NCBI GenBank assembly: GCA_965205485.1
Contig: OZ242180.1
Coordinates: 4,480,001-4,544,000, forward strand
DNA: 64,000 nt
Source: Candidatus Latescibacterota bacterium
GTDB taxonomy: Bacteria; Latescibacterota; UBA2968; GCA-2709665
Direction of reading: 5' to 3'
The notes under the pieces were generated by a model that saw only the letters and a program-made list of their open reading frames with translations, made no database searches and was not told the origin of the DNA. This document shows, piece after piece, positions 1 to 64,000 of this stretch. Each line of letters starts with the position of its first letter. The stretch's first letter is position 1. The translations under genes were made by a program, and so were the position numbers.

Positions 1-204
1 CCCGGGCTTGAGGTCTTCCTGCGCAAAGGGAAGATAATACATCCCGGCCGAAGGCGCGTTTTCCTTGAGGACCGATGAAACGGCCGATTCGTCCGCGAAT
101 TTGTTCGCAACCGCATTGTGCCAGGGCAATATCGTCCACGAGACGAACCCCCAGACGAACAGGACTACGGCGGACAGAACGACAGCGAGTATACAGTTCT
201 TCAC
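1..204 (-). CDS. Hypothetical membrane protein, N-terminal part (runs off the window; not in the ORF track)
   Basis: SD GAAGGAGGT at 211-219, GTG at 204, open frame MKNCILAVVLSAVVLFVWGFVSWTILPWHNAVANKF... to position 1, hydrophobic N-terminus. Confidence 0.8.
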   Translation of the reverse strand, partial: MKNCILAVVLSAVVLFVWGFVSWTILPWHNAVANKFADESAVSSVLKENAPSAGMYYLPFAQEDLKPG

Positions 205-225
205 GAAGAGACCTCCTTCAAGCGG

Positions 226-545
226 TTAACCTCGATTCGAGAATAGAAAACTGCTCAATTGGCCATGAAGAGCCTGAATGCGGGTAGAGGGTAGACCAAA
301 AGCGGTGAGACGGTAGCCGGTAGAGGGTAGAGAACCACACGACACCCCACCACTTGGTGAGACGTAAGCCGGGAGAGGGTAGAGATTACCTGCCTTGCGA
401 GGTTTCATTTCGTGCCGGAGGCAACTATGAATAACATACCCGGCAATGATATCATCTACCGTCTTACCTCTTCCGTCTCCCCTTATTTATTCTCCCGTCT
501 TGCGTCTCCCCGCTTTTTAAGGGGCCGGCGGAAGAGGTCCCGGAC
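226..545. mobile_element. MITE-like repeat family B, copy 1 (one end missing)
   Basis: Begins TTAACCTCGATTCG; aligns as the reverse complement of ~12820-13059; contains octamer GG(G/T)AGA(C/G) arms; abuts the VOC gene stop. Confidence 0.8.
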
Positions 546-908
546 TCAGTCGCCGACGTACTGGCGCAGTTCGAAGACGTTGCCTACCGGATCGGCGATG
601 ACGGCGATGCGCACGGGTATGCCGCCCCCGGCCTCCCGGACATTCCTGACCTCACCGCCGCCGGCCGCGACTTCCTTCACGGCGGCATCGAGATCGTCCA
701 CGTGGAGATTCAGACCGGCGTGCGCGACCGTGCCCTCCGTCATACCCTGGGACAGGATATGGAGCGCCACGATGCATCCTCCGCAGCGTAGCGTACTCCA
801 TCCCGTCGATTCGAATTCCACGTTCAGTCCGAGGACGTCGCGGTAAAACGGCAACGCTCTGTCCATATCATTGACGTAATGGACGACCATGGGTTGTGTA
901 GCGTTCAC
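546..908 (-). CDS. VOC/glyoxalase family protein
   Basis: YVNDMDRALPFYRDVLGL and ADPVGNVFEL motifs; SD AAGGGAG before GTG. Confidence 0.9.
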   Translation of the reverse strand: MNATQPMVVHYVNDMDRALPFYRDVLGLNVEFESTGWSTLRCGGCIVALHILSQGMTEGTVAHAGLNLHVDDLDAAVKEVAAGGGEVRNVREAGGGIPVRIAVIADPVGNVFELRQYVGD

Positions 909-922
909 GGAATTCTCCCTTT

Positions 923-1027
923 CGAAAAAACGATACTACGAGAATACGAAAAACCAAAAAGCGCGAAACTACGAAAAGGCGCGAGACTACGAAAAACCGA
1001 AAGAGTGCGAAACTGCGAATCTCGCGA
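923..1027. repeat. Degenerate short tandem repeat, ~13 CGA(A/G)-core units at 8-10 nt spacing
   Basis: CGA starts at 923, 931, 939, 947, 964, 972, 982, 990, 998, 1008, 1016 and 1025; includes GCGCGAAACTACGAAAA / GCGCGAGACTACGAAAA. Confidence 0.8.
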
Positions 1028-1031
1028 TGGG

Positions 1032-1766
1032 TCAATCCACGGCCGCAAATAGAGGCGGCACCAGGAGCATCACCCCGAATGCCATCAGGGCCATGTACAG
1101 AACACGCTGAAATCGTTCGGGTGCAATGCGCGCGCCGATGAAGCGGCCCAGCACCACGGCAAGAATGACGGCGGGTACGGCCGGCAGATAGAATCCGAAG
1201 ACGTCCCCCGTCCACAGTCCCGCCAACCCGTGGCTGGCTACGATGAGCAGCGTCGACGGCAAGAAGTACCCCTGAAGCGTCGCTCTGAAGCTTTCCGGGG
1301 GCCATCGCCGCAGGATCCCGTAGACGGCCACCGGCGCGGCGTTGACATTGTATGCGGCGCCGAATACGCCGGACACGAAGCCGAACGCGTACGCCCAACC
1401 GATAGGTTCCAGCTTCGGCAGGACGGGCGTCGAAAGGTTGTACAGACTGACGGCGATGAGCAAAATCCCCAGTACAACCTTGAAGACATCCTGTGGTACG
1501 TGACTCAGGATCAGCAGACCGACAGGAATACCGGGTATCGATGCGGCGAGCAAATGTAACGCGGACCTGACCTCCAGGTCCCGCCAGGTCCGGACCAGAA
1601 GCAGGGCGATTGTCGTCAGCATCGTCAGCCCGACCAGAGGCGTCGCTACTTCAACGTTCACTACTGTCACGAGCAACGGCATTGCTACCAGGGCCGTCCC
1701 GAACCCGAGCGTCGAATGGACCAACGCTGCCACAAACACGATGGCGACTACCGTAAACAATAGCAT
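1032..1766 (-). CDS. TauE/SafE (sulfite exporter) family membrane protein
   Basis: GFGTALVAMPLL start, ~8 TM segments, FRATLQGYF motif. Confidence 0.85.
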   Translation of the reverse strand: MLLFTVVAIVFVAALVHSTLGFGTALVAMPLLVTVVNVEVATPLVGLTMLTTIALLLVRTWRDLEVRSALHLLAASIPGIPVGLLILSHVPQDVFKVVLGILLIAVSLYNLSTPVLPKLEPIGWAYAFGFVSGVFGAAYNVNAAPVAVYGILRRWPPESFRATLQGYFLPSTLLIVASHGLAGLWTGDVFGFYLPAVPAVILAVVLGRFIGARIAPERFQRVLYMALMAFGVMLLVPPLFAAVD

Positions 1767-1775
1767 ATTGAACCG

Positions 1776-2720
1776 TCAGGAAGTGGCCCGAAGTCCGTCG
1801 AACCAGCGATCGAAATCGAACGGCGTTTCGAAGTCGGCCAGCCAATCGTCGGTAACCGGCTCCAGCTTGCCGTGGTCGGTATCGAGTACAGCAAGACAGC
1901 CAGGCTGAAATCCTTGCGCTTCAGGGTGATACAGCGGCGAAGCAACCACGCAATCGAGTCCGAGATACGTCGTCTGCCCATAGTGGGTGGGCCCGGAAAG
2001 GACATGGGCGTGACCGGCCACGTGAAACGTCGGGCGAGTACTCTCGATCAGGTCAGTGATCATGCGAGATCCATGAATGTTGCCTCTGAATCCGGTGCTG
2101 CTGCCGTACGGACCCTGATGAGTCACAAGCACGTCGATGCTTCCAGGCCCCAGAGCCAGAAGCGCTTCATACGCACCGCGATTTATGCCTGCTGCATCGC
2201 TGCGTTCCTCGACACCGCCGAGAAACGCGAATCGTAGTTTGCCGAACCTCATCACCGTACCGTCCGGGACGTAACGCAACAGTCCGAAACGATCGACGGC
2301 CGCTGTACCGGAACCCGAATCCCGCGGCAGTTGTTCCAGCCAGTTGAATTCTTCGTGATTGCCGCGAATGAAATGGACGGGCGTTCCAATGGATCCACCC
2401 AGCGTCGACAACGCCTCTGCGAGATCGGCGTCAGCTTGCATCTGACGAACAAAGTCGCGTTGTGACGGGTCCAGGGCAAAATGACGATTGGCGGTCTGCT
2501 CCAGGCTGGACATGTCCCGAAACGCTCCCATGTCCCCTACCTGAATCAGCATGTCGAAACGCCGGCCGTTTTGTTTCTGCCACGTTACAATCAGGGCGAG
2601 TGCGTGAAGCACACGCCCGTGCAAGTCACCTACAAAGCCAATGAGCACCTTTGTTACCGAGTTCTCCTTTCCGGGGTTCTCCCGGATCCCCTCCCAATGC
2701 GTATCTCCATCTCCGCGCAA
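1776..2720 (-). CDS. Calcineurin-like metallophosphoesterase (true start may be ~2650)
   Basis: GDLHG, QVGD, GNHE, VTH and GHAH motifs. Confidence 0.85.
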   Translation of the reverse strand: MRGDGDTHWEGIRENPGKENSVTKVLIGFVGDLHGRVLHALALIVTWQKQNGRRFDMLIQVGDMGAFRDMSSLEQTANRHFALDPSQRDFVRQMQADADLAEALSTLGGSIGTPVHFIRGNHEEFNWLEQLPRDSGSGTAAVDRFGLLRYVPDGTVMRFGKLRFAFLGGVEERSDAAGINRGAYEALLALGPGSIDVLVTHQGPYGSSTGFRGNIHGSRMITDLIESTRPTFHVAGHAHVLSGPTHYGQTTYLGLDCVVASPLYHPEAQGFQPGCLAVLDTDHGKLEPVTDDWLADFETPFDFDRWFDGLRATS

Positions 2721-2768
2721 ACAAAAACCGCCACCCTCGAAAGACCGGAAAGCAGCGATTGGTAGCGG
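2719..2768 (-). terminator. Probable intrinsic terminator after frr
   Basis: CCGCTACC...GGTGGCGG stem followed by TTTTTGTTT on the minus strand. Confidence 0.6.
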
Positions 2769-2782
2769 ACGACATCAAGGGC

Positions 2783-3349
2783 TCAGACCTCCATGATCTC
2801 CTCTTCCTTCCGCGCCAGCAACTTGTCGATTTCCTCCACGAAATCGTCGGTCAGCTTCTGCACCTGGTCCTGACCCTTTCTGGAGTCGTCTTCAGGTATC
2901 TCGCCCTCTTTCTGACCGTCTTTCAACATCTCGTTGGCGTCCCGCCGGGCATTTCTTACTGAGACCTTGCTGTCTTCCGCCATCTGGCGCACCACGCGCA
3001 CGAGTTCCGTGCGGCGTTCCTCCGTCAGGTGGGGTATCGGCAAGCGGATAACGGTCCCGTCACTGGACGGCGTGAGGCCCAGGTTCGACGTCTGGATGGC
3101 CTTTTCAATGGCCGGAATCGCGCTCTTGTCCCACGGCTGAAGTACGATCAGCCTCGGCTCCGGTATGCCGATGGTCGCAACCTGGTTCAGCGGCACCTGG
3201 GCGCCGTAATATTCGGCGCGAATATTGTCCAGCAGCGCCGTGTTTGCCCGTCCCGTTCGAACCGTTGACATTTCGTGCTGAAACGCTTCCACGGCTCTCG
3301 TCATCGATTGCCTGGTCTCTGAAAGAATCTCGTCAACCATCTCCTGCAT
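2783..3349 (-). CDS. frr: Ribosome recycling factor
   Basis: RTGRAN, QPWDKS, LTEERR and VRNARRDAN motifs. Confidence 0.98.
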   Translation of the reverse strand: MQEMVDEILSETRQSMTRAVEAFQHEMSTVRTGRANTALLDNIRAEYYGAQVPLNQVATIGIPEPRLIVLQPWDKSAIPAIEKAIQTSNLGLTPSSDGTVIRLPIPHLTEERRTELVRVVRQMAEDSKVSVRNARRDANEMLKDGQKEGEIPEDDSRKGQDQVQKLTDDFVEEIDKLLARKEEEIMEV

Positions 3350-3364
3350 CCCTTCGTGAAAAAC

Positions 3365-3964
3365 TCAGCTCTCCTCTCCAAGAACGAACCGCTCGAATCG
3401 CCTGACGGTCACGTTTTCGCCGCACTGGGCGATCAGATCCATCAACAGGTCTCTTACGGTCTTGTCCGGATCCTTCACGAAAGGCTGTTCCATAAGGCAC
3501 ACATCCTGATAATACTTCTCCAGACGCCCTTCCACGATCCGGTCGAGAACCCGTTCGGGCTTGCCCTCATCCAGCGCCTGCTGCCTGAAGATCCTTCGTT
3601 CCCGCTCGATGTTCGCCTCATCCAGCTGGTCCCGGCTCACGGCAACCGGCGCGCTGGCCGCGATGTGCATTGCAAGGTCCCTGGCGAAAGTCTGGAACTG
3701 ATCCGTTCGGGCAACGAAATCGGTCTCGCTGTTGACCTCCAGCATCACGCCGAGCTTGCTGCCGGTGTGAATGTAAGACGTAATCAAACCTTCCTTCGCC
3801 GTCCTGTTCGCACGGTCTTCCGCCTTGGCGACGCCACGCGTCCGCAGCAGCTCGATGGCCTTCTCCATATCCCCGTCGCTCTCGACGAGGGCCTTCTTGC
3901 AATCCATCATCCCCACGTTGGTCTTGGCCCGCAGTTCCTGAACCATCTTCGCAGAAATAGCCAT
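3365..3964 (-). CDS. tsf: Elongation factor Ts (short ~199-aa form)
   Basis: GMMDCKKAL, EVNSETDFVAR, MHIAA and VRRFERF motifs. Confidence 0.98.
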   Translation of the reverse strand: MAISAKMVQELRAKTNVGMMDCKKALVESDGDMEKAIELLRTRGVAKAEDRANRTAKEGLITSYIHTGSKLGVMLEVNSETDFVARTDQFQTFARDLAMHIAASAPVAVSRDQLDEANIERERRIFRQQALDEGKPERVLDRIVEGRLEKYYQDVCLMEQPFVKDPDKTVRDLLMDLIAQCGENVTVRRFERFVLGEES

Positions 3965-3997
3965 TTGTTCTCCCCGCAGGCGTGCGCCTTCCGGACG

Positions 3998-4762
3998 TTA
4001 TTCGTTGACTTCGGTGATTTCGGTAATCTCGGGACCAAGCATCTGGGGTTCGTCGTCTGTACGATCGGGACCTTCTATTCGGATCTTATGTCCCTCCAGC
4101 ACCGCGTCGGCGACCAGGCGTGTGATGAGTCCGATGGACCGGATGGCGTCGTCGTTTCCTGGAATCGGATAGTCGACGTCGTCCGGATTGCAGTTGGTGT
4201 CGACGATGGCCACGACCGGAATATTGAGACGTCTCGCTTCATGTACGGCGATCTTTTCCTTCTTTATGTCGACCACGAATACCAGTCCGGGCAGGCGGCC
4301 CATATCACGGATACCGCTCAAGGACCGCTCCAGCTTCTCACGCTCGCGCTCCAGCCGCAGTACCTCTTTCTTCGTCAACTTCTCGTAGGTCCCGTCCGCG
4401 CCCATCTTGTCGAGCGATTCGAGGCGCCGTATGCTCTGGCGAATGGTCTGGTAGTTCGTCAGCATGCCCCCAAGCCAGCGCTCGGTTACGTGGAACATCT
4501 CGCAGCGCTTCGCTTCGCGAAGAATCACGTCCTTCGCCTGCTTCTTGGTCCCCACGAAAAGTATCGATTCACCGCGTTCCACGGCCTCGCTGATCACACG
4601 GTAGGCTTCTTCGATCTGCCTCAGCGTTTTCTGCAGATCGATGATGTAGATGCCGTTGCGTTCAATGAAGATGAATTTTCTCATCTTCGGGTTCCAGCGG
4701 CGGGTCTGGTGCCCGAAGTGGACACCGGCCTCCAGCAGGGCCTTCATTTCTACAACAGCCAT
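3998..4762 (-). CDS. rpsB: 30S ribosomal protein S2
   Basis: [28 protein letters not shown] and [11 protein letters not shown]; start at MAVVEM after SD GGAGG. Confidence 0.98.
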
Positions 4763-4775
4763 ACACCCCTCCATT

Positions 4776-4961
4776 GAAGCTGCTTTAAAAACCCCGGCGG
4801 TCTTCGCGCGGCTGCAAAAGCGCCGGTCGGCGTTGGCCAAACCCACCCGTCTTACGAGATCGAGGCTGCGCTTGCTCGCCTCTCATAGCCGGGTTTTCCC
4901 ACCTTGACCGTCACTTTTTCGCTCGCGCTCGGGAACTCACCAGTGATTTTAAAACAGCTTC
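4776..4961. mobile_element. MITE-like repeat family A, copy 1 (186 bp), in the rpsB 5' UTR
   Basis: TIRs GAAGCTGCTTTAAAA / TTTTAAAACAGCTTC; ends nearly identical to 44593-44780 and 61009-61221. Confidence 0.9.
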
Positions 4962-4971
4962 TGATACTTCA

Positions 4972-5046
4972 GGTTAATCCTCTGTGACCGTCATTCCGCA
5001 GACCCATCGGAAACCGACACCCGGCCTGAGGTCGGGACACATGTGA
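4972..5046 (-). ncRNA. rpsB leader (t44/S2 autoregulatory RNA)-like element
   Basis: UCACAUGUGUCCCG...GCCGGGUGUCGG...CACAGAGGAUUAACC resembles the GGGU / GAGG..UAACC pattern of rpsB leaders (recalled); expected position upstream of rpsB-tsf. Confidence 0.7.
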
Positions 5047-5097
5047 AATAGGCGCGTCGCCACGTGCGCGACACGCCGATGGCTGAACATCCATCGA

Positions 5098-5490
5098 TCA
5101 GCGCTTCGAAAACTGGAACCGTTTGCGCGCGCCCGGGCGGCCCGGCTTCTTACGCTCCACCTCTCGCGCGTCTCGGGTCAACAGCCCGGCCTCGCGCAGC
5201 GGCGTCTTGAGCTCTTCGTTCAGGGCAAGCAGACCCCTGGCGATACCCAGCCGAACGGCCCCGGCCTGGCCGCTGAGACCACCGCCCTTGGCGCTGGCAA
5301 CGATGTTGTATTGTCCGACCGTCTCCGTAACCGTCAGCGGCTGCTCGACGATCATCACCAGCGTCTCTCGCTTCAGATAATCCAGTATCGGCCTGCCGTT
5401 GATGGTGATTTCCCCGGATCCGGGAAACAGCTTCACGTTTGCCGTGGCCGACTTGCGCCGGCCTCTGGCAGAAGCAAGGATCTCTGCCAA
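5098..5490 (-). CDS. rpsI: 30S ribosomal protein S9
   Basis: GRRKSA, GGGLSGQAGAVRLGIAR and ARKRFQFSKR. Confidence 0.98.
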   Translation of the reverse strand: MAEILASARGRRKSATANVKLFPGSGEITINGRPILDYLKRETLVMIVEQPLTVTETVGQYNIVASAKGGGLSGQAGAVRLGIARGLLALNEELKTPLREAGLLTRDAREVERKKPGRPGARKRFQFSKR

Positions 5491-5534
5491 GACCCTACCT
5501 CCTCTCGTTCATCGATTCCTTCAAACTGCGGGAT

Positions 5535-5969
5535 TCAAGCAAGGTCGATCGCTTCGGGCGCCTGACTGTCGTGCGGATGATCGGGACCCGCGTAAATCCG
5601 GACCTTCTTCATCATCCTGCGACCCAGTTTCGTGCGTGGCAACATTCCCCGTATCGCATGCTCCAGCACGAACTCCGGCTGCGTTTCGAGCGCCCGCTTG
5701 AGGGTTTTGGTTTTCAGGCCGCCTGGATATCCGCTGAATCGTGTATACACCTTCTGGTCCGGTTTATTTGCGCCCTTGACCGTAATCTTGTCGGAGTTGA
5801 CCACGATAACGTGATCGCCGGTATCCACGTGGGATGTAAAATACGGCCTGTGTTTGCCCATCAGGATCCGGGCAACCTCGCTGGCAAAACGACCCAGCAC
5901 CTTACCCTCGGCATCAGCCAGAAACCACCTGCGTTCGACGTCAGACTTTTTAGCGCTTGGCGTATTCAT
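5535..5969 (-). CDS. rplM: 50S ribosomal protein L13
   Basis: WFLADAEGKVLGR, DTGDHVIVVN, SGYPGGLK and GMLP; start at MNTPSAK. Confidence 0.97.
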   Translation of the reverse strand: MNTPSAKKSDVERRWFLADAEGKVLGRFASEVARILMGKHRPYFTSHVDTGDHVIVVNSDKITVKGANKPDQKVYTRFSGYPGGLKTKTLKRALETQPEFVLEHAIRGMLPRTKLGRRMMKKVRIYAGPDHPHDSQAPEAIDLA

Positions 5970-6050
5970 AAATCCGAACGGCGTCCGCATCGACGCCGAA
6001 TTCAAACTCACCCCCTCTCCGTGACAAATCCACGCATTGTCAAGCCTCAG

Positions 6051-6079
6051 AAGATATAGAGCTCGTGTGACTTTGTCAA
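6051..6079 (-). promoter_or_regulatory. Sigma70-type promoter for rplM-rpsI
   Basis: TTGACA-N17-TATCTT. Confidence 0.7.
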
Positions 6080-6170
6080 GCACAAACCCGATTCAGCCCG
6101 TTGCAAAGGCCCCTCCGGGCCACGCCCGGTTCCCGCCCGCGGAGCGACTTTATCAACATACCCCTGAGAC

Positions 6171-6226
6171 AAAAAATGCGCCGCGATTCGGGAGCCGGTA
6201 CACCGGCCACATCTCCTCACGGCGCA
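6171..6226 (-). terminator. Intrinsic terminator of the small upstream transcript
   Basis: TGCGCCGTGA...TCGCGGCGCA stem followed by TTTTTT. Confidence 0.7.
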
Positions 6227-6370
6227 ACTCTTGAGACGGCTTCCATCTCACGGCGCCCCGCACGAGTCGCCGGGGCCCGTCAATACGACGGATCGCCTGT
6301 CTTTCGATGGCTGTTTAGATTCGCCAGGCGCGTTACCAGACGAGATGTTCTCCCGCACCCGGCAGCGCAC

Positions 6371-6406
6371 CTAACTACAGCCACCTCCACTGGTCGTTTC
6401 GCTCAT
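6371..6406 (-). CDS. Candidate 11-aa small ORF MSETTSGGGCS
   Basis: SD AAAGGAGGTG (6412-6421) 5 nt before ATG, just after the predicted TSS; TAG stop. Confidence 0.5.
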   Translation of the reverse strand: MSETTSGGGCS

Positions 6407-6433
6407 TTGACCACCTCCTTTCTGTGTAAGCGA

Positions 6434-6462
6434 AATATACGCCACCCGAAAAGGGAAGTCAA
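6434..6462 (-). promoter_or_regulatory. Sigma70-type promoter
   Basis: TTGACT-N17-TATATT. Confidence 0.75.
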
Positions 6463-6480
6463 AAGCTTTCTCCGGCCTGG

Positions 6481-7383
6481 TCAGGTCCTTGGATCCAGGG
6501 CGTCGCGCAATCCGTCTCCAAGCAGGTTGAATGCCAATACGGTCAGAAAAATCGCCACACCCGGAAACGTCAATACCCACGGCGCCCGAAGGACCAGTTC
6601 CCGTCCGCCGGTCAGCATGGCGCCCCACTCCGGCGCGGGCGGCTGCGCCCCCAATCCCAGGAAGCTCAGACCGGCCGCATCGAGGATTGCGGTAGCCAGA
6701 CCGAGCGTGGACTGCACGATCAGGGGCGTCAGACAGTTCGGGAGAACCGAAAAGAACAGGATATGGAAATCCCCCGCGCCAAGCGCCCGGACAGCCTGAA
6801 CGTAGTCCTGTCCGCGCACGGAGAGTGCGGATGCCCGTACCAGCCGGGCATATTGGGGCACCGCGACGATTCCGACCGCCAGCATCGCATTCTCCAACCC
6901 GGGGCCCAGGATCGCCACAATGGCGATAGCCAGGAGGATGCTGGGAAATGCGAGCATCAGGTCCATCGCACGCATCAACACCTGATCCAGCGCGCCGCCC
7001 CAGTACCCGGACACGAGGCCGATGGGAACGCCCAGTACCAGTGCGATCAGCACCGCGACAACCCCAATCCGCAGCGAAATCCGCGCACCGTGAATGACGC
7101 GGCTCAGAACGTCCCTTCCAAAGTCGTCCGTGCCGAACGGATACGCCAGCGACGGCGGCTGGAGACGTTCATAGAGATTCTGGGCATAGGGATCATGCGG
7201 CGCCGCCAGTGGCGCGGCGATAGCCAGCACCAGGAAGCCCAGCAGCAGCACGCCGCCCGCGGCCGCCAGCCGGTTCTTCAGGAGCCGTTTCCAGAACAGC
7301 CCGCCCCAGCCTGCGCCGGGCAGGACCTGCGGCATGTCGGCTTCAATAAACGTTCCCCCTGCCGGATGGGATGATCTGTTCAT
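6481..7383 (-). CDS. Dipeptide/oligopeptide ABC permease (DppC-like)
   Basis: FGTDDFGRDVLSR, EAA-like QAVRALGA and LSFLGLGAQPPAPEWG; ATGA overlap with the upstream gene. Confidence 0.93.
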   Translation of the reverse strand: MNRSSHPAGGTFIEADMPQVLPGAGWGGLFWKRLLKNRLAAAGGVLLLGFLVLAIAAPLAAPHDPYAQNLYERLQPPSLAYPFGTDDFGRDVLSRVIHGARISLRIGVVAVLIALVLGVPIGLVSGYWGGALDQVLMRAMDLMLAFPSILLAIAIVAILGPGLENAMLAVGIVAVPQYARLVRASALSVRGQDYVQAVRALGAGDFHILFFSVLPNCLTPLIVQSTLGLATAILDAAGLSFLGLGAQPPAPEWGAMLTGGRELVLRAPWVLTFPGVAIFLTVLAFNLLGDGLRDALDPRT

Positions 7384-8402
7384 GCGTTCTTCCGGTGTCT
7401 GATGCGCGGGTCCAGCCACGCGTACATCACGTCCGCGATGAGATTGATGAGCGCGAACATCAACGCAACCAGCAGCACCCCGCCCTGAACGGCCCTGAAG
7501 TCTCTCGAATAAACCGCCAGCAGCAGCCACCGTCCCACCCCCGGCCACGCGAAGATCGTCTCCGTAATGACGGCGCCGCCGAGCAGGAATCCGAACTGCA
7601 GGCTGATTACGGTCAACACGGGAATGAACGCATTCTTCAGCGCATGCCGGAAGATGACGATCCGTTCCGACAGTCCCTTCGCCCACGCCGTTCGTACGTA
7701 ATCCTCCTTGAGAACATCCAGGAGGCTGGATCGCGTCATACGCGCGATCACCGCCATCGGCACGGTGCCCAGCGTAAGACCGGGCAGCACGAGATGCCAG
7801 ACGGCGTCGCCGAAAGCCCGCCCGTCACGGGCCAGCAGGCTGTCGACCAGATAGAGTCCGGTCACCTTCGGAATGAAAAGATGGGTGCTGAGCCGTCCCG
7901 ATACGGGGAACAACCCCAGAAAGACCGACATCACCAGAATAACCATCAGGCCCAGCCAGAAAATCGGCATCGACAGCCCCGCCAGGGAAACCGTCATACC
8001 GAGGTAATCCATGACGGTTCCCTTTCGGGATGCCGAAACCACGCCCGCAACGATCCCGACCCCGCAGGCCAGCAACATGCTGACCAACGTCAGTTCGAGC
8101 GTGGCGGGAAATCTGGCCAGCAACTCGGAGGAGACTTTCGCATGGGACTTGAAGGAACGCCCCAGGTCGCCCTGAACCAGCCCCCACAGGTACAGACCGA
8201 GCTGAACGTGCAACTCCTGATCCAGTCCCAGTTGCCTGCGCAGCTCCGCCACCTGTTCCGCGCTGGCCCGCTCACCCAGCATCACCTGCGCCGGGTCGCC
8301 CGGAACGAAGTGTACCATCAGGAAAACCAGGACGACGATTCCCAGCAGCATGGGGACAAGGAGAAACAGCCGTTTCAGGATGTAGACGCCCATCACTCGC
8401 AT
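7380..8402 (-). CDS. Dipeptide/oligopeptide ABC permease (DppB-like)
   Basis: PGDPA, ARMTRSS..DYVRTAWAKGL and ETIFAWPGVG. Confidence 0.93.
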   Translation of the reverse strand: MRVMGVYILKRLFLLVPMLLGIVVLVFLMVHFVPGDPAQVMLGERASAEQVAELRRQLGLDQELHVQLGLYLWGLVQGDLGRSFKSHAKVSSELLARFPATLELTLVSMLLACGVGIVAGVVSASRKGTVMDYLGMTVSLAGLSMPIFWLGLMVILVMSVFLGLFPVSGRLSTHLFIPKVTGLYLVDSLLARDGRAFGDAVWHLVLPGLTLGTVPMAVIARMTRSSLLDVLKEDYVRTAWAKGLSERIVIFRHALKNAFIPVLTVISLQFGFLLGGAVITETIFAWPGVGRWLLLAVYSRDFRAVQGGVLLVALMFALINLIADVMYAWLDPRIRHRKNA

Positions 8403-8452
8403 TGCCTCTCAGGTTCCGGATCCGGGGTCGCCATGCGGACGTTCCTGCGCGT

Positions 8453-10015
8453 TCAATCCGTTTCCGCGATCCGCACGTTCTGGAACCACTTGCTGCCGGT
8501 AGGATGAAGCGTGAAGCCGGTTACCGTTTTCTTGAATGCGGCGGTCTGCGCCGCGTGCACCAGGGGCACCCATGGCGCATCCTCGAACACGATTTCCTGC
8601 GCCTTCCGGTAAAGCCCGGTCCTGACGGTGAGGTCAACCTCCCGCTGCGCCTGCACCAGCACCTCGTGCAGTTCGTCGCTGCGGTAGAACGCTATATTGT
8701 TGGCGGGATGTTGTGTCGCACTCTTGTCGAGCAGGACGTACAGGAAATTGTCGGGATCGCCGTTGTCGCCCGTCCAGCCCAGGAGCGCCATATCGTGCTG
8801 CCCTCTGGAAACCTTGTCCAGATAGGTTCCCCATTCGTAGCTCACGATTTCGGCCCGGATACCCACTGCCTGCAGGTCGGCCTGGATGGCCTGGGCGATC
8901 TTTCTCGGCTGCGGCATATACGGGCGCGGCACCGGCATGGCCCATAGCGTGGTCTCGAATCCCTCCGCATAGCCGGCCTCGGACAACAGCTCCCGGGCCC
9001 GTTCCGGATCGTAGCCGTATCCTTCGACCCCTTCATGATAGCTCCACATCGAGGGTGGAATCGGGTTGACCGCCGGCAATGCAAGACCCTGATACAGATT
9101 GTCCACCAGCGCCTGTTTGTTGATGGCGTGGTTCACCGCCCTTCGCACCTTTAGAAGGTGGAACGGCGCCCGGTCCATATTCATGGCCATATACCCGACG
9201 TTCATACCCGGCTGAGTCAGGAGCCGGAGGTGTGGGTGTTCTTCGATATTCGGAATGAAGTCGGGCACCAGATGGTCCATTCCGTCAATCGAACCCTGGA
9301 TGAGCGCGATCAGGCGCACGGAATTCTCCGGAATGCTCCTGAAGATAAGCCTGTCGATCTGAGGCGCATCGCCCCAATAGTCGGGATTTCGCTCCAGCAC
9401 CACGCGGTCGTCCTTGATCCACTGCACAAATCGAAACGGACCCGTGCCCACGGGGTGCCTGGGAAAGTCCGCGCCGTGCTTCCGTACGGCGGAGGGGCTC
9501 ACGATCCCGCAGAAATTCATCGCGAGATTCGACAGAAACGGCGCATTGGGACGCGTCAGCTCTATGGAGACCGTATGATCGTCCACTTTCTTCACGTCGC
9601 TGACGATTTCGCTCATCGACATGCTGTTCCAATACTGAAACGCGCCTTCCACACGATGAAACGGATGGTCGGGCTTGAACTGCCGGGCAAGCGAGAACAC
9701 CACGGCGTCCGCATTGAACGGTGTGCCGTCGTGAAACAAGACGTTTCGCCTGAGCTTGAAGGTCCACGTCTTCAGGTCGTCCGACGCGGTCCAGGACGCC
9801 GCCAGGCCGGGCGCCAATTCGGTGTTTTCCGGCCTGAAGGTGACCAGGTTATCGTAGATATTGTCGCAGACCTTGAATGACTCACCGTCGGTCTCCAGTG
9901 CGGGATCCAGCCCCACGGTATCGCCGCCCCTGCCAAACACCAGTGTCCTGGGGCGATCGGCCTCGCAGGCAACGACGGCAGAAAACAGGAACAGAATCAG
10001 AAAGCGCATCCACAC
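8453..10015 (-). CDS. ABC substrate-binding lipoprotein, family 5 (DppA-like)
   Basis: Lipobox VVAC, LRRNVLFHDGTPFNADAV, PVGTGPF and GWTGDNGDPDNF. Confidence 0.93.
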   Translation of the reverse strand: MWMRFLILFLFSAVVACEADRPRTLVFGRGGDTVGLDPALETDGESFKVCDNIYDNLVTFRPENTELAPGLAASWTASDDLKTWTFKLRRNVLFHDGTPFNADAVVFSLARQFKPDHPFHRVEGAFQYWNSMSMSEIVSDVKKVDDHTVSIELTRPNAPFLSNLAMNFCGIVSPSAVRKHGADFPRHPVGTGPFRFVQWIKDDRVVLERNPDYWGDAPQIDRLIFRSIPENSVRLIALIQGSIDGMDHLVPDFIPNIEEHPHLRLLTQPGMNVGYMAMNMDRAPFHLLKVRRAVNHAINKQALVDNLYQGLALPAVNPIPPSMWSYHEGVEGYGYDPERARELLSEAGYAEGFETTLWAMPVPRPYMPQPRKIAQAIQADLQAVGIRAEIVSYEWGTYLDKVSRGQHDMALLGWTGDNGDPDNFLYVLLDKSATQHPANNIAFYRSDELHEVLVQAQREVDLTVRTGLYRKAQEIVFEDAPWVPLVHAAQTAAFKKTVTGFTLHPTGSKWFQNVRIAETD

Positions 10016-10031
10016 GACGATCTCTCCTTCC

Positions 10032-10086
10032 GAAGTTGTATTAAAGTCCCCTGCGGTTTTCGCACCGGGAATGCCAACACAGCTTC
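10032..10086. mobile_element. Family A mini-copy (55 bp, internally deleted)
   Basis: GAAGTTGTATTAAAGTCCCCTGCGGTTTTCGCAC matches the family A left end; ends in ACAGCTTC. Confidence 0.6.
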
Positions 10087-10210
10087 TAAGAAAAAGCGGC
10101 CGGCAGGCCTGATGACACGCCCTGCTGACCGCGGGTTCCGCGTCCCTATTGCAAGTTGCGATTCAGCAATCGGCTACCTGGACGGAACGCGTGAATCCAA
10201 CATTCGTCGA

Positions 10211-11209
10211 CTACTCCGCGAACGCCGCGTCGAAGGCCACGGCCGACGGTTCGAAGTCCACGCTGTTCACAAAGGCGCATGCTTCCGCCGCTCCATGTTC
10301 CCGGTCCATCCCCGAGTCTTCCCACTCCACGGACAGGGGCCCGCCATAGCCGATGTCATTCAGGGCGCGCACGATCTCTTCGAAGTCCACGCTGCCGCGA
10401 CCCAGGGACCGGAAATCCCAGGAACGATCGGGGTCGCCAAACTCGGTGTGGCCGCCGAAAATCCCCGCTCGCGTGGGCATCGGCGACAGGTACGCGTCTT
10501 TCATATGCACGTGATAGATGCGGTCCCTGAACTCCCGGATAAACGCCACGTAGTCCACATTCTGATAGACGAGGTGGCTCGGATCGTAATTGAAGCCGAA
10601 CTCGCTCCGGCCACCCACCGCCGCGACCGCCCGTGCGGCAGAGGCGATATCGAACGCGATTTCCGTTGGATGCACCTCGAGAGCAAACCGGACGCCGTGC
10701 TTCGCAAACGCATCGAGAATGGGATTCCATCGATCCGCGAAATCCCGGAAACCGGCGTCGATCGCATCCGGGGACACCGGCGGAAACGAATACAGCAGGT
10801 GCCAGACGGACGATCCCGTAAAACCGTTCACCACGCTGACGCCCAGCGCCTTTGCCGCTTCCGCCGACGTCACCATGTCCTCGGCCGCCCGTCGTTTCAC
10901 GCCTTCCGGTTCGCCGTCGCCCCACACGTGCGGGGGCAGTATCGACTGGTGGCGTTCGTCGATGTTGTCGCAGACCGCCTGCCCCGCGAGATGATTGCTG
11001 ATCGCCCAGAACTTCAGCCCGTGCTTTTCCAGGATTTCGTGCCGGCTCCGGCAATAGCCGTCGCTGGAGGCCGCTTCACGGACGTCCAGATGGTCTCCCC
11101 AGCAGGCCAATTCCAGGCCGTCGTATCCGAACGAGGCCGCTTTCTCCGCCATGACCTCGAGGGGGAGGTCGGCCCACTGACCCGTAAACAAAGTACATGG
11201 TCTCGCCAT
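10211..11209 (-). CDS. Sugar phosphate isomerase/epimerase (xylose isomerase-like TIM barrel)
   Basis: FALEVHP, FNYDPSH, HVHMKD and SVEWED. Confidence 0.9.
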
Positions 11210-11278
11210 ATCCATCGCTCCTTCCAGCTGCTCCCGGCGCCGCCTGTACCGCAAAGCACACAGGCGAATGCAGGGCTG

Positions 11279-12448
11279 TTATACGTCCGGGACCTCCCGC
11301 CACCGGTCCGATTTCGCCGAATCGCCGGCCGCCTCGAGTACGGCCTGGACCCGCGCGCCTTCCCTGAAATTCGGTGACGCCTCCCGGTCATTGAAGATCG
11401 CTTCGAAAAAGTCCTTGACCTCGTGCACGAACGTATGCTCCCACCCTACGATATGCCCCGGCGGCCACCAGGCCGACATGTAAGGATGTACGCCTTCGTT
11501 CACGATGATCTCGCGGAATCCCTGAATATGCCCTTCGTCCTCGCGGGAATAATACTGCAGTTCGTTCATCTTTTCCAGATTGAACGCGAGACTGCCCTTG
11601 CTTCCGTTGATCTCGAACCGGTTGTGGTTGCGCCTGCCGGCCGCGAAGCGGGTGGCCTCGAACGATCCCAGCGCGCCGTTCGCGAAACGCGCCAGGAACA
11701 GCGTTGCGTCGTCCACCGTCACCGTCCCCATCCGATCGGAATGACCGCCGGTGGCGCCCAGAGACGCGTCGACCGATTCCGCCAGCGGTCGTTCCCTGAT
11801 AAACGTCGTATCGGCGGCAACAACCGATTGTATGTCGCCCACGAGATGCAGCGCGAGGTCGATAATGTGCGCGTTCAGGTCCCCGTGCGGCCCGGAGCCG
11901 GCCTTGTCCTTTTCGAAACGCCAGACCATCGGAAAATCCGGGTCGATGATCCAGTCCTGAAGATAAACAGCCCGCCAGTGATAGATCTGCCCGATCCGGC
12001 CCTCCTCGATCAGCTGCCTGGCCAGTGCGACAGCAGGAACGCGCCGGTAGTTGTAAGCGACCATGGTTTTCGCCTCGCTGCTCTCCGCGGCCCGCAGCAT
12101 GGCCCTGGCTTCGTCCAGGTTGTTTGCAAGCGGCTTCTCGCAGATGACATGCTTGCCGGCCTCGAGGGCGGCGATCGCCATCGGCATATGCAGATTCCCG
12201 GGCGTGCAGATATCGATGACGTCGATATCGTCACGGGCGACCACGTTCTCCCAGTTGGTATCGTACTCCTCCCATCCGAACGTCCGCGCGGCCTCCGACA
12301 CGTTCTCCCGGTTTGAACCGCAGATCACCTTCATGACCGGTTCGACGCCCGTATCGGGAAAGAACATCGACACCTTGCGGAACGCGTTGCTGTGCGCCTT
12401 GCCCATGAACGAATAACCCAGAAGGCCGATGTTCAGTTGCCTGGCCAT
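11279..12448 (-). CDS. Gfo/Idh/MocA oxidoreductase
   Basis: GYSFMGKAH, CEKPLA and DLNAH. Confidence 0.92.
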   Translation of the reverse strand: MARQLNIGLLGYSFMGKAHSNAFRKVSMFFPDTGVEPVMKVICGSNRENVSEAARTFGWEEYDTNWENVVARDDIDVIDICTPGNLHMPMAIAALEAGKHVICEKPLANNLDEARAMLRAAESSEAKTMVAYNYRRVPAVALARQLIEEGRIGQIYHWRAVYLQDWIIDPDFPMVWRFEKDKAGSGPHGDLNAHIIDLALHLVGDIQSVVAADTTFIRERPLAESVDASLGATGGHSDRMGTVTVDDATLFLARFANGALGSFEATRFAAGRRNHNRFEINGSKGSLAFNLEKMNELQYYSREDEGHIQGFREIIVNEGVHPYMSAWWPPGHIVGWEHTFVHEVKDFFEAIFNDREASPNFREGARVQAVLEAAGDSAKSDRWREVPDV

Positions 12449-12657
12449 AAGTTCCCCCTTCTCCGATTCCGGATCCGTAACAGTCCGTTGATAAAGTCGC
12501 TCTGCAGGCGAGGCCGAGCCATTGTGGCCGAAGACAAGGCGCGCGACCGAGTCCCATCCCTTGATTCGGCGAGGGAGCGCAACGCAGTATTTCGACCGCA
12601 ATGGCCGGCCGTAGCCCGGATGGGCTTTTTCAACGGGCTGGTAACAGAAACGGCCCC

Positions 12658-12685
12658 AATATATAATTCTGCATTTGCATGTCAA
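12658..12685 (-). promoter_or_regulatory. Possible sigma70 promoter for the Gfo/isomerase pair
   Basis: TTGACA-N16-TATATT. Confidence 0.5.
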
Positions 12686-12717
12686 CGCCTAACCGGATTC
12701 GCACTGATCGCCAATTC

Positions 12718-13059
12718 TTAACCCTGATTCGTAATTCTTCGTGAACGTAAATTCGAATACGTACTGGTTAATAAAGGCGATTAGACGGCGGATTACCAGG
12801 ATACACCGGGTCACTGGACAAGTTCGGAACCTCTCCTCCCGGCCCCTCAGATGCGGGTAGACGGGAGACGTAAGACGGGAGAAGATATCCTTGCCCGTTA
12901 ATTTATCCCTCCTTGCCTCCGGCACGAAAAGAAGCCTCACAAGGCAGGTAATCTCTACCCTCTACCGGCTCCCGTCTCACCGCTTTTTGGCTAACCTCTA
13001 CCCGCATTCATGCCTTTTGTGGTAAATTTGACTGTAGTTTTTTTTCGAATTGAGGTTAA
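12718..13059. mobile_element. MITE-like repeat family B, copy 2 (342 bp, both ends present)
   Basis: TIRs TTAACCCTGATTCG / CGAATTGAGGTTAA; first ~100 bp shared with 51090-51190, remainder shared with 226-545; terminal TTAA overlaps the TAA stop of the PQQ-propeller gene. Confidence 0.85.
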
Positions 13060-14357
13060 TCACTTTTGTGCCCGATGCAGTACAGGTGCGTTGCCGTCCG
13101 CAAAAAAAGCTGCGATCCGGAGGACACCGGAGACGAGAGTGTGTACGTATCGTCCAGTTCATTGGTCGCGAGGACTTCGAACTTCGGGCCGGCAGCCAGT
13201 ACGGTCGTTACGGCATATTCATTCAGGAGGAACAGCTTGCCGTCAGCGAGATGCGGCGAAGCGCTCACTGTGCCCTGCGCCGTTCTCTCGGGACCCCAGA
13301 CGACGGCGCCGGTCTTCGCGTCCAGACACGTCGCCAGGCCGCGATCGTCAACCATGTAGAAGTACCTCCCGTCACAGACCGGTGTGGGCACATCCGGAGC
13401 GGCGGCGCCCTCCCACTTCCATTTCACGTTTCCAGAGACGTCGCCGGTCCCTCCGGCAGCCAGGGCCAGCAGCGGACGCCGCCGGGTCGGCGCATAGATC
13501 ATGCCGTCGACCACCACGGGAGAGCCCACAATTCGATAGTTCCCCCGCTGTTCCGGGTTCAATCCGTTCGCCCGCCATATTTCGTGTCCCGTTGCGGGAT
13601 CGTGCCCCGTCACGCAATCCCCGCCCGTTATGACAATCTGAGTCTTTCCTCCCTGCTTCAACAGCGCGGGGGTCGTGTACGAATCGGGTGATTCCCTTAT
13701 GGCATCGGTCGCACGCGTTTCGCGCCACACCTCTTTACCGCTCCCCGCGTCCAGCGCGACGATGTACGACGCTTCGTCCGTATACGATCCGTGAAGCACC
13801 TGCAGGATAAGCTTGCCGTCGTACAGGATCGGAGAAGACGCGTACCCGAAATTCAGGCCGAATTCGCCGTAGTCACGTTGCATATCGCGCGACCACATGA
13901 CCTTGCCATCCATATTCAGACACGCCACAACGCCGTTTCCCGTAACGGCCCACACGTGCGCGCCGTCCGTAACCGGCGAAGGCGACGTATTGTTGTGCTT
14001 GCGCCACAGATCGTTGCCTTCGTCCAACTTGCGCCGCCAGCGTTCACTGCCGTCCTTTCTGGATAGGCATACAATGAATATCTCCGGTCCGCCAGGCTCC
14101 CGTTCCTCCGGCTTTTGCGCGGGTGACGGAGACATCAGAAAAATGCGGTCGTTCCAGACGATCGGCGTGCTGCCGCTCCAAGAGGGTAATTCAGCCTTCC
14201 AGACGACGTTCTTTTCAAGACTCCAGGACGCGGGTAGATTCGTGGCCGAACTCACCCCGTTCTGCTGCGGGCCGCGCCATTGCGGCCAGTTGTCGGCGTG
14301 AACGCCGGGCGGGAAGAGAAACAACATGCAAAGCCCGCATGCAAGTCGCCCCACCAT
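13056..14357 (-). CDS. PQQ-binding-like beta-propeller repeat protein (secreted)
   Basis: Signal peptide, NWPQWRGP, repeated SP/TP..DG and LD..TG...W motifs. Confidence 0.9.
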   Translation of the reverse strand: MVGRLACGLCMLFLFPPGVHADNWPQWRGPQQNGVSSATNLPASWSLEKNVVWKAELPSWSGSTPIVWNDRIFLMSPSPAQKPEEREPGGPEIFIVCLSRKDGSERWRRKLDEGNDLWRKHNNTSPSPVTDGAHVWAVTGNGVVACLNMDGKVMWSRDMQRDYGEFGLNFGYASSPILYDGKLILQVLHGSYTDEASYIVALDAGSGKEVWRETRATDAIRESPDSYTTPALLKQGGKTQIVITGGDCVTGHDPATGHEIWRANGLNPEQRGNYRIVGSPVVVDGMIYAPTRRRPLLALAAGGTGDVSGNVKWKWEGAAAPDVPTPVCDGRYFYMVDDRGLATCLDAKTGAVVWGPERTAQGTVSASPHLADGKLFLLNEYAVTTVLAAGPKFEVLATNELDDTYTLSSPVSSGSQLFLRTATHLYCIGHKSD

Positions 14358-14516
14358 GGCAATTCCTCCTTAAGAGTGTGACTTTCGCTTTGATTTTCAT
14401 CCGGTTTGACGGATATTGCCCGGCGACGGTTCCCGCGCTCCGGCAGTTGACCCCGGCAGACGGGATTGACCCCGTGGCTGCCGGTTTCCACAACACAATC
14501 ATTGAAGGGACGAAAC

Positions 14517-15095
14517 ATGCAACTCTTCGACGGCGAATCTCTTGACGGATGGGCAGCCACCGGCAATCCGGACGGCTGGACGGTGGATCGAGGTTGTATC
14601 TACTGCACCGGGGAAAAAGGGGGATACCTGTATTATGTGAACGACCTGTTCAGGAATTTCAAACTGTCGCTCGAGTTCAAACACCCGCCCGGCGCCAACA
14701 GCGGCGTCTTCTTCCGATGGACCGACCTGGACGACCCCGTGCAGACCGGCATCGAAATCCAGATCCTGGACACGCACGGCCGCAGCCCCGCAACCGCCAA
14801 ATGCTGCGGCGCCGTCTATGATGTCCAGGCCCCCACGCGCAATACCTGCAAACCTGCGGGCGAATGGAATGGGATGGTCGTCAGCGCAGTGGAGAACGAC
14901 ATCCAGGTTGATTTGAACGGCGAGCGAGTCACCGAAATGGATTTGAGCCGCTGGACCACCCCGGGACGGAACCCCGACGGCACCCCCAACAAATTCAACC
15001 GGGCATACTGCGAAATGACCGAAACCGGGTACATCGGCCTGCAGGATCACGACAGCCGGATCTGGTTCCGCAACCTGGAAATCGAAAAACGCTGA
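14517..15095 (+). CDS. DUF1080 (3-keto-disaccharide hydrolase-like) protein
   Basis: LFDGESLDGW, NSGVFF, EIQILD, GEWN and GYIGLQDH..IWFRNL. Confidence 0.9.
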   Translation: MQLFDGESLDGWAATGNPDGWTVDRGCIYCTGEKGGYLYYVNDLFRNFKLSLEFKHPPGANSGVFFRWTDLDDPVQTGIEIQILDTHGRSPATAKCCGAVYDVQAPTRNTCKPAGEWNGMVVSAVENDIQVDLNGERVTEMDLSRWTTPGRNPDGTPNKFNRAYCEMTETGYIGLQDHDSRIWFRNLEIEKR

Positions 15096-15174
15096 TATTC
15101 CCGAACAGAAAACCCACCCGCCCCAGTGCCGGTGGGCCGTCGCAAGGGTCGCATTCCACGCCCGGGCCGAAGCC

Positions 15175-16437
15175 CTACAACCCGTAGTGCGCGTTGATCG
15201 GCCCCTGGTATCTGTCCGCGTCACCGCGAAGCATCTCGTCGAGGGTGATCTCCCTACCGAGCAGTCCCGACTCCAGGATCGCGTAGCTCAGCGCCAGATC
15301 GATCGTCCCCTCCACGCCCGACATCCGCACCGGCGAACCGTCACGGATCGCGCGCAGCCAGTCCAGGTTCTCCAGCGCGAATGAATCGGTGATTCCGCCG
15401 GGCATCGCTGCAGCCCGGTCCCATTCCGCGGCCTCATGTTGAAACCGCTTCAGGACGTCTTCCCCGGTCCCGTCCCCGGCGAAGACCTTCCCGTCTGACA
15501 ACGCGCCCGTGCTGCCGAAAACATTCGTGCCTCCCGGAACCCCGATCTGCGTTCCCCTTGCGCTGCGGGCTACCGCGATGTGACCGATCGCTCCGTTCGC
15601 GAGCCTGAAATTGGAGAAGAATACGTCGTCGACCTGGTTTCGGACCTCGTCCGCGACATCGCTGTCGTCGTCAGACATCAACACCCGGACCGGCTCCAGA
15701 ATCCGCCACAGGGCCTGCACCGAATGCACCGGTCCGCAGATCGTCCGAACGCCGTTGAACAGGTGCACCCCCAGATCGATCGACACCCCGCCCCCGGCGC
15801 CCAGCTTCGACTGCCGCCACGGCGTGCGTGCGGCCACCAGATCAGGACGGTGAGACCGGAACCCGATCGCCCCGCGGTAGACCATCTGCACGTCGCCGAT
15901 CAGTCCCTCCCTGACGGCCCACCGGCTCGCACGCACCGCGGGCGTAAAATTCACGTTTTCCGCGACGCTCAACACCGTGTTCGTCTCGGAAGCTACTTCA
16001 CACATCCGCTGTGCGGCCCTTACCGAGATTGCCATCGGCTTCTCGACAATGGCGTGCATGCCGGCCCTCATAGCGTCTATGGCTATCGCGTGGTGCGTAT
16101 CGTGCCCCGTCAGGATGCACACCGCGTCGACCGGCCCGCGTTCCAGCATCTCGCGGTAGTCCGTGTAAACCGCGGTTTCCCGACCGGGATGCAGATCGCT
16201 GATGTACGCGTGCGGGGCATTCAGAGGGTCACCCGGGGCCTCCACCGGCGCGGGTCTGGGTCCGGGTCCTTCGCCCCTCGTTCGAAACCGGATGGCGTCC
16301 TCACGTCTCCTCGCGCAAAGCGCCGTAATCCGGAAGCAATCCCCGAACCCGTTTTCCTGCAGCGTTCGGAACCCGCGCAGGTGTGCGTTCAGGATCCTCC
16401 CGCAACCAATCACGCCGATACGAACCGCGGAAGACAT
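15175..16437 (-). CDS. Gfo/Idh/MocA oxidoreductase
   Basis: GVIGCGRI, VEKPMA and DLGVH. Confidence 0.88.
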   Translation of the reverse strand: MSSAVRIGVIGCGRILNAHLRGFRTLQENGFGDCFRITALCARRREDAIRFRTRGEGPGPRPAPVEAPGDPLNAPHAYISDLHPGRETAVYTDYREMLERGPVDAVCILTGHDTHHAIAIDAMRAGMHAIVEKPMAISVRAAQRMCEVASETNTVLSVAENVNFTPAVRASRWAVREGLIGDVQMVYRGAIGFRSHRPDLVAARTPWRQSKLGAGGGVSIDLGVHLFNGVRTICGPVHSVQALWRILEPVRVLMSDDDSDVADEVRNQVDDVFFSNFRLANGAIGHIAVARSARGTQIGVPGGTNVFGSTGALSDGKVFAGDGTGEDVLKRFQHEAAEWDRAAAMPGGITDSFALENLDWLRAIRDGSPVRMSGVEGTIDLALSYAILESGLLGREITLDEMLRGDADRYQGPINAHYGL

Positions 16438-16450
16438 AAGCCACCTCTTG

Positions 16451-17431
16451 CTAAATCCAACCCGGCGTACCGATGGTATCCGCGATCGGGATCGCCCGTT
16501 CGAGCTCCGCATCGGTCAGCCGAGGCATTTCCACGGTACCGGCGTTCTCATCCACCTGCCGGCGGTTCCTGGCGCCGGCGATCACGCACGACACGCCCGG
16601 GTGATCCAGCACGAAACGCAGTGCCGCCTGCGCCATGGTTCGTGTGCGGTTCCGCAGGAAAAGCAACTGCGGCAGGCGCTTCAGGCCATCGACCGTCTCG
16701 GGTTTGTTGAATCGTTCGAATCGCACGTCGTTTTCCGGGATCGTCCGTGCTTCAGCGCCGAAATACGTGCCCGTCAGTTGCCCTTTTGCAAGGGGCACGC
16801 GAATCAACGTGCCGATGTTCTCGGCCTTCGCCCAGTACAAGAACCCTTTCGCCGATCGCTCCAGCAGATTGTAGCCCACCTGCAACATATGTACAGATCC
16901 GAACGTACGGAGCTTCTCCACCGCTTGCCGGTCATTCGTCGAGATGCCGTACCACCGCACCTTTCCGGCCCGCCTGAGTTCTTCAAGCGCGTCCATGACC
17001 GCCGGCATCGCCCACTCGAAAGGAACGGCGTGCAACTGATAGACGTCGACGTGGCCCATCGCCAGACGCTTCAGGCTGAGCTCACACGCCTCTGTGATGC
17101 GACGCCGTACCGTGGACAAATCCCGTGATTCAGGATCGATGCCCGCGTTCGGCTGCACCTTCGTGGCCACGATCCATTTGTCTCTCCGTCCGCGCAGCGC
17201 CTTGCCCGTGAGTACCTCGCTGTGCCCGTCGCCGTAACCTTCGGCGGTATCGATCAGATTGATGCCCAATTCCTCGCAGCGATGGATCAGCGCAATCGAC
17301 TCGGAATCCCCGGTTCCGGTCCATCCGAACTGCGTACCGTCGGCCTGCCGCCGCATCCCCGATATAGGAAACGCGCCGAGACCGATTTCCGAAACCTGCA
17401 GCCCGGTCTGTCCCAGTATACGGTATCTCAT
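16451..17431 (-). CDS. Aldo/keto reductase
   Basis: IDTAEGYGDGHSE, ATKV, DVYQLH and YNLLER. Confidence 0.92.
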   Translation of the reverse strand: MRYRILGQTGLQVSEIGLGAFPISGMRRQADGTQFGWTGTGDSESIALIHRCEELGINLIDTAEGYGDGHSEVLTGKALRGRRDKWIVATKVQPNAGIDPESRDLSTVRRRITEACELSLKRLAMGHVDVYQLHAVPFEWAMPAVMDALEELRRAGKVRWYGISTNDRQAVEKLRTFGSVHMLQVGYNLLERSAKGFLYWAKAENIGTLIRVPLAKGQLTGTYFGAEARTIPENDVRFERFNKPETVDGLKRLPQLLFLRNRTRTMAQAALRFVLDHPGVSCVIAGARNRRQVDENAGTVEMPRLTDAELERAIPIADTIGTPGWI

Positions 17432-18990
17432 CGCGCTTCCTCCTTCAGATCCGCCCCGGTTTCGACACCCGGCGAGAGGGAAATCTCCTGCCATGCCGTT
17501 CCAGGCTGCCGCCACCAGACTGACGCTTCAGAGTCGGCGCCGTTGAAGATCCGGACGTTTCCGGCGGACGGACCTGGAGGGACGACCAGCGAGACCACAT
17601 GCTCGTGCAAACCGGGCCCGCCTCCCGGACGGCGGAATTCCACCGCGGGCGCCAGCGCCCCAAGTTGCTCCCTGGCGCCGAGCAACAACGGACCGTAGCA
17701 TCCGGTTACGGCTCCGGCGCCCCAGTTTCTGCCGTGGCCGGCGGCCACGGAGCAGACCGCCCCGCCCATGTCCGCGTGCTCCCTACCGCCCCTCAGAACG
17801 CGCCGCGCCACCTTCAACTTCCGCGCCGCCTGTTTCATTGCCCGCGCTGCGAACGAGTCGTCGCCGGTCATCTGATAGGCCAGCGTCAACGCGGCCGTGC
17901 AGGGCTCGCTCGTTGGCGTGACGCGGTCCATTCCGTCTGACTGCACGCCCCAGTGCAGCATATCGGCCCGCTTCCCGACGCCGGGAAGGATCATCCTCGG
18001 CTTCTCCGGCACCATCAGCACGAGTTCGCCGGCTTCCTCGTCCGGAAGCCGTCCCAGCATTTCCCGGATCCGGCCATCCAGGGTGTCGTCGCCGAAGGCG
18101 CAGCGGTAAAAGGAGACGGCGGCGGCGCCCGGATCGCAATAGGGGTCGTGAAGCATGTCGACGAGCGGCTCGACAATCCGGAATCCCGCGTCGCGAAATA
18201 CCCTCTCGCCGGACAGTCGAAACAGATCCCCGAGCGCGTGGACCGCGCCGGACGCCAGCAGCACCTCCACGCCCCTGGCCGGATCGTCCGGCATATGGTG
18301 GCTTGCGGCGCTCATCCTGCGCTGCGACTCCGTATAATTGCATGCGCTCAGAGGCCGCCCGTCAGGTCCCCACATCACCGGCAACTCCCCGTCCGGCGCC
18401 GCTGCGATCATCTCCGCGCGACGCCGGCCGTACCGCAACGCCCAGTCCAGGTAACGTTCCTGCTTCAGCACACGGTATGCCGCCAGAGCGATGTGGATGA
18501 ACCGGAAGTGCTCCGCCAGTTCCACCGCGTGCTCCGGGTCCCGCCCCACGGTCCGGGTACCGATGTGGTATCCGAAGAATCGGTTCCGGTCCCAGTCGAA
18601 CCACGCCGGGATCCCCTTCTCCCAGTTCCCGATGTGTTCGGCCGCATCCCCGAGCAGTCGCGCCGCCACCCGGTCCTCCGGAAAGAGACCCAGATAGCGC
18701 GGGAGAAAGAGCAGGAACGGCTCGGTGCCGTGATGCGCCTCCGCCTCCGGCTCGTAGCCGTGCAGACATTCACGCCGGACCCACCCCGCAAGCTGATCCC
18801 TGAGAACCTCGAAGTGCGCCGCGACCGCCGGATCGCCCGTCACAAGAAAGTGCGGGAACCAGGCCAGCGCGTAGTTGGCTTCGTCTTCGCCGCCGCCGTG
18901 CCTGCCCGGAGGGTCCATAAGCCGACTCTGCGCCAGCCAGGCGTCCATCTCCTTCCTGAGGGCGGCATAGTGTCTGAAACAGGCCTGCAT
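17428..18990 (-). CDS. Hypothetical protein (possible alpha/alpha-toroid carbohydrate-active fold)
   Basis: Long ORF with ATGA overlap to the AKR gene; helical and aromatic-rich; fold is a guess. Confidence 0.7.
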   Translation of the reverse strand: MQACFRHYAALRKEMDAWLAQSRLMDPPGRHGGGEDEANYALAWFPHFLVTGDPAVAAHFEVLRDQLAGWVRRECLHGYEPEAEAHHGTEPFLLFLPRYLGLFPEDRVAARLLGDAAEHIGNWEKGIPAWFDWDRNRFFGYHIGTRTVGRDPEHAVELAEHFRFIHIALAAYRVLKQERYLDWALRYGRRRAEMIAAAPDGELPVMWGPDGRPLSACNYTESQRRMSAASHHMPDDPARGVEVLLASGAVHALGDLFRLSGERVFRDAGFRIVEPLVDMLHDPYCDPGAAAVSFYRCAFGDDTLDGRIREMLGRLPDEEAGELVLMVPEKPRMILPGVGKRADMLHWGVQSDGMDRVTPTSEPCTAALTLAYQMTGDDSFAARAMKQAARKLKVARRVLRGGREHADMGGAVCSVAAGHGRNWGAGAVTGCYGPLLLGAREQLGALAPAVEFRRPGGGPGLHEHVVSLVVPPGPSAGNVRIFNGADSEASVWWRQPGTAWQEISLSPGVETGADLKEEAR

Positions 18991-19058
18991 ATACGGTCTG
19001 CAAGAGTGACTGGAGGAGGAGCGTCGCCGACCAAACGTAGATCAGGATGCCCGCCTCT

Positions 19059-20426
19059 TCAGGAGATACGTTTGAGTCCCGACTCGAACGCCGACACGAT
19101 TCGATCCGCTTCGTCTCGTGTCAATATCAAAGGGGGCGCCAGGAAGAAGATACTCTCGGGGCCGTGCATCACGTGGCTCATTCGTCCCACGATCACGCCC
19201 TGTTCAAGGATGCCGGCCTGCACCGCCCCGACCCGGGCCGAGTCCAGCATATCTCCGTTCTCCGCCGCAAGTTCGACGGCGATCATCAGCCCCTTGCCCC
19301 GCACTTCACCGATGAACGGAGAGTCCAGGCGTCCCAACCCGTCCAGAAGGTACGCGCCGACTTCCGCGGAATTCTCCCAAAGCCGTTCGGCCGTCAGAAT
19401 GTCCAGATTCGCCAGTGCCGCCGTACAGCAGACCGGATGTCCGCCATAGGTGGACACCGAGGAGAATTCCCGATGCTCACCGGGTTCGCCCATGAAGGTC
19501 TCGAACACCTCCGGCGTCACCGCGCACGCTCCGAGGGGCAGATATCCGCTGGACACGCCCTTCGCCATGGTCATCATGTCCGGAACCACGCCCCAGTGTT
19601 CGGCGGCAAACAGCTTGCCTGTCCGGCCGAATCCCGTGATCACTTCGTCGAGGATCAGAAGCACACCGTATTGGTCGCAGATTTCTCGAAGGCGCGGCAG
19701 GTACCCGTCCGGCGGGACGATCACACCGCCGCCGCCGATAATCGGCTCGGCTATGACCGCCGCAACCGTTGTCGGGTCCTCACGGACAATGGCCTCTTCG
19801 ACCTCGTTCGCACACGCCACACCGCCGTCAGGGTAGGTCACTTTCGACCCGAAGCGAAAAGACCAGGGCGGGTTCACATGCAGAAAACCCGGCATCAGGG
19901 GTTCGAACCCGGCCCTCCTGGCAACCTGTCCCGTCGCGGACATCGCACCGAAGGTAAACCCGTGATAGCCCTGGTATCTGGCGATCACCTTGAACCGGTT
20001 CTGGCCCGGGTACTTCTGCCGGCCGTACTGCCTCGCAATCTTCAGCGCGGTTTCGTTCGCCTCGGATCCGCTGTTGGAGAAGAAGAGATGGTTCAGGTCC
20101 CCCGGGAGCATATCGGCGAGCCGGGATGCAAGCTTCGCGGCGGGCAGATTCACCTGGAGATGGGGATAGTACGAAAGCTGCAGCATCTGTTCGTGCACGG
20201 CATCCGCGATCTCCCGGCGGCCGTATCCGACGTTGACGTTCCAGAGCCCCGCGTATGCATCCAGGTACTCCCGCCCCTCCGCGTCCACGACCGTGGTTCC
20301 CTTTCCCTTGTGGATCACCATCAGATCCCGTTGCTCCAGCGTCCGATGCTGTACCATCGGATGCCACACGTGCGCGCGGTCCTGCGCACGAATCTCCCCG
20401 ATGTCCAGTTGATGTGCGTCCGCCAT
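19059..20426 (-). CDS. Class III (omega) aminotransferase, PLP-dependent
   Basis: GLWNVNVGYGR, SGSEANE, DEVITGFGRTG and MAKGVSSGYLP. Confidence 0.95.
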   Translation of the reverse strand: MADAHQLDIGEIRAQDRAHVWHPMVQHRTLEQRDLMVIHKGKGTTVVDAEGREYLDAYAGLWNVNVGYGRREIADAVHEQMLQLSYYPHLQVNLPAAKLASRLADMLPGDLNHLFFSNSGSEANETALKIARQYGRQKYPGQNRFKVIARYQGYHGFTFGAMSATGQVARRAGFEPLMPGFLHVNPPWSFRFGSKVTYPDGGVACANEVEEAIVREDPTTVAAVIAEPIIGGGGVIVPPDGYLPRLREICDQYGVLLILDEVITGFGRTGKLFAAEHWGVVPDMMTMAKGVSSGYLPLGACAVTPEVFETFMGEPGEHREFSSVSTYGGHPVCCTAALANLDILTAERLWENSAEVGAYLLDGLGRLDSPFIGEVRGKGLMIAVELAAENGDMLDSARVGAVQAGILEQGVIVGRMSHVMHGPESIFFLAPPLILTRDEADRIVSAFESGLKRIS

Positions 20427-20707
20427 AGGCTTCTCCCGTTCCAGCGATCCATTCGACGATATTCGGCTTGACTACCCTGCGCCCCGGATCTACTTTGTAG
20501 CCGGTCGTTAAGGAGCATCATCATACAGCATTCAAGGATTGAAGTCAAGGTCTACGCCGCTCGTACCCGGCTGGATCACACGCTCGTCGGCCCGCCCCCT
20601 TTCGGTTGCATTCCGGGCCCCGGTTGCAGACCGTTTGCCCTTCGCGTACGGGCGGCGGCCGACGTCCCGCGGCCCCGGGCTGATCCGACCGCATCCGCGA
20701 GGTCTCC

Positions 20708-22012
20708 ATGGCCAAACCCGAACACCATACCGTTATCATCGTGGGCGGGGGCCCGGCCGGCCTTCCGCTGGCCGTGGTACTCGGCGGGTGGCACCCGTAT
20801 TACCGCGGCGGCGACCTGTTCCGAAGTCGATACGGACAGGTCGACCGCTACCTTCGCGGCGAAAGCGGCACCCTGATCGGCCTGGATTTCAGAGCCGTGG
20901 CGAACGCCGGCATCCGTCCCGTGGACCTGTTTCGCATTCTGCACCATCCTGGACAGAAGTTCCGGGGCGAGGGCGAAATTGCCCTGGAATTCCGGAAGCG
21001 CGAACCCGTCGACGTCTTGCTGATCACCCGCGAAGAGGTTGGCGGCGTGTGGAACAATGTACCGGAAAACATGCTCACGCTGTCACCGGGCCAATGGATG
21101 GAATTCGCCTTCTATCCGCTCGACCGTCACTTCAGTGAACGACAGATGCATCTGGATGTCAACGCCCTGATTTCGAAACCTCACCTCCTGGACTATTATC
21201 ACGCCGTACCGGGCCGCTTCGAGGTCGAAGATCATATACGCACACACGAACGCGTGACCCGCATCCAGCCCCACGACGCCGGATTTCTGCTCACCACCCG
21301 CGTCGCCGGCTCGGAAACCACCCGCCGCTACACGTGCAGGTACCTCGTCTACGCGGTGGGGCAGCGGTGCATTCCCCGGAAACTCAACGTGCCCGGCGAA
21401 CACCTGCCGTTCGTCACTTCAGGCTACGATCAACCGGGGAGCTATCCCGGCGAACGCATCCTCGTCGTGGGCGGCGGCCGGTCCGCAGACTGGGCGGCAA
21501 CCGAACTGCACGACGCGGGCAGGCACGTCCACTACGTCATGCGCCAGCCCTTCGATCGTCACTGGCGCCTGATATCGGACAGCCGATACGGCCTCCCCTA
21601 CTACGCGCGGATCGCCGAAATCATGGAGAGCCGGTCCCCGCGCCTGAATACACGTTACGAAACCCGGGTCCACGGTTTCGAGCAGCACGTATCCGGAGGC
21701 ATTGTCACCCTTGGCCGCAACGGCGGCCGTGAAACGCTGGAAGTCGATCACGCCCTCCTCGAAATCGGCGGCATCGCGGACTACTCCCTTTTCGAGGGGT
21801 TTCCACCGCTTCGTGTGGTGGAAAAACACGACAATTACCGGTTCCAGGTCCATCAGTTGCCCACGCATCCGCACAACTATGAATGCACCTCGATCCCGAA
21901 CATGTATCCCGGCGGATACCTGGCGGAGGGCCTGGGTCTGGTCGTCATCGGCATGCACGGCACAACCTACGCGATCGCGGGAGACATTCTTCAAAAGGAA
22001 GGACTGTTGTAG
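20708..22012 (+). CDS. FAD/NAD(P)-dependent oxidoreductase resembling eukaryotic OSGIN1/2
   Basis: Two Rossmann motifs (GGGPAG, GGGRSA); GWHPYY, GGVW..LSPGQWME and PGEHLPFV match recalled OSGIN blocks. Confidence 0.8.
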   Translation: MAKPEHHTVIIVGGGPAGLPLAVVLGGWHPYYRGGDLFRSRYGQVDRYLRGESGTLIGLDFRAVANAGIRPVDLFRILHHPGQKFRGEGEIALEFRKREPVDVLLITREEVGGVWNNVPENMLTLSPGQWMEFAFYPLDRHFSERQMHLDVNALISKPHLLDYYHAVPGRFEVEDHIRTHERVTRIQPHDAGFLLTTRVAGSETTRRYTCRYLVYAVGQRCIPRKLNVPGEHLPFVTSGYDQPGSYPGERILVVGGGRSADWAATELHDAGRHVHYVMRQPFDRHWRLISDSRYGLPYYARIAEIMESRSPRLNTRYETRVHGFEQHVSGGIVTLGRNGGRETLEVDHALLEIGGIADYSLFEGFPPLRVVEKHDNYRFQVHQLPTHPHNYECTSIPNMYPGGYLAEGLGLVVIGMHGTTYAIAGDILQKEGLL

Positions 22013-22164
22013 AAGCCGCATTTACTTCGACACGCCCGTGCGGGCATCAGTACGGTTTCATCAGCCGGCCACCCCCGAAAATGTCCTTGGACATTTCACC
22101 GGACGGGCTTTATTAAAGAAGCCCTGGACGTCCATAACCATCTCCAATCACCCGGAGTCGATCC

Positions 22165-23364
22165 TTGCCCGTCACCATTCGCGACGTCAGAACCATCCTC
22201 ACCCAGCCTGCCGGATCACGCCTCATCGTGGTCAAAATCCTCACGTCCCAACCCGGTCTCTACGGTCTCGGCTGCGCCACGTTCACCCAGCGGTTTCACG
22301 CCGTCCATACCGCCCTCGAAAAACACCTGAAACCCTTTCTCATCGGACGCGACGTCGACCGAATCGAAGAAATCTGGCAGACGTCCATGGTCAACGGCTA
22401 CTGGCGCAACGGCCCCGTACTCAACAATGCGATTTCCGGGGTCGATATCGCACTGTGGGATATCAAGGGCAAGCGCGCCGGGATGCCCGTCTACCAGCTT
22501 CTGGGCGGCAAATGCCGCGAAGCCGCAGCCTGCTACGCGCACGCCGACGGTGGAGACAGAAACGAAGTCCTGGACAACGTCCTGAAATTCCATGAGCAGG
22601 GCTATCAGCACATCCGCGTGCAGATGGGCGGGTACGGAGGACGGACGTCACGCCTGCGCTCACCTGAAGGGGCGCAGGAAGGGGCGTATTACGACCCGCG
22701 GGAATATGCACGCGGGGTCCTCGACATGATCGAGCACGTCCGTTCAAACACGGACGCGCACGTGGAACTCCTCCACGACATTCACGAGCGTCTCGTACCG
22801 ATAGACGCGGTACAGTTCGCAAGAGACGCGGAGCCCTTCAAGTTGTTCTTCCTCGAGGACCCGCTCGCCCCGGAAGACCTGGAGTGGTTCCGCAACATCC
22901 GGCTGCAATGCGCCACGCCGATCGCCATGGGGGAACTTTTCAATCATCCGCGGGAGTGGACGCCGCTCATCCAGGACCGGCTGATCGACTTCATCCGAAT
23001 GCACATCAGCCAGATGGGCGGCCTGACGCCGGCCCGCAACGTGGCGGCATTCGCCGGCATGTACGGCATCCGCACCGCCTGGCACGGGCCGGGTGACGTT
23101 TCTCCGGTCGGGCACGCCGCCAATCTGCACCTGGACCTCTGGGCGCCCAACTTCGGAATCCAGGAGTGGTGCCGGTTTGACGAACGCGTGTGCGAAATCT
23201 TCCCCGGCACGCCCGAAGTCAAAGGCGGTTACATGTATCCCAACAGCCGGCCAGGCCTCGGAATCGACGTCGACGAGGACCTCGCCTCGAAGTATCCCTG
23301 TCAGGATGAAATCATCGACTGGACGCAGGCCCGCCTGCCGGACGGCTCTCCCGCCAGGCCTTGA
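22165..23364 (+). CDS. Enolase-superfamily acid-sugar dehydratase (RspA/ManD-like)
   Basis: YWRNGPV..AISGVDIALWDIKGK, LHDIHER, FLEDP, MGELF and WHGPGDVSP. Confidence 0.92.
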   Translation: MPVTIRDVRTILTQPAGSRLIVVKILTSQPGLYGLGCATFTQRFHAVHTALEKHLKPFLIGRDVDRIEEIWQTSMVNGYWRNGPVLNNAISGVDIALWDIKGKRAGMPVYQLLGGKCREAAACYAHADGGDRNEVLDNVLKFHEQGYQHIRVQMGGYGGRTSRLRSPEGAQEGAYYDPREYARGVLDMIEHVRSNTDAHVELLHDIHERLVPIDAVQFARDAEPFKLFFLEDPLAPEDLEWFRNIRLQCATPIAMGELFNHPREWTPLIQDRLIDFIRMHISQMGGLTPARNVAAFAGMYGIRTAWHGPGDVSPVGHAANLHLDLWAPNFGIQEWCRFDERVCEIFPGTPEVKGGYMYPNSRPGLGIDVDEDLASKYPCQDEIIDWTQARLPDGSPARP

Positions 23365-23397
23365 CCGCAGGCATGAACCCAACCAAGGAGGCACAAC

Positions 23398-24267
23398 ATG
23401 ATCAACATCGGCATCGTCGGTGCGGAAAACAGCCACACCGTCGCCATTTCGAAGACGCTGAACATCGACAAAAAAGTACCGGGCTGCCGCGTCACCCACG
23501 TGTGGGGCGAAGCCGCCGGGTACGCCAGAGACGCCCAGGACCGGGGACAGATTCCGAATATCGTCGAGCAGCCCGAAGAGATGATCGGCCAGGTCGACGC
23601 CGCGTGCGTGGACCATCGCGACGCGAAATATCACCTGCCCGCGGTCTGGCCGCTGATCGAAGCCGGAATTCCGGTATTCGTGGACAAGCCGTTCTGTTAT
23701 CGGGTCGAGGAGGGCAGGCGTTTTCTGGACCGCGCATCGGAACTCGGGATCCCCGTCTGCTCCTTCTCGGTATTACCCAGACAGGCGTCTTTCAACCGGC
23801 TCAAGAACGATATCGCCGATATGGGGCGGGTTGTCTCGGTGGTCACAACCGGGCCCTGCGACATCGAATCCGAGTGGGGCGGCGTCTTCTTCTATGGCAT
23901 CCACCAGGTGGACATGGCCGTGCGACTGCTCGACAACGACGTGACCCACGCGCAGGTCAATCTGGGCGGGAGAAACCATACCGGTACGCTGTACTCGTCG
24001 AGCGGCGACGTTTCCACGCTCAATCTGTTCACCGAGGGACACAGCGCCTTCCATGTCTCGGTCATCTGCGAAAAGGGGCGGGTCGACCGCACCATCGGCT
24101 ACGACGAGAATCCATATCTGGGCGGCGCAAGGGCCTTCTGCGACATGTTCAAGACAGGCAACACCGATGAAACCCGCGAGTCCATGCTCATGCCGGTTGC
24201 CGTGCTGGAAGCGCTTGAAAAATCCATCAACCAGAAAGAGAAGATCGAGGTCCCGTCCATCGGATAG
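23398..24267 (+). CDS. Gfo/Idh/MocA-like oxidoreductase
   Basis: IGIVGAENSH, FVDKP and FYGIH. Confidence 0.85.
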   Translation: MINIGIVGAENSHTVAISKTLNIDKKVPGCRVTHVWGEAAGYARDAQDRGQIPNIVEQPEEMIGQVDAACVDHRDAKYHLPAVWPLIEAGIPVFVDKPFCYRVEEGRRFLDRASELGIPVCSFSVLPRQASFNRLKNDIADMGRVVSVVTTGPCDIESEWGGVFFYGIHQVDMAVRLLDNDVTHAQVNLGGRNHTGTLYSSSGDVSTLNLFTEGHSAFHVSVICEKGRVDRTIGYDENPYLGGARAFCDMFKTGNTDETRESMLMPVAVLEALEKSINQKEKIEVPSIG

Positions 24268-24354
24268 CGCCAAATCGATCCGGCCCGGCACGAGTTGCTC
24301 GTCACCGTGCGAGACAGGCGCGCGATCCGGCCGATTGGGACTTCCATGCAGGTT

Positions 24355-25398
24355 TCAGTTGCCGATGGCCTCCCTCAGCACCCTGAGGTGGTTCCCGCCG
24401 AGAACCTTGCGGACATCGTCTTCTGAATAACCCCTGGCCAGCAATCCGTCGGAAATCCTCGGAAACGAGGTCGCGTCGTCCAGCAGCGTTCCCCCGCCGT
24501 CGAAGTCCGATCCGATGCCCGCGTGGTCCGTGCCTGCAAGCTGCACGATGTGATCGACGTGGTCGAGAAGACGGGCGAACGTGGGCGTCGACTTATCGAC
24601 AAAACGGGGCACGAACGTTACGCCGATGGACCCGCCATTCTTCGCCACTGCCCTGATCTGCTCGTTGCTCAGGTTTCTCGGGTGGTCGCAGAGCGCCTTG
24701 CAGTTGCTGTGCGAAGCGATCACCGGTTTTTGCGATACCTCCATCACGTCCCAGAATCCTGTTTCGCTGATGTGAGAGACGTCCACCAGCATCCCCAGGT
24801 CGTTCATCTCCTCCACAAGCCGCACGCCGAAACGCGTGAGTCCGCCCCGGCTGCGCGCCTCGGCATTGCCGTCCGCGGCCAGGCTGCTCACATCGTGCGT
24901 CAGTCCGATTGAACGCACGCCCACCCGGTGCAGCATGCGAAGCACGTTTATGCTGCCCTCCACCCCGTCGCTGTTCTCGATCGCCAGAATCACAGCCAGC
25001 TTGCCGTCCTGTTTTGCGCGTACGATATCGCCCGCGGTCTTCGCCAACACAACGTCGCCCTCGTGCGCCGCCAGTTCGGAGTCGAAGAACCCCAATGCAT
25101 CCAACCCATAGGTCAGATGGTTCTTCACGGCAAGCGTGACGTCGACGGCGAAGAAGGCGGCGTCCAGGCCACCCGTCCGCATCTTCGGAAAATCGATCTG
25201 TACCGGGGACTCGAGCACCGACCGGTCCAGAAGCCCTCTCAATCGGGCCACACTGGCATTTCTGCGATCCCCGTCGGGTGGGGGACCCCCGGAAAATCCC
25301 AGGTTCCCACGACGAATGTGGTTGACGATCGCATCGTTGTGCGAATCGATCACCAGGGCGTCCCGATGAAAGTGTGCAGCGTCGTTCCGTTCGGTCAT
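24355..25398 (-). CDS. Membrane dipeptidase (M19) family protein
   Basis: IDSHND, VDVSH, ASHSN..HPRN and GIGSDFDG. Confidence 0.92.
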   Translation of the reverse strand: MTERNDAAHFHRDALVIDSHNDAIVNHIRRGNLGFSGGPPPDGDRRNASVARLRGLLDRSVLESPVQIDFPKMRTGGLDAAFFAVDVTLAVKNHLTYGLDALGFFDSELAAHEGDVVLAKTAGDIVRAKQDGKLAVILAIENSDGVEGSINVLRMLHRVGVRSIGLTHDVSSLAADGNAEARSRGGLTRFGVRLVEEMNDLGMLVDVSHISETGFWDVMEVSQKPVIASHSNCKALCDHPRNLSNEQIRAVAKNGGSIGVTFVPRFVDKSTPTFARLLDHVDHIVQLAGTDHAGIGSDFDGGGTLLDDATSFPRISDGLLARGYSEDDVRKVLGGNHLRVLREAIGN

Positions 25399-26708
25399 AA
25401 CGATCTCCCCGTCAAGGCTTTAGGTGATCATCGAGCGCGAAATGCTATTTCGCGCTACGCCACGGCCATCAGAAATAATAGCTCATGGACACGAAACCCA
25501 GCGTCGGAAACGGTCCGAATTCCGACCGCACATCCAGGGAAGCCGGGAAAGGAGACGCGCCGGAGCTCCTGCCAAGCCCGAAAAGCACGCCACCGGACAC
25601 GGACCCGTTCTGAAAGCACCCGTACTCAAACGAGGGCGAGAGGAACGCTGACCGGTCCGAAAGGTTCCACAGAACCGGCAGATGGACCGACCAGAGCGGT
25701 GTAAGTTGCCACGCCAGACCTGGCGCCACGTAGTGCCTCCCCAGCAGGAAGACGCCCCCGGCGGTATAGGTCCGGTCATCAAGTAGCTTGTAATAGTCGC
25801 CTGTGCGGGAAACTCCGGCGCCGTTCAGGTGATACTCAAGGGTTCCGTAGATTCCGTTCGGGAATCGATGATCGAGACCTGTCGAAATACGCAGAAACGA
25901 CCGGCCGTCCGGTCTTCTGGTCCACGCCGCCTCCAGCCAGGCCCCCGCGTCCCCCAGAGATCCCGCGAGATCCATGCCCAGGAGCAGATGGTCCCGGTAC
26001 CCCATGGCCGTCAGATAGACGTCTACGCCGCGCGAAATGAAACCGCCGCGAACAAAGCCCGCCCCGCTCCGTGTCGAAACATCCCGCCCCGGAACCACGC
26101 CGGCGTCCAGCTCGCCCATCATTCCAACCGGCACCCGCAACCTGATGGCATCCACCCCGACGCGTTCGTCCTTGTCCAGCACTTCCGGAGAATAGGGCGC
26201 GACGACGTCGGTCGGGTTCACCGCTCGCGCCGAACCGAAAGCGACGACCTGCCGGCCAACGTGGAGTTCCGCGCGCGGCAGCGAAACCGTCACCACCGCA
26301 CGGTCCAGATTCTGGGTGACGGTGAATCCGCGGTCCGCGGCGTCATTGCGGGGATACAGTCTGGTCCCGAGATCCCGCACCCGGTAGTCGAACAGCGAAG
26401 GCGCCGCCGCCCACGCCGCTCCGGAGGAAGTCGAACCCGTCGCTCGTGCAGATAATTCGTACGCGAACTCGCCGGAAACGACGTATGACGGACGCCAGAA
26501 CAGCTTTGTGCGAACACGGTTCAACCAGATCCGCCGGGATTCCGGGTTCCGGATTTCGGGGACGGATACCGGCTGTTGTAACAGGGCAAAGGACTTCGCG
26601 TATCCGTTCAGCCTGAACCGGCCTTCCTCCGTCGACCCCCTCGTTGAAATCAAAACCAAAAGAACCGGAAAACACAGAAACAACCCGTGCGCTGGCGGGC
26701 GTGAACAA

Positions 26709-27413
<705 letters not shown>

Positions 27414-27441
27414 GCAACACTCCCGTTCCAGCGGTTCGCGT

Positions 27442-28683
27442 TCATTCGTACGTCTTCATCGCCTGCGCGGGTTTCAGCCGTGCGGCGTAGACGGCAGGAT
27501 AGATCCCGGCGACGAGTGTAAAGAGGAATACACACATCGGAAACAGGACGAACTGCTCCAGCCGAAGCACCGGATAAATCATCTCCTTCAGGGTCACGCC
27601 CGCGAACTCGATGCCCGTGTAGTCGATTCCCTGAACGGAGTACAGGAGAGTCACAACGAATCCGATACAGCATCCGATCAGGATGCTGTACATCGAGAGC
27701 GTGCCCGCTTCGAACAGGATCATCATCGCCATGCGACCCGGTCGCGTGCCCACGGCCCGGAGCACCCCGTACTCGAACATCCGTTCGTGCAGCGACATGA
27801 ACAGGGTGTTGACAATGCCCAGTGAAACCACCGCAAACAGGATGATGCCTACAATCAGCGACGAGAACCCGGACATATCCAGAACCGCGCTGAGCTGGGG
27901 CATCAGTTCCCGCCAGCCTCTGGCTTCGTTTCCGTCCCGCGAGAATCGCGACCGGAAGCCGGCGTCCGCCGATTCGTTTCCCGATAACGACTTGAAGTGG
28001 ATGGCGATCTCGTGCACCTCGCCCGGAAGTCCCAGCAGGCGCTGCACGGCCTCGATATGCGCGAAACCCACCCTGCCGTCCAGTTCGCGGACATCAAAGT
28101 GGAATATCCCCCCCACGCGGAACATCTCCTGGGCCAATTCGCCGGATTGCGCCTCAGCCGCGGTCACCACAACCCGGTCGCCCACGCCAATCTCCAGCGC
28201 TTCCGCCAGTTTCGACCCCAGCAGGATCTTGCGCCGGTCGTTCCGCTCGAGGAACGACCCTTCTAAGATGGCCTCGTCAACCCTGGAGAACGGCCTTTCA
28301 AGGCCAGGGTCGACCCCGTAGAGCAGCACGGTGCCGGACGTGGCGGGCGAAGCCAGCATCCCGGGCGTCTGCACCCGCAGTGAAAAACGTTCCACTTCCG
28401 GATCGGCCCTCAGGCGTTCCAGGACGCCGGGCAGCCCATTCACGACGCGCGCCACGTCGCGGGTGCTTCTGAATCCCTCCGCGTGTACCTGGCCGTGCCC
28501 CATGAAGGTGTCCGTCGCAATTCGTACAATGGAGTCGGACATCCCGATCATCAGGCCGTCGGTGAAGATCAACGCCGCCAACCCGATTCCGATCGCGAGG
28601 CCGGCAAGCATCGTCCGTCGCGCATTTCGAAAGGAATTCATCCAGGCCATTTTAATCAGAAACGGCATGAAGGGTACTTTCAC
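27442..28683 (-). CDS. FtsX/LolC-E-like ABC permease
   Basis: RNARRT, NTLFMSLHERMFEYGVLRAVG and YPAVYAARL. Confidence 0.9.
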   Translation of the reverse strand: MKVPFMPFLIKMAWMNSFRNARRTMLAGLAIGIGLAALIFTDGLMIGMSDSIVRIATDTFMGHGQVHAEGFRSTRDVARVVNGLPGVLERLRADPEVERFSLRVQTPGMLASPATSGTVLLYGVDPGLERPFSRVDEAILEGSFLERNDRRKILLGSKLAEALEIGVGDRVVVTAAEAQSGELAQEMFRVGGIFHFDVRELDGRVGFAHIEAVQRLLGLPGEVHEIAIHFKSLSGNESADAGFRSRFSRDGNEARGWRELMPQLSAVLDMSGFSSLIVGIILFAVVSLGIVNTLFMSLHERMFEYGVLRAVGTRPGRMAMMILFEAGTLSMYSILIGCCIGFVVTLLYSVQGIDYTGIEFAGVTLKEMIYPVLRLEQFVLFPMCVFLFTLVAGIYPAVYAARLKPAQAMKTYE

Positions 28684-28723
28684 CGGGCCACCCGGATTGC
28701 GTGCGGACGCGTACAGTATCTCC

Positions 28724-29938
28724 TTAATGTGTCCGCATCGCCCGTGCGGGCGCGACTCTGGCCGCGCGCGTCGCAGGGATCAGGCTCACAAGAACGGCGG
28801 TGCCGAAGGTCAGCACCGCCGGTATCCAGACCGAACGGAATGAAACCATACTGATCAGCCGATCGAAGACATAGCCGCCGTATTCCACGGGCGTCGGGTA
28901 GAGGATACCGTGTTCGGCCAGGACGGTGTTGGAGATGACGCCCAGTACACCGCCGACCAGCGCGCCCAAAACCGATAGAAGGGCGGTCTCGACCAGAATC
29001 AGGAGAAACACGGCAGCCGGTCGCGTACCCAGCGCCCGCAGCACGCCGAATTCCCGTGTACGCTCCATAATGGCCATCAATACCGTATTCAACACGCCGA
29101 TGGCCACGATCAAATTGATGATGCCGAGCGATATCCACATTCCCTGGAGGTCGGCCTGCATCGCCCGGTAAAACGCCTTCTCCACCACCTGCCACGGCGA
29201 GACCTCCACCGGACCGCGGGTCAGAAGGCCCTCCAGTTGACCGGCGACACGCTCCGAAGCCGAGGCGTCCGCAAGCACAACCGCCACTTCGTGGACACGA
29301 CGCCCCAACTCCAGGAAACGCTGCGCCTCCTCGAGGTGCATATACAGGGCGACGCGCTGGTACGGGTCCCCGGCGTCACCCACGATTCCCGCAACGCGGT
29401 AGACGTCGTTGGCAATGGATCCGTCCGCAGCCTGCCCGATCAAGATCACCTCACCGCCGGTGGTTGCGCCCAACGCCTCCGCCAATCCATGGCCAAGCAT
29501 CACCTCCAACCCGGGGCGCCCTTTCAGAAACCGACCCGCCGACACCTGCAATCTGAGACGGGTTGTACGTGCTTCGCGGCCGGGCAACACGCCGACAATC
29601 CGCGCCCCCGTGGTCTTGTTTCCCGCCGCGGCCAGTACCGGCGAATACACCCGGGGCGTCCATGCCGCGACAACGTCCAGAGACTCGATGGTCTCCCCCA
29701 CCCGATCCGGATCGTCGATGGTATTGTACAGGGTGGGTCTGTCAAGATAGCCCTCGCCATGAATCTGAATGTGGCCTGTCCGGTCTCTGGTAAACGCCTC
29801 GATCAGCCCAAGATACGTGCCATCCGAAATCCCGATGGACAGCGAGCACAGCGCGAACCCCCCCGCCATTGCCGCCAGGGTCAACACCGACCGCCGCCGC
29901 TGGCGAAAGCAATTCCGAAACGCGATTCTGAGCACCAT
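28724..29938 (-). CDS. FtsX/LolC-E-like ABC permease
   Basis: AFRNCFRQRRRS and NTVLMAIMERTREFGVLRALG. Confidence 0.9.
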   Translation of the reverse strand: MVLRIAFRNCFRQRRRSVLTLAAMAGGFALCSLSIGISDGTYLGLIEAFTRDRTGHIQIHGEGYLDRPTLYNTIDDPDRVGETIESLDVVAAWTPRVYSPVLAAAGNKTTGARIVGVLPGREARTTRLRLQVSAGRFLKGRPGLEVMLGHGLAEALGATTGGEVILIGQAADGSIANDVYRVAGIVGDAGDPYQRVALYMHLEEAQRFLELGRRVHEVAVVLADASASERVAGQLEGLLTRGPVEVSPWQVVEKAFYRAMQADLQGMWISLGIINLIVAIGVLNTVLMAIMERTREFGVLRALGTRPAAVFLLILVETALLSVLGALVGGVLGVISNTVLAEHGILYPTPVEYGGYVFDRLISMVSFRSVWIPAVLTFGTAVLVSLIPATRAARVAPARAMRTH

Positions 29939-30023
29939 CGACGGCCTTCCCGGGAGTCGCGTGTGTCTTTCCGGGGTTCCCGGATTCACTGTTTCAGCGT
30001 TACGACGGTCCGCTGTATGCGGA

Positions 30024-30806
30024 TCATCTGCGGCGCCGCAGATTCCGACGGGTAAACGTGTCCTTTGCCGGGGGTCTGTCGAAATGCGCATCCAGGTATC
30101 GTATCACCGTACGGTGCCCGTCTTTCTTCAAGGGCTTCATTTCCAGTACCGCGGGCAAGGTCCTTCCACCGAAATCCGTGGGACCCGAAAACGTCATTTC
30201 CCGCATCGGATCGCCACTCTCGTCGAAGTACACGTACGACACCGGTATCAGATCGGACTTTCGGATCGTGAGTACGATCCTGCCCCATACCGTGGGCGTC
30301 TCCTCCCTCGGAGTCAGCACGATTTCGTATACGGAGTCGTTCCCCGGCGTCCCGAATGCGGGGTGGTAGTCCACCGCCAGCGAACTCTCCTTCACCAGGT
30401 CGTCATTGGTAAAATCCGAGCCCATCCAGGACCCCATCATCATCGAAGGCGGAACCTTGATGACTTTGTTGATCCTGGGAAAATAATTCCACATCTCCGT
30501 GCCCACACGCAACGTCGAGGTACCGGCTTCCTTCTTCGGCGCCAGTATGGTGACAAAGGTCTTGCGCATTCCTTCGGTCCACATCTTCATCCGAAGCGTC
30601 CGCCGCCAGTGGGGCGTCCGGATTTCCATCTCCAGTTCCGCGTAACTGGTTTCGCTTCGGTACAGGCGGTCCATGCGGTCCACGAGAACCTGTATATCGC
30701 GGATCTCTTCTGCAGGAGCGCCGCCCGCGAATGAGTCAGGCGGCCCGGTCAGTGCCAGAGTACGCGTTCTGAGCATCAGGTACACCCTCTGCTGTCGGAT
30801 CGTCAC
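30024..30806 (-). CDS. Outer-membrane lipoprotein-sorting (LolA-like) protein
   Basis: MWNYFP..KVPPSMMMGSWMGSDFTNDDL signature. Confidence 0.85.
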   Translation of the reverse strand: MTIRQQRVYLMLRTRTLALTGPPDSFAGGAPAEEIRDIQVLVDRMDRLYRSETSYAELEMEIRTPHWRRTLRMKMWTEGMRKTFVTILAPKKEAGTSTLRVGTEMWNYFPRINKVIKVPPSMMMGSWMGSDFTNDDLVKESSLAVDYHPAFGTPGNDSVYEIVLTPREETPTVWGRIVLTIRKSDLIPVSYVYFDESGDPMREMTFSGPTDFGGRTLPAVLEMKPLKKDGHRTVIRYLDAHFDRPPAKDTFTRRNLRRRR

Positions 30807-31558
30807 CGCTTCCAGAATGGACTCGCCGCGTCCGAAAATACGACTCGCCCGAAGTCATCGGGAGCGTGAAACTGCGGCTCCGGCGTCCGACTGGGGCGCC
30901 ACTGGCTGAACTGGGCGTTGGTCTTGCCGCCGAGCCGGTTCAGGTTCAGGTTCCACACGTCGCCCGGCGCCGGCGGCGTATGCTTCGCAACGCCGGCGAA
31001 ATTCTCGAAGGGTATGGCAGCCTCGAGGACCCAGTACGAGTCGGTATCCGCGTCGTCGTTCAACGTACCCGCGATAAACGTCGAAACCTGAAGACCCTTT
31101 GCCCGCCACCCGGTGTCCACGACTTCGCCCGCCCCCTTCGGATTGAACCGGTCCAGAAAAATGCTCAATACATTCATCTCGATATTGAAATAAACGTGCG
31201 GGCGGTCGGGGTCCGGCGCGGTAAACACCTCCACACAGTCGTCATCGTACACGTCGCTGTTGCGCAGGGTGTGGTCTGCCCAGATATGGGCGTCTTCACA
31301 AATGTACGACACGTACAGATGGGTATCGTCCCATAGCATCTTGGCTACGGTCTGCTCCTGTTTGCCGTCGATGTACCACGGGAAAACGAACGCCCCAACG
31401 TCGGGCGCCGCCACCCACGCGGGTTCGTCCAGGCGTCCATCGACCGTGATCGGCGTTCCGGCGCGATAGATCGTGTAACCCGGCCGACCTTCGGCCTGCG
31501 CCGAATCCACCGCCATCAATACCGCGGCGATAACAAGACACGCCAGCAGAAACTCCAT
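30803..31558 (-). CDS. Carbohydrate-binding family 9-like protein
   Basis: Signal peptide, VDGRLDEPAW, LWDD..LY, DDCVEVF and EAAIPF. Confidence 0.85.
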   Translation of the reverse strand: MEFLLACLVIAAVLMAVDSAQAEGRPGYTIYRAGTPITVDGRLDEPAWVAAPDVGAFVFPWYIDGKQEQTVAKMLWDDTHLYVSYICEDAHIWADHTLRNSDVYDDDCVEVFTAPDPDRPHVYFNIEMNVLSIFLDRFNPKGAGEVVDTGWRAKGLQVSTFIAGTLNDDADTDSYWVLEAAIPFENFAGVAKHTPPAPGDVWNLNLNRLGGKTNAQFSQWRPSRTPEPQFHAPDDFGRVVFSDAASPFWKR

Positions 31559-31588
31559 CTTCCGGCCTCCTTTTCCTGGCAATCGAGG

Positions 31589-32365
31589 TCAATCTGTCGG
31601 CTCGCACAACGTGCGTAGAAACGCGGCATCCGCCATCAGCGCGGCCCCCGGATCGTCCTCCCTGACGAACTCGACTTCCAGATAACCGTCGAAACCCGCC
31701 GCGGAAAGCTCCCGGACGACCGCGCGGTAGTCCACGTACCCGGCCGATATCAGGCTGCGCTCGTTCCGCCCCCGAGCGGCATAGTTCTGGGCGTGCACGG
31801 TTGCCACGTGCGGCGCCACCTGCCGCGCCACCGCAACGACCCGTGAGGCGCCGTCCGTGTACATCGGCTGGAAGTTCAAATGAAAATTGGGCCGGTCCAC
31901 GCCCTCCACCAATCTCAGACTGCCCCCGGCCGTATCGCACAGGTATCCCAGGTGCATCTCCAGCACAAGGCTCACGCCCCGGTCAGCGGCGCGGTCGGCG
32001 AACCGGCGGAATCGGGAGATCGCCCTCCGCCAGTCCTCGTCTGTCGCCTCGTCCGAACCGCAGGACCCCGCCCAGACCCGGATTCTGTCCGTACCCAGGT
32101 CGGATGCGGTATCCAGTCCTTCCGCCATCTCCCGTTCGAATCCGACCGAGACCGGATTGATGTACGATCCGTACTGCGATACTTCCAGCCCTCGCTCCCG
32201 GATGGCCCGGGCGATCCGCCGGTTCTCCTCCGCCTTGTACTCAACGGGCATATGATCCGGTTTTCCCCACGGCTCGACGCCGTCGAAACCGGCCCTGACG
32301 GCAAGATCCAGGACGTCCTCGAACGGCCTGTCTTTAAACGCGATCGTGCACAGCGCGGTCTTCAT
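31589..32365 (-). CDS. Sugar phosphate isomerase/epimerase TIM barrel
   Basis: GFDGVE, VLEMH and YLEVEF. Confidence 0.88.
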   Translation of the reverse strand: MKTALCTIAFKDRPFEDVLDLAVRAGFDGVEPWGKPDHMPVEYKAEENRRIARAIRERGLEVSQYGSYINPVSVGFEREMAEGLDTASDLGTDRIRVWAGSCGSDEATDEDWRRAISRFRRFADRAADRGVSLVLEMHLGYLCDTAGGSLRLVEGVDRPNFHLNFQPMYTDGASRVVAVARQVAPHVATVHAQNYAARGRNERSLISAGYVDYRAVVRELSAAGFDGYLEVEFVREDDPGAALMADAAFLRTLCEPTD

Positions 32366-32653
32366 CGCCCCGTCTCCTCCGAAATGGACCCATAATACCC
32401 CGACCTCGATCCGATGTCAAACCGTATGACGGCATGCCGATGCGATTCGATCGACCGGCCGGCCGGAAAAGAAACAGGGACTACTTCGCCTGCGTGAATA
32501 AACGATCCGGTTGACAGAACCCCTGACCTTTTTTAATTTAGCCGGACGCAGTGGAGTCCGGTTTCCGGACCCGATTTGCCCTCAATTTCGCGAAGGATGC
32601 GGAAAGACGAGAATCCTGATCAACTGTTACTGTCGATTTCCGGAAGGAAGTAA

Positions 32654-33493
32654 ATGGACCGTTTCAAATTCGGAATTCTGGAAGATGTAATTCAGTCGAA
32701 CTGGGTGAATGTGTTCCCACGAGCGAAGGCGCTCGGTTACGACGGCGTTGAGCTGGGCGTTCGGGCAGGCACCTACCGCGCCTCCGACCTCTGGAACGAT
32801 GAGGGCATCGACGCGCTGGGACAGCGCGCTGAATCGGCCGGCGTTCCTGTCTTCTCCGTGTGTCTTCACACGTTCTGGCATTTCACCTTTGCCGACCCGG
32901 ACGTGGCGAATCGATTCATGGCCAAACAGATCGTCTTCCAGGCCATTCACGCCTGCAACGTCCTGGGCATCGGGACCATACTCATTCCGGTCACGAATCC
33001 GCTGGGATTGCCCCCGCGCGAGGCCGCCCATCGCTGGGCATACGAAACACGCGCCGTTGCCTCACAGGCGGCCGTCCAGGGCGTCCGCATCGGCCTGGAG
33101 AACGTGGGTCGCAGCCACGTCGTGACCGGTGAACAGATGATGGAGTTGATCGATGCGGTGGACAATCCGTACGTTGGGGCCTACTTCGACGTTGGCAACG
33201 CGCAGATGCTGGGCAGCAACTCCGTCGCGGATATCCGCTGCCTGGGAGACCGGATTGTACAGGTCCACATCAAAGACCCGCGAACAGACCGGGCTCCGTG
33301 TTACGTGGGCGAGGGCGAAATCGACCTGGAAGGCTGCCTGAAGGCGTTGATTGACGTGGAATACGCCGGCCCGCTCGTGTTTGAGACGCCATCTATGGAC
33401 GACGCGCTGTCAACCGCGGAACGTAACCTGCGAACCCTGAAATCCCTCGTCGAATCGGCCGCCGGGGAACCGAACGGCAACGCGAATTCGTGA
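32654..33493 (+). CDS. Sugar phosphate isomerase/epimerase TIM barrel
   Basis: GYDGVE, GLENV, YFDVGN and VHIKD. Confidence 0.88.
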   Translation: MDRFKFGILEDVIQSNWVNVFPRAKALGYDGVELGVRAGTYRASDLWNDEGIDALGQRAESAGVPVFSVCLHTFWHFTFADPDVANRFMAKQIVFQAIHACNVLGIGTILIPVTNPLGLPPREAAHRWAYETRAVASQAAVQGVRIGLENVGRSHVVTGEQMMELIDAVDNPYVGAYFDVGNAQMLGSNSVADIRCLGDRIVQVHIKDPRTDRAPCYVGEGEIDLEGCLKALIDVEYAGPLVFETPSMDDALSTAERNLRTLKSLVESAAGEPNGNANS

Positions 33494-33537
33494 ACGCGCG
33501 CTGGAATTCAATCCGCGGGAATTATTCTTCCGCTCGT

Positions 33538-34305
33538 CTACGTTTTCGGTTTCCGTTTCCCGAACGCGTAAGCCAGTCCGTGCAGCACAAGATCGGGTTC
33601 GGAATCGTGCGTCGATTTGAGAAAGGGCGAAAGGACGTGCGCGTCCCCGCCGGTGAGGACGACCCTCGGCGACCGGTCCGCTGCGTCGCTCAGCTCTTCC
33701 ACCACCCTGTCCACGGCGCCTGCCGCACCGAACAACACACCCGCCCGTATACACTCCCGCGTGTCCCGTCCCACCGCAGATGCAGGCGCCTCGAGGTTGA
33801 CTTCCGGCAGCAGACTGGTCTCCGATGACAGCGCGTTCGCCATCGCCTTCAGCCCCGGCGAGATCGTGCCGCCCATAAAACATCCTGCGGAGGAAACCAG
33901 GTCGACGGTAAGGGCCGTCCCGGCGTCAACGACAATGACGGCGCCGCGGACCCGCCTGAACGCGGCCCCCGCAGCCAGAAGCCGGTCGACGCCCACCGCC
34001 TCGGGCTTCTCCACGGCGACGTCGATCCCGGGATCGGTCCGGGGATCGGCCTCGATCAGGTCGCAACCCGCCACCGACCGGACGGCCCTGCCCATCACAT
34101 CCGTCATACCTCTTACCACCGACGACGCAATGGCGCCTCCCAACTCGGTGGCCCCTATGCCCGCGCGTTCCAGTACATTGCCGAGGCGCGTTGCGTATAC
34201 AGCGCTCGCAAGCTCCGTGTCCATGCGCCAGCGAGTCCGCAGTTCCTCGCCGTCGAACACGGCGCAGCCGATGCTGGAATTCCCGATGTCAAATACAAGA
34301 AACAT
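33538..34305 (-). CDS. coaX: Type III pantothenate kinase
   Basis: FDIGNS, VGVDR, VVDAGTALTVD and GGTISPG. Confidence 0.93.
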   Translation of the reverse strand: MFLVFDIGNSSIGCAVFDGEELRTRWRMDTELASAVYATRLGNVLERAGIGATELGGAIASSVVRGMTDVMGRAVRSVAGCDLIEADPRTDPGIDVAVEKPEAVGVDRLLAAGAAFRRVRGAVIVVDAGTALTVDLVSSAGCFMGGTISPGLKAMANALSSETSLLPEVNLEAPASAVGRDTRECIRAGVLFGAAGAVDRVVEELSDAADRSPRVVLTGGDAHVLSPFLKSTHDSEPDLVLHGLAYAFGKRKPKT

Positions 34306-34369
34306 TCAGGTTTGGCGTGCTGTCCGAAAACCGCGGACCCACAATCAAGGCCCCGTCAGTGAAGGAACG

Positions 34370-35404
34370 CTAAACACTCGTATCGCCTCCAACGTCCCCG
34401 GCCACGACCCTCCTGACCCCGCCGTCCGCACCGCGCACCAGCAACCCGCCATCGGTTCCGACGTCCTCCGCCACACCCCGGACAGGGCCTTCATGCGTCA
34501 TGATGCAAACCCTTTTGCCCGGCATCCGGGCTTTACGCTTCCACAGTTTCCTTATTCTTTCCGCATCGAGCACCGCGTAAACCTGTTCCAGCGCCCGCAA
34601 CGCTTCGGCCAGAAACGCCGTCCGGTCATGCATCCGGCCCGTGCCGCACCGGAGGGAGGTCGCGGTATCCTGCAGACCCGCGGGAAAGTCGTCTTCTTCC
34701 TGATTGACGTTGATCCCGATTCCGAGAACGGCGAAGTCCAGTCTGCCGTCTCCGCCACGCACCTCGGTAAGGATGCCCGCCAGCTTGCGATCGTTCAGGT
34801 ACAGGTCGTTCGGCCACCTGACGTCCGGGCATACTCCGGTTGCAGCCTCAACGGCGTCGGCGAGAGCGACGGCCGCGCCGAGGGTAAGCATCCAGGCGCG
34901 TGACACCGTCAAATCGTAACGGAGTATCAGCGAGAACCAGAGCCCCACGCCGGGCGGCGAAAACCAGCTTCTGCCCAGGCGCCCCCGACCGGCCCTTTGA
35001 TGTTCCGCAAGCACCACGGTTCCGTGCGCCGCGCCGGCCAGAGCGGCCCGGGTCGCCAGGGCATTGGTCGAATCCAGCTCCAGGAAGCAGACGGGCGACC
35101 GGCCCAGGAAACGGGTGCCGAGTCCATCCAGAAGGCGGCTCCGGACGATCACGTCGGTATCGGTGGCCAGGCGAACGCCCGCTTCGGGACAATCCGAAAC
35201 AGAATAACCCAGACGACGTATCACCTCTACCGCGTCGCGCACGTCGTCGGGACCGCACGAGAGCGCAAAGGCAATATCCCGAACAGGAACTGGCGTTGTC
35301 CGCTGTTTGCCAAGCGTCTCGAGAACCCGATACGCGATCGGCGTTTCAGCGCTACCCGTGAAGCCTGTAGACCCCGTCGTGAAATACGCCCGTTTCGCGC
35401 TCAT
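34370..35404 (-). CDS. birA: Biotin--[acetyl-CoA-carboxylase] ligase with N-terminal wHTH
   Basis: DSTN, QRAGRGRLGRSW, WPND..KLAGIL and GIGINVN. Confidence 0.93.
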   Translation of the reverse strand: MSAKRAYFTTGSTGFTGSAETPIAYRVLETLGKQRTTPVPVRDIAFALSCGPDDVRDAVEVIRRLGYSVSDCPEAGVRLATDTDVIVRSRLLDGLGTRFLGRSPVCFLELDSTNALATRAALAGAAHGTVVLAEHQRAGRGRLGRSWFSPPGVGLWFSLILRYDLTVSRAWMLTLGAAVALADAVEAATGVCPDVRWPNDLYLNDRKLAGILTEVRGGDGRLDFAVLGIGINVNQEEDDFPAGLQDTATSLRCGTGRMHDRTAFLAEALRALEQVYAVLDAERIRKLWKRKARMPGKRVCIMTHEGPVRGVAEDVGTDGGLLVRGADGGVRRVVAGDVGGDTSV

Positions 35405-36267
35405 TGGAACAGCAGGCTCATATCCATGGCGTACGCCGAGTGCGTCAATGCGCCAACCGAAATCAGGTCCACGCCGGTCTCGGCAACGGTGCGAACGGTC
35501 TTGAGGGTGACGTTTCCGGATGCTTCGAGTTGCGGCCTTTCCGGCCCGGCGGCCCTCACCCGCGCCACCGCGAGGCGAATCGTGCCCGGATCCATGTTGT
35601 CCAGCATCACCCGGTCCACGCCCGCGGCCAGCGCGTCGTCCAGTTCGCGAAGGGTCTTCACTTCCACTTCGATCATCACCCGCTTGCGGTCCCTGGCCAT
35701 GGCCGACTTCACCGCCGCCACCGCCGGTCCGATGCCGTCGGCCGCTTCGATGTGGTTTTCCTTCAGCAGCACCATATCATGCAGGCCGGAACGGTGGTTC
35801 GTTCCTCCCCCGGCGGCGACCGCATATTTGTCCAGTATCCGCAGCCCCGGCGACGTCTTCCGTGTGTCAAGAATCCTGACGCCCGTACCGGCAACGGCGG
35901 CCACGAAGGCCGCCGCCAGTGTTGCGATTCCGGACATGCGCTGCAGGAAATTCAATGCCGTCCGCTCCGCCGTCAGGATGCCGCGCGCGGGGCCCGCGAC
36001 CTCCGCCAGCACATCCTCCGCGTCGACGCGCGCGCCATCCTCCGTTCGAGGCGTCACCTGTATTCGAGCGTCGACCCTGTGAAATACCCGTCCGGCAACC
36101 GCCAGACCCGCGATCACACCCGCTTCCCTGGCAACAACGACGGCTCGCGCCCGCGCGTTCGGGCGGACGGTCCATGCGGTTGAAATATCGCCGTCGCCCA
36201 CGTCTTCCACAATCGCGGCGTCGACCACGCGGTCGAGGCCATGCCACTCCGTCAAGTTCCGCATCAC
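35401..36267 (-). CDS. nadC: Quinolinate phosphoribosyltransferase
   Basis: ERTALN, DTRKT, NHRSGL, MLDNM, EASG and ALTHSA. Confidence 0.96.
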   Translation of the reverse strand: MMRNLTEWHGLDRVVDAAIVEDVGDGDISTAWTVRPNARARAVVVAREAGVIAGLAVAGRVFHRVDARIQVTPRTEDGARVDAEDVLAEVAGPARGILTAERTALNFLQRMSGIATLAAAFVAAVAGTGVRILDTRKTSPGLRILDKYAVAAGGGTNHRSGLHDMVLLKENHIEAADGIGPAVAAVKSAMARDRKRVMIEVEVKTLRELDDALAAGVDRVMLDNMDPGTIRLAVARVRAAGPERPQLEASGNVTLKTVRTVAETGVDLISVGALTHSAYAMDMSLLFQ

Positions 36268-36282
36268 TGTCCGTCTTTCCGA

Positions 36283-38292
36283 CTACGCGGCGTCGTCCGA
36301 GACCCCCGTCATGCCCGACTTCAGCTGGTTGATCCGGTCCCTGTATTCGGCCGCCCGCTCGAACGCCAGTTCCGCCGCTGCCCTGGCCATCTTGTCTTCG
36401 AGTTCTGCAATCCTGTCCGGTATATTGGCGCCGGCCTCGTACGCGGACAACTCCTCCGCCGCAGCAGGCATCTCGTCCTGTCCGGCATCCGCGACGGCCG
36501 TCGTCTGCAGGATCTCATCCCGGCTCTTGTAGACCGTCTCGGGCACAACACCCAGCCTCTCGTTGTATGCCTGCTGCACCTGACGCCTGCGGTCGGTCTC
36601 GTCGATTGCCCGCCGGATGGAGTCCGTCACTTCGTCCGCGTACAATATGACCCGGCCGGCCAGATTCCTGGCCGCGCGCCCCGCCGTCTGAATCAGCGAA
36701 CGCGTCGAGCGCAGGAAGCCCTCTTTATCCGCGTCCAGGATCGCGACAAGGGACACTTCCGGCAGGTCCAGTCCTTCGCGCAGCAGATTCACACCCACCA
36801 GAACGTCGAACTCGCCAAGACGCAGCGCCCTGATGATATCGACACGTTCCAATGAGTCGATTTCCGAATGCATATAGCGCGCGCGTATACCCAGATCCCG
36901 CATGTATTCGGCCAGGTCCTCGGACATTCTCTTGGTCAGCGCGGTGACCAGCACACGTTCCCTTCGGTCCACACGCTCGCGGACCTCGTCGATCAGATCG
37001 TCAACCTGACCGCGCACGGGACGCACCAGCATCTCCGGATCCAGAATCCCGGTCGGACGAATGATCTGTTCGACCACAATTCCCTTGGTCATTTCCAGTT
37101 CATAGTCCGCGGGCGTAGCGGACATGAAGATCGCCGCATTGACCTTGCCTTCGAATTCATCGAAATAGAGCGGACGGTTGTCCAGAGCGGCGGGCAGCCG
37201 GAACCCGTGTTCCACCAGTGTCGTCTTCCGTGACCGGTCGGCGTTCCACATTCCGCGGATCTGCGGCAGCGTCACGTGCGACTCGTCGATGACGATCAGG
37301 AACTCCTCCGGGAAATAGTCCAGCAGCACGTGGGGCGGCTGGCCTGGCGCCCTGCCGTCGATGTATCTTGAGTAATTCTCGATTCCGGCGCAGTAGCCGA
37401 TCTCCCGCATCATTTCGATATCGTACCGCGTCCGGGTCTCCAGTCGTTGGGCTTCAAGCAGTTTTCCCTGGCTCTTGAACGCCTCCAGCTGTGCGGCCAT
37501 GTCGATTTCGATCTGCCCGATGGCCTGCTCGATCCGCTGTCCGCTGGTCACGAAGTGCCGTGCCGGATAGATCGCGGCCCGTTCTCGCGAATCCAGCACC
37601 TCCCCGGTCACGGGCCGCACCAGACTGATGGCGTCCACCTCGTCTCCGAAGAATTCCACGCGAACCGGATCGTCCCGGTCGGGTCGATAGATCTCCACCA
37701 CGTCGCCGCGCACGCGAAACGTCCCGGGTCCGAAATCCACGTCGTTTCGCGTATAGTGTATGTCCACCAGCCGGCGAAGCAGTTCGTCCCGGTCCACCCT
37801 GTCCCCCCGGTCGATCATGACGTGCATGCCCTCGTACTCTTCGGGATTGCCGATTCCGTAAATGCAGGATACGCTGGCCACGATGATCACGTCCTGACGC
37901 TCCATCAGCGCACTCGTCGCCCGGAGGCGAAGCCGGTTGATCTCATCGTTGATGTCGGCTTCCTTTTCGATGAACGTATCCGTCACCGGCTTGTACGCCT
38001 CGGGCTGATAGTAGTCGTAGTAGGATATGAAATACTCTACCGCGTTGTCCGGGAAAAACGTCTTGAATTCGCCATACAGCTGAGCCGCCAGCGTCTTGTT
38101 GTGCGAGATAACGAGGGTAGGCGTCTGTATCGCCTCGATGACTTTCGAGATCGTATACGTCTTGCCCGTTCCGGTCGCCCCCAAAAGGGTCTGAAACCGG
38201 TCGCCTCTCCGGATGCCCTCGCTCAATTCAGCGATCGCCTCAGGCTGGTCGCCCGCCGGCTCAAACGGCGCCTTTACCCGAAATCTCTTCAC
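36283..38292 (-). CDS. uvrB: Excinuclease ABC subunit B
   Basis: [34 protein letters not shown] and C-terminal UVR domain. Confidence 0.99.
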
Positions 38293-38345
38293 TTTCCGCC
38301 TCGTATCACGTTTCCAACCGGAAAACAGTGACCAAATATATGGAA

Positions 38346-38386
38346 AATGTAGACATGGTTCGTCTCAAAAGCAAGAACTATGGTGC
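38346..38386 (-). promoter_or_regulatory. Possible uvrB promoter with an adjacent SOS-box-like site
   Basis: TTGCTT-N17-TACATT; GAAC-TATG-GTGC at 38375-38386. Confidence 0.4.
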
Positions 38387-38622
38387 GAATCTCGTTCCCG
38401 CCAGGATTGACATCGGCCTGGCTGTTCTGCGAGCCGGATCGACCAAAGCCGGCCGACAATCCCCGTCCCGGCCATGAAAATACAGGGAATTCGCGCTTAT
38501 TGTACTTTTATTTCTTGTTCAAACTGGTTAAATTTCTTTGCACAGACGCACGGCCGGGCGCATGGAACGCGCTCGACGGCGTCGCCTGAGGATTCGGGAT
38601 ACCTTCATTGGACCTGTTGCAA

Positions 38623-39792
38623 ATGAAGCCTCACCGTCAACTGGCATTTCCGTTCGTTATTGCCGGCGCCCTCGCCGCTTGCGGCGGCCAGGCGCCCCCC
38701 GCACCCGTCCCACCCCCGGAAACAGTTGGCGAAGCGGGCAGGACGTCGCAGCTGCCATCCAGGAATTTTCTGGACGTCTCGCGATTTCCCATGAACCGTC
38801 TGATCAGCGGCGGCGTTTCCAAAGACGGCATCCCGGCGCTGACCGATCCGGAGTTTGTCCGCGCGGGTTCGGCCAACGCCGCCTATCTTCTGGACGAGGA
38901 CCTGGTACTCGGAGTCACCCTCAACGGCATCGCCAGGGCCTACCCGCACAATATCGGCTGGCACCATGAAATCGTCAACGACGCCGCGAGCGACCGTCAC
39001 CTTGTTGTCACTTTGTGCCCGCTGACCGGAACCGGGATGGTCTTCGACGGCCAGGGCGAGGGCAACGGACGGCTGGAACTCGGGGTCTCCGGCCTGCTGT
39101 TCAACAACAATCTCGTGATGTACGACCGCCGCTTTGAAGACACCCTTTACCCCCAGATGACCCATATCGGCATCAGGGGATACGGAACCGAACAGGAACT
39201 CACGTTGATGCCCGTGGTTGAAACCACCTGGGGCAACTGGAAGAGACTTCACCCCGGCACGCTGGTCGTCAGTTCGGGCTCCACGGGCATGTACCGCCCG
39301 GAGCGGTATTCAACGTACCCCTACACGGGCTACCGCGAGCCGGCGTCGGCACCCATGTTTCCCCTGTTTCCGGATCCGGACGACAATCCCATCCTTTTCG
39401 ATCACCCTCCGAAGGAGATCGTGCTGGGCGTTCGATTCGGAAACGTTGCCAAGGCCTATCCCTTTTCGCAAATGGGCGACGACCGGGCCGTAATCAACGA
39501 TCGGATCGCAGACCAGAACGTCCTCGTCGTTTACGACGCCGCGGCGCGGATGGCACTGCCCTTCAGTCGGGATCTGGGCAATCGGACACTGACGTTCGAG
39601 CGCGCGCCTTCTACGGATCGGCGGTTTTCCTTTATGTTGAAGGACCGGGAAACCGGCAGCATCTGGAACCTGCTGGGCCGGGCGCTGGCAGGCGAACTCA
39701 GGGACAGCCAACTCTATCAGATCCCCGCGCACAATGCATTCTGGTTCGCCTGGGCCACCTTCTGGCAGGACACCGCGGTTTACGAGCCCTGA
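38623..39792 (+). CDS. DUF3179 domain lipoprotein (Cys form)
   Basis: Lipobox LAAC; KDGIPALTDP, RAYP..WHHEIVND, TLCPLTG, SGLLFNNNLVMYDR and FWFAWATF. Confidence 0.88.
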   Translation: MKPHRQLAFPFVIAGALAACGGQAPPAPVPPPETVGEAGRTSQLPSRNFLDVSRFPMNRLISGGVSKDGIPALTDPEFVRAGSANAAYLLDEDLVLGVTLNGIARAYPHNIGWHHEIVNDAASDRHLVVTLCPLTGTGMVFDGQGEGNGRLELGVSGLLFNNNLVMYDRRFEDTLYPQMTHIGIRGYGTEQELTLMPVVETTWGNWKRLHPGTLVVSSGSTGMYRPERYSTYPYTGYREPASAPMFPLFPDPDDNPILFDHPPKEIVLGVRFGNVAKAYPFSQMGDDRAVINDRIADQNVLVVYDAAARMALPFSRDLGNRTLTFERAPSTDRRFSFMLKDRETGSIWNLLGRALAGELRDSQLYQIPAHNAFWFAWATFWQDTAVYEP

Positions 39793-39911
39793 CGGCAGCG
39801 CGAGGGATACACGAAACACCGAATCCGAACGGAATCGCTATCGGGTGTTTCTGAATCGCCATGAACGATGACGCGGTTCACGTGTCCTGATGACGAACCG
39901 TGGTACGTTAC

Positions 39912-40886
39912 ATGAAGAAAATGCTTTTCAGGTCCGGCGCGATCGCACTGCTCGCGGCCTTCGCCTGCCAGATTCCTGAAGACGTTAATGCAGGCGCATG
40001 GACGCTTCCCGGGAAACACATATGGTGCAAGGTTGCCGTCCTGGGCCAGACGACACACGAAGAATACGTCGGCGCGTCGGGATCGGGAAGAGGGCCGGAT
40101 CCCGCAAGGGTCTACAACGCCGGAAACCGCGCCCCGTACCGGTTTAACGGCAGGTATCGTTCCCGCGCCCTGTTCTTCGATCTGTTCTACGGCGCGACCG
40201 ACAGGATCGACGTCGGCATCCAGTTGCCCTTCTTCCGACAGGAGTATCAGGACACACCGCTCCTCACCGGTTTTGGAGAACCGCGGCGGGCGACCGGTTT
40301 CGGAGACATTCGCGGATTCCTCAAGGTCAACCTGTTCAACCTGCGCACCCTGGGCACGTTGAAGTTGGGTTTCAAGGCCCCTTCCGGCGAATTTGTCAAC
40401 GAAGACGGTCTGGTTCCGGTTGGAGAGGGACAGTGGGACTTCGACGCCGCCTTTCAACTGGGCAGGTCCTTCTGGCCCATGCCCGTCTATGCCAACGCCG
40501 ATATCGGCTACAGGCTGCGCTTGAGGAACGCAGAGACCGACCGGGATCCCGGAAACGAGTGGACCTACCTCGCGGAAGCCGGCGTACGGGTGCGTCGTAC
40601 GGCGATGATCGGCGTCAAGGTCCACGGTATCCGGGGCAAGGCCGCTGCCGTCTTCGGCGCCAGAATCCAGTCGGACATCAAGAGGATCAGCTATGTTTCG
40701 CCGTGGATCAGCCTGGGGCCATTCCGCGGGTTTACGCTGGAAACAGCAATGAACATTTCGGTCCACGGCCGCAACTATCCGGCCGGCTGGATGGCCGTGG
40801 TCGGCCTCTCCTATCAGGGTAATGTGTTTCCACGGGACATCGAGTCCGGCGTTAGACGAACGGTTCGATTGAGAGGTGTGAGATGA
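39912..40886 (+). CDS. Hypothetical exported beta-barrel-like protein
   Basis: Signal peptide ending AGAWT; GFGD and VGEGQWD motifs; amphipathic strands. Confidence 0.7.
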   Translation: MKKMLFRSGAIALLAAFACQIPEDVNAGAWTLPGKHIWCKVAVLGQTTHEEYVGASGSGRGPDPARVYNAGNRAPYRFNGRYRSRALFFDLFYGATDRIDVGIQLPFFRQEYQDTPLLTGFGEPRRATGFGDIRGFLKVNLFNLRTLGTLKLGFKAPSGEFVNEDGLVPVGEGQWDFDAAFQLGRSFWPMPVYANADIGYRLRLRNAETDRDPGNEWTYLAEAGVRVRRTAMIGVKVHGIRGKAAAVFGARIQSDIKRISYVSPWISLGPFRGFTLETAMNISVHGRNYPAGWMAVVGLSYQGNVFPRDIESGVRRTVRLRGVR

Positions 40887-41647
40887 ACCTGTCCGAGACG
40901 CAGGTGGATCAGTTTCGGGAAGATGGTGTGCTTGTGGTGGAGGACCTGCTCGACGCCGATGAAGTCGAGGCGGTTCTCGCAAGGGCCGAATGGGTTGCCA
41001 GCGGGCGGGCCCGCCACATTCCCGCGAGACTGTTGCAACTGGAGCCCGACGTGAACGCGGGAAAGGCGGCGGCCGGCGCCTTTGCGGACTACTTGAGGAA
41101 GATGAGCCATCTCGCGTTCTTCGACGGCGTATTCGAGTCCCACGCACGCAATCCGAAGATATTGGACGTGATCGAGTCCCTGCTCGGTCCCGACCTCAAG
41201 CTCTATCAGGACCAGTGGTTTATGAAGCCGCCCAAAATTGGCTCCCGGCAACCGTACCACCAGGATATGCCGCTTGGATTCCACATCGACCCGCCCGATA
41301 TGGTCACCTGCTGGGCGGCGTTGAATGATGCGACGATCGAAAACGGATGCCTCTGGATGCTGCCCGGCACCCACCGGTTCGGCATCATACCCAGAGAGAA
41401 ATGGGCGGACTATGAAGAAATGTCATTGGACGGCAGACTGCCGGAAGAACGACCCATAGAATTGAAAGCCGGCAGTTGCAGCTTTCACCACGGGCTGATC
41501 CTGCACTGCAGCCGGCCGAACAGATCCGATCTGCGCCGGCGGGGCTATGCCACGCACTATGTCAGCGCAAGGTGCCGCTACACAGGCCCGGCTGAAGATA
41601 ACGACGCCATGCTGGTCAGAGGCGAATCCGTTTCGGGTTGTATCTGA
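40883..41647 (+). CDS. Phytanoyl-CoA dioxygenase (PhyH) family protein
   Basis: YHQD, CWAALNDATIENGCLWMLPGTH, LHCS..N.S..RR. Confidence 0.93.
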   Translation: MNLSETQVDQFREDGVLVVEDLLDADEVEAVLARAEWVASGRARHIPARLLQLEPDVNAGKAAAGAFADYLRKMSHLAFFDGVFESHARNPKILDVIESLLGPDLKLYQDQWFMKPPKIGSRQPYHQDMPLGFHIDPPDMVTCWAALNDATIENGCLWMLPGTHRFGIIPREKWADYEEMSLDGRLPEERPIELKAGSCSFHHGLILHCSRPNRSDLRRRGYATHYVSARCRYTGPAEDNDAMLVRGESVSGCI

Positions 41648-41753
41648 AATCGCGCGAATCCGGCGGCGGCAACGGCGGGCCGATCGCCGGCATAATAATC
41701 AGAAGGTCAGGTCGTCCGTCAATCGGTCGACGCTTAACGAAAGGAAGCGCGCC

Positions 41754-42380
41754 ATGAAAATCGCAATTGTATTCCTGACTGTTGCGGCGTCGATATGGGG
41801 AACGCCGGCGCAGGCGGACATTTTTCCGGGAGAAGAACCGGAAGAAGAAGCAGGAGCAACGCTGAGTCCCATTCGGGCGGGGCGTCTGGAAATCATCCCG
41901 ATACTGTCGGCTGGCATTAACGACGGTGGTGAAGTCTTCTATCGGGGCGGCGTGTCGGTTGGGTATGCATTGAGCCGCCTGCACCAGATCGGCGGTTCCT
42001 TCGTGGTGGGCAACCGGGCATACGATCGCTTTGGCGAACGGACGGGAGCTATCGAAACGCCGGTCACGCCCGTGCAGACCACGGCCGGATATCCTGTTTC
42101 GTCCGAAGACGGATTCGGCTCCTCGCTGTCCGGATTCTACAGGCTCAACCTTCCGCTGAGAGTGGACAGGCGCACATCCCCGTTCCTCGAGGTGTTCGCC
42201 GCCAGAGATTACTGGGGGTGGGCCGGCGTAAGCGAAGTGGGCGGAGGCATAGGATTCAGGAGATCAATGTCCAACCGGACGGCGCTCACCACCCGTTACG
42301 CTTACGTCGCGCTGTTCAACGACGGCGAGCGCCGGAACCGCCACGTCGCGACCATCGGGGTCTCGATGTTCTTCAGGTAG
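41754..42380 (+). CDS. Hypothetical outer-membrane beta-barrel protein
   Basis: Signal peptide AQA, amphipathic strands, C-terminal IGVSMFFR. Confidence 0.7.
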   Translation: MKIAIVFLTVAASIWGTPAQADIFPGEEPEEEAGATLSPIRAGRLEIIPILSAGINDGGEVFYRGGVSVGYALSRLHQIGGSFVVGNRAYDRFGERTGAIETPVTPVQTTAGYPVSSEDGFGSSLSGFYRLNLPLRVDRRTSPFLEVFAARDYWGWAGVSEVGGGIGFRRSMSNRTALTTRYAYVALFNDGERRNRHVATIGVSMFFR

Positions 42381-42537
42381 ACCCCGGCAGAACGAAATAC
42401 ACTTCGCCCGGTCCCGCGCCAGAGGGGCCGGGCGATTTGTGGCATGAACAGGACTCCCGACGCCGGCGGATTCGTCGGCCGGCTGAAACCATTCGACCGG
42501 TACCACTGGACATCCACGCCCGGGACAGACCGTCAAG

Positions 42538-43767
42538 ATGCCGTCGATCGCACGATTTTCATTCTCTCTTCAGCTCGCCATGCTGCTTTTGTGCGTCTTC
42601 AATTGTGGTGAAGAGACGCCCGTCGATTCAAAAGACGAACCCGAAAGCTCCGGCGGCCGGACGTTCAGGACCATCCTCCAGGACAACTCGGGGCGCGGCG
42701 CCGACTCCAGCCGGATCAGCTCGGTCGAATTCACCGGGCGCAATTTCCTGAACCCCCTGACGTTTCCTCACGACAGAATCGAGAGCGTTTACGAAAAAGA
42801 CGCAACCCGCGCCCTGATCGACCCGCGGTTCGTTCCGTTCGCATCCGCGGAGGCTCAATATCTTTCAGATGACGACCTGGTCATCGGCGTGCGCCTCAAC
42901 GGCGTCTCCAAAGCCTATCCCCACAAGATGGTGTGGTACCATCTGATCGTCAACGACCGGATTGGCGGGCAACCCATAGCGGTAACGTTCTCGCCGTTAA
43001 CCGGCAGCGGCATTGTATTCGCGGCGTGGAGCGGCGGTGCAATCAACCGGCTGAAGTTCGGCGCGTCCGGAGAACTCTTCAACAACAACCTGATCATGTA
43101 CGATCTGAACGACGACCAGATTCGCTATCCACAGATGACCCACACGGGCATCTCGGGCGTCAGGGCGGGATGGGTATTGAATACGCCGCCCTTCGTGGAA
43201 ACCACGTGGCGATACTGGAAACAGCTCCATCCGGACACGTTCGTCATCAGCATCAACACGCCGGGCGCCTATGACGCAAGCGAATATGACGTATACCCTT
43301 ACGGAATATACCGGGATCCCGATTCCGCGCCAAAGTTCCAGGTGTTCCCGCGCCTTGAAGACAATCCGCTCGCAGGTCTGTATTCACCGAAGGAAATGAC
43401 TTTCGGCGTTCGGTTTATCGAAAAACCGAAAGCATATCCCGCGTCGGCGCTGGGTGACGAGGCGGTGATCAACGACACCCTGGCGGGGAGAAACATCGTT
43501 GTGGTATGGTATGGCGCCGAACAGATGGCTGTCGCCTTCAGTCGGGACTACGGACAGCAGACTCTGGTCTTCGACCGGATTCCGTCGGCGTCTCAGACGT
43601 ATCCCTTTATGCTGCGGGACCGGGAGACGCTCACCACCTGGGACTTGAAGGGGCGGGCGATTGCGGGCCCACTGAAGGACAGCGTTCTGCAGCAGGTCCC
43701 CGGGCACAGCGCGTTCTGGTTTGCCTGGATTACATTCTGGCAGGACACGGAAGTGTATGAAGATTAG
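42538..43767 (+). CDS. DUF3179 domain lipoprotein (Ser form)
   Basis: Lipobox-like VFNC; collinear paralog of 38623-39792 with TFSPLTG, FNNNLIMYD and FWFAWITF. Confidence 0.88.
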   Translation: MPSIARFSFSLQLAMLLLCVFNCGEETPVDSKDEPESSGGRTFRTILQDNSGRGADSSRISSVEFTGRNFLNPLTFPHDRIESVYEKDATRALIDPRFVPFASAEAQYLSDDDLVIGVRLNGVSKAYPHKMVWYHLIVNDRIGGQPIAVTFSPLTGSGIVFAAWSGGAINRLKFGASGELFNNNLIMYDLNDDQIRYPQMTHTGISGVRAGWVLNTPPFVETTWRYWKQLHPDTFVISINTPGAYDASEYDVYPYGIYRDPDSAPKFQVFPRLEDNPLAGLYSPKEMTFGVRFIEKPKAYPASALGDEAVINDTLAGRNIVVVWYGAEQMAVAFSRDYGQQTLVFDRIPSASQTYPFMLRDRETLTTWDLKGRAIAGPLKDSVLQQVPGHSAFWFAWITFWQDTEVYED

Positions 43768-43768
43768 C

Positions 43769-44368
43769 TCACGTCGCCAGGTACAGGGCGACAACAACCC
43801 ATACCACGAGAAAGCCTGTCCCGCAGCCCGCCACGACCTCAGGCAGAGAGTGTGCACCCAGAACCATGCGCGCCCACGAAACCGCCAGTGGAACGGGCAG
43901 CCAGTACAGGACCGATGGCCCGATCAGATGATGGAGCATTGCCAGCGGACCGAACGCGCCCGCGCCGTGAAGGCTGATCTTCCATCGCGTGTTCGCCGCG
44001 GCGGCCAGCAGCCCCAACACGACGTAACTGAGCAAAAAAGCGCTCAACGGCGGCGGCGCGCCGGAGGCGCGCAGCAGGATGAATCCCGCAAAACAACTCG
44101 TGGAACTCACCAGGAGCGGAATCAGCCGGCGGGACCGAGCCGCGATATAGAATCCGTCCACCTTCCTGCGCGCGACGAGGAAACCCACGTACAGCAGAGG
44201 GAGACAGGTTGCGAATATCAAGCAGATACCCAGCCACCATATGCGATGGTTCGGAGGCGCCGGGATCCTTGAAATCAACAGGATCGACACACCGCCCGCC
44301 GCGAGCGGGGGGCTGAATATCGCCGATATTATCCTCGCGACAGCCCGCTGAGCGTTGAATTGGGTCAT
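43769..44368 (-). CDS. PAP2-like membrane protein
   Basis: WKISLH and WARMVLGAHSLPEVVAG motifs; multiple TM segments. Confidence 0.75.
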   Translation of the reverse strand: MTQFNAQRAVARIISAIFSPPLAAGGVSILLISRIPAPPNHRIWWLGICLIFATCLPLLYVGFLVARRKVDGFYIAARSRRLIPLLVSSTSCFAGFILLRASGAPPPLSAFLLSYVVLGLLAAAANTRWKISLHGAGAFGPLAMLHHLIGPSVLYWLPVPLAVSWARMVLGAHSLPEVVAGCGTGFLVVWVVVALYLAT

Positions 44369-44498
44369 TGGGCCTCGCAAAAAACACACAACGCGGGGAA
44401 GACCCCGCTCAAAATGCACCCATGCGACGCGACAATATACGTATTGAATGCTCGAAATCCCGTCTCTTTCTCGTCAGACGGGATGCCGGTGTTGCGGC

Positions 44499-44527
44499 TT
44501 GACACAGCCGGCCATATGTTCTATACT
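44499..44527 (+). promoter_or_regulatory. Near-consensus sigma70 promoter
   Basis: TTGACA-N17-TATACT. Confidence 0.8.
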
Positions 44528-44592
44528 GACCAGGAGTTGATTACCGACGCGGGGAGTCGGTTTTTTCGTTTTTGCGCACCGTTCAGGCTTTA

Positions 44593-44780
44593 GAAGCTGT
44601 CTTAAAATTCCCGGCGGTCTTCGCACGGCTGCAAAAGCGCCGGTCGGCGTTGGTCAAACCCACCCAAGAGTGGCGAGGGGCGCGCAGCCACGATACATTG
44701 AATATGGGCGGATCTGCCCTCCTTGACCGCCGCATTTTCGCTCGTGCTCGCGAACTCACCGGTAATTTTAAAACATCTTC
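44593..44780. mobile_element. MITE-like repeat family A, copy 2 (188 bp)
   Basis: TIRs GAAGCTGTCTTAAAA / TTTTAAAACATCTTC; flanked by TTA and TCA. Confidence 0.9.
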
Positions 44781-44804
44781 TCAGGAACGCAGAACCCAGG
44801 GTGA

Positions 44805-47360
44805 ATGATGAAGTTGCGAGCCGTACTCAGCCTCCAGCCCACCAGAAGGCTCCACGGGATCGCCGCTGCAAACGGCCTGACGATTCAACCCGGCGCCAAC
44901 AAGACGGTGATGATCGACACGCTGTGTCGTCATCTTTCCAACCCGTCGGTGGTCCGCAAAAACCTGGATGTGCTTGAGCGCCAACACAGGGAATTTGTCG
45001 TCGATCTGGCCGCGGAGGGAGGCGAGCTACTCAAGGAAGACGCCATAGACGAGTTGGGGGCGGGATTCACCCACCGCTTCCAGACCATGCAGGACACGGT
45101 CTCGGAAGTCGGCCTGGTCTTTGAAGATGCCGAAACACTGGGGACAGGCGTCACCCTCGTGGGTATACCGGAACCGATCCTGAAGGCCATTCCCCTGCCG
45201 GCCAGTGATCAGGGAAGGCTCCGCCGCCTGATGCAGTCGCGGTCGATCGGGCTTCTTCGCGCATTCGCGAACGAACTGGGCTGCCCGGTTGAAGATTCCC
45301 GACGCGCTTTTTTGGCGCGCACCATCCGCAACAGACTGCTGGACCCGGAGTATCTGAAAGCCTACATTGCAAGCCTGCCGGAAACGAAGAGAACCATTCT
45401 CGATCACGCCATGGCCGGTAATGCCGTCACGCAGGCCGAAATCCTCAGCGCCATGGGCGAAGACGGACTGCGTGCGCTCGATGAAATGGTATGGAAGACG
45501 CCCCTGTTCTACCATTCGACGGATCGACTCCTGGCCGATACACACATGCATCTGGCTACAGATCTGAAGCCGGCAATGCAGGCTCTGGGCGACCGGATCG
45601 ATGACGCGTTCGAGAAAAACGTGGTGAGCTCCGGGCCGGACCCCTCTTTGACAAGGGAGCAGACGTCCTTATTGGTACCCAATCTGTGTACCCTTCTCGG
45701 ATTTGTCGAGCAGCGCAGGCCGCGAGTTTTGAAACAGGGCGGCGTTTCCAGGGCACGGCTCCGGGATGTGAGAAAATACTACCGGGGCGACATCGATCCG
45801 GGTTATTCCGAGTTCCTGCTGCTGTTTGCCGAAACGACCGGATTCATCCGGCGGGATGCCGGTACATGGCGTCTCGCCGGTGACGTCGCCGACCGGCTCT
45901 CCAGTGTGTTCGACGTACGCAATGAGTTCTTCACGCTCTGGCGGGAGACCGACCGCTGGAATGAATGGACCGCGGAACGATCCGGCACGCGGGTACGCAA
46001 CAGGACCGACACGCTCAGAGCGCTTCGCCAAGACCTGCTGGACTGCCTTGCCAGTTGTCCCGAGGACAGCTGGATATCCTATCCCCGGTTCTACACGTTG
46101 CTGACGCGCCGGTCCGAATCTTTCGCCCACCTCGACGGCCATCCGCCGGCAGCGCGAGACCCTGTCGGCGGCGGCGGAGACGAACTGCTCAGACGCATTC
46201 TCGTTTCCGCGCTGACATGGATGGGCATTGTCGCCCTTGGGAATCCCGACGCTTTCAGCGAGCCACTCCAGCCGGACCACCGCGGAGTCTTCAAACTCAC
46301 CGGACCCGGCGCGGCGCTCATCCATGGACGCGAGCCCGTGAGTTCCAACGGAGAAACGTCGACGCGCCGCAACGGACGGTTTATCCTGCAACCAAACCTT
46401 GAAATCCTCTCGCCGCCGGACCTGTCGTTCGCCCTGTACATGCGTCTGTTCGCCATTGCGGAACTCAAGGAAGTTGACGTACTGTCAAGATTCCGGGTGT
46501 CGCCGCAGACTGTCCACCAGGCCATGAGCAGGGGATGGGACGGAGCTTCGCTCAGGACGTTCTTTCTGACCCACAGCGCCACCGGATTGCCGGAAATGGT
46601 GGACGCCCTGATCCAGGAGTGCGAACGCAAACACGGCGAAATCGAAATCGCGCCGGCCTCCGGCTATCTGGTCAGCGAACGACCCGAACTGCTGGACGAA
46701 CTCCTGGTACAGAAAAAGGTTGCATCCCTTCTCGGCGTTCGGCTTTCGCCAACGTCGGCCGCACTCGACCCGTCGACGCGCATCGACGAACTTGTGGATG
46801 CCCTGAACAGGCGAGGCTATATGCCGAACGTGGCCGGCGGAAAGCCCGACGATGAACCGCACAACATTGCGCTGAAACGTTCGGAACTGCTGCAACTGGC
46901 GGGACTGCTTGAGTCCGCCGTACATTCTTGCACCGCTCGTTCGATTCCGCTGCCGGAGGTACTGGAACGCCTCCGGCAACGGGTCCGAAGGTGCCTCCAG
47001 GGCATTCCTGACAGCGAGTGCAGAAGCGCCTTGAACGACTATTGCCGGTCCTTCGAGCCGATGTTCAGAGGCGGGCCGTACGGCGACGACATCCAGGCGT
47101 TCTCGCAGTACGAGGGCGCCAACCCGGCCGTCTGCGAGGGCGATATCAGCCGACTCGTCGAATACGCCATTGAACATCGACTCTGCCTTGAGATCGTCTA
47201 CATGGCCGAACGCAGCGCCAAAGCCACATCCCGTTTCGTTGAGCCGATTCTTGTGGATCGCGGAATGCTATATGGCTTCTGCAGGCACCGCAAGGGCGAA
47301 CGGCCGTTCCGGATCGACAGGATTGAAAGCGCCCGACTGACGATTGCGATATCGGAATGA
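44805..47360 (+). CDS. Helicase-associated (Helicase_C_3 / XPB N-terminal-like) protein with C-terminal WYL domain
   Basis: FILQPNLEIL..FAIAEL..FRVSPQTV..GW..FLTHS..LP block; C-terminal IVY..RFVEP..GFC..R.FRIDRI; no Walker motifs seen. Confidence 0.8.
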   Translation: MMKLRAVLSLQPTRRLHGIAAANGLTIQPGANKTVMIDTLCRHLSNPSVVRKNLDVLERQHREFVVDLAAEGGELLKEDAIDELGAGFTHRFQTMQDTVSEVGLVFEDAETLGTGVTLVGIPEPILKAIPLPASDQGRLRRLMQSRSIGLLRAFANELGCPVEDSRRAFLARTIRNRLLDPEYLKAYIASLPETKRTILDHAMAGNAVTQAEILSAMGEDGLRALDEMVWKTPLFYHSTDRLLADTHMHLATDLKPAMQALGDRIDDAFEKNVVSSGPDPSLTREQTSLLVPNLCTLLGFVEQRRPRVLKQGGVSRARLRDVRKYYRGDIDPGYSEFLLLFAETTGFIRRDAGTWRLAGDVADRLSSVFDVRNEFFTLWRETDRWNEWTAERSGTRVRNRTDTLRALRQDLLDCLASCPEDSWISYPRFYTLLTRRSESFAHLDGHPPAARDPVGGGGDELLRRILVSALTWMGIVALGNPDAFSEPLQPDHRGVFKLTGPGAALIHGREPVSSNGETSTRRNGRFILQPNLEILSPPDLSFALYMRLFAIAELKEVDVLSRFRVSPQTVHQAMSRGWDGASLRTFFLTHSATGLPEMVDALIQECERKHGEIEIAPASGYLVSERPELLDELLVQKKVASLLGVRLSPTSAALDPSTRIDELVDALNRRGYMPNVAGGKPDDEPHNIALKRSELLQLAGLLESAVHSCTARSIPLPEVLERLRQRVRRCLQGIPDSECRSALNDYCRSFEPMFRGGPYGDDIQAFSQYEGANPAVCEGDISRLVEYAIEHRLCLEIVYMAERSAKATSRFVEPILVDRGMLYGFCRHRKGERPFRIDRIESARLTIAISE

Positions 47361-47430
47361 TGCGGCGGGGGCGTCCACCGCGGCGCCACAGCCGTGCCGT
47401 ACAGACCCGCGAAAACGGAAGGTGCGCCAC

Positions 47431-47459
47431 TTGACACGCCACACCGCAGAAACTATATT
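47431..47459 (+). promoter_or_regulatory. Sigma70-type promoter
   Basis: TTGACA-N17-TATATT. Confidence 0.7.
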
Positions 47460-47555
47460 GCGCAACGCGCATCGACGCGCTTACCGGCATTGGTCTGATG
47501 CCCGTCAACGAACGTGGATCGGGCGGCCTTGCCCTTGACTTTCAGGAATCCCGCT

Positions 47556-48371
47556 ATGCCGCTGAAATACTCCATTCGCGAAAATATGGCGCCTGGGAAT
47601 ACCATTCTGGAGAAATTCCGCAATCTCGCGGAGATCGGCATCGAAGGCATCGAAATCACCACCAGCAGTTCAGCGGCGCACGCAGGCGAGATCCGGAAGG
47701 CCTCCGCGCAAACCGGCGTCACCCCCAACATCTTTTCCATCCGGGGATCGATGGGCCTCCTCGATGCCAGGCTCGAGGAACGCAGGCGGGCGGCGCAAGA
47801 CCTTAAGGACGCGCTCACACTCTGCGGCGACCTGGGCGGCGTCGGGGTTATATTCCCTCCGTTGATCGCGATTAAACTACAGGGTGGCCACCGAATACCT
47901 GACCTGTCCCCGTTTGCGACCACCGCGCGCCTGGAATCGAGGCTGCTCACCGAAATCCTGAAACACGATATCGGTCCGCACGCCGAAGCCTGTGGATGCA
48001 GCGTCATCATCGAACCGCTCAACCGGTATGAACAATGGTGGCCGTGCACCCTCGCGGACGGTCTTGAGATCTGCAATGCCGTCGACAGCCCCGGTGTCAC
48101 TCTCATGGCGGACTTCTTTCACATGAGCATTGAAGAGTCCAATATGGCGGAAGCGATCCGCAACTGCGGATACCGGATCACGAACGTACATCTGGCCGAC
48201 AGCAACCGGGTTCTCCCGGGCTATGGGCATACCGACTTCACGCCCGCCCTGAAGGCCCTGGAAGATGTCGGTTACGGGTATTTCAGCGGTTTCGAATGCG
48301 CCATCCCGCCCGGAAGCGACCCCAAAGCTGAACTCAGGAAGTCCATGGACTATCTCGACGGTCTCCGATAG
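47556..48371 (+). CDS. Sugar phosphate isomerase/epimerase TIM barrel
   Basis: IEPLNRYE, DFFHMSIEE and HLADSNR..PG.GH. Confidence 0.9.
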   Translation: MPLKYSIRENMAPGNTILEKFRNLAEIGIEGIEITTSSSAAHAGEIRKASAQTGVTPNIFSIRGSMGLLDARLEERRRAAQDLKDALTLCGDLGGVGVIFPPLIAIKLQGGHRIPDLSPFATTARLESRLLTEILKHDIGPHAEACGCSVIIEPLNRYEQWWPCTLADGLEICNAVDSPGVTLMADFFHMSIEESNMAEAIRNCGYRITNVHLADSNRVLPGYGHTDFTPALKALEDVGYGYFSGFECAIPPGSDPKAELRKSMDYLDGLR

Positions 48372-48421
48372 GATTCTCCGTTTCTATCACACTGACAACT
48401 CCCGACACACCGGAGCCACCA

Positions 48422-48832
48422 ATGGACCACCCATCGGAAAAAAGCCTGAAGCGTATGTGGGTCTACTTCGAGAAATACTGCGAGAAAACCGGTACGACAG
48501 GTCATCCCGACCAGGGCATCACGGAAGCGGTCGTCAACGGTCTTGCGGCCCACGTCGATGAGTTCGGGCGTCCATTGTGCCCGTGCAACTTCTATCCGGA
48601 CAAAAAAGCGGAATTGGAACGCAGCAGGGAATGGATCTGCGCCTGCGACGAGATGAAAATCTACAAATACTGCCATTGCCTGCTTTTTGTCACCCCCGAA
48701 GGCCTGCCCGTCACCGAATACCTGCCGGAAGGACACGAAGGCCGGGAGTCCTACGGACTGGTAAAGGATCCTACCCCCGACAAGGGCCGGGAATCCCGCC
48801 GCCGCGCCGCCGAGAAAGAGTCCGGTAAGTGA
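48422..48832 (+). CDS. Ferredoxin-thioredoxin reductase catalytic subunit family
   Basis: CPC-x17-CAC-x8-CHC motif followed by LLF. Confidence 0.88.
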   Translation: MDHPSEKSLKRMWVYFEKYCEKTGTTGHPDQGITEAVVNGLAAHVDEFGRPLCPCNFYPDKKAELERSREWICACDEMKIYKYCHCLLFVTPEGLPVTEYLPEGHEGRESYGLVKDPTPDKGRESRRRAAEKESGK

Positions 48833-48873
48833 AAGCCTGACCCGCGCCCTTGCCGGTCCACGGCAGAACCCGA

Positions 48874-49776
48874 TCAGGATTCGGTCACGAATGCGCCCGA
48901 AAGCGAATCGGCCGGGAGTTCTGCCAGAAAAACCATCTCGTCTTCCACGTCTTGCATCAACAGCATCCGCAGGTGCGAATCGTCAGCCGCGTTGCGCGCC
49001 ATCCCCTTCGCCTTTGCCATCACCTTGTCGCGCGCCCAGGCCGCCATGCCTTCCGGTCCGAGACAGTCGGTTTCGAATGCCGATATCTCGCGTGAGCCGG
49101 GGACAAGTGTGTCGAGGTCCAGCGCCAGCGCCAGGATCAGATGTCGAACGAAATCGCTGAACCCGCACTCGTTCACTGCCTCGGCAAAGGGCTGCAGAAC
49201 GGACGACGGAAGAAGCCGGATGAAGCTCACGCGTGCGTGCAGTTCCTGAAACCTGGCGTAATCCTTCAGCGGGTCCACGTGGTCTTCGTCTTCGTCCTCC
49301 CCAGCGGCAACCATCCAGGTCTCCGGCACCACGCGGGACCAGCGCTCGATTTGAGAGGCGTAGTCACGCAATAGCCGCGACTCCGGCCTTCCCGGGATCG
49401 AGCGGCATACGCGAACCATCTCCTCAAGACGCACGAACGCTTCCTCCCAACCCCGTTTTCGGATTTTCTCGAAATCGCCTTCGGCCAGCAGGTCCACGCC
49501 CCGGTTGAGATCCTGCTCCGAGATCATGGTCAGGCCCAGTTCGAGGCTGATCAGCGCCTTGCCCACCCCCTGCTCCAGAACATCCCGTGATACGGTGATC
49601 CCGGTCCGGTACCGCTGGCCGAATCTCAATCCCGTTGTACGCAGATAGGCCAGCAGAACGTCGGGTGTTCGTGCGGACAGTCTTCCATACTTGACCCCCA
49701 GGGCGATAGCCTGTCCCAGGTACCCCTCCGATTCGACCCTGAGTTTATCGAAATCAACGCCTGTCGGAAGTTTCAT
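48874..49776 (-). CDS. Hypothetical helical protein (possibly related to DUF6178 C-terminus / DUF6179)
   Basis: Start MKLPTG overlaps the upstream gene end by 23 bp; ISLELGL..DL..GVDLL..F..GW block; family from recall only. Confidence 0.65.
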   Translation of the reverse strand: MKLPTGVDFDKLRVESEGYLGQAIALGVKYGRLSARTPDVLLAYLRTTGLRFGQRYRTGITVSRDVLEQGVGKALISLELGLTMISEQDLNRGVDLLAEGDFEKIRKRGWEEAFVRLEEMVRVCRSIPGRPESRLLRDYASQIERWSRVVPETWMVAAGEDEDEDHVDPLKDYARFQELHARVSFIRLLPSSVLQPFAEAVNECGFSDFVRHLILALALDLDTLVPGSREISAFETDCLGPEGMAAWARDKVMAKAKGMARNAADDSHLRMLLMQDVEDEMVFLAELPADSLSGAFVTES

Positions 49777-50773
49777 TCGACCGCTCCAACGTGTCTGCTT
49801 GCCGCGTCTGCTCTTCTTGCCCCTTATTCCTTCCTTCATCTTCGGCGGCGGCCCGTTCCCAGGCGGCGCGTACAATCCCGGATAGCAGTTCCGGTGCCGC
49901 CTCAAAAAGCGCGTCGAGAACGCTGCCAGTTTCCAGATCGTCGATATACGCACTGGGACGGGTCCCGCCCAGGCCCTCCGTGGAAAACAGCCGGAAACGA
50001 TATATCGGAGGAGCGCCGGGAAAACCGACGATCTCGTTCAGCTTGAGATGTTCAAGACGGTCCAGCAGTGCGTCCGCCAGAAGTGCGGGATCCGCGGCGC
50101 GCAGCAACTCCGCCCTGCGGTCGAACTCACGAAGCGTCGCGAGGGCCTGAAGCCACTCCCAGGACACCCGAGTGCGCAATTCGGGACTGTCTACCCGGTC
50201 CAGTGTCTCTGCCATCGTGCTTTTCAGGACGGCGGGGGACATCGCCCGGATCAGTTCCGTATTGAACTTTCGTTCGGCGGGGTCTATTGAAATCAGGCTT
50301 CCCAGCGTCTCGGCGGGCAGCAGTTCCACAACCCCGGGGCTGTAGCCCGGAACGCCGGAACTGTCGGCCCCTGTCATCGAGAGCATCTCCTCCGGCGCTT
50401 CGCTCATCGCCACCAGCGCGGCCTGCGCTTCCACGGGAAGCGACTGCACCAGCGTTCGAGCCTGTTCGGCTTCACCTCGCGCCAGAAGCCCCCGCACCTC
50501 GCTTTCGCGACCGACCAGGTCGATGAGACGGCCGGACCAGTCCCCGGCCGAGACCAGGTCTCCCTTGACCTCCACTGAATCACGCGCGGCCGTTTCAGTG
50601 GCGCCGCGTTGCGGTTCGTTACCATCCTCCTCGGTCGGAATCCGCAATTCCCGCTGCTGCTGGCACCGCAGGCACGTCGACACACCGGGCATTTCCGACC
50701 TGCGTACCGCAGGAATCCTTGCACCGCAGACTCGACAATATTCCCCGCGACGATTGACCGGTTTCTGTTCCAT
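49754..50773 (-). CDS. DksA/TraR C4 zinc-finger protein fused to a large helical domain
   Basis: SD GGAGG; CRVCGARIPAVRR..PGVSTCLRCQ; ARTLVQSLP block reminiscent of DUF6178. Confidence 0.75.
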   Translation of the reverse strand: MEQKPVNRRGEYCRVCGARIPAVRRSEMPGVSTCLRCQQQRELRIPTEEDGNEPQRGATETAARDSVEVKGDLVSAGDWSGRLIDLVGRESEVRGLLARGEAEQARTLVQSLPVEAQAALVAMSEAPEEMLSMTGADSSGVPGYSPGVVELLPAETLGSLISIDPAERKFNTELIRAMSPAVLKSTMAETLDRVDSPELRTRVSWEWLQALATLREFDRRAELLRAADPALLADALLDRLEHLKLNEIVGFPGAPPIYRFRLFSTEGLGGTRPSAYIDDLETGSVLDALFEAAPELLSGIVRAAWERAAAEDEGRNKGQEEQTRQADTLERSNETSDRR

Positions 50774-50860
50774 GCGCAACCTCCGCGCAGACACGGAAAG
50801 TTCTCCCCTGCAACCGCAGGTAGAGATGGTCCAGGAAAGTGAACGAACCGTCTGAGGACA

Positions 50861-50951
50861 AAATTACAGGACAGAAACAAAAAAGTCAATATAAAATTTT
50901 GTTTTTAAAGGATTTAAATTTATTGACTTCATGGTGGCAATTTGCTATATT
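50861..50951. promoter_or_regulatory. Back-to-back divergent sigma70 promoters
   Basis: Minus strand TTGACT(50889-50884)-N17-TAATTT; plus strand TTGACT(50923-50928)-N17-TATATT with TG extension; AT-rich spacer. Confidence 0.7.
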
Positions 50952-51089
50952 TATACCCGCAAACGGGCCGAGCCTGCTGCGCGTATCGGCCTTGTTTTGC
51001 TTTGTAAGCGGCATCCGGCAGACCGCATCAATGCAAAACCGACCCGCCATTCATCCCGAAGAGCCGGCGAAACCGGTGTTTAACCACGA

Positions 51090-51288
51090 TTAACCTTGAT
51101 TCCTAAGTCTTCGGGGACGTTAATTCGAATATGTGCTTGTAAATAAAGGCGATTAGACGGCGGATTTCCAGGATACACCAGGTCACTGGAGGTGAACCGA
51201 AAAAGCGTCCTTCTAAACGTCGACATCGCCCTGTTTCGGAGGGTTTTATCGCGTCGCCGCGTTGCTGTTTTTGCGGAATTAAGGTCAA
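51090..51288. mobile_element. MITE-like repeat family B, copy 3 (199 bp)
   Basis: TIRs TTAACCTTGATTCC / GGAATTAAGGTCAA; first ~100 bp match 12718-12820 (ATAAAGGCGATTAGACGGCGGATT, CCAGGATACACC, GGTCACTGGA). Confidence 0.85.
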
Positions 51289-51434
51289 TTATCCCTTGAC
51301 AGAATGAAGCGGCCCGCTGTAATTTCCGCCGTCAGTATACAGGCCCCTGTTCGACCGGGACGAGGTAGACCGGGCAAATCGCCGTCCGGATCGAGTTCCG
51401 CCGCAAATCCCCGTCAGGATACCACGCCAGTTCT

Positions 51435-52118
51435 ATGTCCCACATCCTGCTGCTCGCCAGTGAAACACCGGGTAAACGCCTGAAGTCAGATCTGGAATCG
51501 ATCGGTCATTCCGTTTCACGCCTGGCCTGGAACCAGGACCGTGTTGCCTTGCCCGACACCCGCAGTCTGCCGGGCAATCCGGCCGATCTCCTCGTCGTCG
51601 ACGACACGTTCCCAGGCTCCCTGTCCAATCGCGTTCAACACCTGCTGCGGCCTCCCGCTTCCCGAAATACGCCGGTATTGCTGATCACCGACGAAGACCG
51701 CGTCTCAACCATCGACTTCTCTGCCGGAATCACAGACTTCATCACGCAGCCGTACTCCCTTGAGCAGTTGGAAACCCGCCTGCGACTGATCCTGGGGCGC
51801 ACGGAACGCGGTGACGTTATCCGGCTGGACGAACTGGTCATCAATCCGGTGCGATACGAAGTCCGCGTCAACGGCGCCCTCGTGGACCTTACACTGAAAG
51901 AGTACGAACTGCTGAAGTATCTGGTCGTCCACCGGGGTCGCGTCTTTACCCGTTCGGATCTGCTCGACCGCATCTGGGGGTACGACTATCACGGCGGCAT
52001 GCGTACCGTCGACGTACACGTTGCGAGGCTTAGAACGAAACTGGCCGGCTTCAACGGCGCGATTTCCACGGTTAGAGGAGTCGGCTACGGTTTTGACTGG
52101 CCTTCGGCCCCGACATGA
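51435..52118 (+). CDS. Orphan OmpR-family response regulator, GlnR-like atypical receiver
   Basis: LTLKEYELL..GRVFTR..WGYDYHGGMRTVDVHVARLR wHTH; receiver lacks the acidic pair and the conserved Lys (TQP). Confidence 0.88.
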   Translation: MSHILLLASETPGKRLKSDLESIGHSVSRLAWNQDRVALPDTRSLPGNPADLLVVDDTFPGSLSNRVQHLLRPPASRNTPVLLITDEDRVSTIDFSAGITDFITQPYSLEQLETRLRLILGRTERGDVIRLDELVINPVRYEVRVNGALVDLTLKEYELLKYLVVHRGRVFTRSDLLDRIWGYDYHGGMRTVDVHVARLRTKLAGFNGAISTVRGVGYGFDWPSAPT

Positions 52119-52216
52119 TTTCGCATCCGGGGCCCGTGGCGCCCGCGGTATCCGCGCCATTCCCGCAACAGGATGCAATTCCCAACACAAGACAACCGTC
52201 AAAACGGAGGGTGAAT

Positions 52217-52774
52217 ATGGATGGCGCAAGACACCTGACAATGAAGGAACTCGAACAGGGTCTGGACGACGTCGGGAACTCACCGGAGGACGAAGGCGTC
52301 CTGAAGATGATCGTGCGTCGACCGGAGGTCGAGCAGCGCGAAGTGCTCGCCGAGGGCAAACTTCATCCGTCGGAAGGCCTCGTGGGCGACAACTGGAAGT
52401 CCCGCGGCAGTTCCCGAACCCCGGACGGATCGGCCGATCCCTACACACAGCTCACCGTCATGAACGCCCGGTGCGCCGCGCTCGTCGCTCAGGAAGACAG
52501 CCGCTGGCAACTCGCGGGTGACCAGTTGTACCTGGACCTGGATCTGAGCGAAGAAAACCTGCCGCCCGGTACCCGATTGTCCCTTGGCACCGCCGTGATC
52601 CGGGTATCCGAGCAGCCCCATACGGGTTGCGGGAAATTCGTATCCCGTTTTGGCGTGGATGCCATGAAATTCGTCAACTCGAAACTGGGGAGGCGGCTTC
52701 GACTTCGCGGTCTCAACGCGCGTGTGGTTCAACCCGGCACGGTTCGGGTGGGCGATATCGTGAAGAAGGTCTGA
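52217..52774 (+). CDS. MOSC domain protein
   Basis: GLVGDNW, AGDQL, PHTGCGKF..RFG and RGLNARVVQPG. Confidence 0.85.
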   Translation: MDGARHLTMKELEQGLDDVGNSPEDEGVLKMIVRRPEVEQREVLAEGKLHPSEGLVGDNWKSRGSSRTPDGSADPYTQLTVMNARCAALVAQEDSRWQLAGDQLYLDLDLSEENLPPGTRLSLGTAVIRVSEQPHTGCGKFVSRFGVDAMKFVNSKLGRRLRLRGLNARVVQPGTVRVGDIVKKV

Positions 52775-52811
52775 GGAAGGAAATCGACCACGCGAACCAA
52801 TGGAGGCGCAA

Positions 52812-53588
52812 ATGGGATTCAGATTCTGTGAGTCCATGATCCGGGACTACCGCACGCGAGGTTGCGTGATATTCCGGCAAATCCTGCCGCCCGCGCTCAT
52901 TCGCGACCTTCGTCGAGCCACGTCCGGGGCACATCGTTATGCCCGCGAAGCGCGTGGTCCCCAGGCGCAGCGCCTTCAGCCCATCGTCAATTACGACATC
53001 GATATCAGACCCTTCGAGGACTATTCCGAGCTTCCACCGCTGGTCGATGCAATCGGCAGAGTGCTCACACCCGAGCACAGAATTGCCAATAGCGGACTCG
53101 CGCGGACGGGACTGTTGCTGGAGCCGAAGGAAAGACCCTGGTGTACTGCATGGCACCGGGACATTCGGGAAACATCCAACGTACCCGACCCGGATGAGTT
53201 TCGCCGCGTGAACCGCGACCCGCTCTGGTTCAACCAGATCAACTGCCCGCTTTACGAGGACAACTGTACGTGGTACGTGCCGGGCAGTCACCTGAGAGAC
53301 GATCTGCCGGATGAGATCGACGCCGCCGGCGCTCCGCTGCCTCCTGAAGACGATCCGTTCGAAGAAAGGGAACGCGCATGCCTGGAATATACCCGGGCGA
53401 TGCCGCGGTCGGAGCGATTGTTTATGGATGCGGGTGATTTCGCGCTCTACCATCCCAACGGCTGGCACCTTGGAAACTATCTGCCCGGGCGCAGACGGGT
53501 AACGATTCACGATTTCGCGCCAACCTCCCAACTGCTGGACTGGTACGATCGTTGGGAGCGCAAACGGTCTCTGCGGAAAAGGGATTGA
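52812..53588 (+). CDS. PhyH-like Fe(II)/2OG dioxygenase
   Basis: WHRD, YVPGSH, AGDF..GWH.G.Y..R.TIH. Confidence 0.8.
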   Translation: MGFRFCESMIRDYRTRGCVIFRQILPPALIRDLRRATSGAHRYAREARGPQAQRLQPIVNYDIDIRPFEDYSELPPLVDAIGRVLTPEHRIANSGLARTGLLLEPKERPWCTAWHRDIRETSNVPDPDEFRRVNRDPLWFNQINCPLYEDNCTWYVPGSHLRDDLPDEIDAAGAPLPPEDDPFEERERACLEYTRAMPRSERLFMDAGDFALYHPNGWHLGNYLPGRRRVTIHDFAPTSQLLDWYDRWERKRSLRKRD

Positions 53589-53604
53589 TCGAAAGGAAGC
53601 CATT

Positions 53605-54456
53605 ATGCAAAAAAGCTGGACGTGGACCACGACCGGCTACGGACTTGCCGAGAAGTCCCACGATGAAATCATGGAAACCTGTCGCTTCGCCGGTCTGGCA
53701 GGCATCGAGGGCTCACCGCCCCTGTTCGAAGGAAACTCCGAATCCGAACTTCAGGCCATTGGCGACGGTTATCGATCGGCGGGACTGTGCATCGAGACGT
53801 TTCACCTCCCCTTTTCTCCTGATGATGACATCGCTTCCTTCTACGAAACCGTACGCCGGCGGGCCGTGGACAAGATGCGCCTCTGGATGGGAAGGGCATC
53901 GCTGATCGGGGCAACGGTTGGCATCCAGCATCCGACCACGAACCGGTCGGACGCCGACGTGGAGGGCCTCGAAACCTATTTCATCCAGATCGGCAAGAGC
54001 CTCGAAACGCTCCTGAGGGACGCTGAAAGCCTCAACTTCACGATCGCTCTTGAAAACATGCTTCCGTCCGGCGGCGGACGGTTCACCTCCAGACCCGAGC
54101 ATTTCGAGCGAATCGTCCGGGACTTCGCCCATCCCAACCTGGGATTCTGCCTCGACACGGGCCACGCCCTGGTGGCCTCACGCGAGGATGCGCACCGGTT
54201 CTTCGACGTCATGGGATCGCGCATGGTCGCATTTCACCTGGCGGACAACGCGGGCGACCGCGATTCCCACCTCGCCCCCGGCCACGGGCGGGTGAACTGG
54301 CGCAGATTCTTCCGGCATGCGGCGCACTTAGGGTACAGACGCACAATGTGCATCGAAACCCAGCCGTTTGACTTTGGTCCCGATTATACCGATAGCGCAT
54401 GGAAAAAGATGGTGGCCGATACCGAAGCTCTGGCCGAATCCGCGCTGACGGACTAG
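53605..54456 (+). CDS. Sugar phosphate isomerase/epimerase TIM barrel
   Basis: ALENM, CLDTGHA and HLADNAGDRDSHLAPG.G. Confidence 0.88.
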   Translation: MQKSWTWTTTGYGLAEKSHDEIMETCRFAGLAGIEGSPPLFEGNSESELQAIGDGYRSAGLCIETFHLPFSPDDDIASFYETVRRRAVDKMRLWMGRASLIGATVGIQHPTTNRSDADVEGLETYFIQIGKSLETLLRDAESLNFTIALENMLPSGGGRFTSRPEHFERIVRDFAHPNLGFCLDTGHALVASREDAHRFFDVMGSRMVAFHLADNAGDRDSHLAPGHGRVNWRRFFRHAAHLGYRRTMCIETQPFDFGPDYTDSAWKKMVADTEALAESALTD

Positions 54457-54529
54457 CGATTGCCGATCTGCAGGGCTCTCTGCCCTTACACGCGTAGGGG
54501 ACCCCCGATTCGGAAAGGAACCCTCAGGT

Positions 54530-55318
54530 ATGCAATGGAACGAGAAATATGGCCCATGGGCCCTGGTAACCGGCGCGTCATCCGGTCTGGGCGCGGAGTT
54601 CGTAGAACAACTGGCCGCCAGGGGTGTGAACGTGGTCCTCGTCGCCCGCAGGGAGCAACAGATGGCGGCGCTTGCCGACGGTGTCAGGCGGAACCATGGG
54701 GTAAAGACGCGTGTCGTTCCCGCGGACCTCACAGGTCGCGATGCCTGCCGTCACGTTGGAGATCAAACGAGCGATCTGGAGATCGGTCTGCTCGTAAACA
54801 ATGCCGGATTCGGACTTTCCGGCGCGTACGCGGACCTGGACCCCGATCGCCTGGTGAACATGACCGTATTGAACTGCGTCGTCCCGGTTCTGCTCACCAA
54901 CCACTACCTGCCGCTGATGCTCGATCGAGGTCGCGGCGGCCTTATCTTCCTGGCGTCCACGGCCGCATACCAGGCGACGCCGTACCTCGGCGTCTACGGC
55001 GCCACCAAGGCTTTCAATCTGCTGATGGGAGAATCCCTCTGGAAAGAATACAGGAAGAGAGGCATCGACTCGCTCGCGCTCTCTCCCGGATTCACGAAAA
55101 CCGAATTCACAAGCGTGGCGCACATGAAGGACGCCAGCGGCTTCAGGGAGGCCACGCCCGGCGCGGTCGTGGCCCTGGCGCTCAAGAAACTCGGGACGAA
55201 ACCCTCAGTGATTCATGGCCTCGCCAACAAGATGCTTAACTTCACGGGACGGCTTATCCCTCGCCGTGCGGCCATCGCCGTCACCTCGGCCATGTTGAAG
55301 GGACGAACGCTGTCATGA
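54530..55318 (+). CDS. Short-chain dehydrogenase/reductase
   Basis: TGASSGLG, NNAG and YGATK. Confidence 0.93.
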   Translation: MQWNEKYGPWALVTGASSGLGAEFVEQLAARGVNVVLVARREQQMAALADGVRRNHGVKTRVVPADLTGRDACRHVGDQTSDLEIGLLVNNAGFGLSGAYADLDPDRLVNMTVLNCVVPVLLTNHYLPLMLDRGRGGLIFLASTAAYQATPYLGVYGATKAFNLLMGESLWKEYRKRGIDSLALSPGFTKTEFTSVAHMKDASGFREATPGAVVALALKKLGTKPSVIHGLANKMLNFTGRLIPRRAAIAVTSAMLKGRTLS

Positions 55319-56433
55319 CGCTGAAAATCGTCTGCCGGGCCTGCGACACGGTACACCCACAGGACACCCGTCTCTGGAGATGCGGCTGTGGCGGGCCTCT
55401 TGACGTCGGTTTCCGGTGCACCATCGACGCGGGCAAGATCGGGCGCCGGTCGCCGGGAATGTGGCGCTATCGGGAAGCGCTGCCGATCGGGGCGGATGCC
55501 CACGTCGTCTCGTTCAACGAGGGGTTTACGCCAATCGTCGGGATGCAGATCGACGGCAAGCCTCTTAACGTCAAGCAGGAGAACCTCTTCCCCACGGGTT
55601 CCTTCAAAGATCGCGGCGCCTCCGTCCTGATCAGCCGCGCCGCCGAACTGGGCGTTGAAAGGGTCGTGGAGGACTCGTCGGGCAACGCGGGCGCCGCGGT
55701 CGCCGCGTATGCGGCAAAAGCCGGCATCGATTGTGAAATCTACGTGCCCGAGTCCACGTCTCCAGGTAAACTTGCGCAGATCAGCCTCTATGGCGCGAAA
55801 CTGGTCCGTGTACCGGGCTCCAGGGAAGCCACGGCGCGCGCGGCCATGGCAGCGGCCGAACACCACTTCTATGCGAGCCACGTCTGGAATCCGTTCTTCT
55901 TCCAGGGCACAAAGACCTATGCGTTCGAGATCTGGGAGCAACTCGGCTTCAACGGACCCGATGCGCTAATCGTCCCAACGGGTCACGGCACAATGCTTAT
56001 CGGCGCCTTCCTCGGATTCCGGGACCTTCTTGAAAACGGGCTGATCGACCGTCTGCCCAGGATGATCGCCGTGCAGGCCGCGAACTGCGCGCCGCTCTAC
56101 CGGATGTGGCGCGATCAACTCGCGGAACCCCCCCCGGCGTCCTCAGGCAATACGATCGCCGAAGGGATCGCCATCGCGGAGCCCACGCGTGCGTCGCAGA
56201 TCCTGGACATCGTCCACGAAACCGGCGGCCGGATCGTCGCTGTTACCGACGCTGAAATCAAGGAAGCCCTGCTGGATATCTGCAAACAGGGCCTGTACGC
56301 CGAACCCACCTCCGCAACTGCGATTGCGGCATTCAGGAAGGTGCCCGTCAGCGGGGACGAGTCCGTTGTAGCGCCCCTGACCGGACACGGACTCAAGTCG
56401 ACTGAAAAAATGCTCAAGCTGAACGGCGAATAG
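55315..56433 (+). CDS. thrC: Threonine synthase-like PLP enzyme
   Basis: PTGSFKDRG, SSGNAG, QGTKT and EPTSA; N-terminal Cys cluster. Confidence 0.8.
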   Translation: MTLKIVCRACDTVHPQDTRLWRCGCGGPLDVGFRCTIDAGKIGRRSPGMWRYREALPIGADAHVVSFNEGFTPIVGMQIDGKPLNVKQENLFPTGSFKDRGASVLISRAAELGVERVVEDSSGNAGAAVAAYAAKAGIDCEIYVPESTSPGKLAQISLYGAKLVRVPGSREATARAAMAAAEHHFYASHVWNPFFFQGTKTYAFEIWEQLGFNGPDALIVPTGHGTMLIGAFLGFRDLLENGLIDRLPRMIAVQAANCAPLYRMWRDQLAEPPPASSGNTIAEGIAIAEPTRASQILDIVHETGGRIVAVTDAEIKEALLDICKQGLYAEPTSATAIAAFRKVPVSGDESVVAPLTGHGLKSTEKMLKLNGE

Positions 56434-56474
56434 GCCTTCCGCCCCCTCCGGACGCGCGAGCCGTGCGCGCGATT

Positions 56475-57392
56475 TCATGCCGCCGCGACGTTCGATTCGC
56501 CGTCGTCAGCCTCGATTGTCCGGGCGGCCCGCACACCCAGCCACCCGTTCTGCTCAGCGACCTCCGCTGCATGGAGTCCGGCCGCGCGTACCGCCTTCAA
56601 GAGCGCGGCCTGCTCCTGCACCTGTACGCCTCCGAGGACCAGATTTCCCGTCGCCGCCACACGTGACGCCAGCGCAGGCAGAATACCGACGAGTGTGCGC
56701 GCGTCGATGTTGGCGACCACGACGTCGAATTCTCCGGTTACGCATTCAATGGTTCCCCGCCGAAAAACCACGTTGCCGGGATTCCCGTTCAGGCGCATAT
56801 TCGCGCGGGCATTCTCGATGGCCAGCGCATCGCTATCGATACCCGTCACCCGCGCGGCGTTGCACCTGGCGGCTGCGAGGCTCAGGATCCCCGATCCGGT
56901 GCCCACGTCCAGCACGATATCGCCCGGATTTACGATGGCATGCATCATCTTCAGGGCCAACCGGGTCGTCTCGTGCTGGCCGGTTCCGAAAGCCGTCTTT
57001 GGCTCAATGACCAGACTGAATCCGCATTCAGGATCGTCGACAGGTTCCCATGGCGGACAAACCACAATGGCGGGACTCGCGTAGACGGGCTTGAAACGGG
57101 ACTTCCAGGACGAGGCCCAATCCTCCGAAGGGACCTCAGCCACTTCCACGCGTACGGTTCTCAGATCAACTGCATGCGCACTCAGCCCGCTCCAAAGGCC
57201 GGATACCACGCGGCCGCTTTCTCGTTCAACCGGAAAGTATGCCGTAAGCCCTGTCGTGCCGGAAGCCGCACCATCCTGCACCTGCACCCCGCAGCTCCCA
57301 AGACCAAACAGCAATTCGGACACCGTTTCCGATACGTCGCGCGGCAGGTCGACGCGTACCCTGAACCACCCGCCTTCAACGCCGCAGATCAT
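56475..57392 (-). CDS. prmA: Ribosomal protein L11 methyltransferase
   Basis: EDWASSWK, PKTAFGTGQHETT, LDVGTGSGIL and VANI. Confidence 0.93.
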   Translation of the reverse strand: MICGVEGGWFRVRVDLPRDVSETVSELLFGLGSCGVQVQDGAASGTTGLTAYFPVERESGRVVSGLWSGLSAHAVDLRTVRVEVAEVPSEDWASSWKSRFKPVYASPAIVVCPPWEPVDDPECGFSLVIEPKTAFGTGQHETTRLALKMMHAIVNPGDIVLDVGTGSGILSLAAARCNAARVTGIDSDALAIENARANMRLNGNPGNVVFRRGTIECVTGEFDVVVANIDARTLVGILPALASRVAATGNLVLGGVQVQEQAALLKAVRAAGLHAAEVAEQNGWLGVRAARTIEADDGESNVAAA

Positions 57393-57427
57393 TCGCGTAA
57401 ACCACTCGAAACGTGCCCGGAGCGTCG

Positions 57428-59083
57428 CTACGCGACCGACAGCCTCAACTCATGCCGGTCCGCTTCGGCCGAGAACGGCAAAACCACGACCAGGCGCGCT
57501 TCTTCGATGTTTGAGTCGCCCGCCTTCCGGTAGGGATTATGTGGCAATGCCGGCCAGACCACGCGACTTCCGGGCGGCAGGTGCAGGCGCCAGCCGGCGT
57601 GTTGCATCCAGGCTTCGCCGGCCCACTCCGCCTTCGAATCGCCCAGCGCCACCGTCGTTCCCGATGCGAAACGCACCTCCCCGTCCAGGTGCGGAATAAG
57701 CGTCACGTGTCCGTCCACCGGCAGACCTGAATTCCCCGTTGCGGTGTACACGAGCGTCAATTCGGTATCCGACGCGACCCTCGCGTCTATACCGCAGGTT
57801 TCCTCACCGTAGCGCATCCGCAGCCGGCCGCCGTCCTCGCCTGAGTCGTACGAGAGCTCGTCCGGCACGTGGATCAATCCCTCGGGGACGTCGAAGTCCG
57901 GGTCTTCGTCCCCCGGCGTGTGCGACAGAAGCGTCTTGTCCCCCACCGTGAAGCAACTCCAAAGCGGCTGCAGCTTTGTGTTTCCGCCGCCCACGACCAG
58001 ACCCGCCCTGTCGTGAAACACGCTGACGAAGTTCTGCCTGTCCTGGCCCCAACGATTCTGCGGGAAATCGACAACGAAGGCCGAAAGACAGACGAACCAC
58101 GGACCGTTCCTGACCGCGGTCGCCTCGTCTCCCATTCGGAAGACATGCCGTTCCTTTCCCGCAGCCGTCTCAACCGCCTCTCCGCGGCCGCCATATAGCA
58201 ACAGACTGGCCGCGTAGTCCGAAGCGAACCCGGTACCCTCCGCCAGCAACAGCCGGTGCTGCTGCGCCAGATACCCTCTGCCCGCGGCCGTATGGCTGAA
58301 CCCGGGATTGCCATCGTGAACGCCGCCATGGTAGGGGTTGCGGCCGTCCACGGTCTCAACGGTACTGCCGTCGGGATAGGTCAGACTCGCGTGGTAGGCG
58401 GCGGCGCGTTCAAGCGCGGGCAACACCGCCTCGTCGCCCGACATCCCGTAGTAAATCCCCAGCGAGTCCGAATACACGAAGTTATAGGCCACGACAGGTC
58501 CGTTGTGCTCCGGCCACCAGCCTTGCGGCGACTGCGCTTGCGCAACCTTCGCCATAAACGCTCGCGACTGCGCACGCCAGTCGTCGCGTCCGAACACCGT
58601 GCCCGCGCAAAACAGGGCCATCGCGTGATGTGCGGGGATATTGTGAACATGGGCCAGGCAGGTCTTCGAAATACCGTCGAACCCCATCAGCAGGGCCGGG
58701 TCCCATCTGGCGCGCGCGTCGCCCTGCATGGCTTCCTGAACCAGCTGATACGCACGAATCCATCGGCTGTAGGTCCAGGGCATGTAGATCTGCCCCCACT
58801 CCGAATAGTCCTTTTTCAGAAACGTCCACTTTCCCTGTTCGTCCTGGGCGTCGATCAGCGCGTCCCCCCCGCGAACGATCGCGGCAAGGACCTCTTCATC
58901 GCCGTGAAATCTGCTTTCCCCAAGGTGCCACGCCGCGGCAAGAGGAAAAATCACGTTCTGGTCTCCGCAGACCCACGGCTCCGCACCGAACTGCCCGTTC
59001 TCCTTCTGTGACGCCAGGATTTGCGGTACTGCCGCATCCAGCGACGCCAGCAACTCCGGTTCCGGTTTCCATACCTCCGCCAT
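57428..59083 (-). CDS. Hypothetical protein (possible heparinase/lyase-like toroid)
   Basis: SD GGAAGGAG before MAEVWK; HNIPAHH..GWWPEH.GP..YN block; function is a guess. Confidence 0.7.
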   Translation of the reverse strand: MAEVWKPEPELLASLDAAVPQILASQKENGQFGAEPWVCGDQNVIFPLAAAWHLGESRFHGDEEVLAAIVRGGDALIDAQDEQGKWTFLKKDYSEWGQIYMPWTYSRWIRAYQLVQEAMQGDARARWDPALLMGFDGISKTCLAHVHNIPAHHAMALFCAGTVFGRDDWRAQSRAFMAKVAQAQSPQGWWPEHNGPVVAYNFVYSDSLGIYYGMSGDEAVLPALERAAAYHASLTYPDGSTVETVDGRNPYHGGVHDGNPGFSHTAAGRGYLAQQHRLLLAEGTGFASDYAASLLLYGGRGEAVETAAGKERHVFRMGDEATAVRNGPWFVCLSAFVVDFPQNRWGQDRQNFVSVFHDRAGLVVGGGNTKLQPLWSCFTVGDKTLLSHTPGDEDPDFDVPEGLIHVPDELSYDSGEDGGRLRMRYGEETCGIDARVASDTELTLVYTATGNSGLPVDGHVTLIPHLDGEVRFASGTTVALGDSKAEWAGEAWMQHAGWRLHLPPGSRVVWPALPHNPYRKAGDSNIEEARLVVVLPFSAEADRHELRLSVA

Positions 59084-59104
59084 TGCGTATCTCCTTCCGA
59101 TGAG

Positions 59105-59140
59105 GAAGCTGTTTTCAAATTCCCAGCGGACCTCGCGCCG
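59105..59140. mobile_element. Family A left-end remnant
   Basis: GAAGCTGTTTTCAAATTCCCAGCGG matches GAAGCTGTCTTAAAATTCCCAGCGG of copy 3. Confidence 0.6.
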
Positions 59141-59161
59141 CGTCAACGCCCGATGCCGCGT

Positions 59162-60103
59162 CTATCTGATCCCCGCCGCGGGCGTCTGCCGGTATCGCAG
59201 CCAGTCCACGGGCGCATAGTCGTCGGTCAGCACCGGAACGCCGCGGACCAGGGGCTTCTGATTTCCATAAGGGGTCGCGGGGACCAGCAAGTCCAGCGCG
59301 TCGCCCGCCCTTTCCTTCAACACGCGAATCGCCCGTGCGATCTGTTTGCCGTCGAGCCGGGAACCATCCAGCGTGGCCACGGCCACGATATTGCTGCGCT
59401 CCGGTACCTGGAACAGGTACACCTGTGGAAACACCCGCGTCAATGTACGAATAATCGACAGGTACAATACGCCGGGCCCGAGCGGCGCCACGTTCACCGT
59501 CACGACGCCGCGGGGCGTGAGTATTCCCTTGACTTCATCGAAGAACTCCGCCGTTGCCATATGGTGCGGCATGGAGTCGGCATGAAATGCATCCAGAACC
59601 ACCCAGTCGTAACGGTCTGCCGTTCGTTTGACGAACATCCGGCCGTCGTCGACGTGGATCCTCAGGCCGCCGTCCTCGTCGACGCCGAAATACCGTTTTG
59701 CCACGCGGACCACGTCGGGGTCGAGTTCCACCACGTCCAGGGCGACGTCCGGGCTTGCGGACCGTATGAATCGGGCTACCGACCCGCCGGCAAGTCCGAT
59801 CATCAGCGCACGCTCCGGATTTCCGAATACCATTCCGAGCGCAAGGTACGCCGTGTAGGGCACGCGCAACGACGTGGGGTTTCCAAGGGTCAGTGCGCTC
59901 TGTTTTGCTCCGTACCCGAACCGAAGGTACCGGGCTTCGTCGTCTTCGGAAACGACGATGTGATTGTACAGGGAATCGTGGACGTAGACCAGTCGTTCGT
60001 GCTTCGGTATTTCCGGCCGGACTTCGCAGGCCGCGAAAACCAGAACCAGGAGGATCGATGGCGCAGAACTGAACGAGAATCGATTGACAACCAGTCCTTT
60101 CAA
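59162..60103 (-). CDS. Spermidine synthase-like SAM-binding domain protein
   Basis: SLYNHIVV, IGLAGG, VELDP, DDGR, VLDAF and VLTDDYAPVD; N-terminal VFAAC. Confidence 0.88.
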   Translation of the reverse strand: MKGLVVNRFSFSSAPSILLVLVFAACEVRPEIPKHERLVYVHDSLYNHIVVSEDDEARYLRFGYGAKQSALTLGNPTSLRVPYTAYLALGMVFGNPERALMIGLAGGSVARFIRSASPDVALDVVELDPDVVRVAKRYFGVDEDGGLRIHVDDGRMFVKRTADRYDWVVLDAFHADSMPHHMATAEFFDEVKGILTPRGVVTVNVAPLGPGVLYLSIIRTLTRVFPQVYLFQVPERSNIVAVATLDGSRLDGKQIARAIRVLKERAGDALDLLVPATPYGNQKPLVRGVPVLTDDYAPVDWLRYRQTPAAGIR

Positions 60104-60221
60104 TCTCAGACCTCACGGAGTGCCGCCGGCAGCGTGTCCCGCCCGCCAATGAGCCGCTGCAGGTCTGCACTATATGGTGACGATTCTCAACTTCCCACTG
60201 CCTCGCCCGCCGGAGGACGCA

Positions 60222-60824
60222 CTACGGCGGGTCCCCGTCCGGCGCCGTGCCCTTGTGCGCGCACCACAGCGCCATCGCCGACAAGACCAGAAGCACCGCA
60301 CCGATGAGATGCAGAATTTGCCTCACGCCCATGGCGGGTATCAGATAGAACGCCGTTCCCAGCGTCCCCGCGATGCTGCCCGCCGCGGACAATGCCGATA
60401 CCGTCCCCGCAACGCCCCCGATCCGGTCGACGCGGTCAGCCAGCAGCCGGACGACAAAGGGCGTGACGGCGCCCAACGCCACCCCCGGAATCGTGAACAG
60501 AACGATCGAAGCAAGCAAAGGGCCGCCCCGGGGGCCCAGATTCATCAGGAAGACCGCCCGATTGACCGCCGCCGCCACCCACGGCATCACAATCGCCATC
60601 AGCCCGGCCATGCCCATCAATGCGGCAAGTGGCCGCCCCGTAGGCATACGGTCCGCCAGCCTGCCCCCCGTGTACGCGCCCAGACAGAGCGCGGCCAGTA
60701 CCACCGCAATCAGGCTGCCCCAGACGAAGACGGAACTGCCGAAATACGGCGCGAGCACCCGGCTGCCCACGATTTCCAGTGCCATGAGCGCCGCGCCGGA
60801 AAAAAACGCGATAGATCTCAACAT
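60222..60824 (-). CDS. Membrane domain of the fused MFS/spermidine synthase family, encoded separately
   Basis: SGAALMALEIVGSRVLAPYFGSS..W, GGRLAD and GSIAGT..LIP..G. Confidence 0.85.
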   Translation of the reverse strand: MLRSIAFFSGAALMALEIVGSRVLAPYFGSSVFVWGSLIAVVLAALCLGAYTGGRLADRMPTGRPLAALMGMAGLMAIVMPWVAAAVNRAVFLMNLGPRGGPLLASIVLFTIPGVALGAVTPFVVRLLADRVDRIGGVAGTVSALSAAGSIAGTLGTAFYLIPAMGVRQILHLIGAVLLVLSAMALWCAHKGTAPDGDPP

Positions 60825-61008
60825 GACCGCACCCGATGCCAATCCCTTCTAGACCACCGGTTAACCGACTGCCGGCCGCGTGCGGTCCTCATCACGGCCG
60901 CCGAAACGCCTCAATGTACGTACAGCACACGGGGCTGCAAAAAGAATTCGCAGCCCCGTGACCTCGGATCATCCTGTACGATTCGCGCCGTCGACAACCT
61001 CACGCTCA

Positions 61009-61221
61009 GAAGTTGTTTTAAAATTACCGGTGAGTTCCCGAGCGCGAGCGAAAAAGCGGCGGTTATGAGGCGCGAGGGGCGCGCAGCGCCGACGGGAAAA
61101 TCCGCCCACATACTAATGTATCGTGGCTGCGCGCCCCTCGCCACTCTTGGGTGGATTTGACCAACGCCGACCGGCGCTTTTGCAGCCGTGCGAAGACCGC
61201 TGGGAATTTTAAGACAGCTTC
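61009..61221. mobile_element. MITE-like repeat family A, copy 3 (213 bp, inverted), with TCA target duplication
   Basis: TIRs GAAGTTGTTTTAAAA / TTTTAAGACAGCTTC; TCA at 61006-61008 and at 61222-61224 (the ssb stop codon). Confidence 0.92.
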
Positions 61222-61725
61222 TCAGAAGGGGAGATCGTCGTCGTCGGCGCCGAAGGGCGGCGGGCCCGACCCGCCCGACCCGGTAGCCGGTCCGGCTCCG
61301 TTTTCCGGGGACCCCGAACGCGCGTCACGCGCCCCTTCGTTCGGTTGACCGGGACCCTGCGAGTCGTTCCCCCCGGAATCGAATTCTCCCCGGGAGTCCA
61401 GCATCTGCATATCTCTTGCGACGACCTCGGTCGTATACCGCTTCTGTCCGTCCTGCGCCTCCCAGCTGCGGGTCTGCAGGCTCCCTTCGATGTAGACCCT
61501 GCTGCCCTTCCGCAGATACTGATTGCAGATCTCCGCCAGCCGCCGCCACACGACGATGCGATGCCATTCCGTTCGCTCATGACGTTCGCCCGAGTTGTCC
61601 GTCCAGCTCTCATTCGTGGCGATGTTGAAGTTCGTGACGGCGGTTCCGCTGGGTGTATATCGCAGCTCCGGATCCGCTCCGACGTTGCCGATCAGAATCA
61701 CTTTGTTTACACCTCTACGTGCCAT
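61222..61725 (-). CDS. ssb: Single-stranded DNA-binding protein
   Basis: [26 protein letters not shown] and C-terminal DDDDLPF. Confidence 0.98.
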
Positions 61726-61786
61726 GATGTATCTCCTATAAATAAAATAAAAACAATCTGATATGGTGGATGGCACGATCCTTGGC

Positions 61787-61832
61787 GAAATCGTGTTCAA
61801 TCAAATATACTCTCGATTTCCGAACTTGTCAA
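61787..61832 (-). promoter_or_regulatory. ssb promoter with an SOS-box-like site at the TSS
   Basis: TTGACA-N17-TATATT (61832-61804); GAAC-ACGA-TTTC at 61798-61787. Confidence 0.6.
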
Positions 61833-61996
61833 TAGGGTCCCGATCTACAGACTATCCGACCATCAATTCGAGTGCCGAAACTCGCACAGGATTCATCCCG
61901 ATCCCAATGAAAGCGTGCTGAACATCTGTCGCAAGCTTCTTGTTAGAGCCGTTTCGTTTCGCAACGTCCTCCGTCAACACCATACTGATTCGTCGC

Positions 61997-62833
61997 TCAC
62001 TCCATCGATCTGAAGAAATCCCGAAACCTCACGGATTCCGATACGGTGTCGCACTCGTTGCAATGCTCCCAGTCGATCCAGATGTATTCGACGCCGAGCC
62101 AACCGCGATATCCACTTTCCCGCATCACTTCGACGACCCGCCGGTAGTCGATGACATTGTGATCGAAAGACGTCTGCAGCCGCCCCCGCCGCGCACCGCG
62201 TGCGTGGAAGTGGCTTGCGTGCTGCATAAGGGGTTCCACGTCCGAATCCGGCAGGCCGATTTTCGTGAAGTGCGTATAATCCAGCGTCAACGTCAGGCCG
62301 GGAACATCCTGGACGAGACGTTCGGCTGATTTCGGCCGCGGAACCAGGGAACCGACGTGAGCCTCAACGCCGAATACAATGCCGCATTCCTTCGCCTGCG
62401 CCACACGCCAGTTCAATTCATCGACGGCGCGGCTGAACGAGTCAGCGCGCGTCTCACCGGGGAAGTGAACGCCCGGCAGCGCGGTTACGTGCGCGCACCC
62501 GCACCCGGCGGCGTACTCCAGCGTCTTCAAATACCAGTCCCGCGCCTTCCGGCGCCGGGCGTGCTGCGGATGATTGATCGCATAGGGCACGAAATCCATC
62601 GCCGTCTGCAGAAACACATCGGCCGGCTCGAGCCCCACGTCGTCCAGTTTCTTCTTCAGCGTGCGGGCGGAACGCGGCACATTGTCGAACTCGCGCGAAG
62701 GCCACAGGTGCGACCTCTCTTCGAAGAGTCCGATATCCACGCCCTCGAAACCCAGCATGGAGACCAGTTGAAGCGCGTCTTCGTGCGGAAGCAGGGGAAA
62801 GGTAAAGTCCGAGCATGCCAGTCTCAGGTTCAC
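61997..62833 (-). CDS. Sugar phosphate isomerase/epimerase TIM barrel
   Basis: GVEAH, LDYTH, HFHAR and GVEY. Confidence 0.85.
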   Translation of the reverse strand: MNLRLACSDFTFPLLPHEDALQLVSMLGFEGVDIGLFEERSHLWPSREFDNVPRSARTLKKKLDDVGLEPADVFLQTAMDFVPYAINHPQHARRRKARDWYLKTLEYAAGCGCAHVTALPGVHFPGETRADSFSRAVDELNWRVAQAKECGIVFGVEAHVGSLVPRPKSAERLVQDVPGLTLTLDYTHFTKIGLPDSDVEPLMQHASHFHARGARRGRLQTSFDHNVIDYRRVVEVMRESGYRGWLGVEYIWIDWEHCNECDTVSESVRFRDFFRSME

Positions 62834-63639
62834 GGCCCCTCCTTAAATCGTGTTGGCCCCGACGTCTCCCACTCGGCCGCGGCGATATACCCGCCATCGA
62901 CCACCAGGGACGTGCCGGTAATCCCCGCGGACGTCTCTGAGCAGAAGTAGACCGCCGCCCGTGCGACGTCCTCAGGTCTGATGACGGCCCCGGTCGGGAC
63001 GCGCCGCAGGCGCTGCGTCAGCGTGGCCTCCGGGTCAGGTGTCGTATTCAGATGGTACCTCAGCATGGGTGTATCCGTTATGCCCGGGCAGATACAGTTG
63101 CAGCGCAGTCCGTCCCGGGCGTAGTCCAGCGCGATCGAACGGCTCAATCCCAGCACGGCGTGCTTGGACGCGGTATACGCGGGCGTGCCGGCCTGACCGA
63201 TAAAGCTGCCCACCGATCCGACATTCGCCATATAGCTTCGCCGATGCTCCCGGAGGTGAGGGATGGCGTATTTGAGGGAAAGGAAAATCGACTTGAGGTT
63301 GACGTCCATCAGCCGGTCCCAATCCTCTTCGGAATATTCGTGGAGACACCCGACGTGAACGATTCCCGCACAATTGACAACGGTCTGCAACGTCCCGAAA
63401 CGCTCCACGGTCCCTTCGATCGAGCCCCTCACCTGTTCTTCCCGCGCTACGTCGCACATCACGAAGATCGCGTCCCCGCCGTGATCCACAATTCGGTCCA
63501 CCACCTGGCGACCGCGTTCTTCCTGCACGTCGGCAACGGCCACCCGGGCGCCCTCGGCGGCGAAAAGTTCGGCCGTGGCCTCGCCCATTCCGGATGCGCC
63601 CCCGCTTACCCAGGCAACCTGTCCTTCCATGCGTCCCAT
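62830..63639 (-). CDS. Short-chain dehydrogenase/reductase
   Basis: SGGASGMG, YTASK, CPGITDTPM and VVDGG. Confidence 0.93.
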   Translation of the reverse strand: MGRMEGQVAWVSGGASGMGEATAELFAAEGARVAVADVQEERGRQVVDRIVDHGGDAIFVMCDVAREEQVRGSIEGTVERFGTLQTVVNCAGIVHVGCLHEYSEEDWDRLMDVNLKSIFLSLKYAIPHLREHRRSYMANVGSVGSFIGQAGTPAYTASKHAVLGLSRSIALDYARDGLRCNCICPGITDTPMLRYHLNTTPDPEATLTQRLRRVPTGAVIRPEDVARAAVYFCSETSAGITGTSLVVDGGYIAAAEWETSGPTRFKEGP

Positions 63640-63642
63640 GGG

Positions 63643-64000
63643 TCATTCCACTCTCGTGATCCGTATGACTACGTCGTGCCGAAACGCCTGCAAGACCACC
63701 CGGCGCGATTCACCCCCGCCAAGAGGGACACGTGGAGAATAAACGCCGCCTGAAGGAGAAAAACAGGACATCTCGAACGCTCCGGGCGGCAGGTCGAAGC
63801 AAAGCCTTCCCGCGATTGGATCGCCGCACCCGGCCTCCTCCCGTTCGCGGGCGTCGGCCAGATAGATGCAATAGTCTTCGCCCGCAACCGCGAACACCGA
63901 TTCCAGCGTATGTTCGGGGCGTTCCTGAAGCCAACCCGGCATGACCGGGCGCGCCCTGACCAGATCGATCGAATGGACAAACGCGGACAGATTGCCCATC
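63643..64000 (-). CDS. Hypothetical protein, C-terminal part (start lies outside the window)
   Basis: Open frame ending 3 bp before the SDR start; beta-rich C-terminal domain. Confidence 0.7.
   Translation of the reverse strand, partial: MGNLSAFVHSIDLVRARPVMPGWLQERPEHTLESVFAVAGEDYCIYLADAREREEAGCGDPIAGRLCFDLPPGAFEMSCFSPSGGVYSPRVPLGGGESRRVVLQAFRHDVVIRITRVE

Follow-up and report, generated by a model that had tools for sequence, protein, structure and literature searches.

A stand-alone small RNA gene upstream of rplM in a Latescibacterota genome: a putative distant relative of Ms_IGR-5 with a 16S-tail complement and an 11-codon ORF

Bacillus 5' “stab-SD” elements, such as the one in the cryIIIA leader, are Shine-Dalgarno (SD)-like sequences near the 5' end that are complementary to 16S rRNA and bind the 30S subunit, and they are thought to block decay from the 5' end. 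In leader-peptide attenuators and erm-type leaders the translation of a short ORF remodels the helices downstream, while the dual-function sRNAs SgrS/SgrT, RNAIII/hld, and SR1/SR1P are translated small RNAs with a conserved functional peptide. The family that comes closest to the locus described here is Ms_IGR-5, listed in Rfam as RF02471 with the label “Actinobacteria sRNA”. According to excerpts of the respective reports, Ms_IGR-5 is listed in S. lividans and validated by RNA-seq (PMC8079986), one sRNA transcription unit of S. avermitilis matches it (PMC8780764), and the homologues in M. abscessus and M. smegmatis are ribosome-protected, with “significant ribosomal reads” (PMC4974804). The same kind of source identifies the M. 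smegmatis RNA, IGR-5, as ncMSMEG15794c (PMC10454040), places it between MSMEG_5794 and MSMEG_5795 with an NAD-capped A at +1, and terms it a “validated but yet uncharacterized” sRNA (bioRxiv 10.1101/2021.12.14.472595). No function is assigned to Ms_IGR-5, IGR-5, or RF02471 in such excerpts of the literature searched, supplements aside. Searches by peptide strings and by guessed ncRv names gave nothing on a mini-ORF RNA, no title retrieved from the anti-SD and small-ORF literature concerned an Ms_IGR-5-type RNA, and a mycobacterial sRNA review does not mention IGR-5.

The window analyzed here is a stretch of 64,000 nucleotides (64 kb) from a Candidatus Latescibacterota bacterium whose genome assembly is 97.27% complete. 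A first-pass annotation, made from the sequence alone, had proposed an unannotated structured small transcript with an SD sequence and an 11-codon ORF upstream of the ribosomal protein operon. The proposal of a structured small transcript with a perfect SD holds with respect to fold, promoter, terminator, and conservation: the predicted 257-nt RNA appears to be the product of a separately transcribed, stand-alone, single-copy gene, and it is structured and conserved. The promoter that had been pointed out, TTGACT-N17-TATATT, was recovered at 6462-6434 by a consensus scan, which returned 2 promoter-like sites in positions 5400-7000 compared to 0.5 ± 0.8 in shuffled sequences. Both hexamers are kept across 30 aligned related loci, in which the 5' end, the ORF, and the terminator also align. 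Judging by the spacing from the -10 box and by the conservation of a (U)ACAC start, the predicted +1 A is at 6427, and the matches to our model R1 and to Rfam both begin at this position. The other end of the RNA is formed by an intrinsic terminator, as had been proposed, in which a GC-rich terminal hairpin runs into T6 at 6176-6171; it was absent from the output of a simple terminator scan, and among 38 aligned relatives its two helices (helices 7 and 8) show changes on both sides in 12 of 17 pairs. The coordinates of all features are collected in Table 1.

Table 1 Features of the 257-nt RNA gene and its surroundings; positions are those of the window.
Feature	Position	Strand	Description	Basis
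Upstream gene	6481..7299	minus	OppC/DppC-type ABC permease	Pfam BPD_transp_1, OppC_N
Promoter	6434..6462	minus	-35 TTGACT 6462-6457, 17-base spacer, -10 TATATT 6439-6434	consensus scan
Whole predicted RNA	6171..6427	minus	257 nt, +1 A (ACACAG...) to end of U-run	promoter distance, family alignment
SD1	6409..6423	minus	AGAAAGGAGGTGGTC = AGAAAGGAGGUGGUC, complement of the 16S rRNA 3' tail, four bases from the predicted +1 A 6427	sequence
P1 hairpin	6391..6413	minus	UGGUC/GACCA, AUG within the loop	MFE and centroid fold
Mini-ORF	6371..6406	minus	MSETTSGGGCS*: ATG 6406, 10 codons, TAG 6373-6371	sequence
Second SD-like box	6377..6388	minus	GGAGGUGG inside the mini-ORF; its GGUGGCUGU is the P2 5' strand	fold, alignment
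P2 long-range helix	6385-6377 with 6314-6306	minus	9 pairs, GGUGGCUGU with ACAGCCAUC	fold, alignment
P3, P4, P5 nested helices	6323..6375	minus	P3 GUUAGGUGCG/CGCGCCUGGC contains the stop codon	fold; alignment helices 3, 4
Unpaired junction	6315..6322	minus	GAAUCUAA (family consensus GAAUYC)	fold, cross-phylum alignment
P2 3' strand	6306..6314	minus	ACAGCCAUC	fold, two alignments
3' domain	6232..6300	minus	long irregular hairpin, restricted to the long form of the own order	fold
Terminator	6171..6228	minus	GCGCCG.../...CGCGGCGC stem with inner hairpin, then U6 (6176-6171)	fold, covariation
rplM promoter	6051..6079	minus	separate, TTGACA-17-TATCTT	consensus scan
rplM	5535..5969	minus	ribosomal protein L13	Pfam Ribosomal_L13, E 8e-43

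Contigs lying on this unit are present in four RNA libraries from three studies. One of 161 nt is identical to 6256-6416 and one of 212 nt covers 6213-6426 with 8 differences, both of them inside the 257-nt RNA, and a further contig spans 6289-6446. Such contigs carry no ends, strand, or level, and DNA can occur in such libraries; with this in mind they are compatible with an abundant small RNA starting near 6427. Uncovered stretches, such as 6440-6700 in most runs, are uninformative.

The fold of the RNA was analyzed on a 261-nt stretch, which gave -121.4 kcal/mol compared to -97.3 ± 4.8 kcal/mol in 200 dinucleotide shuffles (z -4.98), with none of the 200 shuffles as good. When 38 distinct full-length sequences of relatives were aligned, the 8 helices with their 74 pairs had 91.7% of the cells paired, while sliding the 3' partners by 1-3 columns left only 34-46%. 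Changes on both sides were seen in 28 pairs, and the observed values were reached in none of 500 column shuffles. This covariation supports the predicted fold. It is unevenly distributed along the molecule: it is heavy in the 3' hairpin and in the terminator (the 3' domain, helices 5 and 6, has changes on both sides in 13 of 19 pairs), and the 5' helices are mostly invariant. Where three more hairpins had been described downstream, the 3' half instead consists of one long irregular hairpin and the terminator with its inner hairpin.

In the 5' part of the molecule the pairs of P1 (helix 1) are kept in 38 of 38 aligned relatives, and P2 (helix 2) has 98% of its cells paired. In an alignment of 62 sequences across phyla, where P2 is helix 3, the value is 93.5%, and helix 4 of that ragged alignment gives 73.9%. 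P1 and P2 hardly covary because the sequence of both is constrained, and the pairing of these two helices is supported by conservation rather than by compensatory change. P2 encloses a stack of 10+6+6 pairs that begins at the stop codon, and the same folding of P3, P4, and P5 was found in six relatives folded individually. The first-pass annotation had buried the stop codon in a 17-bp helix nested within a 9-bp outer helix; in line with this, the stop codon is fully paired within the three-part stack, which is nested in the 9-pair P2. The junction GAAUYC is conserved across phyla and unpaired in the fold. The first bases of the RNA form an additional helix, P0, with the bases just 5' of the second SD-like box; it encloses SD1 and P1 and covaries in 3 of 4 pairs in the 62-sequence alignment, and SD1 is bulged out where P0 passes into P1. 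Pairing between loops and junctions (pseudoknots) was sought by eye in the fold, and nothing consistent was found.

The SD sequence almost at the 5' end, which had also been noticed in the first pass, is indeed located at 6423-6409. The 16S gene of the same genome ends with ...GGAUCACCUCCUUUCU, and SD1 pairs with 15 contiguous bases of this tail, one G-U pair among them. Within the genome only the antisense of the 16S gene has a longer run of complementarity, and the one other 15-base site is largely G-U. With a duplex energy of -26.2 kcal/mol SD1 ranks first among 52,358 SD-like sites when the antisense of the 16S gene is excepted, a small lead over the next-best site, which reaches -26.0 kcal/mol by chance in this 60% G+C genome. 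The complement ends in GGUC, four bases that double as the 5' strand of P1, and the folding energy of the whole local hairpin is only -5.4 kcal/mol. In the ensemble the probability of being unpaired is 0.72 for SD1, 0.91 for the AUG, which agrees with the earlier description of a start codon looped out by the UGGUC/GACCA stem, and 0.00 for the stop codon; in five other relatives the value for SD1 is lower, 0.31-0.62.

We then consider how widely the gene is found. A BLAST search with a 311-base unit gave one match each in 40 of the 41 genomes of the order, the own genome included. By family, the matches amount to 20/21 in f1 and 19/19 in f2, and the sole miss is a 92%-complete assembly in 70 contigs. 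Model R1, which describes the 5' domain of the long form, matched 17/18 f1 and 30/30 f2 genomes, and none of 64 genomes in the class-level set f4, a blank that arises because f4 carries short forms. BLAST at class level found 3 of 76 f4 genomes, and the core model R2 (SD1, P0, P1, ORF, and second box) raised this to 23 of 76. With R2, always as one copy per genome, the matches were 20/21 in f1, 31/31 in f2, and 2/3 in the set f3. The five f4 matches that were inspected all proved genuine: each is a short form of about 170-190 nt that starts with UUG and stops with UGA. In the short forms of a sister order and of Planctomycetota, the SD/ORF core is kept and everything downstream is replaced. 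Since the core is found beyond the own order, it must be regarded as the shared part, and the 3' domain and the link to rplM as order-specific. One relative carries a transposase insertion directly after the stop codon, showing that an intact long form is not indispensable.

The first-pass annotation could not match the RNA to a known class and saw in it a candidate for an undescribed system. At Rfam gathering thresholds there is indeed no match anywhere in the window. Below threshold, RF02471 matches 6288-6427 on the minus strand with 26.0 bits (E 7.5e-4), so that the Rfam search proposed earlier did return a family, at a score below the 45-bit cut-off. A match to Scr1601 (17.7 bits against a cut-off of 100) was too weak and was set aside. 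Scored against the same model, Mycobacterium gives 175.8 bits, Micromonospora 98.5, Kineococcus 85, Acidimicrobiia 58.4, Zixibacteria 55.9 and 42.5, Blastocatellia 52.3, Syntrophobacter 32.9, and another Latescibacterota copy, from a genus-level relative, 30.5. Because the copies of other phyla fill this gradient between the mycobacterial copies and the 257-nt RNA, we read the latter as a divergent relative. It would then be a distant, enlarged Latescibacterota relative of Ms_IGR-5, judged from its sequence and predicted fold, and not a member by the Rfam cut-off.

The arrangement of the parts argues in the same direction. As in Ms_IGR-5, the 257-nt RNA has a (U)ACAC start, an extended SD, and a P1 hairpin with the start codon in its loop, followed by GAGGUGGCUG paired to CAGNCACC, the stop codon at the foot of the helix that comes after it, the GAAUYC junction, and a terminal hairpin. 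The helix GGUGRCUG / CAGNYAYC that closes the 5' domain of RF02471, with the stop-bearing helix and the GAAUYC junction inside, is also present. Ms_IGR-5 and the 257-nt RNA are each encoded by a single gene per genome with its own promoter, and both contain a mini-ORF of 11-13 codons. The 257-nt RNA differs from Ms_IGR-5 in that its host is labelled Latescibacterota and not Actinomycetota, its ORF is in another frame with 11 codons rather than 12, its P1 is GGUC/GACC and not GGUCC/GGAC, and it has an extra 3' domain of approximately 130 nt together with the linkage to rplM within the order.

A motif pattern built from the two SD-like boxes was run against one genome per species and found the same core in at least 120 loci; of the 120 listed, 103 are labelled Actinomycetota and 17 are distributed over seven other phylum-level groups. 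Among the matches listed, these 17 belong to Blastocatellia (4), Planctomycetota (4), Latescibacterota (2), Zixibacteria (2), Deltaproteobacteria/Syntrophobacter MAGs (2), Bryobacteraceae (1), Sumerlaeota (1), and a Heliobacteriaceae MAG (1). Both Latescibacterota loci listed carry the long form as at 6427-6171. In the aligned 62 sequences from several phyla, AAGGAGGTGGT is invariant (62/62), a motif for which the pattern scan had selected, and GAGGUG.CUG is invariant or nearly so.

The 11-codon ORF MSETTSGGGCS-TAG of the first-pass annotation is present and conserved. In all 46 distinct sequences from f1 and f2 the ATG lies 7 nt after GGAGG and is followed, 11 sense codons in all, by TAG; together with the helices described above, this answers the earlier call for homologues that conserve SD, ORF, and fold. 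Across phyla an ORF of 11-13 codons (12 in 94 loci) is found in 111 of the 120 loci listed, which were chosen by a pattern demanding both SD-like motifs and include many close kin. Among these matches the 111 starts lie in the loop of the first hairpin (ATG 52, TTG 44, GTG 15) and the stops follow GGUGRCUG by 2-7 nt, where the next helix has its base (TAG 100, TGA 7, TAA 4), while in the remaining 9 of the 120 listed, of Acidimicrobiia type, the frame stays open with an in-frame CTG (8) or ATT (1). The invariant bases GAGGUGGCUG are read in three different frames. Among the 111 ORF-bearing matches listed, 105 have GAG GUG GCU (...EVA..), 4, all from Planctomycetota, have AGG UGG CUG (...RWL..), and the 2 from Latescibacterota have GGA GGU GGC (...GGGC.), as do all 46 local relatives. 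Compared with the actinobacterial copies, the own lineage is one base longer ahead of the box and one base shorter from the box to the stop, so that start and stop remain in frame. Selection thus appears to preserve the docking site and to fix where the ORF lies and how long it is, but not to preserve the peptide.

This bears directly on whether the 11-residue peptide is itself the functional product, either as a micropeptide or as the precursor of a modified peptide. All 46 relatives keep the string TSGG(G/D)C(S/R), but the bases that encode these residues form P1 and P2, so that constraints on the RNA suffice to explain their conservation. The three free codons vary widely among the 46 relatives, and among the matches listed these conserved bases are translated in two further frames in other lineages, as ...EVAxx (105) and ...RWL.. 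(4). We therefore consider the micropeptide of the first pass quite improbable, and the RNA differs in this respect from SgrS/SgrT, RNAIII/hld, and SR1/SR1P, the peptide of Ms_IGR-5-type RNAs being read in three frames and not conserved. Even less credit can be given to the idea that readthrough of the stop codon, or reinitiation at the GUG after the UAG, leads to a protein with about 40 more codons. A GTG or ATG does follow the TAG in 46 of 46 relatives and the 40-codon frame exists in the window, but its open length varies from 7 to 67 codons among the relatives (7-10 in much of f2), the actinobacterial copies lack a start codon past the stop, and the GUG forms part of helix P3; the extended frame, in short, is not conserved. 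The proposal that the RNA sequesters ribosomes or CsrA fared differently in its two halves. Its ribosome part is near the reading that we favour, while sequestration of CsrA/RsmA through the several GGA motifs is extremely improbable, as these motifs are located in SD-like runs and helices and not in repeated hairpin loops, and PF02599 had 0 matches in the own, 97.27%-complete genome in a search that matched 3 control genomes.

The position of the gene in front of rplM had led to the suggestion of a leader-peptide attenuator, in which translation of the mini-ORF decides between termination and readthrough into rplM-rpsI. Two observations speak for a cis-acting leader: rplM follows the RNA in the same orientation in 41 of 46 distinct f1/f2 loci, and a 1459-nt RNA-library contig of a relative reaches from the RNA into rplM, although a contig with two genes is not proof of a single transcript. 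Of the five loci without rplM, two stop at a contig edge, but in the other three (L064, L069, and L070) the sequence continues downstream for at least 1.9 kb without rplM. Moreover, the RNA has its own terminator and rplM a promoter of its own between that terminator and the gene, its TTGACA box being found 3' of the terminator in most aligned relatives. Unrelated genes, often in convergent orientation, flank the RNA in the sister order, in a further class of the phylum, and in other phyla, so that the linkage, which had been put forward as a check, proves to be local to the own order. No alternative antiterminator pairing was identified in the 257-nt RNA, and no Rfam leader family matched in the window or at the RNA. 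The RNA does share with attenuators and erm-type leaders a short ORF and a downstream helix holding a second SD-like sequence; it differs from them by the absence of a conserved downstream gene, by the separate rplM promoter, and by the absence of conserved regulatory codons. Altogether an attenuator is improbable. Another possibility is a trans-acting base-pairing sRNA where the masked, anti-SD-like 3' strand of P2, ACAGCCAUC, and the GAAUYC junction are the acting parts, and where translation of the mini-ORF only gates their exposure or stabilizes the RNA. Conservation of the junction, which is unpaired, and of the 3' strand of P2 speaks for it, as does a stand-alone gene with its own promoter and terminator and with neighbours that vary by lineage. 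Against this, the short forms of the sister order and of Planctomycetota keep the SD/ORF core only, and since their downstream part is replaced, a common seed outside the core is unlikely. We regard base pairing in trans as rather doubtful, though worth keeping in mind.

The explanation that we prefer, with a probability of roughly 55%, is that the 257-nt RNA is a ribosome-docking mini-mRNA transcribed from a stand-alone gene related to Ms_IGR-5. The gene, its fold and conservation, the complementarity to 16S rRNA, and the ORF kept in three frames have all been demonstrated computationally, and engagement of the ribosome is likely the most economical reading of the conserved parts of the core. 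In this mechanism the 5' end would offer a 15-nt complement to the entire single-stranded 3' tail of 16S rRNA. Because GGUC belongs both to this complement and to P1, pairing with the 30S subunit should open P1; the displaced P1 strand would then expose the AUG in the P1 loop. Translation would proceed over 11 codons. As the latter half of the ORF doubles as the 5' strand of P2, and P3 begins with the stop codon, every round of translation would unzip the conserved core, which could subsequently refold. The displacement by 16S rRNA, the unzipping, and any effect on the cell are steps that we infer from this arrangement, the ribosome-protected reads mentioned above being those of the mycobacterial homologues. 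The RNA resembles the stab-SD elements in having an SD-like run near the 5' end with strong complementarity to 16S rRNA. Stab-SD elements belong to the leaders of long mRNAs and do not require an ORF, whereas here a whole conserved RNA with a fixed mini-ORF surrounds the site.

Since the docking site and the placement of the ORF are kept and the peptide is not, the output would be exerted on or through the ribosome. Candidate outputs are the holding, parking, or titration of 30S or 70S ribosomes, a report of free translation capacity by way of the stability of the RNA and of whether it is open or closed, or a self-stabilization of the RNA. In a wider and more tentative form, which we consider possible but hardly to be counted on, the Ms_IGR-5-type RNAs would make up a widespread class of riboregulators that target the ribosome. 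They would open only when an intact 16S 3' tail displaces the paired strand, would cycle ribosomes over a sequence-indifferent frame of 11-13 codons, and would thereby park or titrate 30S/70S or report translation capacity or the integrity of the anti-SD tail, in at least 8 phylum-level groups, with a lineage-specific long form next to rplM in one order of Latescibacterota.

What appeared to be a new system would then belong to a known family, and its link to rplM is local to one order and does not define it. Although Rfam lists Ms_IGR-5 as an actinobacterial sRNA, its core exists far outside Actinomycetota. This core bears a maximal complement to the 16S tail and a mini-ORF that is held in place while its frame changes, a pattern that points to engagement of the ribosome, and not to the peptide or a neighbouring gene, as the function.

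Short forms of the RNA gene, of approximately 130-190 nt, were seen in families f3 and f4 of the sister order (L078, L079, L080 and L266-L270). These forms retain the core of SD, hairpin and ORF, with UUG as the start codon and UGA as the stop codon, and 3' of this core they carry small helices built from SD-like and anti-SD-like strings, an example being GGAGGUGGAUCACCU, in which a portion of the 16S tail recurs. Two loci from family f8, which belongs to another class of the phylum (L112 and L113), gave a weak match of 29-34 bits to R1, the model of the 5' domain of the long form. Their 5' SD and the long-range helix P2 are the same as in the RNA of the window's order, the second box reads GCAGGUGA and is not SD-like, and the ORF is a Cys-rich UUG frame of 15 codons (M-D-x-x-x-C-A-G-D-C-W-G-C-D-A).

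Coordinates of features downstream of the RNA gene in the window and of the insertion in L071.
Feature	Position	Strand	Description
rplM 5' untranslated region	window 5970-6050	minus	~80 nt, rplM promoter to start codon
Extra GC-rich stretch	window 6086-6170	minus	between RNA terminator and rplM promoter
Insertion in L071	locus ~680-2050		encodes a transposase of Mutator/IS256 type (Pfam Transposase_mut, E 3e-61)

The rplM 5' untranslated region had no match in Rfam. By alignment, the GC-rich stretch is present in this genome and in three genus-mates (L010, L012 and L016), and is absent from the other genus-mates. At locus L071 (G038:C1:3073700-3077900) an insertion of approximately 1.3 kb splits the RNA gene directly after the stop codon, leaving the remainder of the 5' domain approximately 1.4 kb distant from the split-off part. 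A search of the 8.4-Mb genome of this relative for a second copy of the RNA gene found none.

Nine copies have no ATG, GTG or TTG start (L123, L129, L139, L177, L191, L203, L207, L228 and L231); eight are from records titled as Acidimicrobiia-type, and L191 is titled Actinomycetota only. The frame is still open in these copies, and since an in-frame CTG (eight copies) or ATT (one copy) is found where the start is expected, their sequences suggest that translation may initiate at near-cognate codons.
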